64,000 nt of DNA, taken from assembly GCF_006345805.1 (NCBI RefSeq), contig NC_043010.1:63302001-63366000 (forward strand). The letters run 5' to 3'. This document shows, piece by piece, positions 1 through 64,000 of the stretch. The DNA comes from Octopus sinensis (Eukaryota). Position numbers and translations under genes: made by a program. How positions within the stretch are numbered: position 1 is the first letter of the stretch; every line of letters starts with the position of its first letter. Below the pieces are notes generated by a model. It was not told the DNA's origin and searched no databases. It saw only the letters and a program-made list of their open reading frames with translations.

Positions 1-340
1 CTGTGGCCATGCTGGAGCACCGCCTTTAGATGAGCAAATCGACCCCAGGACTTATTCTTTGTAAGCCTAGTACTTATTCTATCAGTTTCTTTTGCTGAAC
101 CACTAACTTATGGGTAAGTAAGCACACTAGCATCGGTTGTCAAGCAATGTTAGGAGGACAAACACACACACATATACATATATACAACGGGCTTCTTTCA
201 GTTTCCATCTACCAAATCCACTCACAAGGCTTTGGTCAGTTCAAGGCTATAATAGAAGACACTTGCCCAAGGTGCCACACAGTGGGACTGAACCCGGAAC
301 CATGTAGTTGGTAAGCAAGCACACAGCCACTCCTGCGCCT
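1..340 (-). mobile_element. tRNA-headed SINE, family A (tail end cut by the window edge)
   Basis: Reverse complement of the aggcgcaggagtggctgtgtggtaag...gggttcagtccc head and the ccttgggcaagtgtcttct CORE-like segment. More than 15 full or partial copies are in the window. Confidence 0.85.
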
Positions 341-2477
341 GCTAACAATATTTCACTAAATTTTTAATAATTTTAAAAAATTAATTGTAACAAAGTCAGG
401 GTATTTCACAGACATATGGTAACAAAAGGGTTAAAGTGACCTGTACCTCTCCTGCTAAATATTGCTGTTGTTGTTTAACCCTAGGTCAGCTTTGAATGAG
501 CAGGCCTATGATCAGACACATTCCAACCAAGACTACATTATCCATTGAATTTTTTCTAAGACAATGGAAAGTGGAAATCTGGCTGCTATTTTTAGCAGCT
601 CAAGTAACCCCATTGAAGATATCAAACATTGAAATGAACTGACCCATGCACCATATACTTTCTTTTGTACTCTAAACACAAGGCCTGAGATTTCGGGAGA
701 GGAGGCCAGTTGATTAGATGGATCCCAGTATGCAACTGGTACTTAATTTTTTGACCCCGAAACGATGAAAGGCAAAGTTGTGCCAAGCTAGTGCCCATTT
801 TAAAATTTTACAATAATTCTTTCTACTGGAAGCACAAGGCCTCAAACTTGCGAGAAGGGATTAAGTCGATTACATCGACCCCAGAGCGTAAACTGGTACT
901 AATTTTATTGTCCCTGAAAGGATGAAAGGCAAAGTCGACCTCGGTGGAATTTGAACTCTGATTGTAACAGCAGATGAGATACCATTAAGCATTTTGCCTG
1001 GCATGCTAACCATTCTGCCAGCTCGCCACCTTAATGACAATAATAATAATGCTTTCAAATTTTGGTTCAGGGAAAGGGATAAGTTGACTTTAACAACCCC
1101 AGTGCATATCTGGTACTCATTTTATCAACCCTGAAAGGACAAAAGACAAAGTTGAACTCAGAATGTCAAGCTTTTGGAAACAAAAAAACTATGAGGGTAT
1201 CTCTTTGAAAAACACTCAGCTCTACTAAAGATTGGTGGAGGCGCGTGGCTTAGTGGTTAGAGTGTCAGCATCATGATTGTAAGATTGTGGTTTCGATTCC
1301 TGGACCAGGCAACCCGTTGTGTTGTTGACTGCAAGGCATTAACGAACCTGCCAGTTTGCCGTCTTAGCTGAAAGAAATGTTGGTCTCAAATTTCGACACA
1401 AGGCCAACAAGTTTGAGGGAGGGGGCAGTTGATAACATTGACTAAATTCTATGAAATATTTTACCTGGAATGCTAATGATTCTACCTGTTCACCTTCATC
1501 GTCATCATCATTTAACATCCGCTTTCCATGCTGGCATGGGTTGGACAGTTCAACATGGAGCTGTCCAGACTCCCAAGTGACCGCTGTGGCATGGCTTCTA
1601 CGGCTGGATGCCCTTCCCACTTAACAGAGTGTGCTGGGTGCTTTTTACCTGCCAACAATAAAGGGGTTCCCTCACAGAGTGAAGGGTAGATTGAAAAATG
1701 CTTGGGTACAAAGTGTGATATTGCATGGTTGCGAAAGACAGGTACTGATTTCAGAGGATGTGAAAAAAGGTTAGAGGGGACTGAAGCAAACAAGATGTGG
1801 TATATGTTTGTTGTTAGTGTGAGTGGATGACAGCAGAGGAGTTGACAGAAAAACTGAGTTTTATAAGGGGCCATTCCCTTTCTCATTATCTCCACCATTA
1901 ATTGTATAGTCTTCATACAAGCTAACACAAAAATTATCATTCACATCATCATCGTTTAGCGTCCGCTTTCCATGCTGGCATGGGTTGGACGGTGCAACTG
2001 GGGTCTGGGAAGACAGAAGGCTGCACCAGGCCCAGTCTGATCTGGCAATGTTTCTACGGCTGGATGCCCTTCCTAACGCCAACCACTCCATGAGTGTAGT
2101 CGGATGGTGCTTTTTACGTACCACCGGCACGGAAGCCAGTCAGGGCAGCACTGGCAACAGCCACGTTTGGATGGTTCTCTTATGTGCCACCAGCACTGAA
2201 TCACAGTGACAATTTCCATTACAATTTCACATACTACCTAAACCACCTCTACTACTATAACTCCCAACTAGCCTCCTTATTGACCCCTAACCATTAAAAT
2301 TTATTTTCTCCTCTCACTATTCCCTATCTGAATACCTCCCCAATTCCCCCACTAATACACTTAGCTCTCCACAAAATGTAAGATTTCTTCCCCAAAGACG
2401 GAGGCTCGTATCATCCGACAATGGAATCAATTTACAATCAATATCTGGACCACCAATCCCCCAGCAACAGCTGTTGG

Positions 2478-2852
2478 GGATCTTTTCAGTTTGAACGGCA
2501 GTTTTAAAACACTTTTAAACTTGGTATACTGGTAGAGTGTGTTTATAAAACATCTTTTTCTCTTGGCTTTATTGAGAAAATTCTATAGTTTGTAAGATAT
2601 TTGTTGTTGTTTTTTCTGCAATTTCAACCAATCAATGACGTCTATAGAGGTGAAAACATTGTGCCATATGAATATGTCCCTCGTTTAAGAAACAGATTGG
2701 GTTTATTTACATTTCTGAAAAAAAAAAGATACCCTTCCACCTAACCCTAAAACAGATTGAAATGCAATAGATCGATTCTAGGGTCATAATCATGGGTGAC
2801 AATTTCATATGACACCGCTAAGAAAAAACTGCCGTTCAAACCGAAAAGATCC
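2478..2852. mobile_element. MITE with 27-bp TIRs and 8-bp TSD (Merlin-like)
   Basis: TIRs GGATCTTTTCAGTTTGAACGGCAGTTT / AAACTGCCGTTCAAACCGAAAAGATCC (1 mismatch) and a perfect TSD GCTGTTGG (2470-2477, 2853-2860). The superfamily is inferred from the GG termini and 8-bp TSD. Confidence 0.8.
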
Positions 2853-3129
2853 GCTGTTGGATTTGTAATACTCGTCTTCAATGCTTTTAGTGTGTAAGAG
2901 AGGAGAACTGAACTGATAGAGACATGTGACGTATGAAGTGGATGAGGGTTGGGAAAAGAAGAGCCAAGTGGTTGAACTCTTTAGCATTCAGCTTCCTCTG
3001 GCAAAAGTAATGCTTATCGATTCACATCGTTTTGAATTAATTCTGCATTATCTTGTAGCTTTGAGATTTCAATTATGTGATTGTATAGTTTTAGAACGAC
3101 ATTGTAGGATAGGTGTGAAAGGCAGGATC

Positions 3130-3385
3130 TGGCCACTGTGAACACAAAACAGGTGGAATACTTAGGCTGGATATGGCTGGTTTAAACGCTAAATGGTTTA
3201 GTGGAAGGAATTTGTGAAAGAGAAACTCCAAGGAAGACGTAGGTAGAAGCAGCAAAAGCTGATCTCGGGATGCTTAACTTCACTAAGGAAATAAGGGACC
3301 ACAACAAGTGGCAAGATGCTGCATTAAGGAACACCCGTCCAACCCATGCAAACACAGAAAAGCAGATGTAAAGATGATGATTAGC
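3130..3385 (+). mobile_element. Decayed 3' end of an RTE LINE
   Basis: Translates to VEGICERETPRKT*..DL..L...DHNKWQDA..TRPTHA, resembling the RTE C-terminal GRPRKTW..DR..W motif, followed by the shared ccgtccaacccatgc...gatgatga tail. Confidence 0.6.
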
Positions 3386-3457
3386 ACAAAGTGACAAATT
3401 TGCATTGTTTATCCAATATATTCCAGCTTTGCAGGACCTCCTAGGTTAGTGAGATCA

Positions 3458-4250
3458 TTGTGCCAGGTAGAAACACCACTGATGCTATATTCCTGGTTTG
3501 GCAACTGCAGGAGAAATGCCTAGCCAAAGATAAACCCCTATATTTGGCTTTCGTGGACTTGGAAAAAGCCTTTGACAGGGTCCCCCGATCCCTTATTTGG
3601 TGGCCAATGTGGAAACTGGAGATTGACGAATGGTTAATAAGGGCTGTACAGGACCTATACAGAAAGGCCGTTAGTAGGGTTAGGATTGGCAATGAATATA
3701 GTGAAGAATTCCGGGTAGAAGTAGGGGTCCACCAAGGATCAGCTCTCAGCCCCCTCTTATTCATCATAGTCCTCCAGGCAATAACAGAGGAATTCAAGAC
3801 GAGTTGCCCCTGGGAGCACCTCTATGCTGATGACCTGGCCCTCATAGCAGAATCACTACCAGAACTAGAGAAGAAACTTCTAGTGTTGAAGCAAGGTTTA
3901 GAATCAAAAGGCCTTAGAGTCAATGTAGCAAAGACCAAAGTTCTAGTAAGTAGAAAGGTGAACACATCACACACCCTTTCAGGTAGGTGGCCTTGCTCTA
4001 TCTGTAGAAAAGGTGTAGGTAGAAACTCCATAAGACGTACCCAGTGTAAGCTATGAACGCATAAGAGGTGCAGCAACATAAAAAGGAAGATTAACGAGAA
4101 GATAGCTTTCGTGTGTGGCAGATGCACAGGGGCAATAGACACCACAGATACTCAGAAAACACATTTCATCACATGCCAGGGGGGAGAAACTAGAAGTAGT
4201 CGAACTGTCCAACCTATGCCAGCATGGAAAACAGACATTAAACGATGATG
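3458..4250 (+). mobile_element. RTE-clade LINE fragment: reverse transcriptase core plus PHD-like Cys/His finger, internally deleted and joined to the element's 3' tail
   Basis: RT motifs FVDLEKAFDRV, GVHQGSALSPLLF and LYADDL. There is a premature TGA at 4054-4056 (probably Trp) with the frame continuing beyond it. The fragment ends in gtccaacctatgccagcatggaaaacagacattaaacgatgatga. Confidence 0.9.
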
Positions 4251-4966
4251 ATTGTGGCTGATGTGCAGTTTCAACATCAGTAAGTTGATGTCTGAGGGTA
4301 AAAAATATTGGTAGGTGGGGACTAGATGTAGCTTAATAAAATTGGTGGCTGTTGTCAGGGGTACATCAGCTGTTATAGTAGCTGTAGAAAACTTAGAATA
4401 AACAGCATGTCTGTGAAATGGTGAATTGTTTGTTGACCCTTCTTCCCCCATTCTCCAATTCAGTTCTGACAGAGCAGAGAGACCAATGACCAAGACATTC
4501 CAGCTGAGACCTTTCCTCCAGGCAAGGTTGTCAGTGTGTCCATTTGTATGAAGGTAGGGAATGGTTTGAGGCAGATTTGGCTGCTTTTTCTAGCTGGTCT
4601 GACGAAGCTCACTCACTGACTCATGAGTCAGTGAGTGTAGTTTGTTGGTGAGTCTTTGTTAATTAGGTAGACATCATCATCATCAGACAGCTTTTATTAG
4701 TTCATATCTTTGTTGATATGGTCTAATGAGGTTTTTTCTATGAGTGAGCACCAACTCTTGTATCCCCAAAACCAGTACTCTATATGGTATTTGAAGTTAA
4801 TAGGGATCAGAAACTGACGAGGCCTAAAGGGTTTGCTAACATAAGTTATTCACTGCAGAGCTGAAAAATCCTTTAAAAAAAAAAGAACAAATACAAACAA
4901 AAAGGAAAACACTCGACTCAACAAAAGGCACAAAAATAAATGAATAAAACAAAAAGGAAATGTAAT

Positions 4967-4972
4967 TTTATT
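4967..4972 (-). terminator. Candidate polyadenylation signal (AATAAA) of ZNF-A
   Basis: tttatt on the + strand about 490 nt after the stop codon, followed on the minus strand by a long T/GT-rich tract (about 4870-4960). Confidence 0.5.
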
Positions 4973-5131
4973 CCCCTTATTCACACCTGTTTGGTGAAGT
5001 GACCCCTATGATACCAGAGACTGGTAAGGTCTGGAGATAACAAGTGTCTTTTTTTTTTTCTCTTCTTTTGTCTTTAGCAAAGCACCCTACATCACAGATC
5101 TGAAATACATCACACACACACGCACACACAC

Positions 5132-5162
<31 letters not shown>

Positions 5163-5461
5163 TACATGCATACACACACACACTCAGTCAACTTTAAATA
5201 TAATCCCATAGGTTAACAGTGTGTAACATTACAATCCTTGATTCCTGTTTTTTTTCTTCCCAGGAAATGAGAGCCACAACATCACTAAACTCTTTATCAA
5301 GATATAACCCTAGCCCTTACACTGCTCAATGGAATCAAACTGGGGTTGGTTTTTCTGTTTTGTTTGTTTGCTTTTTTTGTCATTAAACAGAATCTTTTCT
5401 GCAAGTGGGGCCTCACCCTTCCACAAAAGTGGAGGAACAATAAAATATCAAGGGAACTGCC

Positions 5462-6157
5462 TTAGGTGTTCCTTGTGTGCACACGTTGGTGTTTTTTTAA
5501 ATCACTACTTTGAGAATACTGTGCAGGACACATTTCACATTTGAATGGTTTTTCACTGCTATGGCTCATTCGATGTCGCTTCAAGAGACTGTATGTAGAG
5601 AAAGCAGCCGGACAAACTTCACACTGGAATGGTTTCTCACCCGTGTGTGTCCGGTGGTGCTGCTTCAGTGAAGAATTCCGAGAGAAAGCAGCCGAACAAT
5701 AATCGCATTTATAGGGTTTCTCACCGGTGTGGATCATGCGATGTTTCTTGAGGTCACAGTTTTGGGTGAACGCTGCTGAACAAAGGTCACACTTGAACGG
5801 CTTCAAGCCCGTGTGATTCATGTGGTGACGTTTGAGTAAACTACGCGTGGAGAATGCAGACGGGCACTCTTCGCACTTGAATGGTTTCTGCCCTGTATGA
5901 GTGAGGCCGTGTTGTTTGAGAGAACTGTTGCGCGAAAACGCCGCCCCACACGTGTAGCAGGTGAACGGTTTCTCCCCTGTATGAATCATGTTGTGTTTCT
6001 TTAGATCACTGCTCTGTAAGAACGCAGCAGAGCACACATTGCACTGGTATGGTCGCTGACCCTCATGGATCAACTTGTGCCGTCTTAAGAGACTCAACGT
6101 TGATAGCGAAGAACCACAGATCTGACAGTGACACATCTTGACCAATACATCAGCCAT
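5462..6157 (-). CDS. C2H2 zinc-finger protein, 8 tandem fingers, 231 aa, no recognisable effector domain (ZNF-A)
   Basis: Eight C-x2-C-x12-H-x3-H fingers with TGEKP-type linkers and no internal stops. An in-frame TAA ends 15 nt upstream of the ATG (context acaacATGg), which fixes the start. Confidence 0.93.
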   Translation of the reverse strand: MADVLVKMCHCQICGSSLSTLSLLRRHKLIHEGQRPYQCNVCSAAFLQSSDLKKHNMIHTGEKPFTCYTCGAAFSRNSSLKQHGLTHTGQKPFKCEECPSAFSTRSLLKRHHMNHTGLKPFKCDLCSAAFTQNCDLKKHRMIHTGEKPYKCDYCSAAFSRNSSLKQHHRTHTGEKPFQCEVCPAAFSTYSLLKRHRMSHSSEKPFKCEMCPAQYSQSSDLKKHQRVHTRNT

Positions 6158-6486
6158 GTTGTATCGAGAAAGTTAGTGGACCACGTCAGAGTGGAGGGAC
6201 ACAGGGCCTGAAACGCTGTTGTGATTGTCTGAGAGTGGGGTGGGGGCTATGTTCTCTCCTGCTTGAGAAATTTTAAACAGCCGTAGGAAGATTACCAGTC
6301 GTAGCCGAGGAATCAGTTTGATTAGTTTCTTGTATATTTCCCAGAGTTCTTTGTAATTTGTTGTCCTTCAGTTTTGGCACTTTATGAGGTGGATTTCATT
6401 AGGGGCTGGTGTACTTGGTGATTTTCTTCTAGAATCTTCCAATCTTCCATGTCTATACAACCACTGAGAAAGCCATTCTGACACAT
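6158..6486 (-). other. 5' UTR portion of the ZNF-A coding exon with 3' splice acceptor
   Basis: Minus strand reads aatttcttctgtttcAG|atgtgtcag, with AG at 6488-6487. The 329 nt from there to the ATG are non-repetitive. Confidence 0.65.
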
Positions 6487-6559
6487 CTGAAACAGAAGAA
6501 ATTAGATTCATCAAAAATATGCAAATATCATACTTATTATTATTAGTAGTAGTATTAGT

Positions 6560-7720
6560 ATTATTATTCCACTGAGGTTGACTTTGCCTTTCATTGTTTT
6601 GGGGGTTGATAAATTAAGTGGCAGTCAAACATTGGGATCACTGAAATCCACTAGGCACCCCCACTCAAAATTTCAGGCTTTGTGCCTATTGTAGAAAGCG
6701 ACAGAGATGTTAGCTCCCCAGGCAAAATGCTTAGTGGCATTTTTTCCGTCTTAACCTTCTGAGTTCAAATTCTGCCATGGTCAACTTTGCCTTTTGGGGT
6801 TGATAAAATAAGTACCTATTTCTTTACTACCCACAAGGGGCTAAACACAGAGGGGACAAACAAGGACAGACAAACGGATCAAGTCAATTACACTGACCCC
6901 AGTGCGTAACTGGTACTTAATTTATCGACCCCGAAAGGATGAAAGGCGAAGTCGACCTCGGCGGAATTTGAACTCAGAACGTAACAGCAGACGAAATACG
7001 GCTACGCATTTCACCCGGCATGCTAACAATTCTGCCAGCTCGCCACCTTATAAAATAAGTACCAGCTGAACATTGGGGTTGATATAATCAGCTTGTCTCC
7101 TCTCCACAAACTGCTGGCCTTGTACCAAATTTGAAATCATTATTGCTGTTGTTGTTGGTAAGGTGGTGAGCTGGCAGAATCGTTAGCATGCTGGATGAAA
7201 TACTTTGCGGTATTTCACCTGTCGCTCCGTTCTGAGTTCAAAATCCACCGAGGTCAACTTTGCCTTTCATCCTTTCAAGGTCAATAAATTAAGTACCAGT
7301 TGCATACTGGAGTCGATTTAATCAACTGGCCCCCTCCCCTCAAATTTCAGGCCTTGTACATACAGTAGATAGGATTATTGTTGTTAGCTAGAAGAATTAT
7401 TAACACGCTGGGCAACATGCTTAGTGGCAGTATGTTCTGAGTTCAAATTCCACTGAGGTCAACCTATCCTTTCTGGGTTGATAAAATAAGTACCAGTTGC
7501 ATATTGGGGTTGATGTAATCAACTTACCTCGTCCCCGAACTTGCTGGCCTTGTGCCAAAATTTGAAACCAAGAATAACTAACTAGCACAGGGACAAGGTT
7601 ACAAATTTCAGGAAGGAGTTTGTCAAATCAACCCCAGTACTTGACTGGTACTTTATTGAACTCAGAAGAATGAAAACCAAAGTTGACTTCGTCTGGATTT
7701 GAACTCAGAATGCAAAGAGA
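6560..7720. mobile_element. Cluster of nested SINE family B copies in the putative ZNF-A intron
   Basis: Repeated gcctttcatcctttcggggtcgataaa(t/a)taagtaccag domain. A young minus-strand copy (6818-7049) is nested in an older one with a 14-bp TSD, ATAAAATAAGTACC (6803-6816, 7050-7063). Confidence 0.8.
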
Positions 7721-7770
7721 TGTAACTGAATATCACTATCGCTCTACAACTTTTGCCAATCTACAACGCT

Positions 7771-8226
7771 TTGACCCTTTCGTTACCAACCTGGCTGAAA
7801 CCAGCTCTGAGTACAAATGTCTTGTTTTGATAAGTTTTGAATGAAAATCTTCCACCAAACCTTAGTCACAATTTATGTTCCTAACACTAGATTAACGATA
7901 ACTCAGTTATTTTACTAAATTCTTTGTTATATTTAAAATTAATTAAAAGAAACACAGAGCATCTCAACAGAAATATGGTAACAAAAGGGTTAAAATATAT
8001 AATAGAGAAGCAATTCTTAAATCTTTTGATACCAACCTGACTGAAACCAACTCTAGCTCTGAGTACAAATGTCTTGAAAATCTTCCACCAAACCTTAGTC
8101 ACAATTCATGTTCCTAACACTAGCCGAATGATAACTAAGTTATTTTACAAAATTCTTTGTTATATTTTAAAGTAAATGAAAGAAACACAGAGCATCTCAA
8201 CAGAAATACGGTAACGAAAGGGTTAA
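7771..8226. mobile_element. Head-to-tail dimer of a piggyBac-type MITE (family 1)
   Basis: Two monomers of about 205-220 bp bounded by (degenerate) TTAA-CCCTTT...AAAGGG-TTAA and separated by a 23-nt spacer. Confidence 0.75.
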
Positions 8227-11207
8227 AAACAATGCTAAGAGATTTAAATGGTTGGCTGAAGATGTGGAATATTGGCAGAGCAAGGACCATAAACTAAGGC
8301 AGAACATAATATGTCCAGAGTGACAAATAAGAGCAAGTTGATAGTGACAGGTACCTATGCGAGAATTGGAGTAAGAAGGTAAACTTGAAAAGATAGAGCT
8401 AGGCTATGTCAGTTTGTCAGAATATTTGACTAAGAAGAAAGCTACACAGAGATGTACTGAACTGCAGGTCTATCCAACCCACACAACAGTTCCTTCCCTT
8501 CCTACATCTTTCCTTGACAAAAGATTTCAGTCAGAGAGATGTGCTGGATAACAGCAGACCTAGCCAACCCACACAACAGTTCCTTCCTTCCTCATGTCTT
8601 TCCTTCAATTATTAACCTATAACTGAAAACAGATAACTTCCTTAAAGTTACTCCAGTTTTTGCTGCCCAACTCTAGGAAGGAGGGAGAGAACAATGGATA
8701 CAGCATAAGCAATAGTTTCCAACATGACCACAATACCAACAAATTTTGGGATAAGGGAACAGACGATCCAACTGACACCAGTATCAGACTGGTGTTCATT
8801 TTATCAGATACAGAAAAATGAAAGACAAAGTCTTAATGTTCTTCAAGAAATTCCATTCCCGTCTTAAGATGTTTCATAGGACTACTAACTCACTCCTGTA
8901 CGTAACTAGTACTTCGTTATATCAACCCTGGAGGAATGAAAAACAAAGTCGATCTTAGTGGGATTTGAACTCAGAATGCAATAAAGGCCATTACTAGGGA
9001 CTGTAAAACATTTTTCTCTGACGCTCTCCCGATTCAGAGAGTTCAAGTGATTCACCGTTGTGACTGCAATAACGAAAGTACACTCAACGTGACAGGTCAC
9101 CGATTTTATATAATGACAATGAGTGCAACACGAGCGACAAGTGTGCTGGAAGCAATTTTCAGAGTTTGTACTTCGGAAGGTTCGAACTGTGCGCAGGTCA
9201 GGATAACCTTTCGGTTTTCCAGCAGTCAATAAGAATGTCAACAGGGGCGATGAGATCGATAAGTGGGGGGCTGTGCAACAATTTGATGATGGAATGTCAA
9301 ACTAGGTGGGTGCTTTAACGTAGCAATCTGTTGGCTTTTACGGATTTGTGTTCGAATCCGATCGGGCTGTTTGAAAAAGCTTCTAGCACCGAGGGACAGA
9401 TGTATACCATAGGCATTGTAAAAAAAAAAACGGATGTCAGGAATTCAAAGAAAATCTAAATAAACTGCAGTCGAATAGAATATACAAGCGTTATGTAAAT
9501 TATATATACACACATTTAGTCCCAGGTTAACTCACACTGGGCAGACCTATTATCAAAAGCCGTCCAACCTTGACCAACACGTCTTTTTACGAGTATTTGA
9601 GACTACCGTATCTGGAAAATATCTGCCACTTCTAGACGGTCGAGCAATCACACAGAGGCTCTCCCTCGTGGGGCCCGAGATGTGTTCGAGTAAAACATAT
9701 TCATACATACAGATATATATTCTTTTACAAAATACCTATACATGTGCGTACACATGGATTTGAATATGTGTTTCACTCGATTCAGGAATATATAGACATA
9801 CGAGTGTGTGTGTATGTGTGATTTAAAGCTATGACTGCGCTTCGGGTTCGAATCATAGGCGCTGCATAATATAAAATAATAATCATTTCAATAAAATGTT
9901 CCTTCACTGCTAGAAACAAACGCACGGTCTCCTCACATTCAACCATCTTAAGAAACATAAAAAAAAGATATGCCACACTAAATAATGAATCTAGTCCCTA
10001 ATATACAAAAGACAGAACGGTTCTGGTTGACTTCCTTTTGGATGTAAAGTCTCCTCGACCAGGACTGACCTGGAACTCAACAACCCAAATACAAGGCTTA
10101 AAACTACATTACAGCGTATATTTTACCTTAATCCTTAGACTATAATTACATACATTAATCCATATCCTTCCTCAAAAATTTAGAATCCTAAATATAAAAG
10201 AAAAACACAAGAAAACCTGATCAAATAACAAAATTAATTGGGTTTTTAATCGATTTATTATTTTGCTTAAGACATTCTGAATAAAACTTGGATTTATTTT
10301 CCCCACAAGATGTACAAGACTTAATACAATTCTATAAATTGTGTTGTCATTGTGCACAAACCATATACTGTCAGTAAATAAACTACTTCAGTTATCAATC
10401 GTTTAATTAAACTGCCTAATTGCCTTTATAATTAGTTATATTTAAATGGAATGTGTTGTTTTATTTCTCCCCTACCGTCCCTAACTAATATTTCCGTTGA
10501 CCCCAAATTCAGGGCCCGTGTTTCAATGTCACAACAAATTATAGTTAAGGTTACATTTGGAATAATTAAACATTAACAACAACATCATCGCCTTTATTTG
10601 CCACAAGGACAACAAATGATTACAAACAACGACTGTCAGCCTTGATCCAGCAGACGGACGACGTACGACTAAAGGCGTTCCAACCGTGACCATTTATTTT
10701 GTCTCCTTTTTTTTTATATTAGGGACTACATTGTCTAATGTGTCCTTCTTTTATTTAAGGAAGGATGTGATTTGAGGAAGATCTGGCTGCTATTTGTAGC
10801 ATTATAGTTGGTCGAGCGGCTGTGTAATGGTTCCATCGCTAGAAATAGCAGCCAAATTTTCTCAAACGACACCCTACCATCTTGAAAAAAGGACACGTTA
10901 CGTAAGGGATATATATATATGGATATATATGTATATATATACCCAGGATAGTTGGTCACGGTTGAAACATCTGTCGCCAAGAATCTTCAAAAACCAGGTT
11001 TGACCTGCGGTTCAACAACAGGCAAATGTTATTTTACTTGTTGTTTAACCCCAGGCTTGAGTTTGAGTATAACAGACTTATTATTATAGATAGACACTCC
11101 AGTCGTGACCATAACCAACAAGAACAAATGTGAGCAGAAAATTTTAGACAAATAAAATGAAGTGTGTGAGGATAAAAAAAAAAATAGCTGTAAATAATAT
11201 TTCTTAC

Positions 11208-11464
11208 CTGTCAGGGATCAATTTTCTTCAGCAATTATTTCCAGGAGATGCCGAGGAGGAGGAGGCTTCAGTGAAGAGGAAAGGAGACGTGGAGGAAAGA
11301 TTTGATGGTGTAAAGGCTACACAAGTGTCTTTTAGCAATTGCAGATGATAGAGAGAAACTCTGAGTACCGTCGACGTGAATCATCAGCTTCTTTCCTATT
11401 TAAACACTGCACTGTTACATTGAGTACTCCTTTCGCCTCGACTCGTTCCTTCTCCCGTTCGTAT
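11208..11464 (-). other. Candidate non-coding upstream exon of ZNF-A
   Basis: Consensus donor gacAG|GTAAGAa at 11208/11207 in unique, CpG-containing sequence. A weak acceptor (tttgtAG) lies at 11466-11465, or the exon may start at a TSS. The 5' boundary is uncertain. Confidence 0.5.
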
Positions 11465-11824
11465 CTACAAACCTATGTATGTATGTATGTGTGTGTTAAG
11501 AAAGTCAGATGTGTTTGTTTTCGAACGGGAACCTATTCAATGGGGGGACTTGACACCGCCTTACGGGGAGACAACTCATGACCATGACCGACATACAGAC
11601 AGACATCTACATAGAATATATATTTAGCTATGTAATGTGATATATATATATATATTTATGTGTATATATATATATATGTATGTATTTATGTATATATATA
11701 TATATATATGTATGTATTTATGTATATATATATATATGTATGTATTTATGTATATATATATATATGTGTATTTATGTATATATATGTTAGAAGTATTGGG
11801 GGTGATGTACAGATTTAATACATA

Positions 11825-11941
11825 TGAAAGAAAAAGGTGTTCAGAATGCTGGATGGTTGTAAAAATATATATATTTATTTACATATCACAAATATATATA
11901 TTTTTACAACCATCCAGCATTGTGAACACCTTTTTCTTTCA
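11825..11941. repeat. Near-perfect inverted repeat, 52-bp arms, 13-nt loop
   Basis: 11825-11876 is the reverse complement of 11890-11941 at 51/52 positions. Confidence 0.95.
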
Positions 11942-11952
11942 CACACACACAC

Positions 11953-12059
<107 letters not shown>

Positions 12060-13979
12060 CTAATTAAACACGAAAGTGTTTAGTTACAAAGAAATTATTT
12101 TTAAAATCTGCCGGTCAAAGCGAAAAGATCCCGATTTTATACTCATATGCATTGTTTATTAAATATTGATGCATAATCTTTATATCATATGTGTATATAT
12201 ATATACATATAAAATATATATGACAATTTATTAGAAAAGTAGATAGATAGAGAGAGAGATACAAAGATAGATAGCAAGAGAGATTCACTTTGTTTCCTCC
12301 TCTCCTTCTATCTATCCTAGGCTTCTCTTTGACTGTCATATTTTAAACCACTTTCTCTTAATTCTTTGTTTCTCTAGCAACCTCTCCCCCCACTCTCTCC
12401 CTCTCTGCTCTTCCAATTCTCTAATCCTTCTTTTGCTTATTCAGTCATTCCCTCCTACTCACCCCATCCTTTCTCTTCCTCCTACTCTCTCTGTATATCT
12501 GATATCCAACTTGATGTCGTTATCCAACCGTCCATTTATTGATTTTAATTTTCGATTTTCAAACGATTTGCTTAAAATTATTGATTTCTTTTGACAGAGG
12601 GAATGAGGCCTAAGGAGAGGAAATAAGATCTGTGAAGTGCACGCTTTTCTCAAGGCTATCAGCAATTAGCTTAACATGATTAAACGAATTTTTCTCTAGA
12701 AGTAAAATAATAAATTTTGACATATAGGCCTAGGGGTCATACGTTGTGGCGGAGATGGGGAAAAGATGTAGTCTTTATATAGATTACACATAAGCTAAAT
12801 GGATCCCCATTACTAGAATTGTGGTTTTTATAGTGACAACAGTGTGATTCGAACTCAAAATGAAAGGGGACCTAACCGCAAGATCCCAAAACGGATCATT
12901 TTATCCGCCGTACTACCAATTTTAATACCGCCATCCTTATAATAATTGGTTTTAATATAGGCATAAGGCCAACAATTTTAAGATGGAGATAGTCAATCCT
13001 ATCGACTCTGCTATTATTTTATTTTATCAATAGAATGAAAAGTGATTTTTTAAAGGATTTGAATGCAGAACGGAAAGAACTGTACGAAATACTGCCCAGC
13101 ATTTTGCCGTTTTAACTTTTGTCAACCTATCGGCCTCACCTCTAATAATTCTTTCCACTATAAGTATAGAGGCGAAGAGAGGAGTAGTCGATTATATGGA
13201 CCTCAGTATTTAACTGGTATTTTATTTATTCACCCCTGAAAGAATAAAGACAAGCTGACCATAGCGGTATTTGAATTTTGAACATAGAGCCGCAAGAGAT
13301 ACAGCTAAGCATGTCCGATGTTCTAACTATTCTGTCAACCCCGTCTCCTTCATTAGTATAGTCAGACAGAGGACCACATTTTCCAATGGGTTTTTTTTTT
13401 TTTTTTACTTTTCTGCACTAATGCTTCAGAGAAATTGAAAATAAGGCCATTCCTAGTGTACTATTCAGAAAAACCCAGAGCCTTGAAGAACATTAACAAG
13501 AATTGACTCAGAGAGCCTCCAGCAGAAGGCCTGGGTTTTGAGGAACCTGTTAACTGTATGGTTTACTGATGAGTTTCTTGTTATTGTTTGTGACTATCTT
13601 CTTCCAATAATAATCTATATAAATTTCCCTTAAGTTTTGATAATGGTGTTGGAAATAGACTCATTGCAATTAGACCTTGTATGTCTGGGTAACCAGTAAC
13701 TCAGCATCACGGAAGTGTTCAGCTGTATTTCTAAGAGTAGATCTATATTTTATGTAGAAGCCACCTCACATTCCATCACATTAAAACAATATATATATTA
13801 AACCTGACATTTTTTTTTACCAAACAATGAAAAGAACAATTTTGCGTATATGTGAAAGTATTTCTAACGTATTTTTTATTTGCATATACAATAGTTTGTC
13901 TGATGTATGGTCGAATATGACCTAACATAAGTAATGTATATAGCAGAAAAAAGTTTTTAGCTGACGTTATATCCATAAT

Positions 13980-14340
13980 AGGCGCAGGAGTGGCTGTGTG
14001 GTAACTAGCTTGCTAACCAACCACATGGTTTCGAGTCCAGTCCCACTGCGTGGCACCTTGAGCAAGTGTCTTCTATATAACCTCGGGGAGACCAAAGCCT
14101 TCGGATTGGATTTGGTAGATGGAAACTGAAAGAAGCCTGTCGTATATATGTGTATGTGTGTTTGTATATGTTTGTGTGCCCCCGTCATAGCTTGACAACC
14201 GATGTTGATGTGTTGACGTCCCTGTAGCTAAGCAGTTCGGCAAGAGAGACGATAGAATAAGTCCTGGGGTCGAATTGTTCGACTAAAGGCGGTGCATCAG
14301 CATGGTCGCAGTCAAATGACCGAAACAAATAAAAGAATAA
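13980..14340 (+). mobile_element. SINE family A copy
   Basis: Head ggcgcaggagtggctgtgtggtaac with A/B-box-like motifs; tail gtcaaatgaccgaaacaaataaaagaata. Confidence 0.85.
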
Positions 14341-14923
14341 TGAGTAAGAAAAATTACGTGTTAACGACAATTCTTGAGAAAAGGGACAAGGGAAAGAACT
14401 CTGAAATACAAATTGATTAAATATTGAGACATTCTGAGTCTTACTTTTTTTTTTTTTCGGTACCAAGTGAGTGCTGGTGCAACACTCTTTCCCTTCAACT
14501 GTCATATCCTGATTGTAGCCCTTGGTCAAAGAGTGGTGGAGTTGAGAGAGCATCTGTCTCTGCTTGCAACAATATAGATATCTAAATGAATTTGGGAAAG
14601 CATGTTCCATGTTATCAAGCCATACTCCGTTGCAAGTAAGCGCTGGTTTTGTGTGTGTGTGTGTGTGTGACATATTCTTTTTCTTTCCTTCTTTTACTTT
14701 TTTCAGTCATTTGACTGTGACCAAGCTGGAGCACTGCCTCGAAGGGTTTTAGTTAAACAAATCGACCCCAGGACTTATGCTTTCTTTTCAGCCTAGTACT
14801 TATTCTATCAGTCTCCTTTGCTGAACCACTAAGTTACAGGGATGTAAACATACCAACATCAGTTAATTGTCAAGTGGAGATGGAGGGACATACACAGACA
14901 AATGCACAGATATATATGTATAT

Positions 14924-14971
<48 letters not shown>

Positions 14972-15202
14972 TATACATATATATATATATACATATATAT
15001 ATATGTATGTAGGCGATGGGATTCTTTCAGTTTCCATCCATCACATACACTCGCAAGGATTTGGTTGGCCCAAGGCTACACTATAAGATATTTTCCCAAA
15101 GTGCCATACAGTGGGAATGAACCTAGAACCAAGTGGTTGGGAAGCAAGCCTCTTACCACACAGCCACACTTGCACCTATATATATGTGTGTGTGTATATA
15201 TA

Positions 15203-15488
15203 TCACGTGACCGACCAGGCTATCAGATGTTGCTACACATTGCTGGTCACAATGCGTAGGCATTGTTTTAGCCTTCGAATGATGCCACCCCGCTGGCTAA
15301 GCGAGCAGGCCAACAGAAGAAAGTGTAAGAGAAAGAGTACAGCAGGGATCACCACCCCCTGCCAGAGCCTCGTGGAGCTTTAAGGTGTTTTCGCTCAATA
15401 AACACACACAACACCCGGTCCGGGAATCGAAACCGCGATCCTTCGACCGCGAGTTCGCTGCCCTAACCACTAGGCCATTGCGCCTCCA
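15203..15488 (-). mobile_element. tRNA-headed SINE, family C
   Basis: Reverse complement head tggaggcgcaatggcctagtggttagggcagcg...ggtttcgattccc with A and B boxes. Confidence 0.8.
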
Positions 15489-17402
15489 CGTGTATATATA
15501 TACTTAATCATATCGAAGGGAAATGGAAATTAATAGAAATTTTCACTTCCAGTGGCCTAGCGTGTAAAAATTTAGTCCAAAGACTATGTATTACTCATAA
15601 AATACAGTGTACATTTAAACACATAGGAGGAATCCACTCAGAGGGATTCCTCATGCTAGAAAGAACAGCTAGGTTCCAAAACCACAAAATTAGGGATAAA
15701 ATCCTGAAAGGAATGAAAATCAGAAACCAATTGGTCCAGGAAACTAGATGGTAAAAGTTTATTATATTTTCATTTCATTCCTTCTATGGGATTTGAAATG
15801 TTTGAGACAGATTTGGTAGTTGAGGAAATTGAGTTTGGGCAATTTTGATGATTTTGAGGTGAATGAAGAGAGCATAAACGATAAGGTTGGAAAGTAATTA
15901 AGAGAAGTGACCATTGGCAGTCTGAAGGTGATACACAAGGAAGAGGCTGAATCTTTTTAAAAAGGACCGGACTGTGATGAAGAGGATCTAAATGAAAAAA
16001 AAGGAAAAGGAAAAAAGAACCATTGCAGGAGAAAAGGTGGACAAGATATATGTCTAGTTGTCTAATATGAACTCACATTGTGGGGACATAGCATCGTAGT
16101 AAATCTCTATCAGAGAATGTCGAATCAGGTGTGAACTATTTTCGTGATTAAGTGTTGCAATCACTTTTGGACTCTCCACAAAAATAGACTATGGCAATCC
16201 ACACTGCATAATTTTTTTAAAGAATGATCTGAAGACTATCTATGTTTTTTTTTCTTTTTTTCTTCAATAAAAGAACATTCAGATGATTCTTGTGAAGAAG
16301 GAAGTAGTCCCCCCCCCCCCAACACTCTGCTGTCTTTCACGCTCAAAACACAAGCAGGAAATTGTGATTTTTCAATTGCTGATTTATAATTTTATCTTTA
16401 AATTATTCATTTATTTCATTGAATAATTCCTTTATCATATAGTCGCATGGATTCAAAGTGTTACTATATATCACACAGATTGAAACTCACCATGAGTTTA
16501 AATAGATATCTAATGTGCAAGTCTTTTTATCATGTGATAACATCTGTTTATGTCCATTAGCTGTAATACACATCCTTTTACTTGTTTCAGTCACTTGACT
16601 ACAGCCATGCTGGAGCACCACCTTGAAGGGTTTTAGTTGAATAAATCAACCCAAGGACTTGATTTTTTAAGCCTAGCACTTATTCTGTTGGTCTCTTTTG
16701 CTGAACTGCTAAGTTATGGGGATATAAACACACCAACACCGGTTGTCAAATAGTGATGGTGGGGGACAGACACAAACACATGACAGGATTCTTTCAGTTT
16801 CTGCCTACCAAATCCACTCAGTAGGCTGTGGTTGACCCAAGACTATATTGAAAGACACTTGCCCAAGGTGCCACGCAGTGGGATTGAACCTGGACCCATG
16901 TGGTTGGGAAGCAACCTTGTTACCACACAGCCATGCCTGCACTTACATATATATTTTCCATCAAAAACAACTTTTACTTGGATGGAGCTTTGCTGAGGCT
17001 CCCCTCTGTTTCAACTCTTGTACACAGCACATATCTACTCACCCTCCAACCCCAGCATCACTCCAAACCGAAAGTTCTGCACCCAAAACGAAAAGAAGAG
17101 TTTCAACTTGTGATGGTTAGATTGATGTTTGATGTTCAACCATTCCTGAAAGAGAGTCTGTGAGTTCCTTTAATGTCAGATAGTGGGCCCTGCCACATTG
17201 TTACCCCACTACAGAAAACAGCATTAGCATGTCAAGTGTTCATCTTGTTAGGAGTTTACATTCATGTGTTTTTAATTGTAATATAGAATAGGCAATAGCT
17301 CACACTAACTGATTGCTTTGCTGAAGTAATATTACCTAAGAATAACAATATGGAATGAGCACAAGAAGAAAAGAGTCTATGATGTCCAAGTATTTCAAAT
17401 AA

Positions 17403-17850
17403 TCTCTATATATATAAACGGCAAAACGTCTGCATACATGTCCTTTATACAAATCCACAATTTTTCAGTTAGAGAGCTCACACTTTCTATGGTGATTCAA
17501 AACCGTCCAAGGGTGGTTGTGCACATTTTTACATTTCCCCAGTCACCCTGTAAAGCCATTAATCAATAGAAGCGACTTTTTTGTGAATTTTTTATCCAAA
17601 ACCCAAGCAAAATACCCAAAACTTGATACACCAATTGAATGCCAGCTAGCTGTATGTGATTGGTCGGAGATTTGGACAGTACTCGCGTGTATGTGCACAC
17701 ACACGCAACTGTATATGCATGGACTAGCACTATGACCCGGCGTTGCTTGCTAAGTCCCTTGCTTGTTGTTTTTTTGGATTTTACAAGTCTATTTACTAAT
17801 TACTGGAGAACTAAAAGATTTTATACATATGAGACCCCACCAATTCGTAT
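17403..17850. mobile_element. Helitron-like relics: a + strand 5' end and a - strand 3' end
   Basis: A|TCTCTATATATATAAAC at 17403. The minus strand at about 17723-17746 reads gcaacgccgggtcatagtgCTAGT, matching the 3' end of the 41578-41968 Helitron. Confidence 0.5.
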
Positions 17851-19067
17851 TTAGATGCTTGTTATTAGGAAAGGCATTGAGCTGTAGAAACAATTGGTGC
17901 AGTCATCTTGCTTGTCATTTCTCATTGACCTGACTAATCCATGCCAGCAAAGAAAACTGGACAAAGAAACATGAAACAATGATGAGGATCATAATGGTGA
18001 ATGTGTGGTCAAGAAATTTACTTTCCAGCCATGTGATTTAGAGTTTCGTCCGACTGTGTAACACCTTGGGCAAGTGTCTTCTGTTATAACTCTTGGCCAA
18101 GTAAAAGCCTTATGAGTGGATTACGTAGACTGAAATTGAAAGAAGTTTGTCACATATATATATATATATGTGTGTGTGTGTGTATATATATTGCTCTTAG
18201 CTTAGACTTTTTGGAAGGGCAACCAGATCGAACAGTCTTTACTGAGTACTTTCCATATGGCACTAACACCAGTTCTTTTTTATGAGATACCAGCACCAGT
18301 GCTCTTGATGTGGAACCAAGACCAGTGCTTTTTATGTGGCACAAGCAGAGGATCAGTTTTATCCAACTGACATGTCTTTCTGTTGACATTTGTCCTCTTC
18401 TTTACGGTGTCTGTTAATAAATTTGTTAACTTCATCCATTCACTTACCCAATTGTTCATCTTTCGGTCTCTCTTATGCTAAGCACTGATCCCTCCCCCCC
18501 ATTTACGACTGACACACTGCCAATTTCCTCTCAGTTTCTGCTGTTAGGGTCCCTGTCTCTTATCCATAAATGACTGCTGTTGTTATGCATTGGTCTAGGC
18601 TACTTGTTGTGAGGCAGACTGGAAGGTTTGATTTCACAATGCTGCTGAGATGGTCGAAAGAGACCTGACCCTGTATGAATCTCCTCTTTATTTCCTTTTC
18701 TTGGTCTTTTTCATTCATTCTTATTCTCTGTCCCCGCTGTTCATTGTTTGATTCTCTTCCAATAAATGCTGTAGATTTTATCTTTATTAAGAAGTAGTTG
18801 ATGATACATTCGGTCACTCTTCAGATTTTCACACCACAGGACGATGCTGCAATGCAGAAATTATGTTGGTAAGAAACACATTGTGTCATTAATTACTGGT
18901 TTAGAGGGGTCAGGAGGGGGTAGGCTGTTGGTATTGCTAGATGACACCGCATCTATGCAGGAGAGAGAACTGGGTTCATCTGTGAGTGTCGGGGGTGGGG
19001 AAAACCCAGCTTCAGTCCGGAGGTTCTGACTTTGAGAAATTTCAGTGGTTTTTCAAATTTTGCACAT

Positions 19068-19390
19068 TTAGTCCAGATGAATATTCTCTCTCCAATAGTA
19101 GCAGAGAGTTAGTATCTCAGATCTTCTGTTCAGTGATCTTGGTGGCTGTTTCAAGATCTGGAACTTTCCAGTTAAGTGTATTCTGTGATTTCCAGCTTCA
19201 TTCATGTATTGGGTCACTCCAATTAAAATATTCCAAGTTATGGGAGCATGTTTGGTGTCACAGTCCTTTGGTTTCCAAATGAACTGTGATAGAAAGATGG
19301 AATTTCCTTTCTTTTGGTATCTCAACCTGAATAAGTGCATATGACAGTTATATTTACTCTTAAATGTTACTTCTTTTACCACCTAAGAGA
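19068..19390 (-). mobile_element. Penelope-like element relic, GIY-YIG endonuclease C-terminal half
   Basis: TFKSKYNCHMHLF...LSQFIWK..ITWNIL...LNRRSEIL matches the FK.RY..H..SF / LS.YIW.LK / I.W.IL / LN.RSE pattern of Penelope-type endonucleases. Catalytic N-terminal motifs are not intact. Confidence 0.65.
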
Positions 19391-19903
19391 GACATGATTT
19401 TCTAAAGTTAGTAGTTTGAAGGGTTTCTTATTCTACAACTCGGATGTTGGAGTGTGGTGTGTATATATGCATGTGTGTGTGTGTCTAAGATTATTGTGTG
19501 AGATCTACAAAGCATTGCTATCCAGGTAACAATAGCCTACTTTACCTTTATTAATATTGAAAACTTTATAGTATTTATGTGTTTGGAAAATAGGACTTTG
19601 TTATGGATAGAGAGTATCTAACACTATGCTGACGGTGATTAGTGAATTGAACCAAACTATTATCCCCTTTTTGATTATGCTGGTGTATGGAGCAAAGATT
19701 GCTTGCATACCTGTTAGATGATAAAATCACCACATGTTAGTGCATCATGTTAAAACTGTTCAAGGCGATAGAGTGGAAATTCTAATTACAAAATCTACAA
19801 AGTTGACTATGGCTGAGAGTGGTTTCGCTTCGGTATGCAAATATGACCCTTTCATTTGAGCTTTTGTTGGGTTCATATCTAGGGTAACATATTTTCATAA
19901 GTG

Positions 19904-20289
19904 GTGGAAGCACTCTGTCGGTTACGATGACGAGGGTTCCGGTTGATCCGAATCAACGGTACAGCCTGCTCGTGAAATTAATGTGTAAGTGGCTGAGCAC
20001 TCCACAGACACGTGTATCCTTAACGTAGTTCTCGGGGATATTCAGCGTGACACAGAGAGTGACAAGGCTGGCCCTTTGAAGTACAGGTACAACAGAAACA
20101 GGAAGTAAGAGTGAGAGAAAGTTGTGGTGAAAGAGTACAGCAGGGATCACCACCATCCCTGCCGGAGCCTCGTGGAGCTTTTAGGTGTTTTCGCTCAATA
20201 AACACTCACAATGCCCGGTCTGGGAATCGAAACCGCGATCCTATGACCGCGAGTCCGCTGACCTAACCACTGGGCCATTGTGCCTCCAC
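19904..20289 (-). mobile_element. SINE family C copy with 13-bp TSD
   Basis: TSD ATTTTCATAAGTG at 19891-19903 and 20290-20302; tRNA-like head. Confidence 0.88.
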
Positions 20290-20949
20290 ATTTTCATAAG
20301 TGACTATCTTTAGGTTGGTGCTAATAATGATGCTAAAACTGATAATTCAGATCCATTTTGTTCTTGATCTATCCACAGTGTGTGACTGTTCTAACAGATG
20401 ATTCCTCAACAATTATCTGTGTGTGCGCACATTATATATATGTATATATATATATTTATATATATCTATGACTTGCATGTTATATAACCTCAAGTTATAT
20501 AACACAGATACGATATAAAAACATATGTATGTGTGTATGTGTGTGGATCACATATATATGATAAATATTATAACACAAATTCATAATGCACCAAAAAATA
20601 AAGTAAATATCAAAAAATATATCAATGGAAACTGAAAACAATGTTTATAAAAAAAATCAAACTCCATCCTGCATGACAGAATCGGAATTTATCAAACAAA
20701 AAAAAAAATACTACAAAGGACAAACCAATAAATTATATAAAAAAATAAAACATGGATTATCTACAATAATGTTGGTATATTTTGTTATTTTTATTTTTTG
20801 TTGTTGGTTGGTAGGGTTGGGTGAGTGGATGGGTGGGGCTGGGGGGTAGTGATGTTCATGGGATTATAGGAGACGGGGGCGGAGGGGGGGGCTGATGTTT
20901 GTTGCCGATTAGATCGAATACAAAGATGAAAAGCATGAAGCAGAACATA

Positions 20950-20974
20950 AAAAGAAGCTATATATATATGTATA

Positions 20975-21027
<53 letters not shown>

Positions 21028-21602
21028 ATGTATATATATATATATATATATGTATTATATATATATATATATGTATGTATATATATATATATACACATAT
21101 ATATATATATAGATATATATATATATGTATGTATATATATAATATATATATGTATGTATATGTATATATATATATATATGTATATATATGTATATACATA
21201 TATATATATATATGTACATATATGTATATATAAATACATACATAGATATAAACATATATATATGTATGCGCATATATACATGGTGTATGTATATAACCAA
21301 ATGTTGTAGAGGAGAAAAAAATATTAATAAAAATAACAAGACAAAAATATGTAAAAAAATTTTTTTTTAAAAAAAACAACAACTTATGTTTCAAAACTTT
21401 TCTTTTTAAAGACAACAGCAACAACAACAACAATAAGGAAACTATGAAAAGTGAATAAATAGTTTTGTTTGATATTTTTTTTATTGTTATTTTCTTGCTC
21501 TCTTTCCTGCCCACCAGAAAGAAAAATGGAAAAAAAAGAGCCAAATAGAATATATATATATAATACATATACATACATATATATGTGTACATATACATAC
21601 GA

Positions 21603-21654
<52 letters not shown>

Positions 21655-21656
21655 CC

Positions 21657-21687
<31 letters not shown>

Positions 21688-21860
21688 CATACATATACAC
21701 ATGCACACACACACATACATATGTAAATGTATGAAATGAAAATATATATATATTAATATAAATACATACATATGTTTATATATATGTGTGTGTGCGTGTG
21801 TATATATAAATATATATATATGTAAAGGTATGTATGTATGCATTTATATTTGTGTGTGTA
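20950..21860. repeat. Compound (TA)n/(TG)n/(CA)n microsatellite blocks
   Basis: Direct inspection; source of the poly-YI ORF artefacts. Confidence 0.95.
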
Positions 21861-22477
21861 TCTCACTCATCCTCGAATGTTGAGTGAAATCAAGGATTAA
21901 AATTTAGCAACAACAGTGGTAGTGGAGTCATTGGTGGTGGTGGTGGTCATCATCATGGTTGCTGTGCCAAAAGCAGGTGTGTTGCTGTTGTATTAACAAC
22001 AATCAATGATGGTGATGATGACTGACGGCTGAATGTAGGGACTCTCTCTATCTTTGGGGATGAACAAATATCTTATGATAAGCCACCAGTAAGGTAGTCA
22101 ACTAGATTTAGGATCACTCCATGATGAATGAAAATCAGATTGGGGAATGGAAGGTGGGAAGGAGGGAGCTGGGCTCCCTTTACCGCCTTTTTTACTATGA
22201 GCCCCAGGACACATGAGGTTGGAGTTTAACCTGGTTTCTATGGTGTGTAAGCAACTGAAATTACTCCTGGACTCACCCCTGGACAAGATGCCAGTCACTC
22301 GCAGGGTTAACTTTCCCAACTATTGCTGGAATTCATTTACAACTGAAATGACCGGAGCAATATGAAGCGAAGTATTTAGCTCAAGAATACAATGCACTGC
22401 CAAGACCAGGAATGAAAAACCACATCTTAGAATCATGATTGCACCACCCTGACCACAATACCTCATGGCTTCATTAT

Positions 22478-22860
22478 TTACTCTTTACTCTTTTACTTGT
22501 TTCAGTCATTTGACTGCGGCCATGCTGGAGCACCGCCTTTAGTCGAGCAAATCGACTCCGGGACTTATTTTTGTAAGCCCAGTACTTATTCTATCGGTCT
22601 CTTTTGCCGAACCGCTAAGTGACGGGGACGTAAACACACCAGCATCGGTTGTCAAGCAATGCTAGGGAGACAAACAGACACAAACACACATATATATATA
22701 CATATATACGACAGGCTTCTTTCAGTTTCCGTCTACCAAATCCACTCACAAGGCATTGGTCGGCCTGGGGCTATAGCAGAAGACACTTGCCCAAGATGCC
22801 ACACAGTGGGATTGAACCCGGAACCATGTGGTTGGTTAGCAAGCTACTTACCACACAGCC
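22478..22860 (-). mobile_element. SINE family A copy (young, CpG-intact)
   Basis: Near-consensus match to the other copies, with a (TTACTC)-like tail. Confidence 0.88.
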
Positions 22861-23170
22861 ATAACCTTTAACTTTTCGTTCTTAAATAGCAAAGTAGTGA
22901 AGGTTACTTCATCCATATAAGTCCTTGCTGAAATGTTTCACTAAAACTACTGAACCCCAGCCCCAATTATATACCAAACATATATCACAATCTGTCCACT
23001 TACAATAAAATCTCTGGTTTTTTCCTTTCAAAAAGTTTATGGCTTAGTGAGATGACACAGGACAATATGGCCTACACAAACGGAGGAATGGTATATTCAA
23101 ACCAGACCCCAACCAAATACTTGCAATGGACTGGACTCTGCTAAAGACACCCGATGGTCAGGAGGTAGTG

Positions 23171-23652
23171 TTAACCCTTTCATTACTGTATTTATTTTGA
23201 GATGTTTCGTGTTTCTTTCAATTAATTTTAAATATAACAAAGAATTTAGTCAAATAACTTAGTTATCGTTAAGCTAGTGTTAGGAACATAAATTGTGACT
23301 AAGGTTTGGTGGAAGATTTTAATTCAAAACTTATGAAAACAAGACATTTGTACTACAGAGCCAGAGCTGGTTTCAGCTGGGTTGGTAACAAAAGGGTTAA
23401 GAATTGTTTCTCTATTATATATTTTAACCCTTTTGTTACAATATTTCTGTTGAGATGCTCTGTATTTCTTTCAATTAATTTTAAATATAACAAAGAATTT
23501 AGTCAAATAACTCAGTTATCATTCAGCTAGTGTTAGGAACATAAATTGTGACTAAGGTTTGGTGGAAGATTTTCATTCAAAACTTATGAAAACAAGACAT
23601 TTGTATTCAGATCCAGAGTTGGTTTCAGCCAGGTTGGGAACGAAAGGGTTAA
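23171..23652. mobile_element. Second copy of the piggyBac-type MITE dimer, inverted relative to 7771-8226
   Basis: TTAA-CCCTTT...AAAGGG-TTAA monomers (23171-23400, 23424-23652) with the same 23-nt spacer (22/23 identical). Confidence 0.8.
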
Positions 23653-23924
23653 ACCTGGTGAACAGATAATGACTACCACTCGCGTGACGTACAACTGGTC
23701 ACTTTAGATCAGTGGTTCTCAGTTAGGGTCAATATAAGATTTTTAGAGGTTCATGCTAACAAAATGGTAAATTGGGGATCCACAGTAGAATTTTAAGGAT
23801 CCATGAAGAATTTTGCTTTGGGTGTATCTATTGCAAGAAACAGCTTGGTTTGTTCCTCTTATATTTTACATAGTTCAACCCACACAACTGTACCACTACC
23901 ACTGATGCCACTACACATTATGCA

Positions 23925-23974
<50 letters not shown>

Positions 23975-24024
23975 CATACACACACACACACATATATGTA
24001 TAGCATTCAAATATACACACATTG

Positions 24025-24058
<34 letters not shown>

Positions 24059-24589
24059 TTATACATACATATATATATATATATATACACACATATGTTA
24101 CATATAAACAGCACAAACTCATATATGTATGTATGTATATGTATATATATTAGTCTCTCTGTTGGAAAACACACTCAAGATATGGAACATTACAGAAAAA
24201 ATCCTAAAGAAAAGAAAAAAAAGAAACAACAAAAATAAAACAAGAAACAACAAAACCTTTGACATTAAATGACACCGAGGTGGGGGAAGGGGGTAAATAT
24301 TAGAAGTTGGCATGGCTGCCTGGTTTAGGGGTCAGCCATCAAAGGAAGTTCATATTAGAAGACAGGCTCTCTCTTAAGGGGCTACATAAAAACCCCTTTC
24401 AGGAGATATTAGCATCATATTAGCATCTTATTAGCAGATGTTATTAGGTTAGTCCTTGGTTAGGTGTGTGTGGTGCGAGGGGTAAGGGTATGGCAGGGAT
24501 TGGGGAAGGGGGAGGAGATAGGACGGGGGTGGTGGTGGGGTGAAGCGGGGGGAGGAGGTCACCATATGTATTTGATATTTTCCAATAGT

Positions 24590-24912
24590 AATAATAATAA
24601 TAATAATAATCCTTCCTACTATAGGTACAAGGCCTGAAATTGTTGGGGAGGGAGCTAGTCAGTTACATCAATAATAATAATGGTCTCAAATTTTGGCACG
24701 AGGCCAGTAATTTCGAGGTGGGGTGGGGGTGGGGAGTTAAGTCAATTACATCGATCCCCAGAGTTCAACTGGTACATATTTTATTCCCCCCCCCCAAAAA
24801 AAGATGAAAGGCAAAGTTGACCTTGGCAGAATTTGAACTCACAATGTACAGATGGATGAAAATGCTGCTAAGCACTTTGTCCAGTGGCCTACCAGTTCTG
24901 CCAGCTTGCCAA

Positions 24913-24951
<39 letters not shown>

Positions 24952-25589
24952 AAATAATAATAATAATAATAACTGATTCTGATTTAGGCACAAAGCCAGC
25001 AATTTTTTTGAGGAGAGAGGATTAGCTGATACTATGAAACCCAGTACAATAATAATAATAATAATAATAATAACAACAGTAACAAGAACAATTTGTGTGG
25101 TACAAAGCAATATGTAAGAGGTGAGGGATGGGGAGGTATGGGAAGGGGCGGGATGGGAGGTAGTGGGTCGGGGGGGGGGGAAGAGGAAGGTGTATAGTTA
25201 GCTGACTTGAACCCAGAGGAACAAAAGGCAAAGTCGACCCCAACAACGTTTGAACCTGGAAGTGGTGATCACCAGACTAGGCGTTTCCTCTCAGTGTCTT
25301 TCTTTCCCCAAGTGCCAACTCCACTAAGTTTCTCACATGATGATGATGATGATAATAATAATAATAATGATTTCAAATCTTGGCACAAAGCCAGAATGAT
25401 AATAATAATAATAGTAACAACAACAATAATAATAATAATATTCATACAGATGACGATGATAATAAAAAAAAAGGTTTTAAGTCAGGCACAAAGCCCTTAT
25501 GAAAGGCAAATAGTAAGTGTCTTGTTTAAGGACATGGTAAAACATCTACAGCAGAAAGAGTTGAAAATTCAACAGCGAGGATGGTGGAA

Positions 25590-25623
<34 letters not shown>

Positions 25624-26028
25624 GTTTCAAATTTGAGTTTTGCCACAAGGGCAGCAAGTTTGGGGAAGAGGGATAGTCGACCCCAGTACTTGACTGGTAC
25701 TTAATTTATCAACCCCTGAAAGGATCAAAGGTAAAGTCGACCTTGGTGGAATTTGAACTCAGGACGTAGTGACAGACAAAATACCATTAACCATTTCATC
25801 CACCAGCACGCTGCCCTAATAATAATTTCCAATTTTGGCAATTTTGGGCGAAGGGGTCAGTTGATGAAATTGACCCCAGCAGTGCTCAACTTGTACTTAT
25901 TTTATCGACCCTGAAAGAATGAAAGGCAAAGTCGACCTCGGTGGAATTTGAACTCAGAATGTCAAGACAGACAAAATACTGCTAAGCATTTTGCCTAGTG
26001 TGCTAACGATTCTACCAAGCTTACCACC

Positions 26029-26079
<51 letters not shown>

Positions 26080-26471
26080 TGGTTTCAGATTTTGACACGA
26101 AGTCAGCAAACTTTTAGCAGGGTTGGTTACTCAATTCCACCAACGCCAGGCCAGCGCTGAACTGATCCTTATTTTATCAATTCAGAAAGAATCACTGGCA
26201 TTTGAACTCAGAATGTAAAGATCAAAAATGCCGCTAAACATCTTGTCTGACATTCTGCTGGCTCACTTTGGCAGAGGGCCAGTATTTTAAGGAGAGGGGT
26301 TTAGTTGGTTACAGCAACCCCAGTGTTCAGCTGGTACTTTATTTTAGCGACCCTCGAAGGGATGAAAGGCAAAGTTGACCTTGGCAGGATTTGAGCTCAG
26401 CACAAACAGGGTGGAGAAATGCCACTAAGCACTTTCTCTGAAATGAGAATGATTTTGCCAGCTTGCCACCC

Positions 26472-26520
<49 letters not shown>

Positions 26521-26912
26521 TAATAATAATAATAACAACAACAACAATCAGTAACTTAGACTCAAGGCCACAAGATTCTAGGGGTGGAATGCAGTTGATG
26601 ACTAAATATTTAATTGACATGCTAAAGGAACGAAAAGCAAAGCCACCCCTGTTGAATTTGAACTCAGTTCTGTAAAGAAATGAAATAATAATAATAATAA
26701 TCCTTTCTACTATAGGCACAAGGCCTGGAATTTGTGGGGAGCGGGTTAGTCGATTACATCAACCCCAGCACTTCACTGGTACTTGATTTATCGACCCCGA
26801 AAGGATGAAAGGCAAAGTTGACCTCGGCAGAATTTGAACTCAGGATGGATGAAATGCCGCTAAGCATTTTGTTTGGCATGCTAATGTCTGTGCTAGTTCG
26901 CCACCTTAATAA
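24590..26912 (-). mobile_element. Head-to-tail array of at least 8 SINE family B copies separated by (AAT)n tracts
   Basis: Eight tttgaactcag-like B-box segments (about 24835, 25250, 25753, 25948, 26202, 26391, 26658, 26833), all in the same orientation, mostly with (AAT)n tracts between copies. Confidence 0.8.
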
Positions 26913-27424
26913 TAATGATATTGATAAATCTGATAATAACAATAATAATTGTAATAACAATATTAATTCATCATCGTCATCTTTTAATGAAATGGTTGTT
27001 TGTTAGTGAAAGAAACAAAGTTTATATTAGAGGCAGGATGTTTAGGTTGGCAACTGTGAGGTATAACTGTGTGAATTTTGGGACAATTTTTTTTTTATAA
27101 AGAGAGAAATATATATATATATATTTATATATATATATGTATATTAGAAACGTACAACATGGGCAGCAGTGACAACCAAAAGGCACCAGCTGCACATTAC
27201 AGTAGATATATTAGAATGGAACACTGGAAATTGGTAAGGCAAAAAAAAAAAAAAATTAAAATAATAATAATAATGATGATGATGATGATGATGATAATAA
27301 TAATAATAATAATAATCAATGATGAAAAATATTTTAAAAAAAAAAACAAACATTTAAAAATGTTGATACATACAGTTAGTGCATGTATATAAAATGCATT
27401 GATACAGAATTACATGAATATATA

Positions 27425-27466
<42 letters not shown>

Positions 27467-27638
27467 TATATAGATATATAGATATATATATATATGTATG
27501 TATACATACATATATATATTTATACACACACATATACATATATTTATACATGTGTGTGTATATATATATATTTATATATATACACACATCTATGTACACA
27601 AGTAGTGTGTAGGTGTGGACATGTGCGTGTGTATATAC

Positions 27639-27682
<44 letters not shown>

Positions 27683-28210
27683 TGCACACACACGCGTGTA
27701 AATACACACTAACATACGTTAACGAACACAGTATGTCCCAAAGTAAGACAAATTAATTAAATTATTGTCCTTTCCTTTTTAAGACTTATCTGCTCTCAAA
27801 CAAAACCTCTTCCAAAGCATAAAGGTCTTCTAATCCTGAGGAGAGAAGGGGGTTAGCTAAGGGCTGTACTGAACTCCGATCTCATGTTGTGAAGCAGATG
27901 AGATACCTCTAGCCATCTGTTTTCTTTGCACACATCATTCTCAGAGGCCCTGGTATCTTATCCCCTTCAACATTCAAACTATTTGAGGCAATGCGGAATA
28001 CAACGTTCTACATTGACTTCACATTTGGCAAAATTTGATACCTTCATTGTGACTTACATACTAAGACTTCTTGCAAGTAGACACACCATGTATACATAGA
28101 CAGACAATAACTTTATAATAAATATATAGCGTACAAAGGATAATAAATACATACATTTATTAGTTAGATGTATGTACATGTGCACATATGTATGCACGTG
28201 TGTATATATA

Positions 28211-28278
<68 letters not shown>

Positions 28279-28321
28279 CAATAAATGGTGGGGTTAGTGT
28301 TGACCGCATGTGGAGAAATGA

Positions 28322-28509
28322 TAGGAGAGGAAAAATTATAAAAAGGCAGAATGCTAAATTGAAAGAAAATTTTAATAAAAATGGGTGTATGGAAAATTAA
28401 AAGAATAATAATTATTATTTTTTAATTTTTAAAATTTTTCATACACCCATTTATATTAAAATTTACCTTCAATTTAGAATTCTGCCTTTTTATAATTTTT
28501 CCTCTCCTA
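28322..28509. repeat. Long inverted repeat, 77-bp arms, possible TA-flanked MITE
   Basis: 28322-28398 vs 28433-28509: 72/77 complementary with no indels; the loop is also partly self-complementary. Confidence 0.92.
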
Positions 28510-30019
28510 TATATATATATATATTTATATATATATACATGCACATACATATGTATATAAAACAGACATATAACTCATAGTAGCATGAAAATATGGACGT
28601 AAAACCAGCAAATGAATGATGTATATATAATCATATATTCATATACACACACACACACACCACGTATACACATATTTACATATCTATATATGTGTGTATA
28701 TCTATCCATATGTATATAATATATATATACACACACCACACACACATATATATACACACACACAAATATATACATATACACGTGTATACTTGAGAATAAA
28801 GTTAAAATATTTTGTTTTTATCTTACAAAAAATAAGAACTATAAAATGAATGTAACAATAATTAATTAATAAATTTTCAGAAAAACAGACTTTTTTAAAG
28901 TGATTAATTATTAGAATTTAGTTTGGTTTCAAAATTATCTGCTTGTGAAGTTCTCATGGCATCTTCCCCCCTTATGCAACCTCTTCCTTCTCACACTAAC
29001 ATATCATTTCTTGGGAACTGTCCCCTCAGTGACCTCACTCTAGTCTGGCCTTGACATCTTTCTGTGACTTTGTCACACATCTTTCTCATTAGAAACTTCC
29101 AAAAATATCCAGCTCACAGTCTACAAATAACGTAGACTGCTGCAGTTGTTTAGCCCCAGGCAAACCTTAATTGAGCAGACCTATGATCAAGTGTGTTACA
29201 ACCACAACAGATCTGCCCTTCTTTTGGACAGCATTACCTTTCTAGGATTACATTATCTAATGGGTCCCTCAATTTTCAAGATGTTAAATATAATTTAAGG
29301 GAGATTTGGCTGCTGCTATTTCTTGCAGGTTAAGTGATACCATAAACACAGCCCCTTTCTTTGCTAGAAATAGCCTAAATTGTTTCAGTTACCAATGACT
29401 CAAAAATAACTTCAATTGTTTCCAGTTTACAAATAGCTTAAATTTATTTATATTGAAGACAAAAAAAAAAAATTCTTCACACAAGATAAATCTGTAAGAT
29501 GTAAGAGAGAAATCTAACCCCGGACAGGGTCCTAGTTTATTAGAAGTAACTTTCACAGAAGGATCTGGTACTTATTTCTGTGCCTACAGGGTAACTTGAA
29601 CCTCTGTAGCTTGGATTATTTTACATGGTTCTATGTTGAGGAGACACACATTAAGGCGTTATCAGCCGTGTAGGGATACTGGTGAGATAGTGTAAGCATC
29701 AATTCGCTAACAGACATGTGGACATCTTTTAAAGTTATTCCTTTTACAAGGCACGTGGCTTAGAGGTTAGGGTATTTGGCTCACGATTGTAAAGTTGTGA
29801 GTTCAATTCTTAATGGTGAATTATGTCCTTGAGCAAGACACTTTATTTCATGTTGCTCCAGTTCACTCAGCTGGTAAAAATGAGTAGTACTTGTATTTCA
29901 AAAGGTCAATTTTGTCATATTCTGTATCATGCCAAATCTTCCTGAGGACTATCTTAAGAGTACATATATCTGTGGAGTACTCAGCCACTTGCAGGTTGTT
30001 CCATTGATTGGACCATGCA

Positions 30020-30865
30020 AACACATTTCTCTCCTACCACATCATGATTCTCTCTCAAACACTGTCTTGCAACACAAGACACCTCAAATCTTTGGTCACC
30101 ACGGCGCAGAACATTGGCAAATTTTTTCTTATCTGCTTCCCCTCTGGCTAAATATACCTGTCTCCTAGCTTCTCTTTTCGCAGTCTGATACAATTCCCTA
30201 CTACTGCCATTCCTCCAGTCCTTCCAAGCCTGTCTCTTGTCTCTAATAGCCCTGTCTACAACATTGTTCCACCACCACGTTACCATGGGACGAGATGGGA
30301 CTTTGCTCCATCCACAGATCTGGTCAGTGGCACTCAGCAGATTGTCCCTAGAAACCTCCAGTTGGTTTCCACATTATGTGATGCCATATCCCCTTGTATT
30401 TCGTCAAAAGCTTCGAGTAGGACTTCTCTAAATCTCTGTCCATTTACAGGATTTTTAAGTTTCCAGACCCTTCTCCTCCGAGCTGGTCTTCTTCTGGGCA
30501 GCCATTTGGCCCTGATCCAGAAGTCGCTAACTACTAATCTATGTTGAGGAGTACATTCCTCGCCTGGAAAGGTTTTGGCATTTATAAGCAGCCTTCTTTC
30601 CCTCTTTCTAGCGAGGATGTAGTCGATCTGGCTAGTGTGTCTGCCAGAACGGTAGGTGACTAGGTGAGAGGTGGGTTTCCTGAAGTTGGTATTGCAAATC
30701 ATAAGGTCATTTGCATCGCAGAACTCCAGCAGCCTGGTTCCCTCCTCATTGCGAGAACCATAACCGTAGCCCCCGTGTATGCCATGGAAGCCCCCGACAT
30801 GTCCATTGAAGTCACCTGCCACGAAGAGAAGGTCACTGTCATTTGTCAACGAGGTAGTCTGTAAT
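30020..30865 (-). mobile_element. RTE-clade LINE fragment: AP endonuclease C-terminus and linker
   Basis: Motifs VAGDFNGHVG, RNEEGTRLLEFC, SQIDYIL, PQHRLV and TWWWN. Frameshift or deletion near 30290-30340. Confidence 0.88.
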
Positions 30866-31767
30866 AGGGTGTCCTGAAATGGATTTCAGTCCTTGACTGG
30901 CACTTTATGCTATCAGCCCCTGGAATGTTGTGGTAATGGACACGTGGGTTATGATGAAGACTAGGATTAAGGCTCAATTACTTCAGTGTATAATAAGGAT
31001 AGCTGCCCCCATATATCTGTAACCGAAATACAATCTAATGCCAAGGACCGAAGAAGTTAATAAAAATAATTTTGTCATTATTAAGTTGATGTTTGGAACA
31101 TAAATTGACACAAACTTTTTATGGAAGCTTGAAATTTAGATCCCTTTAAAATAGGAAATTTGCTTTGTAGAACCAGTTTCAGGTGGATTGGTACTAAAAG
31201 GGATAAGCACAAAACAAGTGTCTGTAGGTGAGGTACTATGTCAATTAAATCGACCCATTGTATTACTGCTACTTAATCAATAGATTTTCTTCAAAGGATG
31301 GAAGTTAATGCTGTATCCTGTGTGATTTGAACTCAGATCACAGCGTTTCAAATCTATAAACAGTTAAATGTTTAGCCAGATGCTCTACAGTTTCTGCAAA
31401 TTCACTGCCCTTCGTAAAACTTATTGTTTATAAAACAATTATTGTCACATCAATGTCAGATCACTACAAGCCTCTGGAGTATGGATCCCTCACCATACAC
31501 CTGTAGAAACCAATCAATCTACTCCCATATATTTGTTTACAAAGATTTTTTTTTCATCAGAGGATGCCAATTAACAAAGAATGAAACTTAATCGAATGAG
31601 AGCTAATTCAAGCATAAACAAAAATCTCACAACTGAAATCCTTATCCAATATTATTAGAGGTTTTTGTGTGGGTGTATAAATACATAAATACATGCACAC
31701 ATATATAATACACCACAATGCATCAAGCAAAGTACCATATACACACATATACATATATGTGTGTACT

Positions 31768-31835
<68 letters not shown>

Positions 31836-31938
31836 TACTTGCACACATCTATGTATAAGATATTTCTGTATCAAATTAATTATCTGTGCAAATTTAACTC
31901 TCTCAATCATTAGCCAATACATATAATAAATATTGCAA

Positions 31939-31982
<44 letters not shown>

Positions 31983-32567
31983 TACATACATACATATATA
32001 TATATATATGCACATACATACATACATATACACACACAGAACAAGAACATAAATCGCAATTGCTACAAATACTGTATCTTTCTGAAGAAATGTTCAAGCT
32101 GGAAAGAGGAGTCCGTGATGTTTGCATAAAACGTATTCAATAACAGAGTCTGTCATATACTTATATACTGTAAGAGGCATCAAGGCAGGAGACACTGAGC
32201 TAAAAATCAATCAGATGCTTTTACAACACAGCAGCTCTTCTCCATTAAAAAAAAAAGAAATTTTTTTAAAAATTTAAATTATCAAGAGGAGCCATAACAG
32301 TCGTCAAAACTTTTGGGTGAGTTTCTAATATTAGAATTTGGCCAGCACAGATTCTGCTTTTTCAGGGTAGGGGGGAAGAAATGTCTCACTTTGTAGGACA
32401 GACTGCTTTGACAAAATTTTCATGAAATTCCAATGAAGGAAGTGTTAACACCATTGATAAAATGAAATTCGAAACACGGGTTGAGTTATAAAATCAAAGT
32501 TGAGGAAACATAATTAAGTAGACAGGGAAAGAAAAGGTTCAAGGTGTTTTTAATTATTATTATGATG

Positions 32568-32599
<32 letters not shown>

Positions 32600-32726
32600 C
32601 ATTATTACTATCATTACAACTACTAATATTAACAGTTTGTGCTGCTGCTGCTGTTGTTATTCATATCTATGAATGTTCCAAATATTATTGGTTGTTTGAT
32701 TGGTTAAGTTTTTAATTATTTAATTG

Positions 32727-35144
32727 TTATTTGTCATTGCCGTAGTGGTCGGAGTTACTCTTAGAAGGTGCGTGAATGCCTTGGATGTTGTTCCAAGAAG
32801 TTTGTTTACCTTGCTTGACCCCACAGGAATAGCCGGAAGGAACGCTAGGCCAGCTAGAACCAAGCAAAGGAGGCATGGGGTACCCTCTAGACCACAGATA
32901 GTTGCTCTCCCAACTCTGTGGCATTTCGTGCAGATATGCTGGGGTGGATGTATGAGAGACTGGGATCGAAGGGGTCTGTAACTGAGTGGATTGCACATGA
33001 GGATCTCGGTGATGTGCTAATGACATGGGCCCGGGGTGGGGTGAACCACCCTGATTGACTTTCATGCTGTTTTTATGTGAAGACGATGAGATTGGTGGTG
33101 ATGAAGAATTTGGTATGTGCTGATGATGTTTGTTGCTGTGTGTTTCTGGGCTGTATGTATTAAATGGGGAAGAGCTTTTGTTCTGCGGATGTGTGGAGTG
33201 AGTGGGCGTGCTGTTCCCACTCAACATTGAAGGGGGCGGTTGAGGGAGGGGAGGTTCGCAGCCGGGTCGAGGCCGTTTGTGAGTGGCAATATGAGATTCA
33301 CTCTCACATGTGCTGAATGCAGACGGAGGCTTTTCTTGGGTGTGGTTCGAGGACTGATGACTCATTCGGCTTCCACTGTTCAACAAAGATGAAGAAGAGT
33401 TTGGAGATGACAGCGAATGCATTTGCGATGCCGGGGGTTGTGGATTCTTTGTGAAGAGTTCACAACCGGTACGTGTGCGCCTATGATTGTTTAAGTTTGC
33501 CTTTTGCGAGAACGATTTCCCACAACTTTCACACTTAAATGGCTTCTCTCCAGTATGAGTACGAAGATGAGTTTTCAAGTTACCAGCCTGCGAGAATACC
33601 TTAGGACAAAGGTCACAACAGTATGGTTTCTCTCCAGCATGGGTGCGAAGGTGAAGCTTCAAATTACCTCTCTGGCTAAAAGCTTTGTCACACAGGTTAC
33701 ATTTAAATGGCTTTTCCCCTGTGTGTGTTCTCATGTGATTTTTCAAATTTATTTGAAGAGTAAATTCTTTGGGACAATAATCACATTTATACAGCTCCCC
33801 GGTGTGGATACGTTCGTGGATTTTGAGGAAAAACTGGTTACAAAACGGTTTCTTGCAGAACTGACAATAGTAGAGCTCTCCTGTGTGAAGTCTTTTGTGG
33901 TCGTTTAAATTAATCTTCTGGGAAAAGGCTTTCCCACAGACATCACAGGCAAAGGGTTTCTCACCTGTATGCGTTCGGAGATGGAGTTTTAAGTTACCTC
34001 TTTGGCTAAAAGCTTTTGAACAAACATGGCACTGAAACGGTCGGTCACCAGTGTGTGTTCGTTCGTGATTTTTAAGATTGATTTTCTGTGAAAATGTTTT
34101 GCTGCAATATTCACATTTAAACACTTCCCCAGTGTGTGTACGCTCATGGATCTTCAAAAAAAACTGGTTACAAAACGATTTCTTGCAGTAGCTACAATAA
34201 AATAACTCTCCAGTGTGTATACGCTTATGATCATTCAAGTTGATCTTTTGAGAAAAGGCCTTTCCACATATGTCACACGCAAATGGCTTCTCTCCTGTAT
34301 GGGTCCTCAAATGAAGTTTTAAGTTTCCTCTCTGACTAAATGCTTTATTACAGACATTACATTGGAATGGTTTCTCCCCTGTGTGTGTCCTTAAGTGATT
34401 TTTCAAATTTATCTGTAAAGTGAAAGATTTTGTACAGAATGTGCATTTATACAGTTCCCCTGTATGTGTACGTTCGTGTATCTTTAGAAAAAACTGGTTA
34501 CAAAACGGTTTCTTGCAGAACTGACAATAGTAGAGCTCTCCTGTGTGAAGTCGTTTATGGTCGTTTAAATTAATCTTCTGGGAAAAGGCTTTCCCACAGA
34601 CATCACAGGCAAAGGGTTTCTCCCCAGTGTGCGTTCTAAGGTGAAGCTTCAAATTACCACGCTGACTAAAAGATTTATTACAAACTGTACACTGGAATGG
34701 CTTCTCCCCAGTGTGAGTTCGCAGATGATTTTTAAGGTTGATTTTCTGTGTGAAGGCTTTTCCACAGTAACTGCACTCAAAAGGCTTCAGTCCTGTGTGA
34801 GTGAGTTCATGGTTCTTTAGAAAAAACTGATTTGAGAATCCTTTTTTACAGAAACTACACTGGAAATCTTTTTCCAGTGGCTGATGTTGCGGTTGCTTAT
34901 TGTCATACATATGAGAGGGAGAGTGATGGGGTGGAAGGGACTCTCTGCCAGCTTCGTCCATTGCTGAAGGTGATCCTAGAGTGGTAGGAACATCTTTCCT
35001 GCCCATCTCACCTGAACTGTAAGTCTTTTCAGCAAGTGGCATTGTCTTTTCTGGACATTTTGGATAACTGCTTGGATAAACTGGCTGCCCACTGTACAGC
35101 GGTGGTTGATTGGTCATCGGAAACATTGGTTGAAAAGGATACAT
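32727..35144 (-). CDS. C2H2 zinc-finger protein, 17 tandem fingers (last one degenerate), 805 aa, with P/S/Y/Q-rich N-terminus and P/S/H-rich C-terminus (ZNF-B)
   Basis: Uninterrupted 2418-nt ORF. The finger array spans aa 94-558 (33471-34865), with TGEKP and TGEL linkers. An in-frame TAA lies upstream of the ATG (ccaagATG). The last finger reads HRRTR, so its second His is lost. Confidence 0.95.
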
Positions 35145-35538
35145 CTTGGCAATGGATTGGTACTTGTGCGATAAGGAATCAGTTTATCCAAGTTTAAAAA
35201 TCAATCAAATGTGGAAATGAGAAGAACATTGAGTATTGTTGTTGTTGTTAATGTTGTTGTCAATGTTGTCGTTGCTGTTTTTGTTTTTTTCTTGTCTGTT
35301 CTATGTATGTCTGAATTGAATGTAGTTTCACAGACGTCACAAGACTAACAATGTTCTCAGCGGCCCATGAACAGAAGACCAGCCTTAAAATCAAAATTTA
35401 TTCAACGTGCCACATACTCATAAGTGTAGAGGATGGTGGGAAAGGATAGATGTATTTCTGGCAACTCCAGGGATTCTTCGAATTCGAATTACATTGGACT
35501 TTGAAGTCTCAACATAGGAGCAGCATGGAAAGTGGCAT
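35145..35538 (-). other. 5' UTR portion of the ZNF-B coding exon with 3' splice acceptor
   Basis: Minus strand reads gttttctctttctttccAG|atgccact, with AG at 35540-35539. The 394 nt from there to the ATG are non-repetitive apart from a short (CAA)-like tract. Confidence 0.7.
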
Positions 35539-36040
35539 CTGGAAAGAAAGAGAAAACAAATACTTTTATGAAAAAAAGATCAAATAAAATCATTAAATTA
35601 ACATAAGATTATATATATGTGTGTACATCATCATCATCACCATCGATTTCAGACGAAGACGGGTATGTAAACAACAAATAGACATATTAGTTAAATGATC
35701 GGAAAGTGAGAAAGTCTTTTACATTTCGAGCCTATGCTCTTCAACAGAAAGGAACACAGAAATAAGCAGAGAGAAGAAATAAAAAAGATTTAGCGGCTAG
35801 CGATCAATCATGTGTGTGTGTATACACACACACGATGGGGCTCATTTCCATTTTCTGTCAACCAAACCCATAAAGAATGCCTCAGTTATCCTGGGGCTAT
35901 AGAACAAGATACTTGCCCAAGGTGCCATGAAGTGGGCCTAAACCCTAGAACACATTTAGTTGAATGAATTGACCTCAGTACTTTGTTTTTAAAAGCCTGG
36001 TACTCATTCTATCAGTCTCTCTTGTCAAGCTGCTAAGTTC

Positions 36041-36663
36041 ATTAATGGTGATGAAAAATGGATTGTCTACAATAACATTAATCAAAAACGATCATGGTCC
36101 AAGTGTAATGAACCAGCACAAACCACATCAAAAGCTGAATTACATCAAAAAAAGGTCATGTCAGTTTGATGGGATTACAAAGGTGTTGTGTATTTTGAGT
36201 TGCTTCCAAGGAACCAAACGATCAATTCAGATGTTTACTGTCAACTACTAATGAAACTGGAAGTAGTCAAAGAAAGACGGACAGAATTGGTAAATCATAA
36301 AAGAATCATGACGCTAGACCACACACGTCTTTGCTAACTCATGAAAACTTATTGGAGCTCGGCTGGGAAGTGATGTCACATCCACCATATAGCCCTCACC
36401 TTGCACCATCAGATTAACATTTATTTCAAAGTTTGCAAAATTCTTTGAATGGTAATGACCTGAAATTGCACTTGCTTCAGTTTTGGGCTGATAAGGACCA
36501 GAAGTTCTATGAGCGCAGAATCACGGAATTGGCAGAAAGATGGCAAAAGGTCATCGAACAAAATGGAAAATATATTATTGATTAAAGTTCATTCTTTGTA
36601 TGAAAAAAAAATTACTCTTATTTCACACTAAAATATAGAAATTACTTCCTTGCCAACCCAATA
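36041..36663 (+). mobile_element. Mariner transposon relic (transposase catalytic domain with stops and frameshifts, plus right TIR)
   Basis: GDEKW, WDYKGVVYFELLP, HD-ARPH, PPYSPHLAPSD and ERWQKVIEQNGKYIID* motifs. Ends in ttacttccttgccaacccaata followed by TA. Confidence 0.9.
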
Positions 36664-37278
36664 TATATATATGGTCAGTTTGGTATTCTGAGAGAACTGG
36701 ATACTAGACAAGTGGGGGTTAGTCCTTTGATTAACCAGTCCAGTTGAACACAAAGGAAAGTGTGTGTGAGTGAACAAAGAGAGTAAAGGCAAGAAGTGGG
36801 TTTAACAAAGAAATAAACAATTAGAGAAAGAGAAAGAAGTGAATACGGTAGATATAAGTGAATTAAAAAACAGACAGCTGGATTAACAGATATAGAGATT
36901 AGTCCAGACAGCTAGCCAGGAAGAGAGTGAGATAGACAAAAAGATTAACGTAGATAAACAGATAATTACAGAAACAAAAACTGTAACTAATCAGACAGAC
37001 AGGCAGACACTGATAAGACAGAATGAAGACAGAGAAGAGATACAGAGAGGGAGGGAGGGAGAGAGAGAGAGAGTAGGAAAGAAGAATCTGGGGAGAGAGT
37101 AAGCCGGACAGAGGAGGGGGAAGTGATAAAGAGGCCTGAGAGACGAGAGAGAAAGATAGAGCAGTATTAACTGATACTCTGCCTTTAAGCAGACTGGGTG
37201 AGGGCGAGGAAGGTGTTTATTTATCTGTCTGTTTGTGTATCTTTCTGTCTATCCATCAAATGGCTGTACTGTATAGTC

Positions 37279-37311
<33 letters not shown>

Positions 37312-39361
37312 GAAAGAGGGAGGCTAGGGTGGTGATGGTGGAATGTAGGGCGAAATAATGGATGGGTAGTAGTCAGAGGATATGGAAGAAGCAATTTGTC
37401 ATGGTTGGTTTGCTCCAGCATGGTTGAGAGGTCAGAGGTTCTTGTTTTAGTGCTGCTTTTTAATTTGGGTTGAGGGCACAGGGAGCCAGCAATTGGAGCT
37501 CACACACACACAATCACAGCCATTTAAAAGCGCATAGACAAACATGAAAACACGTGTCTACATACACATACATATATATACTCATATGTACATACATACA
37601 CACACAAACATTTAAAAACACATCGACCCACGTATGCAGGGTTGTATATACTACACACCTACATTACACAGACACGTTACACTCACACACTCTCCCATAC
37701 ATCTACCCAGCAATACATGTATGCATGCAGGCATATTTATAAACATCAATTCAACCATACATACACTCAACTATCCATCCATATATATACATACACACAT
37801 TTTATCTTAATTTTCCCTTTCATACATACATACACAGCCATCCATATAGAGGACAGCCAGACAGACAGAGCTAGCAACTTATGAATCACTGTTTTATTTT
37901 TTTAAATTCTATGGCTCCTCGCCCCTTCACACCCCTCTTATGTTAACTATGGATTCATCCATCCTCTTGCTATCCTTCGAGCCCCTTCCTACGGCCTTCC
38001 AGTCTACAATAAAGGGAATAAGATACTGATCAAGAGTGGCAGTACAGGGGAAAAGGGTGTTGGTTTAGCTGGGGACGGCAGAGAGGGATGTAGTGAACAA
38101 TGGACACACACACACACACACACCTACACATATACACACACACATACACCTACACATATACACACACACATACACTGGCAGGGGGAGTAGATAGAGGTGA
38201 AAGACAGAAACTACAGACAACGCTTCCTCCCCGCTGTACACTGCCATTGCTGGATAAGAAAGGAAGGAGGAAGAGCATGAGGAGAAGGAAGAGGAGATAT
38301 GCATGGAGAAAATTAGGGTGGACAGGTTGAGATGACAAATATATAGAGAGAGGTTTTAGTAAATAAGGCTTAAGCTGTGTGTGTGTGTGTGAGAGGAGAG
38401 AAAGTGAGAGTGTGTGTGTGTTTGTATAACTTTGTGAATAACGTATTATAAATGGGTTAGTATTATTTATAAATAGATTAATATTGTTTATATAGATATA
38501 TACAATTTGTACAATTTACAGATATATATAATTAGCTGTAATGTAATTTATTAGGATTAATTTGTGCTTGTAAATGCTACATAACACACCCACACACACA
38601 CTATTGTGGTACTAGCCAAGTATGACGGGGTACGTTTGTTTCCTTTCAGTAATTCATCTTTTTGAATCACGCAATGTACCATTTTCTTCCTATGTTTCAT
38701 TTTGTCTTCTTTTAGTTACTCTTTTTAACTCAAGCCATATTTTCATTCTGCCACATTCCATTTCTCCAATTCCTATTGAGAATTGACATTTTGGGGAAAA
38801 TCTTGAACGTCTCTCTGCTCTTCAAAGTTGACCAGTTTCTCCGTAACTCAAAATTTCTTTGTTTCACTTGAAGTTACCGCTTTTAAACTCATGTACTCTT
38901 ACTCATTATCATCATCATTTAATGTCCATGTATCATGCTGGCCTAAGTTGTATGGCTTGACAGGATCTAGTGAGTCGATGGTCTGCATTGTGCCCTGGTG
39001 TCTGGTTTGGCATGGTTTCTATGGCTGGACACCTTTCCTAATGCAAGCCACTTTACAGCGTGGACAGGGTCCCTTTTCATGCCATCATCATCACTACTGA
39101 CGTCACCATGCAGCTTACAAGATTATAACCTCTGAAGCAGGTGAGAGGGACAACCTTATTCTAGGAGACTAAGGAGTAGAGAAGGGTTGAAGTATGAGAA
39201 AAAAGGGCTGGAGAAGAATGGGTTTCTTGATGGAAGGGAGATAGATGACTACTTCTTCATTATTCACAATCACAAACATATTTCATTATTTCTTCTCTCT
39301 CTCTTCTCTATCAAAATCACCGACAACCTATTCTCTTCTTGAATACATTTTTTCAATATCA

Positions 39362-39564
39362 TACTCTTTTACTTGTTTCAGTCATTTGACTGCGGCCATG
39401 CAGGAGCACCGCCTTTAGTCGAGCAACTCGACCTCGGGACTTATTCTTTGTAAGCCTAGTACTTATTCTATAGGTCTCTTTTGCCAAATCGCTAAGTGAC
39501 GGGGACGTAAACACACCAGCATCAGTTGTCAAGCAATGCTAGGGGGACAAACACAGACACACAA

Positions 39565-39619
<55 letters not shown>

Positions 39620-39796
39620 ATACACATATATACGACAGACTTCTTTCAGTTTCCGTCTACCAAATCCATTCACAAGGCATTGGTCGGCCCGGGGCTATAG
39701 CAGAAGACACTTGCCCAAGATGCCACGCAGTGGGACCGAACCCGGAACCATGTGGTTGGTAAGCAAGCTACTTACCACACAGCCACTCCTGCGCCT
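39362..39796 (-). mobile_element. SINE family A copy
   Basis: Full-length match with an internal (CA)(TA) microsatellite. Confidence 0.88.
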
Positions 39797-40032
39797 ATGC
39801 ATAATTTTCTCTGTTTTTCTAACATTCACTCACTCTCTACAATTCTTTTATTTCATTATGTTACTTCTTTCATCCCTCTATTGTAGACATGTATCTTTTT
39901 TCCACATCTATCCGCTGTTAATCTCCCATATAACTATTTACCTACCTTAATACACCTCTCGATTTATACTTTTTTTTCCTCTCTCTTACACCTTTCTGTT
40001 TTCACCCAAGTAACAAAAGCTATTAACTACTC

Positions 40033-40310
40033 CAGGGGTTCCCAACCTTATTTTTGCTTGTGGACCCCCTGAGAGCTATCTAAATCATCTGTGGACCCCA
40101 TATATGCACATGTAAATTTTTGAAATAAATTTGTAGGTTTGAAACAATTTCTTTATATTCATAACAGAAATTCCAAATACAAATCTTGAAAATTTCAATA
40201 AATACAGATACCTCTCCTACTAAACAAAATTTATATATGGACCCACAAATTATAATTTTTTACTCATGGACTCCCTTAAAGCTTCTGTGGACCTCAGTTG
40301 GAAACCCCTG
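40033..40310. mobile_element. hAT (Charlie-like) MITE
   Basis: TIRs CAGGGGTTCCCAAC / GTTGGAAACCCCTG and a perfect 8-bp TSD AACTACTC (40025-40032, 40311-40318). Confidence 0.88.
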
Positions 40311-40438
40311 AACTACTCCTAGAAAGGAGGACATGCGTAATATGGCGAAAAGAAAAAGGAAGAAACGCAACCATTTTTAACCTATGAAACCTTTTCATTC
40401 CCGTTCTACTCAGATGGACCCTCATAACCATTCCATGT

Positions 40439-40667
40439 TTAACCCTTTAGCATTTAAACCGGCCATATCCAGCCAAAAGTATTCTGCCTGTTTTATGTTC
40501 AAACTGGCCAGATCTGGTCTCTCACACCAACCCTACAATATCATTTTAAAAATTAACAGCTACCTCATCAAAATCTCATAGCTACAAGATAATGCATAAT
40601 TAGTTCAAAACAATGTGGATGAAGAAGCATTAATTGTGGCAGAATAATGCGAACACTAAAGGGTTAA
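40439..40667. mobile_element. piggyBac-type MITE (family 2)
   Basis: TTAA-CCCTTTAG...CTAAAGGG-TTAA, with a near-identical copy at 49485-49713. Confidence 0.8.
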
Positions 40668-41577
40668 GCAATCCTATCATATTTTGATAATTAAATATTA
40701 TTAGGAATTGTATTTTTTTTAAAATTGTTAATATTTGGTGTACTGAAGAAGTAAAACCAATTTATTGTACATAAATCTTACATGGACCCCCTAAGGGCCA
40801 TATGAGCCCCAGTTGAGAATAACTGATTTAAATGGTGGAGTTAAACCTGATGATAGTCTAACCCTACCACTCTTTCATCATAGCTCTACTCTACAAGGGT
40901 TGAGGCTGAACAATAACAACAACAATAACCACAAGACTCTCAACATATATCCAAAGCAGATGACTATAACACAATCACAGTTTCCCCATCCCTGCCCCAC
41001 CACCATCTGACCTAAGGTCACAGTAATTCAGCAACAAATATGGCTTTAATTGTTGGGCAACATTATCCATAGTTGCACTTAGGTAGTTGTTTAACCCCAG
41101 GTAGGTCTTGATCAGATAAACATGCAATGAAAGACATTCCAACTGAGACCACCCTGCCATTTAGTCATGTTCCCAGGTTTGATCAGACTGCTCAGCATCT
41201 TGGGTAAGTTATCCAATGCATTGTGAGTGAAATTTGGTAGACAGAAACTATGAAGACAGGAAGCTCATAGTAACACACACACACACACACACCACACTCA
41301 ACAGCCAGTAATGGTTTTCTGATTTAACATAACACAGTATTCTTGATGAATTGGGTAAAAAGTTTTTAAATTGATTTAATTTAAATGAGTTATGTATCAC
41401 AATTATGTAATTATACATTTAATATTGGCTGTCTTAATGAAACAGCTGTAGAATACAATTGAATTATGAACTATATGTGAAGTTTATGCTTTTCTGCTTA
41501 ATATTGTATGCATGTATGAGTGCAGTGAGGGGAGAGGGAGAGAGAGAGAGAGAGTATCATTTGATGGTTTACATCAA

Positions 41578-41968
41578 TCTCTCTATATATAAAGCTGAAG
41601 TTGTCTGTGTATGGCAGGTTTGGTAGCCTTCAACTAACACTATCTCCTCCGAGACCCTGCTGCGCAAGTTGACCAAAATTGAGAGTATGATAGAAGAAGG
41701 CTTGCTCTTCCTTCCGTAGAAGAAAAAATTCAAATCAGACCATGTTAACACCAAAAATTATTTACATCAAAAAGGTGCTTTTTTTCTTGAAAATCCCTAT
41801 TTTTAGCGATTTTGTGACTGCTGTGTCACCATTTTTTGGTGTGTTTCAACCAGAAAAATGTTCACTTAAAGAGAATAACAAGCTACATAATGCAAAATTT
41901 TTACTTTTCAAAAATTCCAATTCTAAGGGGTCAAAACAAATCCGAGCAACGCCGGGCAATACTGCTAG
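41578..41968 (+). mobile_element. Non-autonomous Helitron
   Basis: Starts A|TCTCTCTATATATAAA and ends in a GC-rich subterminal segment (ccgagcaacgccggg) then CTAG|T. Inserted between A and T with no TSD. Confidence 0.75.
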
Positions 41969-42139
41969 TACAAGATATAATTATTGTCAAGAGAAAAGAA
42001 ACAGCACTTTACAAATGAAGTTTCTTGCATCAAGTTAAATATTCTTCTGTCGCTGCTGCCGTCAGAAACTACAGCGAATCACTGATTGCTCCAAGGGAAA
42101 ACTCTCACCAATGGCAACACTATTGTTCACACATTGCGA

Positions 42140-42860
42140 TAATAATAATGATGATTTCAAATTTTGGCACAAGGCCAGCGATTTTGGAAGTGGGGGTTGA
42201 TCAATTACACTGATCCCAGTGCTGAGCCAGTACTTATTTTATCGACCCCAAAAGGATGAACAGTAAAGTCAACCTAAGCGGAATTTGAATTTTGAATGTA
42301 AAGGCAAACAAAATGCTGCAAAGCACCCTTTCCAATGTATTAATGATTCTGTAAGCTCTCCGCCCTAATAATAATAATAATAATAAATTCTTTTATTAGT
42401 CACAAGGCCTAATATAAGGATACATTAAAGGACATGACAGGATGATACAAAGGGTTTTAGAACATGTACATAAAATAACAAGGAAATAATAATAATCCCT
42501 TCTACTCTATGCACAAGGCCTGAAATTTTGGGGGAGGAGACTAGTCGATTACATTGACCCCACTGTTTCAATGGTACTTAATTTATCAATCCCAAAAGGA
42601 TGAAAGGTAAAGTTGGCCTCGGTGGAATTTGAACTCAGAACATAAGGATGACGAAATGCCACTAAGCATTTTACATGGCGTGTTAACGATTCTGCCAGCT
42701 CACTGCCTTAAATAATAATAATGATGATGATGAGGAAGAAGAGGATAACAATTCCTTCTATGATAGGCACAAAGCCTGAAATTTGGTAGAAGGGGGCTAC
42801 TTCATTACACTGACTCCAGTGCTTGACTGGCACTTCATTTTATTGGCCCTGAAATGATGA
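42140..42860 (-). mobile_element. Three tandem SINE family B copies with (AAT)n spacers
   Basis: Same domain and orientation as 24590-26912. Confidence 0.75.
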
Positions 42861-43771
42861 AAGTCAGGTGGCACTCGCAATGACCACACTCAAATGGTGC
42901 TTTTTACGTGCCACTGGCATGGGAGCCAGCCAGGCAGCACTGATGTTCAAATGCCCACTGGGGAAGGGGTCTGGTAGCAACCACTTTGAGAACCTACAAC
43001 TTAGAATAAGATCCATCCTGAGCCCTAGAACTCGTTAAGGTTGGGCCTTAATCCAGTCTCCTTGACACATAAATGACTGAGATCACTGTCCCCTACTCTA
43101 AATAGGATGGTGGTCTGTCACAGAGTTAACCTCCCAGCTATCATTTACAGGTGACCGGGCTGGAACAACATGAAATGAAGTGTTTTGCTTAAGAGTGCAA
43201 TGCACCACCCAGGTCAGGGATTGAAACCACAGTCTTACAATCCAGTGTGCAATATCCAAACCACTTGATCACAGGCCTTCACAGTAACTATGTAGGCATC
43301 AACATCTTTTATATTTTACTTGTTTCAATCATTGACATGGCCATGCTGGGGCACTGCCTTCAAGTATTTTTCAGTTGAATGAATCGACTCCAGTTCTTAT
43401 TTTTATTAAATCCAGGTCTTATTTTATCAGTCTGTTTTGTTGAACTGCTAAGTTATGGCAATGTAAACACATTAACACCAATTGTTAAGTGGTGGCGGGG
43501 GACAAACACAGACACAAAAACACACAAACATATCATCATCATCAGCATCATCATCATTTATCACCTGTTGTCCATGCTGGCATGAGCTGGACAGTTTGAC
43601 TGGGCTGGCATATTGGAAGGCTGCACCAGACTCCAGTCTCATTTGGCATGGTTTTCTACAGCTGGATGCCTTTCCTAATGCCAACCATTCCGTGAGGGTA
43701 ATGGATGCTTTTACGTGCCAATTTGTGTGACACTGTACCTGTCACGACTACAATTTTGCTCAGCTTGATGG

Positions 43772-43818
<47 letters not shown>

Positions 43819-44055
43819 TAGATAGATAGATAAATATATGATAGGCTTCTTTCAGTTTCTGTCTACAAAGCTTTGGCTGGCCTGAGGCTAAAGTAGAAGA
43901 CATTTTGCCTCAGGTGCCACACAGAGGGATTGAACCCAGAACAATGTGGTTGGGAAGCAAACTTCTTACCACATGGTCATGCCTGCACATGTTTAAAGAC
44001 TACATGCTCAATTTTAGGAAAGTATTGTATTATTTCCATTGTTGTGCATACAGTG

Positions 44056-44365
44056 AAGGCACATGGCTTAGTGGTTAGGGTATTCAGTTCATGATCGTAA
44101 GGTCGTGACTTCAATTCCCGGCGACGCGTTGTGTCCTTGAGCAAGACACTTTATTTCATGTTGCTCCACTCCACCCAGCTGGTAAAAATGAGTAGTGGCT
44201 GTATTTCAAAGGGCCAGCCTTATTCATGCTGAATCTCCCTGAGAACCACAATAAAGGTGCCCGTGTCTGTGGAGTGCTCAGCCACTTGCAAGTTAATTTC
44301 ACAAGCAAACTGTTTCGTTGATCGTATCAGCTGGGACCCTCATTGTCAAAACTGATGGAGCGCTC
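44056..44365 (+). mobile_element. tRNA-headed SINE, family D (CORE-like domain)
   Basis: ggcacatggcttagtggttaggg...gtgtccttgagcaagacactttatttc, with homologues at about 29751-29990 (+) and minus-strand relics near 22300-22470, 43130-43280 and 48530-48680. Confidence 0.75.
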
Positions 44366-44705
44366 CTTTGTGCACACAGGCCTAAGTTTGCACAAACCAT
44401 TCCTTCCTATTCTTGGTGACAACATTGAGTATTGAGGTACCTTTTGTCTTGCAGGGCAACATCACTACAGTGATAAAATGCACCCTAAACACTCTGTAAT
44501 GGGGTAACAGAATGAGTGGAGAAAATGTAGGCGAGGACCTTTCATGACCTGTTGTTGTCAAGCAACCTCTTTAGTGCTGGACTGTACTTAAGTATACTCT
44601 GTAAAGTGGTTGGTGTTTGGAAGGGCATTTGGGGTAGAGAAACCAGGCTGAAATGAAATATATAAGCAAGATGTGGCCTCCCCGAAAACACACACACACA
44701 CACAC

Positions 44706-44843
44706 CTGCCTAAGAGAACAGGAATTCCAAATAAAAAAAGAAGTCAGAGCATAACAACCTGGGTTAATCAGGTAGCATGGAAAGTGGATGTGAATGAAGC
44801 TGATGATGTAGTAGTAGTAGTAGTAGTAGCAGCAGTAGTGGTG

Positions 44844-44874
<31 letters not shown>

Positions 44875-45000
44875 CAGCAGCAGCAGCAGTAGTGGTGGTG
44901 GTAGTGGTAGTGGTAGTAGTAGTAGTAGTAGTGGTGGTGGTGGTGGTGGTGGTATACATGTATGTTTGTTCTGTTCTGTATTAAATTATCTGCAATCTTG
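44706..45000 (-). other. Candidate non-coding internal exon of the ZNF-B transcript, containing an (ACC/ACT/GCT)n tract
   Basis: Acceptor tttctccttcctcacAG| at 45002-45001 and donor ggcaG|GTGTGT at 44706/44705. Confidence 0.4.
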
Positions 45001-45318
45001 CTGTGAGGAAGGAGAAACTAGTTTCTAACAAATATACAAATCTCCATCATTAGAAAATAGACGACAAAAACAATGTCACATGTTGGACTTATGAAATGTT
45101 TTGCACATTTTTGCTGTTCCGCTTACAAATTGCATGTGTAATGTGTATGTTGGTTGCCTGATTTCTTTTTCTGAAAACAAAATTTTTTCCAGATTTTCCA
45201 CTTAGACATTTACTCACAGAAACCAATTGTGCCACTTATTATTGGTATACAGTAATCCCTCACCACACAACAGTTCACCTATCGCACACTCAATACATTG
45301 CAGATTTTTCTAATACAT

Positions 45319-45527
45319 ACTCTCTTTTACTTGTTTCAGTCATTTGACTGCGGCCATGCTGGAGCACCGTCTTTAGTCAGGCAAGTCGACTCCAGGACTT
45401 ATTTTTTGTAAGCCTAGTACTTATTCTATCAGTCACTTTTGTCGAACCGCTAAGTTACGAGTGCATAAACACACCACCATCAGTTGTCAAGCGATGTTGG
45501 GGGAGACAAACACAGACACACAAACAT

Positions 45528-45604
<77 letters not shown>

Positions 45605-45788
45605 CATATACATATACATACATATATACGACAAGCTTCTTTCAGTTTCTGTCTACCAAATCCACTCACAAGGCTTTGGTTGGCCTGAGGTTATAGTAGA
45701 AGACACTTGCCCATGGTGCCACGCAGTGGAAATGAACCCGGAACCATGTGGTTGGTAAGCAAGCTTCTTACCACACAGCTATGCCTGT
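45319..45788 (-). mobile_element. SINE family A copy
   Basis: Full-length match with an expanded internal (CA)(TA) tract. Confidence 0.85.
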
Positions 45789-46235
45789 GCTTCTTCTTAA
45801 AATGTTAGCATTCAGATTACTCTAATGCTTTTTCATGCACATTTTTTTGGAAAAAATTATACACTGTCTTGTAGCATCAAGATTTCAATGATGTGATGGT
45901 TTATTTTATAGAATAGCATTGTAGGGTAGGCGTGAGAGGCCAGATCCGGCCAGCTTGGATAAATCACTGGCCCCTTTTGGAATAGGTGTCTGCTCTACAT
46001 AAAGAAGGATCTGAACTCAATTTCACTATGTACTGTAGCATAGTGTGGTACCTACTTACAGCTAGGTAGGCTGGGCAAGTGGAAGATGGATGAACTGCCA
46101 ATACACATGACAAAGTACCACTATAAAAATATCATCCTCATCATCATCATCGGTTAACGTCCATTTTCCATGCTGGCATGGGTTAAATGGTTTGACTGGG
46201 GACTGACAACCCAGGAGGCCACACCAGGCTCTAAT

Positions 46236-46943
46236 CTGAACTGGTGAGTGCATTAAATAATGAGGCACTAAAAGAGAATGACTCTCCCCAGACACAACAA
46301 AATATGCTTCAACACACAAACTCACATAAAGAATCTTGCAAACCAAATCCCAAAACGAAATGTGTGTGTGGTAAAAATAGTTACTGTCTTGAGTCCTAGG
46401 GTTCATAGGGCCAGTTACTCCTAGTTACTTGGTTTCCATACTGTCTACATGACTGAGATTGCAACATTGCCCCTGGATGGGATGTCTGTCCATTGCAGAG
46501 TGACTCATTTACAGCTGAGTGGACTGAGGTATTTGGTTTGCAAGATTCTTTATATGAGTTTGTGTGTGGCAAATATATGAGAAACTACCACCTGTGTCAT
46601 CTCTTGTGAAAGGTAGGAGAGTCCAGTTTGCTGGACATTGTTGTAGAGCTGAAAAAGAAGTAATTTCTACTCTTCTCCTCTGGAAGCCATCTACTTGCGA
46701 TACCAGAGGGCGCACACTCTCCTACCCTGATGTAATCTCCAGGGATACAGGCATCCAGCAACAGGACCTCCGTAATGCCATGATGGACCGTGAAGTCTGG
46801 TGTAGCATGGTAAATTCCATTGTCTCGACCACGGTCGAACAATGATGATGATGATGATGATGTGTGTTGAAGCATATTTTGTTGTGTCTGGGGAGAGTCA
46901 TTCTCTTTTAGTGCCTCATTATTTAATGCACTCACCAGTTCAG
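46236..46943. repeat. Inverted duplication of 113 bp whose right arm is split by a LINE insertion
   Basis: 46236-46348 matches the reverse complement of 46531-46567 plus 46868-46943 at 112/113 positions. Confidence 0.9.
46568..46860 (+). mobile_element. 5'-truncated non-LTR retrotransposon (RTE/RTEX-like) 3' end with (GAT)n tail
   Basis: RRVQFAGHCCRA...DREVW C-terminal motifs, then a stop and a (GAT)n tail. Flanked by a 7-bp duplication, TGTGTGT (46561-46567 and 46861-46867). Confidence 0.75.
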
Positions 46944-47838
46944 TTTCCACTCATTTAATTTACCAGCATTTCAAAAGAACCAATCACTCTGAATTATCCA
47001 TGGGGAAACTTTCTTCATAGTCTTGTATTTTTTTCTTTTTGTCATTCATTTTTATGGTATTTTCTTTCAAATTTATTACCAACCAGACAGGACAGCGTAG
47101 ACTTCACTATAAACATCCTTGTCATTTTCAACATCATTTGAGGTCTGCTGTCCATGCTGGAGAGGGTGGGGTGAATTGCCATGGACTAAGTTGTTATTCT
47201 GAATTACCAGCTCCTCAATGGGTCAGAGGACCACATCTTGCAACTATGTTTCATTTCATCACAGTTTCTACATCTCAATGCCCTTCCGGACACCAGCCAT
47301 TTTACAGGATGCTCTGTGTGTATTATATTGTGGTACCAGCACAAGAGAGGTTGTCATATCCTTCACAAGACTAAAGAATCCTCTCAGCCCTACATCGTTC
47401 CAGTTCATTTACCAACCACATTTCAGAGAGTACAGGCTACTTTTACTCATGACAGCACTAGTGAGGTTGCCTTGTCACCTACAAGACCCAAAAGTTCCCT
47501 CTACACTACGATGTCTCTGGTTGTTTATGCATGATCAAGAGAGTGAACCTTTTGAATTCAAAGAATCTATGATTTTCTTCCTTTCAAATCAAGGGGGTAA
47601 CATCAGCATAAATAAATATATTTTGGCGGGAAATTGGTTAAAAAAGTTCCCCCCAGGTGTGGCTGTGTGGTAAGAAGCTTGCTTCCCAACCACATGGTTC
47701 CAGGTTCAGTCCCACTGCATGGCATCTTGGGCAACTGTCTCTGATTATAGCCTCAGGCCAACCAAAGCTTTGTAAGTGGATTTGGCAGACGGAAACTGAA
47801 AGAAGCCTGTCACACATATATATATATATATATTTATG

Positions 47839-48205
47839 TACTCTTTTACTTGTTTCAGTTATTTGGCTGTGGCCATGCTGGAGCACCGCCTTTAGTCGAC
47901 CAAATCGACCCCAGGACTTATTCTTTGTAAGCCTAGTACTTATTCTATCGGTCTCTTTTGCCGGACCGCTAAGTTACAGGGACGCAAACACACCAGCATC
48001 GGTTGTCAAGCGATGTTGGGGGACAAACACAAACATATATACGACGGGCTTCTTTCAGTTTTTGCCTACCAAATCCACTCACAAGGCTTTGGTCAGCCCG
48101 AGGCTATAGTAGAAGACACTTGACCAAGGTGCCACGCAGTGGGACTTAACCCGGAACCATGTGGTTAGTAAGCAAGCTACTTACCACACAGCCACTCCTG
48201 CACCT
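47839..48205 (-). mobile_element. SINE family A copy, flanked by opposite-orientation partial copies (47655-47815, 48235-48385)
   Basis: Full-length match; the neighbouring fragments are + strand head and tail pieces. Confidence 0.85.
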
Positions 48206-48699
48206 ATGTGTATGTTTTTGTCTGTGTTTGTCCCTACCATCATCGCTTGTCCCCAAAACTTAGTGGTTTCGCAAAAGAGACCAATAGAATAAGTACTAGG
48301 CTTACAAAGTCCCGGAGTCAATTTGTTCAACTATAGGTGGTGCTCCAGCATGGCCACAGTCAAATGACTGAAACATGTAAAAGGATAAACCCTGACTTAG
48401 ACCTAAGTCTATCATGAGTTCTAGGGCCCATAAAGCTGGAGCTTAGCCTGGTTTCAATGGCATATCAGTGACTGAAACCATTCTCCACCAACTCTGAATT
48501 GGATGCTTGCCTGTTGCAGGGTGAACTTCCCAGATTTTGGAACTCATTTACAGCGGAATGGAGAGGAGAAATACGAAATGAAATGTCTTGCTCAAAAACA
48601 GAAGGCACCACTCGGGCTGGGAATTAAAACCATGCTCTAACAATGCTGAGTGTCAGATGCTACTAACTAACAAGGTCACGTGAGGTAGATAGACAGATA

Positions 48700-48981
48700 G
48701 ATATAGAAATTAGGTAGACATAGTTAACTTAGATAGACTGATAGATAGAGAGAGAGAGAGAGACAGAGAGAGAAAGAGAGAGAGGTAGACAGATAGATAG
48801 ACAGATAAATAGAGAGATAGATAACAGATAGATAGACAGACAGACAAATAGAGAGATAGATACAGATAGATAGATAGATAGATAGAGAGAGAGATAGATA
48901 GACAAACAGACAGACAGATAGATAGATAGACTGACAGACAGACACAAATAGATAGATAGACAAACAGACAGACAGACAAAC

Positions 48982-49068
<87 letters not shown>

Positions 49069-49180
49069 CAGATAGATAGATAGACAGATAGATAGATAGA
49101 GAGATAAATAGATGGATGGATGGATGGATAGATAGATAGATAGATAGATAGATAAACAGACAGATGGATGGTTAGATAGT
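48700..49180. repeat. (GATA)n/(GACA)n tetranucleotide microsatellite
   Basis: Direct inspection; a second (GATA)n tract is at 58443-58563. Confidence 0.95.
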
Positions 49181-49484
49181 GTCGTGACAAACTTCACTAT
49201 GGAATAAATAACTGTAGGTTAAGCCATATGGTCAGATAACTTGTAATTCCTGCATTGGTGCCGTGACTGGTGCTGGATTTTGAAAAATCTATCATCGAAT
49301 ATGTTGTTTGTAAATTAATAATAACATTACAAACCAGTTGGACAGACATTGTTACTGTTTGGAGAGTCACTATATGTGTTTCCATGGATTCAGCACAAAC
49401 TGGTGGTTCCAAAGTGGTTTTAGCGTTTGCAGTGAAATACAGTTTGGTTGGTTTTCGTCTGCCTCTGATATACATATAATTTTT

Positions 49485-49713
49485 TTAACCCTTTAGCATT
49501 TAAACCGGCCATATACGGCCAAAAGTATTCTCCTTGTTTTATGTTTAAACTGGCCAGATCTGGTCTCTCACACCAACCCTACAATATCGTTTGAAAAATG
49601 AACAGCTACCTCATCAAAATCTCATAACTACAAGATGATGCATGATTAGTTCAAAACAATGTGGATTAAAAAGGATTAATTTTGGCAGAATAATGCGAAC
49701 ACTAAAGGGTTAA
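49485..49713. mobile_element. piggyBac-type MITE (family 2)
   Basis: TTAA-CCCTTTAG...CTAAAGGG-TTAA, homologous to 40439-40667. Confidence 0.8.
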
Positions 49714-50967
49714 AACACAGCATGTTCATTAGAGATGTTTATCTCTGGATGAAATACTGCATTTACAATAAGCATGATATAAAAATGTCTGTGTGATAGG
49801 AAGTCTGCAATCCAACCACATGGTTCTGGATGTAGGCCTATAAAGAGGCACCTTGGGCAAGTGTCTCTACTATAGCCCTAAGCCAACCAAAGCTTTATGA
49901 ATGAATTTGGTAGACGGAGACTGGTAGATGTATAACATGAATGTGTGTGTGTATGTGTGTGTGAGAGAGAGAGAGAGTGTGCATTAGTGTTTCCATGTGT
50001 TGACATCATGTGACAGCTGTAAACGAGTGTCACCTTCACGCAAGCAGTGTCCTTCATCTCCAATCTTCCATGCGAATATGTCTGAACACGGAGAAAGGTT
50101 ACCTGAGATAGGAAACAAGTGGGGGTTGGCAACAGGAAGGGCATCCAGCCTTAAATAATCTGCCTCTACAAATTCCATCCAACCCATACGTGTATCGAAA
50201 TATGGACATTAAAGGATGATGATGATGATGATATATACCTACACTCAAACACATCATTGGAGTTTCCTCAAAGAATGCATCAATGAATGCAGTGCTTAAT
50301 ATATTTTTTTATCTTTTACTTGTTTCAGTCATTTGACAGTGGCCATGCTGGGGCATCGCCTTGAAGAATTTTTAGTAAAATGAATTTAGCATAAACGCAC
50401 CAACACTGATTGTCAAGCAGCAGGGGGGTGGGGGCAAAACAGACACAAAAACATACACACACATATATATGATGACAACCGATGCTGGTGTGTTTACGTC
50501 CCCGTCACTTACCGGTTCGGCAAGAGAGACTGATAGAATAAGTACTAGGTTTACAAAGAATAAGTCCTGGGGTCGATTTGCTCGACTAAAGATGGTGCTC
50601 CAGCATGGCCACAGTCAAATGACTGAAACAAATAAAAGAATATATATCAAAAAAGAAGCTGGGGCTAGCAACATGAAGGGTGTGGCATTAGGTAAGGGCT
50701 CACAACAGGAAGGACACCTGACTATGGAAAATCTGTCTCAACAAATTCTGTCCAACTCATGCAAGCATGGAAAAGTGGACATCAGAGTAATCATCATCGT
50801 CATCACTATCATTTGACATTCGTTTTCCATGCTGACATGGGTTGGACAGTTTGATAGAAGCTGGCAAGGGTAGGGGCCGCACCAGGTTCCATTATCTGTT
50901 TTGGCTTGGATTTTACAGCTGGAGGCCCTTCTTAATGCCATCCTATTTACAGTGACGATATTATGTA

Positions 50968-51172
50968 TAGAAAGGGTGCTGAAAGTTTCCTGGCTTTAAA
51001 GGTGCTGCAAAAGGCCTGGTTGGAGGCTCAACCTTCCAAGTTCTTTTACAGGGCTTGAAGGGCTGCTGCAATAAGTGTGAGAATCTGAGAGAGGAATATG
51101 ACGAATAAAATCATTAACTGATCCTCCTACATTTTCTTTTACCCAAAGCCAGGAACTTTCAGCACCCCTTCA
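50968..51172. mobile_element. Mariner-type MITE
   Basis: Imperfect TIRs of about 28 bp (gaaagggtgctgaaagtttcctggcttt / aaagccaggaactttcagcacccttc) flanked by TA. Confidence 0.75.
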
Positions 51173-51621
51173 TACACACACACACACACACACAAAATGT
51201 CCTCTTTTCCATGCCTACATTGAAGTAAATTTTTTAGGGCTGGATATTTTCCCTCACCTGTTCCCAATTAAGGTAATATTTCCCTTGAATCCTTCAAGCA
51301 TGAATAGTGCAATGGCCAGTCATGATTTTACAGATGATTGCAAAAAAACAACACTAGTTGTACGATAGAAATATATTCATTCCTCATATGAGTGTGTGAT
51401 GTCAAGTCAAGGAGGAATACACACATGCGCACACACATATATACACACACATACACAGCAAGCTCCTTTCATTTGCCCATCTACTAAATTCACTCACAAA
51501 ACTTTGGTTGGGTCAAGGTGATAGTAGACGCTTGCTCAAAGTGCTGCACAGTGGGACTGAACTTGAAGCCATGTGGTTCGCAAGTGAACATCTTAAACAT
51601 ACAGTCATCTCTCTCTTTCTT

Positions 51622-52001
51622 TCTCTTTTACTTGTTTCAGTCATTTGACTGTGGCCATGCTGGAGCACCGCCTTTAGTCGAGCAAATCGACCCCAGGACT
51701 TATTCTTTGTAAGCCCAGTACTTATTCTATCGGTCTCTTTTGCCGAACCGCTAAGTGATGGGGACATAAACACACCAGCATCTGTTGTCAAGCAATGCTA
51801 GGGGGACAAACACATACACACACACACATATACATATATACGACAGACTTCTTTCAGTTTCCGTCTACCAAATCCACTCACATGGCATTGGTCGGCCGGG
51901 GCTATAGTAGAAGACACTTGCTCAAGATGCCATGCAGTGGGACTGAACCCGGAACCCTGTGGTTGGTTAGCAAGCTACTTACCACAGCCACTCCTGCGCC
52001 T
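51622..52001 (-). mobile_element. SINE family A copy
   Basis: Full-length match to the family. Confidence 0.85.
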
Positions 52002-52463
52002 ATGCACATATATCATCATCATCATTGCTTAACATCCACTTTTCGATGTTTGCATGGATCGGATGGAATTTGTCAAGATGGATTTTCTACCTCCAGATGC
52101 CCTTTCTGTTGCCAATCTTCACCTGTTTTCAAGGAGGGTAATATCCCCTTGTGGCAAGACATGTTTTCATGGCAGACTGGACACAAAGGACACTACCTTT
52201 ATGACAATAACATTTGTTTACGACTACCGCATGAAGTTTATAAATGATAGGAAAACTTGGAGAGTGTTTGTGGATGGATGAGTGAATTTGATGTTGCTGA
52301 AAGTGGTACAGAACCAGCACAAAGCAGCGAGGGTAAACCAGCATACACTGTTGGGTTCCGCTGCTGATATTGGGGGTTGCATTCTATGCCTTGACCTGAG
52401 CATAGAACACGGCTCGCCTCTTTGAGCTGGGAAATGAATGGAATGCCAGGGGTGTGCCTTGTA

Positions 52464-52691
52464 TATTTCTTTATTGCCCACAAGGGGTTAAACATAGAGA
52501 GGACAAACAAAGGGATTAAGTCGATTACATCGACCCCAGTGCGAAACTGGTACTTTTATTTATCGACCCCGAAAGGATGAAAGGCAAAGTCGACCTCGGC
52601 GGAATTTGAACTCAGAATGTAACGACAGACGAAATACCGCAAAGATAGACGAAATACCGGCGCGCTAACGTGTCTGCCAGCTTGCCACCTT
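52464..52691 (-). mobile_element. SINE family B copy (young)
   Basis: Near-consensus and CpG-intact, similar to 6818-7049. Confidence 0.8.
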
Positions 52692-54110
52692 ATAATGGTG
52701 TGTGTCTTGTAGCCACCACCCACTAAAATATAGGAACTAGGCCTGGGTATATAAAAATGAAAAAAAACAAAAGCATGAAGTTGAGGCAAAAAGATAGCAA
52801 CACAAACACACACACATTTTGATGGGCTTCATTTAGTTTTCATCTACAAAATCCAGTCAGAAGGCATTGGTCAGCTCAGAACTATAGTTGAAGACACCTG
52901 CCCACATGCCACACAGTGGGACTGAACCCAAGACCATGTAGTTGGGAAGTAAACTTCCTACCACACATAGCCACACCCACACCTACACATATATGTATGA
53001 TTTCAATGATCAACCCCAATACGCAACTGGTACTTAATTTATCGACCCCCAAAAGGATGAAAGGCAAAGTCAACCTCAACGGAGACCATAAAGACAGACG
53101 AAATACTGCTAAGCATTTCTCCCGACGTGCCAACGTTTCTGCCAGCTCGCTGCCTCATTAGTATTGCCAATACACGCACACATACACATCATCATCATTA
53201 TTCTAACAGCCACTTTTCCATGCTTGCATGTGGCAAACAAAACCTGAAGCAGATTTGCTGTAGCCAGAACCCCTATTTGAATGGTGACTTTGTTTTTATG
53301 CTGCCTGAATATGTCAAGAGAGAGGAAACACACAAACAGACACTAACATGCATGTAGATACACGTGCACATGCGTGCTTGCGAGCACACACACACACACA
53401 CATTACAAGCTTCTCACGATTTTTGTCATCAACCAAATCCCAAAGCAGTCTCAGGCCATAGTTCAACACACCTGGAACAAACCCTGGACCATGTGGTTTC
53501 CAAGTGAATTATTTGGCCAAACAGTCATGCCTGTGCTTATTTGAGAGTGTGCATGTATGTGTGTATGTGTACATACATATTCATCCATCCATCAATCTAT
53601 CTATCCATCTATCATAAATCATATGTATATGCACACACACACATATGTGAGAGAATTGGTATTAAGGAAATCCAGGTGAATACCTTTATCTTTTACTTGT
53701 TTCAAGCATTAGACTGTGACCATGCTGAGGCAATGCCTTGAAAACTTTTTTAGTTGAACAAACTGAGCCCTTTACTAAAGCCAGGTACTTAATTCATCAG
53801 ACTCTTTTGCTGAACAGCTAATGTTACAGAGTTGTAAAGACACCAGCACCAGTTGTCCAGTAGTGGTGTGTAGACAAAGATAGATACAAAGATACACACA
53901 CACACAACAGGCTTCTTTCAGTTTCCGTCTACCAAATCCACTCACAAGGCTTTGATCAGCCTGAGGCAAAAGAAGACACTTGCCCAAGGTGCCACGCAGT
54001 GGGACTGAACCATACAGTTGGGAACCAAGCTACTTACCACACAGCCACTCCTATGCCTATATATATACACACACACACACATATACATGTATATAGAGTG
54101 TGTGTATATG

Positions 54111-54473
54111 TGGAGGTGCAATGGCCTGATGGTTAGGGCAGCGGACTCACGGTTGTAGGATCACGGTTTCAATTCCCAGACCGGGTGTTGTGAATGTTTA
54201 TTGAGTGAAAACGCCTAAAGTTCCACGAGGCTCCGGTAGTGGGTGGTGGCAAACCCTGCTGTGCTCTTTAGCCACAACTTTCTTCCTGTTTCTCTTGTAC
54301 CTGTATTTCAAAGAGCCTTCCTTGTCACACACTGTGTCATGCTGAATCTCCTCGAGAACTACATTAATGGTACACGTGTCTGTGGAGTGTTCAGCCACTT
54401 GCATGTTCACACGCAGGCTGTTCTATTTATCAGATCAACTGGAGCCTTCGTTGTCATAACCAACGGAGTGCCA
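54111..54473 (+). mobile_element. SINE family C copy
   Basis: Homologous to 19904-20289 and 62159-62530. Confidence 0.82.
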
Positions 54474-54610
54474 CACACATATATACACACACGCACACAC
54501 ATATATATGCATCTAGGTAAATCCCTGGAATTCTCAAAATATACTCAAATAAGTTTAAGGGGTCTGTTGAGATGGCTGGTGATAACCTTATTCATTCATT
54601 CATTATTGTA

Positions 54611-55161
54611 CGAGGGTGAGTCAGAAAAAGTGATGCCATTTTGTTTAGGACAGGTATAATTACCAACACAGGAACACGTACCATACATCAAAATGAAGCT
54701 GGTCCTCTGTGGATCACATTCCTACTTCTCAAAATAGTCACCGTTTCTCTCAATAGCAATGTTCCACCTTCGAATGAGAGCATGTATCCCTGCCCCGTAA
54801 AATTCTGTTGACTGTTCTTTGAGCCACTTCTTCACTACAATTTTCACTTCCTCATCACTGGAATAATGTTTGCCTCTCAAACCCTCTTTCGTGGCGCCGA
54901 AGAGATGATAGTCCAGTGATGAGGAAGTGAAAACTGTAGTGAAGAAGTGGCTCAAAGAACAGTCAACAGAACTTTACGGGGCAGGGATACATGCTCTCAT
55001 TCGAAGGTGGAACATTGCTATTGAGAGAAATGGTGACTATGTTGAGAAGTAGGGATGTGATCCACTGAGGACCAGCTTCATTTTGATGTATGATACACGT
55101 TCCTGTGTTGGTAATTATATCTGTCCTACACAAAATGATATTACCTTTTGACTCACTCACG
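54611..55161. mobile_element. Palindromic (fold-back) non-autonomous mariner made of two inverted 3' ends
   Basis: Arms 54611-54862 and 54912-55161 are reverse complements (about 92% by manual alignment) around a 49-nt spacer. TA on both sides and a CGAGGG terminus. The arm plus spacer encode DYHLFG...EFYGAGIHALIRRWNIAIERNGDYFEK*. Confidence 0.92.
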
Positions 55162-55547
55162 TATGACCCTTTATAATTCTTATAAGTTCAGACAAAAGTG
55201 TAAGTTGATGAAATTGTTCAGATAACTATAAAAACGATCAAAACCTTTAATGAATTTATATCATACTATCATCTTTATTTTTTTTTATCTTTTACTTGTT
55301 TCACGCATTTGACTGTGGCCATGCTGGGGCAATGCCTTTGAAGGGTTTTAAGTTGAAATGAATCAACCCACGACTTATTTTTTAAAGCCTACTACTTATT
55401 GGTCACTTATACTGAACTGCTAAGTTACAGGGACATAAGCAAACCAACAGCAGTAGTCAAGTGGTGGTAGTGGTGGTGGACAAACACAGGCACAAAGACA
55501 CACACATAGATATATATATACTACACACACACACACATATATATATA

Positions 55548-55855
55548 GCACATAAAAAGCACCATCTGAACGTGGCCGATGCCAGCGCCGCCTTGGCTGG
55601 CTTCCGTGCCGGTGGCACGTTAAAAGCACCAACCGATCGTGACCGATGCCAGACCCCCCCTGGCTCCTGTGCAGGTAGCACATAAAAAGCACCCACTACA
55701 CTTGCGGAGTGGTTGGCGTTAGGAAGGGCATCCAGCTGTAGAAACACTGCCAGATCAGACTGGAGCCTGGTGCAGCCCCTGGCTTCCCAGACCCCGGTCG
55801 AACTGTCCAACCCGTGCTAGCGCGGAAAACGGACGTTAAACGATGATGATGATGA
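55548..55855 (+). mobile_element. Short non-autonomous element ending in the RTE 3' tail
   Basis: gttaggaagggcatccagctgtagaaac...gtccaacccgtgctagcgcggaaaacggacgttaaacgatgatgat. About 10 copies in the window (e.g. 1500-1640, 1943-2190, 43545-43720, 63335-63480, 63864-64000). Confidence 0.8.
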
Positions 55856-56330
55856 TATATATATATATATATATATACATAACGGGCTTCTTTCAGTTTC
55901 TGTCTACCAAATCCGCTCACAAAGCTTTGGTCAGCCCAATGTTGTAGCAGAAGACACTTGCCCATGATGCCACACAACAGAACTGAACCAGGAACCATGT
56001 AGTCAGGTAGCAAGCTTCTTACCACACAGCCACGACTGTGCCAGTTTCTGTTTATAAGTGGGAATGGATGCACTAGCAGCATGAGAATTGCTGTATAGGT
56101 GGCAGCTGTTAATAGTATCCACGTCAAACCTTCCTCTGTTACAAGACCTGGTGGAGTTTCAAGCATTTACATTTACAGCAGGGCCTGAAACATATATAAA
56201 CCCGAGGTTTGGAGCACCTGTTTCTAATCCCCGCATCATACCCGAACTCCTGAACTCCTCACTTGAAGCAACCGCCCTGTCTCCTCACAGCAAACTCACA
56301 CGTCGTAGAGTTATGAAAATAAGCCATTCA

Positions 56331-56722
56331 AGGAGTGGCTGTGTGGTAAGTAGCTTGCTTACCAACCACATGGTTCCGGGTTCAGTCCCACTGCGTGGTA
56401 TCTTGGGCAAGTGTCTTCTGCTATAGCCCCGGGCCGACCAATGCCTTGTGAGTGGATTTGGTAGACGGAAACTGAAAGAAGCCTGTCGTATATATGTATA
56501 TATATATATGTGTGTGTGTGTGTGTGCGTGTGTTTGTCCCCCTAGCATTGCTTGACAACCGATGCTGGTGTGTTTACGTCCCCGTCACTTAGCGGTTCGG
56601 CAAAAGATACCGATAGAATAAGTACTGGGCTTACAAAGAATAAGTCCCGGGGTCGATTTGCTCGACTAAAGGCGGTGCTCCAGCATGGCCGCAGTCAAAT
56701 GACTGAAACAAGTAAAAGAGTA
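56331..56722 (+). mobile_element. SINE family A copy (young)
   Basis: Head aggagtggctgtgtggtaagtagc...ccgggttcagtccc; tail gactgaaacaagtaaaagagta. Confidence 0.88.
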
Positions 56723-57449
56723 ATTCACTCTGTAAAGTGGTTAGAATTAGGAAGAACAGAGAGCATACCAAAATCGAGACACCGGATCAATATGAGGTCC
56801 TCCAACCCGCTGGATCCATGAAATCGTCCAAACCATGCCAGCACGGAAAGTGGAAGCAAAACATCTGTATCACACACACGCACACGTCTGAATAGTTTTT
56901 GTGTTTACCAAAAGGTATTGTAAAATCTGCTCTATAAAAGATACTTGCGCAATAAGTTTCACACTGAGAACGAACCCGGAACCGTGTAGTTGCAAAGCGA
57001 ACTTCTTAACCACATAGCCATGCGTATATCTCTTTGTATGCATGTGTGTGTGTGTGTGTGTGTGTGTTCGTAAGTGTGCAGATGTGTGTGTGTGTGTGTT
57101 CGTATGTGTGTGTGTGTGTTCGTAAGTGTGCAGATGTGTGTGCGCGCGCGTGGTGTTTATATCTGAAAGAGACAGAGAGAGACAGAGAGAGAGAGAGGGC
57201 GATAGATGTAAGGTGTATGTCTTCTCTCTGTGAGCGTGCTGTGCTTATTTGATGTACAACGGAGTTGACAGGGATAGAGAGAGAAAGTCAGAAATAGCCT
57301 GAGAAAGAGAAAGATAGAGAGAGAGAGAGTCAGAGATAGCCTGTGATAGAGAAAGAGAAAGATAGAGACGGAGAGAGAAGGAGAGAGAGGAAGAGAGAGA
57401 GAGAGAGAAGGAGACAGGCGACATCACATATAACATCAACAAAAAACCT

Positions 57450-58391
57450 GCACACATAGGTGTATATGTGTGTGCTGTTGGAGAGGGAGGTGGGTTAACA
57501 TTCTGTCGCCTCTTCTTAACCCCTTTCCCGACGGCAGTGATGTCAGAAACAGGAAGAGGACGACGACATCAAGGGGCAGCAGTGGTAGTCATGACGTTGG
57601 CGGGGTGGGGGGAAGCGAAAAAACGTGAACACGAACGAAGGAGCCTTCGTGCGGTTAATCAGCCTGCTAGAAATAGTAGCCAAATCTCCCCCTTAATTAT
57701 TATTAATCCATTAACCTCGTTAAAAGGATTATCGAATCACAGATACGCAATACCTGAGAAAAGGACTGGGTTATTATGGACAAAATGCCTTTTTATCATA
57801 GGTCTTCTTAGTTAGGGAAGACCTGGGGCTGAACGGTAACACATACAAACAAGCATACATACACATACAAATGTACGTATATATATATATAATATATATG
57901 TATGTGTAAATGTATATATGTATATATATATATATATATACAAACACGCATACGTATTATATTTCGTACGTTTGGACACAAGGGGACAGGGATAGGTTAT
58001 ATACGATGATCATGCCGTTTTCAAGCACATTTATAGCAGCTTGGGTGGCGAAAAATTAATGTAGACAAGGCATCGAAACCGGTGCGAGAGCTCTCAGCAT
58101 GCCGGAAGCTTACCTCCAAATCTTTAACAACAAACACAATGAGCCAAAAGCGGTCACTCGACGCGCAAAAATAGCAGCCAGATCTCACACATCCCAACCT
58201 TGCTAGCTCAGAAGGAAACACCTTTTGGATGCAGTGTCTAAGAAAATTAAAGAATGGCCACGGTTGGAAAGCCTTTCGATCATCGGCCCAGCTCCAAAAG
58301 GGCCAACATGTGACTAAACAATAACTATATATATATATCTTTTACTCTTTTACTTGTTTCAGTCATTTGACTGCGGCCATGCTGGAGCACC

Positions 58392-58422
<31 letters not shown>

Positions 58423-58444
58423 ATATATATATATATATACATAC

Positions 58445-58536
<92 letters not shown>

Positions 58537-59002
58537 GGATGGATGGATGGATGGATGGATAGATATACAAGCGCGCATTAGGATGTAGAAACGGAATAAA
58601 GTACACGAAGAGTTTATTTATTCGCGAGAAGTCCATGGGTCTCTCTGTCGCCACTCAGTGGGAAGATTCAGTCGACAAAAGGAGCTCGCCCCCTAAATTC
58701 CAGGAGGATTGCGCATAGAAGGAAAACTCCGAGCAGCGACGGAATAAAGCTCTGGATTGGAACGAATATGTGTGTGTGAGTATATTATACATACACAGAG
58801 AAACAGCTACATATATATTATATACGTGACCAAATACATACAGCGAATACGTACAGAAGGATTTTATACACACATACACATATATGTGGCCGGAGTTTTG
58901 AATATATCAGTGAATGGGAAATAAAAGGACGGTAAAAACAGAGAAAATAAGACAGAAGCTCAAATATGTAAAGATACACACTACACATAGATATATACAT
59001 AC

Positions 59003-59035
<33 letters not shown>

Positions 59036-59305
59036 AAGATATGTTTTAGATTGTGGGTAAACTCACCAAGGAAGTGTACGTCCAGCTGTCCCGCGAGGCC
59101 CGCGCTTGAACTTGGATCGGTGAAGTTTACTGACCGACTCGGACATTGTTTGCGAAGGAGTAGACTCCCTGAAGAAGTAAAGATCAAAACAAAACTCTTG
59201 TATGGATTCATGACTGGAAGGGATCAATGGATGAATGACGTTCCCTGAGGAATAATGTTGTTGTGCAAGAAATTTTGATTCTGAAAGCTGCCTTTTAAAC
59301 TAATA

Positions 59306-59341
<36 letters not shown>

Positions 59342-59399
59342 GTATATATATGTGTGTTTTTTAATCAATTAATTATCTACGAGATTTAATTGATATATC

Positions 59400-59445
<46 letters not shown>

Positions 59446-59657
59446 ATTAGAGTAGTATATATAAATGCATTAAGTTATATAATAAATTATGTGTATATAT
59501 ATATACGCTAATCAATTGTATATTATACAATCAATCATATGTTTATATATCATATAAATATATATATATATACATTATATATATATTATTTATATATATA
59601 TATATTTATATATACACTATAGATTATATAATATATATATATAAACACTATCAATGA

Positions 59658-59689
<32 letters not shown>

Positions 59690-60659
59690 ATGTATATATG
59701 TATGTATGTATACACACACACACGCGCGCACGTATTTATCTTAACATTTAGTTTGTGTTATTTTTCCCACATCAATTTCGCCTTTTTTGTGTTTTTTTAA
59801 AATTCCTTCAGGATTATTATAATTTCTCTTGTAGTTTTTGCCATTCTTCCACTTGCTATTATTGCTATTGTACTCGTCACAATTATTGCAGTTCTTGTTT
59901 GGAAATGTTGTGTTTTTTTTCTTCTTTCTTTAAAATACTGGGGCTTTTTCTTGGGCTGTTTTTTTAGTTTTTAGTTTTAAAAGGAATATAAAAATGGAAG
60001 TGAAGAATTTTTCTGCTTCTCGTCGACGTTGTTTTGAGTTTGTTTCTGTTTCTATTCTTTCTTGAGTTCTTGCTTTTGTGTTTTTGATTTGTCTTGTATA
60101 TTTTTGTTATATATTTTATTCTGGTTTTTTTTTTTTGTGTGTTTTTTTTTTTCGTTTTACTTTCTTTAATTCACCGCCTTGTTTGCGTGTGTGTGAGAGA
60201 GAGGGAGGGAGGAAGAGAGCGATGGTTATAGAGAAATAGAGACAGGCAGAGAGTGTGAGAAGAAGAGAGGAGAAAGAGAGACAAAAATTGTGTGTGAGAA
60301 GAGAGAGAAAGCCAATGACTGAGAGAGAGAGAGGGAGAACCTTGACTAAGAACAACAACAACAACAATAATTCTATTGGAAGCAGTTGTTTGGATGGCTG
60401 GCTGGATGTAGTGTCGGACGGCAGGGAGAGAGGCGGTTCTGTGGAAGGAGGAAGGCACTGTAATTGATGAAGGTGGGGGCGCAAAAGTGGTGGTGTTGGT
60501 GGTGGATTTGTAGTAGCAGTGGTGGATGTGGTGGTGGTGGTGGTGGTGGCGTTACAGATGCGGTGGATGTTGGAATAATGCTGGTAGTTGTGCTGCTCCT
60601 TCTGTATATGTCAGTGTGTGTGTGTGTGTGTGTGGATGGAGAGAGACACGGTGTTTTTC

Positions 60660-60690
<31 letters not shown>

Positions 60691-60800
60691 GGAGGTGAGC
60701 ATGTTTACAATGGGGGAGGGGGTATTGTGATGGGGGCCCGTCCTGAGAATAAGGAAGGAAGTATTGGACGTGTGCAGGTCCCACTGTGTCTTAAGCTGTC
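57450..60800. promoter_or_regulatory. CpG-rich promoter-like / 5' region, likely of the ZNF-B transcript
   Basis: Dense CpG in unique sequence (57500-57700, 58000-58300, 58570-58750, 59060-59250), minus-strand splice donors, and 5'UTR-like low-complexity sequence at 59750-60780. Confidence 0.45.
59067..59280 (-). other. Candidate non-coding 5' exon (likely ZNF-B transcript)
   Basis: Perfect donor ttG|GTGAGT at 59067/59066 and possible acceptor gctttcAG| at 59282-59281, in CpG-rich unique sequence. A second strong donor, gaG|GTAAGC, is at 58114/58113. Confidence 0.45.
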
Positions 60801-61239
60801 CCCCTCGTTTCTCTCTCTCTCTCTCTCTCTCTCAGTTCTGTCATATTTCTGCATGGATCTGTGTACTTATATGTGTCCCCAGGACAGTATATATTGTATT
60901 TTCGCTACACAGTGCCACACCGTAGATATGAATGTGCATGTGTATGTGTTTTACACTGTACGTGGCCATATCTATCTCACTGCACTTTCAATATGTGTGT
61001 GTGTGTGTGCGTGTGTGTGAGAGCGTCACTTATCTCTGCAGCACAAAAGCCTACCGCCCAACCCACATGATTGTAAATCCAAAGATCCAAGTGTGAGACA
61101 AACTCTCTCTCCCTTTCGTATATACATATGATATAAGGAGGAGAGAGAGAGAGAGAGATGATGTGTGGGTTGTTTAGGCGGCTGTATGTGTGGGTGTGAC
61201 TCTTGGGGAGTAAGAGTACTTTTCTCTCTCATACGCACA

Positions 61240-61730
61240 TACATACATACATGTGTGTGTGTATATATATATATATATATACATGTATATGTATATACAT
61301 ATACATGTATACGTATATATATATACATTTATACGTATATATATATATATATACATGTATACGTATATATATATATACATGTATACGTATATATATATAT
61401 ATATACATGTATACGTATATATATATATATACATGTATACGTGTATATATATATATATACATGTATACGTATATATATATATACATGTATACGTGTATAT
61501 ATATATATATTATATATATATATATTATATATATATGCATATATATACATGTACGTATATATATATGCATATATATATGTGTATGCATATATATATATGC
61601 ATACATATATATATATGCATATGTATATGTGTATGCATATATATATATATGCATACATATATATATCTGCACATATATATGCATGCATATATATATATAT
61701 ATCATGCGTATGTATATCAATATATACACA
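61240..61730. repeat. Compound (TA)n satellite with recurring ACATGT/TACGTA variants
   Basis: Direct inspection; almost uninterrupted purine-pyrimidine alternation. Confidence 0.9.
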
Positions 61731-62158
61731 TGCGAACCCACACACACAGATATCAATACCAGTCCTACTGTGAACTCCTCAGCTCAACTCCTTCATTCAC
61801 AGTGTGACCACATTGACCAGTATTATTAACAGAGAGAGACGTGAACCATAAAGAGGACAACCTGACTAAGAGAGCAGAAATTCCGAAAAACCCTGCTCAG
61901 TGAGGAAGTGTGCACCAATGGAACTGATCCATGTAGAAGAGCAGCAATTCTGAATAGAAACCTACATGATGGGGACATGGACTCTGCAAACTGCTGAAGA
62001 AATAAGCTGTCTTGGAGGTGAACTATTCTGAATACTAATTGACACAGTGTAGAGGGAAATCTTAAGTCATGACAGACAAGGTATTTTGTAATGGTGACAC
62101 AGTGAGTACACTCACACTATGCTGTAAGATGGTCAGTGATTAGAAGGTTATCCAACCA

Positions 62159-62530
62159 TGAGGCGCAATGGCCCAGTGGTTAGGGCAGCGGACTTGTGGT
62201 CATAGGATCGCGGTTTCGATTCCCAGACCGGGCGTTGTGAGTGTTTATTGAGCGAAAACACCTAAAAGCTCCACGAGGCTCCGGCAGGGGATGGTGGTGA
62301 TCCCTGCTGTACTCTTTTGCCACAACTTTCTCTTACTTCCTGTTTCTGTTGTACCTGTATTTCAAGGGGCCGGCCTTGTCACTTTCTGTGTCACGCTGAA
62401 TATCCCCGAGAACTACGTTAAGGGTGCACGTGTCTGTGGAGTGCTCAGCCACTTACATGTTAATTTCACGAACAGGCTGTTCTGTTGATTCGGATCAACC
62501 GGAACCCTCATCGTTGTAACCGACTGAGTA
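62159..62530 (+). mobile_element. SINE family C copy
   Basis: Head aggcgcaatggcccagtggttagggcagcgg...ggtttcgattccc. Confidence 0.85.
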
Positions 62531-62624
62531 CTTCCAAAATCCAACCATGAAAACCATATCGAAATCACAATACAGAAATATAATCTTTTCTACTGTAGGT
62601 AAAAGTCTTGAATTTTTTTTGTGT

Positions 62625-62915
62625 GTATGTGGCCGATGCCAGCACCGCCTCGACTGGCTTCTGTGCCGGTGGCACATAAAAAGCACCAACTGATCGTGGC
62701 CGATGCCAGACCTCTCTGGCACCTGTGCAGGTGGCACGTAAAAATCACCCACTACACTCGCGGAGTGGTTGGCGTTAGGAAGGGCATCCAGCTGTAGAAA
62801 CACTGCCAGATCAGACTGGAGCCTGGAGCAGCCCCTGGCTCCCCAGACCCCGGTCAAACCGTCCAACCCATGCTAGCGCGGAAAACGGACGTTAAACGAT
62901 GATGATGATGATGAT
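62625..62915 (+). mobile_element. Short non-autonomous element ending in the RTE 3' tail
   Basis: Near-identical to 55548-55855. Confidence 0.8.
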
Positions 62916-64000
62916 GTGTGTGTTTTTGCTTGTTGGTTGTTTTATCCTAGTGTCCAGCTAGTACTTATTGTATCGAACCTAAAAGGACAAAAGACAAAGT
63001 CAACCTTGATGGGATTTGAACTCGGAACATACGGCTCGAAGAAGTACTGCAAAGCATTTTGTCAAATGCACTAATGATTCAGTCAGTTCGCTACCTTAAT
63101 TGGATTCAGATTTTGGTAAAACCCACCAATTTTAGGGGAAGGGGTAGTCGATTACATCAACTCCCTCCATATTCCACTGGTACTTATTTTATTGAGCCCG
63201 AAAGGATAAAAAGCAAAGTTTACCTAGGCAGTGTTTGAACTCAGAACATACAGAGCCAGAAGACATTCCGCTGAGCATTTTGTTTGAGGCAATAACAACT
63301 CTGCCAGGCAAGCCACCCTAACAGTCACAAATATAATGGCGTTAGGAAGGGCATCCAGCCGTAGAAACACTGCCAGATCTGACTGGGCCTGATGAAGTCT
63401 TCCAGCTTCACAGACCCCAGTTGAACCGTCCAACCCATGCTAGCATGGAAAACGGATGCTAGATGATGATGATGATGATGAGAGGAAGAAGGCAGGCATA
63501 CAGGAGTAACACTTGCCAAGTTAGTTCTGAGTACAATGGGGGAATGATCAGGTGGAAACGTCTATAACAGAGGCTGAGAAGTCATCCATCATCAAACAAT
63601 CACAAAAGCATTCTTCTTTTCAAATGAGAAACCTGACATCAGACAACCTACTCCGCACCCTACCCCGCAAGCACTGGGAACCTCCCACTTCTTGTCAAGT
63701 ACAAGTCATTAGGGGCTGCCATCATCGTTGTCGGCATAATGAAAGGTAAGTACGAACACATTGTAGAAATGCTGGAGTGGAGGTGAGGAGATGTGTGGTG
63801 GTGGACAAGTGGTAAGGTGGAGCAGGAGCTTCAGCCGCCAGATCCATCATGAGCGAGGAACATCATCATCATCATCATTTAACATCCGTTTTCCATGCTA
63901 GCATGGGTTGGACGGTTCGACCGGGGTCTGGGAAGCCTGGAGGCTGCACCAGGCCCAGTCTGATATGGCAGTGTTTCTACAGCTGGATGCCCTTCCTAAC

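Follow-up and report, generated by a model that had tools for sequence, protein, structure and literature searches.

In the established recognition code of C2H2 zinc fingers, Gln at helix position −1 and Asn at +3 are read as adenine; this code cannot be relied on for long arrays or where Ile or Phe occupies +2/+3. Among long arrays, those of ZFY and ZFX have a two-finger period with alternating finger and linker types, have been maintained by long-term purifying selection and are combined with an acidic activation domain. JAZ-type dsRNA-binding fingers are distinguished by an H-x5-H arrangement and long inter-finger linkers. In the linker connecting two fingers, Lys4 makes a phosphate contact and Pro5 holds the following finger in place, and certain fingers serve as spacers that do not read bases, as described for finger 8 of CTCF and fingers 4 and 6 of TFIIIA (PMC8084297). 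Octopus genomes contain well over a thousand C2H2 genes, with a target, effector or architecture rule known for almost none of them. The large octopus-specific expansion clusters described in one survey comprise 104–495 sequences (PMC12513265).

The window analyzed here, a 64-kb stretch of Octopus sinensis DNA, contains a single uninterrupted open reading frame for a poly-zinc-finger protein, which we refer to as paralogue B (Table 1). CM016872.1 of O. sinensis and OX597827.1 of O. vulgaris both code for the identical 805-aa protein, and the window matches the O. sinensis locus with identity across 8418 nt. The exact protein was not found in the public protein collection, where its paralogues A, C and D are present, suggesting that B may be unannotated in both assemblies. 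The gene lies in repeat-rich surroundings with LINE fragments and a second zinc-finger ORF, and an Rfam scan of the whole window yielded no RNA families.

Table 1. Features of paralogue B, with positions counted from the first base of the 64-kb window.
Feature	Position	Strand	Residues	Remarks
Coding sequence, paralogue B	32727..35144	-		805 codons and stop; single uninterrupted ORF, MYPFQP to GNDK-stop
N-terminal motif	35046..35144	-	1-33	MYPxQP...KxxxK type, ends KCPEK; alignment of four paralogue types
Array of 17 C2H2 fingers	33471..34865	-	94-558	Regular expression, Pfam, Tandem Repeats Finder
Module 1, fingers 1-4	34533..34865	-	94-204	Finger 1 linker TGLKP, normal length
Module 2, fingers 5-8	34203..34532	-	205-314
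Module 3, fingers 9-12	33873..34202	-	315-424	No counterpart in 13-finger paralogue A
Fingers 13-16	33540..33872	-	425-535	15-16 with 17 form the terminal unit, also in paralogue A and cuttlefish relative
Finger 17	33450..33539	-	536-565	HRRTRTGC: Arg at second-His site, Cys 7 residues past first His
Short linker TGEL after finger 4	34533..34544	-		Also in HMMER alignment
Short linker TGEL after finger 5	34452..34463	-		Also in HMMER alignment
Short linker TGEL after finger 8	34203..34214	-
Short linker TGEV after finger 9	34122..34133	-
Short linker TGEL after finger 12	33873..33884	-
Short linker TGEL after finger 13	33792..33803	-
A-to-B conversion tract	34469..34872	-		404 nt, 0 differences from paralogue A
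Intragenic conversion, copy 1	34489..34622	-		Finger 3 end to finger 5 start, spanning finger 4
Intragenic conversion, copy 2	33829..33962	-		Finger 11 end to finger 13 start, spanning finger 12
C-terminal motif	32760..32945	-	734-795	27 invariant columns across paralogue types

The sequence-only reading had placed 17 fingers at 33471–34865, which proved exact by the ORF, a regular expression and Pfam. The zf-C2H2 model matched 17 stretches (307 bits) and zf-H2C2_2 scored 394 bits, while the expression C-x2-C-x12-H-x3-H matched 16 fingers, with finger 17 lacking its last His. Base 34865 is the first base of codon F94, where finger 1 starts, and base 33471 ends codon 558, the position expected for the second His of finger 17; three Octopus species have the HRRTRTGC-type ending in their paralogue A, as does a partial relative from the cuttlefish cluster (P0121). 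The fingers have lengths of 28-28-28-27, 27-28-28-27, 27-28-28-27 and 27-28-28-28 residues before finger 17, which defines a unit of 110 aa, and Tandem Repeats Finder detected 3.4 copies of a 330-nt period at 33625–34750, with 73% matches. Both results agree with the four-finger module of 110 aa or 330 nt proposed earlier. The recognition helices cycle through NQFFLK(N/I), (Q/L)(K/Q)INLKN, QRGNLKL and QKINLND, as a finger-by-finger comparison confirmed, with QAGNLKT in finger 16 and QKANLNN in finger 17. The fourth module had been described as diverging at finger 16; the helix of this finger does differ, but fingers 15–17 are a terminal three-finger unit rather than a decayed module, and the same unit is present in paralogue A and in a cuttlefish relative. 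The finger-by-finger identities of B and A (73–79%) are ambiguous between a gain of fingers 9–12 in B and their loss in A.

Six of the 16 linkers (five TGEL, one TGEV) are one residue short, leaving 6 rather than 7 residues from His to Cys. They follow fingers 4, 5, 8, 9, 12 and 13 and thus lie on both sides of each of the three internal NQFFLKI fingers, in line with the initial description; the other 10 are of the TGEKP type. Aligned by HMMER to solved canonical arrays, the short linkers show a one-residue deletion at Pro and a replacement of Lys by Leu. In 116 unrelated poly-finger proteins, 6-residue spacers account for 31 of 1915 linkers (1.6%). Among their 2327 fingers, none has Phe-Phe at +2/+3, while 17 have Phe at +2 and 100 have it at +3. 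The occurrence of short linkers together with this finger (FF finger, 6–7 aromatic residues) is far beyond chance.

Paralogue B is one of four linked paralogues (A–D) on one Octopus chromosome. On O. sinensis CM016872.1, the positions of B, A and C are 63.33, 63.65 and 63.77 Mb, and on O. vulgaris OX597827.1 they are 76.21, 75.76 and 75.65 Mb; D is placed on a contig that has the length of this chromosome in each species. Paralogue A, ~320 kb away from B, has 13 fingers compared to the 17 of B. The four form an unnamed coleoid subfamily (XP_029644964, XP_029644900, XP_029645462 and relatives) with members in Argonauta hians and Acanthosepion pharaonis, and the subfamily is small and old and has so far been found only in coleoid cephalopods (octopus, argonaut, cuttlefish). 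Orthologues of B itself were compared between O. sinensis and O. vulgaris. P0001 (72% identity, 13 fingers), considered as an orthologue from another species, was rejected, because the window protein is on the same O. sinensis/O. vulgaris chromosome as P0001.

A 6-residue spacer follows each ..NLND/..NLDN finger in B, in A, in C (Octopus and Argonauta) and in D (Octopus and a decapod-type sequence), indicating that the short linker is old and conserved. Both the short linker and the FF finger are maintained across the paralogues and also in Argonauta; decapod relatives have the short linker. An NQFFL finger occupies the boundary in A, B and C, whereas D has the short hinge and no FF finger. 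The four-finger module with a built-in spacer, proposed in the sequence-only reading, represents one variant of an older plan, a three-finger block plus short hinge, that is kept even in D.

Synonymous sites between most modules are heavily diverged, as originally noted: module pairs have pS values of 0.74–1.02 and pN values of 0.10–0.21 (pN/pS ~0.1–0.2) at a DNA identity of 65–77%, the exception being fingers 4 and 12 with 97% nucleotide identity and a pS of 0.13. Homologous fingers share 197 identical codons compared to 180 expected (control, 636 versus 651), which amounts to synonymous saturation. Selection against identity of the repeat DNA was considered for pS values >0.75 and rejected, since the codon-identity test attributes them to saturation and an estimator effect. 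Between O. sinensis and O. vulgaris, B has accumulated 8 synonymous and 0 nonsynonymous differences (P ~3e-6 under neutrality) with flanks that diverged by 1.5–1.8%, and in the array of paralogue A all 16 differences between O. sinensis and O. bimaculoides are synonymous (0 nonsynonymous). Values of dN/dS around 1, low dS or scrambled helices in relatives were not found, except locally. These comparisons indicate clearly that the array was built by an ancient tandem duplication of a finger block and that the whole periodic arrangement is under strong purifying selection, which upholds the earlier suggestion that selection preserves the periodicity.

Purifying selection accounts for part of the sequence identity that had been ascribed to it; another part results from ongoing gene conversion. 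The array begins within a tract identical to paralogue A (Table 1). Past the tract, identity to A is ~96% to about 34387 and ~77% thereafter, and pS between B and A is 0 within the tract and 0.78–0.82 elsewhere. Since the tract sequence is also carried by the orthologue of A in O. bimaculoides, conversion went from A to B. The two copies of the intragenic tract match at 132 of 134 nt in O. sinensis and at 134 of 134 in O. vulgaris. On this sequence evidence, conversion continues to act on the gene, between paralogues as well as between modules. A 360-nt block of 100% identity, initially considered as ultra-conservation possibly linked to RNA editing, was rejected as such, the block being due to gene conversion between paralogues.

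Pfam searches of the 805-aa protein (E up to 1) identified no KRAB, SCAN, BTB, ZAD or SET domain and returned only finger models and chance matches below the cut-off. The reported lack of an effector domain thus holds for KRAB, SCAN, BTB and ZAD, but has to be qualified by the presence of conserved motifs at both termini. Paralogues A–D have two motifs in common, MYPxQP at the N terminus and PQSWENNYLWSRG at the C terminus. In the alignment of the four paralogue types, residues M1, Y2, Q5, Q13, Q20, Y23, K29 and K33 of the N-terminal motif are invariant, and the motif matched no Pfam family. The C-terminal pattern in B, common to A–D, is ...YL..M.QSWE.NY.WSR..P.PP...S.WP. An exhaustive phmmer search with the C-terminal region against 1.84 billion representatives gave 6 matches (E = 3e-51 to 2e-16 for family members), of which four are from octopus or cuttlefish sequence clusters, one is P0124 (144 aa) and one, the only match placed outside cephalopods, is a weak hit to an unrelated repeat-rich protein of 1313 aa. 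Searches that relied on a limited word index, one using a profile of the C-terminal alignment and one using a chimera of both termini lacking the fingers, returned 0 or 1 match. The AlphaFold model of the C-terminal 104 aa, based on five sequences, has a pLDDT of 53 and no secondary structure; it is compatible with a region that is probably disordered, for which it is weak evidence. The C-terminal motif is a candidate effector or partner-binding region, and the missing effector is probably represented by the conserved terminal motifs.

As to the binding mode, the three canonically linked fingers of each unit, mostly with Gln at −1 and Asn at +3, would read A-rich NAA triplets, 9 bp each time, and the short hinge, with or without an FF finger, would interrupt the wrap around the major groove, providing a fixed spacer or a surface that does not read bases. 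Together, this would lead to recognition of a long quasi-periodic A-rich sequence, with the conserved and probably disordered terminal motifs recruiting partner proteins. A tandem DNA target with a period of ~12 bp, or RNA binding, is putative and derives from the recognition code. The predicted A-rich site has 6 matches in the window compared to 0.12 expected, all of them in low-complexity A-rich tracts, which shuffling does not preserve, so that this excess is uninformative about the site. A single-sequence AlphaFold model of fingers 3–7 was unusable (pLDDT 37). In its most far-reaching form, the array would follow a grammar particular to the coleoid subfamily, in which three-finger blocks, a rigid one-residue-short hinge and, in three of the four paralogues, a non-reading FF finger measure a long A-rich sequence with 3-bp/12-bp periodicity (NAA-type microsatellite or satellite DNA, or A-rich RNA), and the terminal motifs constitute a new effector module; we consider this quite unlikely. 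The shorter linker could equally reflect neighboring fingers that pack together without binding DNA.

The FF fingers and short linkers could also form a surface for RNA, single strands or proteins, with exposed aromatics (Y/F-Y/F before the first Cys and the Phe-Phe of the helix) stacking on bases or docking a partner, and the protein acting on RNA or as a scaffold. The abundance of aromatic residues in a finger type absent from the background set and the lack of the phosphate-contacting Lys in the flanking linkers would fit such a function, as would the RNA binding by TFIIIA fingers 4–6 and CTCF fingers 1 and 10 (PMC8084297) and the score of zf-C2H2_jaz above the Pfam cut-off, albeit on generic C2H2 stretches. 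However, 13 of the 17 fingers have the canonical DNA-reading pattern and TGEKP-type linkers, the hinge is independent of the aromatic surface, as D keeps it without an FF finger, and H-x3-H with short linkers does not resemble dsRNA fingers of the JAZ type. We regard an RNA- or protein-binding role as unlikely.

Another two explanations concern the origin of the gene rather than its target. A fast-evolving, lineage-specific gene in an arms race with transposable elements or satellites, with a periodicity created by recent unequal crossing-over as in PRDM9 or KZFP genes, would be in keeping with the repeat-rich region with its LINE fragments and neighboring zinc-finger ORF, the variation in module number between paralogues (17 versus 13 fingers), the active gene conversion and the predicted matches of octopus ZNFs to TE sequences (PMC10547256). 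The expected signature is the opposite of what is found, given saturated synonymous sites between modules and paralogues with nearly invariant contact residues, arrays free of nonsynonymous changes between species, and family members in Argonauta and cuttlefish, which makes an arms race very unlikely. It seems just as improbable that B is an unexpressed or decaying duplicate that looks constrained because A was copied into it by conversion. The first 404 nt of the array are indeed a copy of A, and B is the one paralogue missing from the protein collection; yet the 805-codon ORF is intact at a pS of ~0.8 outside the tract, a divergence implying that the greater part of B has long escaped conversion. 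Moreover, all eight differences between O. sinensis and O. vulgaris are synonymous, five of them being located outside the A-to-B tract, and the B-specific fingers 9–11 retain the helices of the family. On balance, B probably encodes a functional Krüppel-type poly-zinc-finger protein, most likely a sequence-specific nucleic-acid-binding transcription regulator.

B and its three paralogues provide a small, old and tightly conserved set with a testable signature consisting of the hinge, the aromatic finger and the terminal motifs. If the hinge and FF finger set spacing, nature would here provide a design rule for long arrays, for which engineers have so far used only longer linkers. If they do not, B still documents well how anciently duplicated modules are preserved by selection while they continue to exchange sequence by gene conversion.

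Compared to canonical Krüppel arrays (best solved matches PRDM9, Aart, ZFP568 and CTCF), B has the same finger consensus, predominantly TGEKP-type linkers, Gln at −1 and Asn at +3, and three of its fingers match solved canonical arrays with E-values of 1e-62 to 1e-56. The C2H2 fold is kept, but not the uniform 7-residue TGEKP spacer: six linkers show a periodic one-residue deletion with loss of Lys4 and Pro5, and these four proteins have neither the FF finger nor the terminal motifs of the family. The PF12171 (JAZ) model scores 75 bits on B, but generic C2H2 models match the same stretches better, and the H-x3-H fingers with 6–7-residue spacers differ from JAZ-type dsRNA fingers. As in other coleoid C2H2 expansions (Albertin et al. 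2015; Holzinger et al. 2025, PMC12513265), the genome around B is rich in repeats and its paralogues are clustered on a chromosome; unlike the large octopus-specific expansions outlined there, it belongs to a strongly conserved four-member family with relatives in Argonauta and cuttlefish. In the accessible portion of the cephalopod C2H2 literature, we found no account of the short linker, the FF finger or the motifs at the termini.

The PRDM9-type minisatellite arrays likewise consist of tandem finger-coding repeats that change in copy number and undergo gene conversion. Their repeats are near-identical in DNA and vary mainly in the contact residues at −1, +3 and +6, whereas the modules of B have fixed contact residues, 65–77% DNA identity and saturated pS. 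Non-reading fingers that set the distance between blocks, as proposed for the FF finger, have precedents in CTCF finger 8 and TFIIIA fingers 4 and 6 (PMC8084297), which are single, non-periodic spacers with solved structures; the putative spacer element of B recurs every fourth finger, a role inferred from its sequence. ZFY and ZFX resemble B in their long arrays, fixed alternation of finger and linker types and purifying selection, and differ in that B has a period of four (or three plus one), an FF finger and other terminal domains. B does not constitute a novel type of system but is an unusual form of a common class of DNA-binding protein.

Gene B of the window encodes 17 C2H2 stretches and no other Pfam domain. 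Its finger array occupies exactly the interval 33471-34865 given by the sequence-only reading: finger 1 starts at 34865, and the position expected for the second His of finger 17 ends at 33471. Finger lengths run 28-28-28-27, twice 27-28-28-27, 27-28-28-28 and then finger 17, yielding a 110-aa unit; Tandem Repeats Finder returned a 330-nt period with 3.4 copies and 73% matches, and the helix cycle is the one originally described. Six linkers, those after fingers 4, 5, 8, 9, 12 and 13, read TGEL or TGEV, with a His-to-Cys spacing of six residues versus the usual seven; when B is aligned to solved canonical arrays, the deletion falls at the Pro, and Leu replaces the Lys. Among 116 unrelated multi-finger proteins (1915 spacers, 2327 fingers), six-residue spacers account for 31 of 1915 (1.6%), with never more than three in one protein, and none of the 2327 fingers has Phe-Phe at helix positions +2/+3. 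Against this background, the periodic placement of 6 short spacers among the 16 in B and the presence of Phe-Phe (FF) in four fingers are beyond chance.

Features of the gene B region and linked paralogues (window positions unless in Mb or otherwise labeled)
Feature	Position	Strand	Description
Gene B ORF	32727-35144	minus	805 aa + stop, MYPFQP to GNDK
Finger 17 of B	33450-33539	minus	HRRTRTGC: Arg at second zinc-binding His site, Cys 7 residues past first His
A-to-B tract	34872-34469	minus	404 nt, identical to A; 7 nt ahead of finger 1 into finger 5
B-A block over C-terminal motif	32973-32794	minus	173/180 identical, pS 0.20
Intragenic tract, finger 4 vs finger 12	34622-34489 vs 33962-33829	minus	134 nt
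12-bp repeat	35236-35285		TGTTGTTGTTAA, imperfect, 3.8 copies, CAA-rich on gene strand; 92-141 nt upstream of B start codon
Second zinc-finger ORF	5462-6157	minus	231 aa, 8 fingers, three-finger period; helices SDLKK / NSSLKQ / SLLKR
Non-LTR retrotransposon fragment	3460-4056	plus	reverse-transcriptase ORF (RVT_1, 84.6 bits)
Non-LTR retrotransposon fragment	30334-30849	minus	endonuclease-like ORF, 24.8 bits, under curated cut-off
(AAT)n/(TAA)n microsatellites	25590-27316 and 32553-32616		several
205-nt stretch	46660-46864		98% identical to 5384-5588 of L001, the A locus of the same genome
Paralogue C (P0125, 780 aa)	63.77 Mb O. sinensis, 75.65 Mb O. vulgaris		common ends with A and B
Paralogue D (P0035/P0135/P0136, about 807 aa)	contig equal in length to the A-C chromosome in each species		common ends

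The top database match to B is P0001 (687 aa, 13 fingers, 'zinc finger protein 2 homolog'), which shares with it 360 consecutive identical bases amid diverged sequence. Exact look-up placed the 805-aa B protein at 63.33 Mb of O. sinensis CM016872.1 and 76.21 Mb of O. vulgaris OX597827.1, and over 8418 nt the window and the O. sinensis locus do not differ. Because P0001 lies on the same two chromosomes (63.65 and 75.76 Mb, respectively), it is ruled out as an orthologue of B from another species and is a paralogue, A. The family extends beyond Octopus: a copy of C from Argonauta hians groups within the same 90%-identity cluster, and A/B-like as well as D-like sequences occur in Acanthosepion pharaonis. 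The exact B protein is not in a collection of 15 billion proteins, which does include A, C and D from the same assemblies; gene B may be absent from, or otherwise modelled in, public annotations.

Comparison of the paralogues shows which part of the array plan is kept. In every paralogue and species compared, a spacer of six residues, TG(E/D/N)(L/M) and two more, comes after the finger with the ..NLND or ..NLDN helix. The A/B unit comprises NQFFLKI, hinge, (L/Q)(Q/K)INLKN, QRGNLKL, QKINLND and hinge; the C unit NQFFL, RGNxxT, RNSLND and then the hinge; and the D unit three fingers (QINLRN, QGNLRT, KINLDN) before the short hinge, with the FF finger absent. Since D lacks that finger, the conserved element is a run of fingers with canonical linkers that ends in a short hinge, and the arrangement of an FF finger between two hinges belongs to A and B. 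The fourth module had been read as diverging at finger 16; fingers 15-17 of B (QRGNLKL with AGEKPYC, QAGNLKT, and QKANLNN ending RTRTGCEL) are not a module in decay but form a conserved terminal unit, unchanged in A and nearly unchanged in P0121, a partial sequence that clusters with an Acanthosepion pharaonis protein. The ending of finger 17 is also kept in paralogue A across three Octopus species, as well as in a relative from a cuttlefish cluster, and this conservation suggests a possible terminal finger of C2HC type.

Pairwise comparison of the four modules gave pN of 0.10-0.21 and pS of 0.74-1.02, the values above 0.75 being an effect of the estimator. Homologous fingers have 197 identical codons at identical residues versus 180 expected from codon usage, and non-homologous controls 636 versus 651. 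The modules are old, with a protein sequence that has been conserved. All 8 positions at which B differs between O. sinensis and O. vulgaris are synonymous (P about 3e-6 under neutrality, S = 495, N = 1920 sites), and the flanks differ by 1.5-1.8%. For A, comparison of O. sinensis with O. bimaculoides gave pS 0.075 and pN 0.0018, with 16 synonymous and 0 nonsynonymous changes in the array, which has 13 fingers in both. Given these values, the array shows, local exceptions apart, neither a module dN/dS near 1, nor low dS, nor scrambled helices, and the proposal of purifying selection on it is supported.

Selection is not the only source of module sameness: part of that sameness is concerted evolution through two conversion tracts, but most of the array has long been unconverted. 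Within the 404-nt tract, pS between B and A is 0, versus 0.78-0.82 in fingers 7-10 and 15-17; beyond it, five differences occur up to about 34387, after which identity is ~77%. A was the donor, since its O. bimaculoides orthologue has this tract sequence too and matches O. sinensis A at an even level of about 98% over the length of the gene. The finger 4/12 tract matches at 132/134 positions in O. sinensis and 134/134 in O. vulgaris, and both mismatches in O. sinensis are precisely the A-type bases, indicating conversion since the two species split. Agreement of two independent assemblies excludes an assembly artefact. The block over the C-terminal motif may be an older conversion tract.

The absence of KRAB, SCAN, BTB and ZAD noted earlier is borne out by the Pfam scan; the effector mechanism was accordingly called unexplained, but the protein is not fingers alone, and its conserved ends are the obvious effector candidates. 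All paralogues have an N-terminal motif, MYPxQP...NQ...Y.GQP.Y...K...K (alignment A2), and, at the C-terminus, a second motif about 62 residues long, ending ...C..KQ.KQ..W..IQ..H...K, with 27 invariant columns (alignment A1); neither matched a Pfam model. Searched exhaustively with phmmer against 1.84 billion representative proteins, the last 104 residues of B matched six: four from octopus or cuttlefish sequence clusters, P0124 (144 aa, origin unassigned) and, weakly, an unrelated protein rich in repeats. AlphaFold with five sequences gave pLDDT 53 and no secondary structure for the C-terminus, which would fit, tentatively, a disordered region with short linear motifs.

The gene lies in a repeat-rich region. 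Some (AAT)n/(TAA)n microsatellites lie within interspersed repeats of which the paralogue loci have many copies, and one is directly downstream of the B stop codon. The 205-nt stretch, absent from the >100-bit matches for the O. vulgaris locus and without an Rfam family, is probably a young repeat copy.

The array has a canonical finger fold, with Asn at +3 in 13 of 17 fingers and Gln at -1 in 11. Under the standard recognition code both residues prefer adenine, so that most fingers would recognise NAA triplets, and CAA, the triplet of the ..ND finger, would recur every 12 bp, provided that the FF finger takes a normal 3-bp step. A pattern search for the predicted A-rich site found matches only in A-rich low-complexity tracts. 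The 12-bp repeat upstream of B, which the O. vulgaris copy shares and the upstream regions of A, C and D lack, loosely resembles such a site; CAA microsatellites are common, and the likeness may be due to chance.

In a TGEKP linker, Lys contacts phosphate and Pro positions the next finger (PMC8084297). Ten linkers of B are of this type, and its six hinges lack both the phosphate-contacting Lys and the positioning Pro; a hinge would shorten the tether and remove a contact to the backbone, and on the most economical reading it interrupts a continuous major-groove wrap. The FF finger could then act as a fixed spacer, or turn its aromatic face to another partner; the main rival to DNA spacing is that this finger binds RNA or protein. 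Two further readings, of B as an arms-race gene tracking repeats or as a silent duplicate, are disfavoured by the selection data.

B is ordinary in protein class, and its function is something we infer from the array. ZFY/ZFX arrays are also periodic, with a two-finger period versus four fingers in B. The second zinc-finger ORF in the window is periodic too, with normal seven-residue spacers throughout and without the family terminal motifs, so internal periodicity alone is unremarkable in the O. sinensis genome, and periodic arrays as such are not rare. The portions of the cephalopod C2H2 literature consulted contain no description of a conserved one-residue-short hinge combined with an FF finger and terminal motifs. 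Within the coleoid C2H2 repertoire described by Albertin et al. 2015 and Holzinger et al. 2025 (PMC12513265), B is a member that stands apart from the large lineage-specific clusters, in a small old group. Its FF finger may be likened to the known single spacer fingers, finger 8 of CTCF and fingers 4 and 6 of TFIIIA (PMC8084297).
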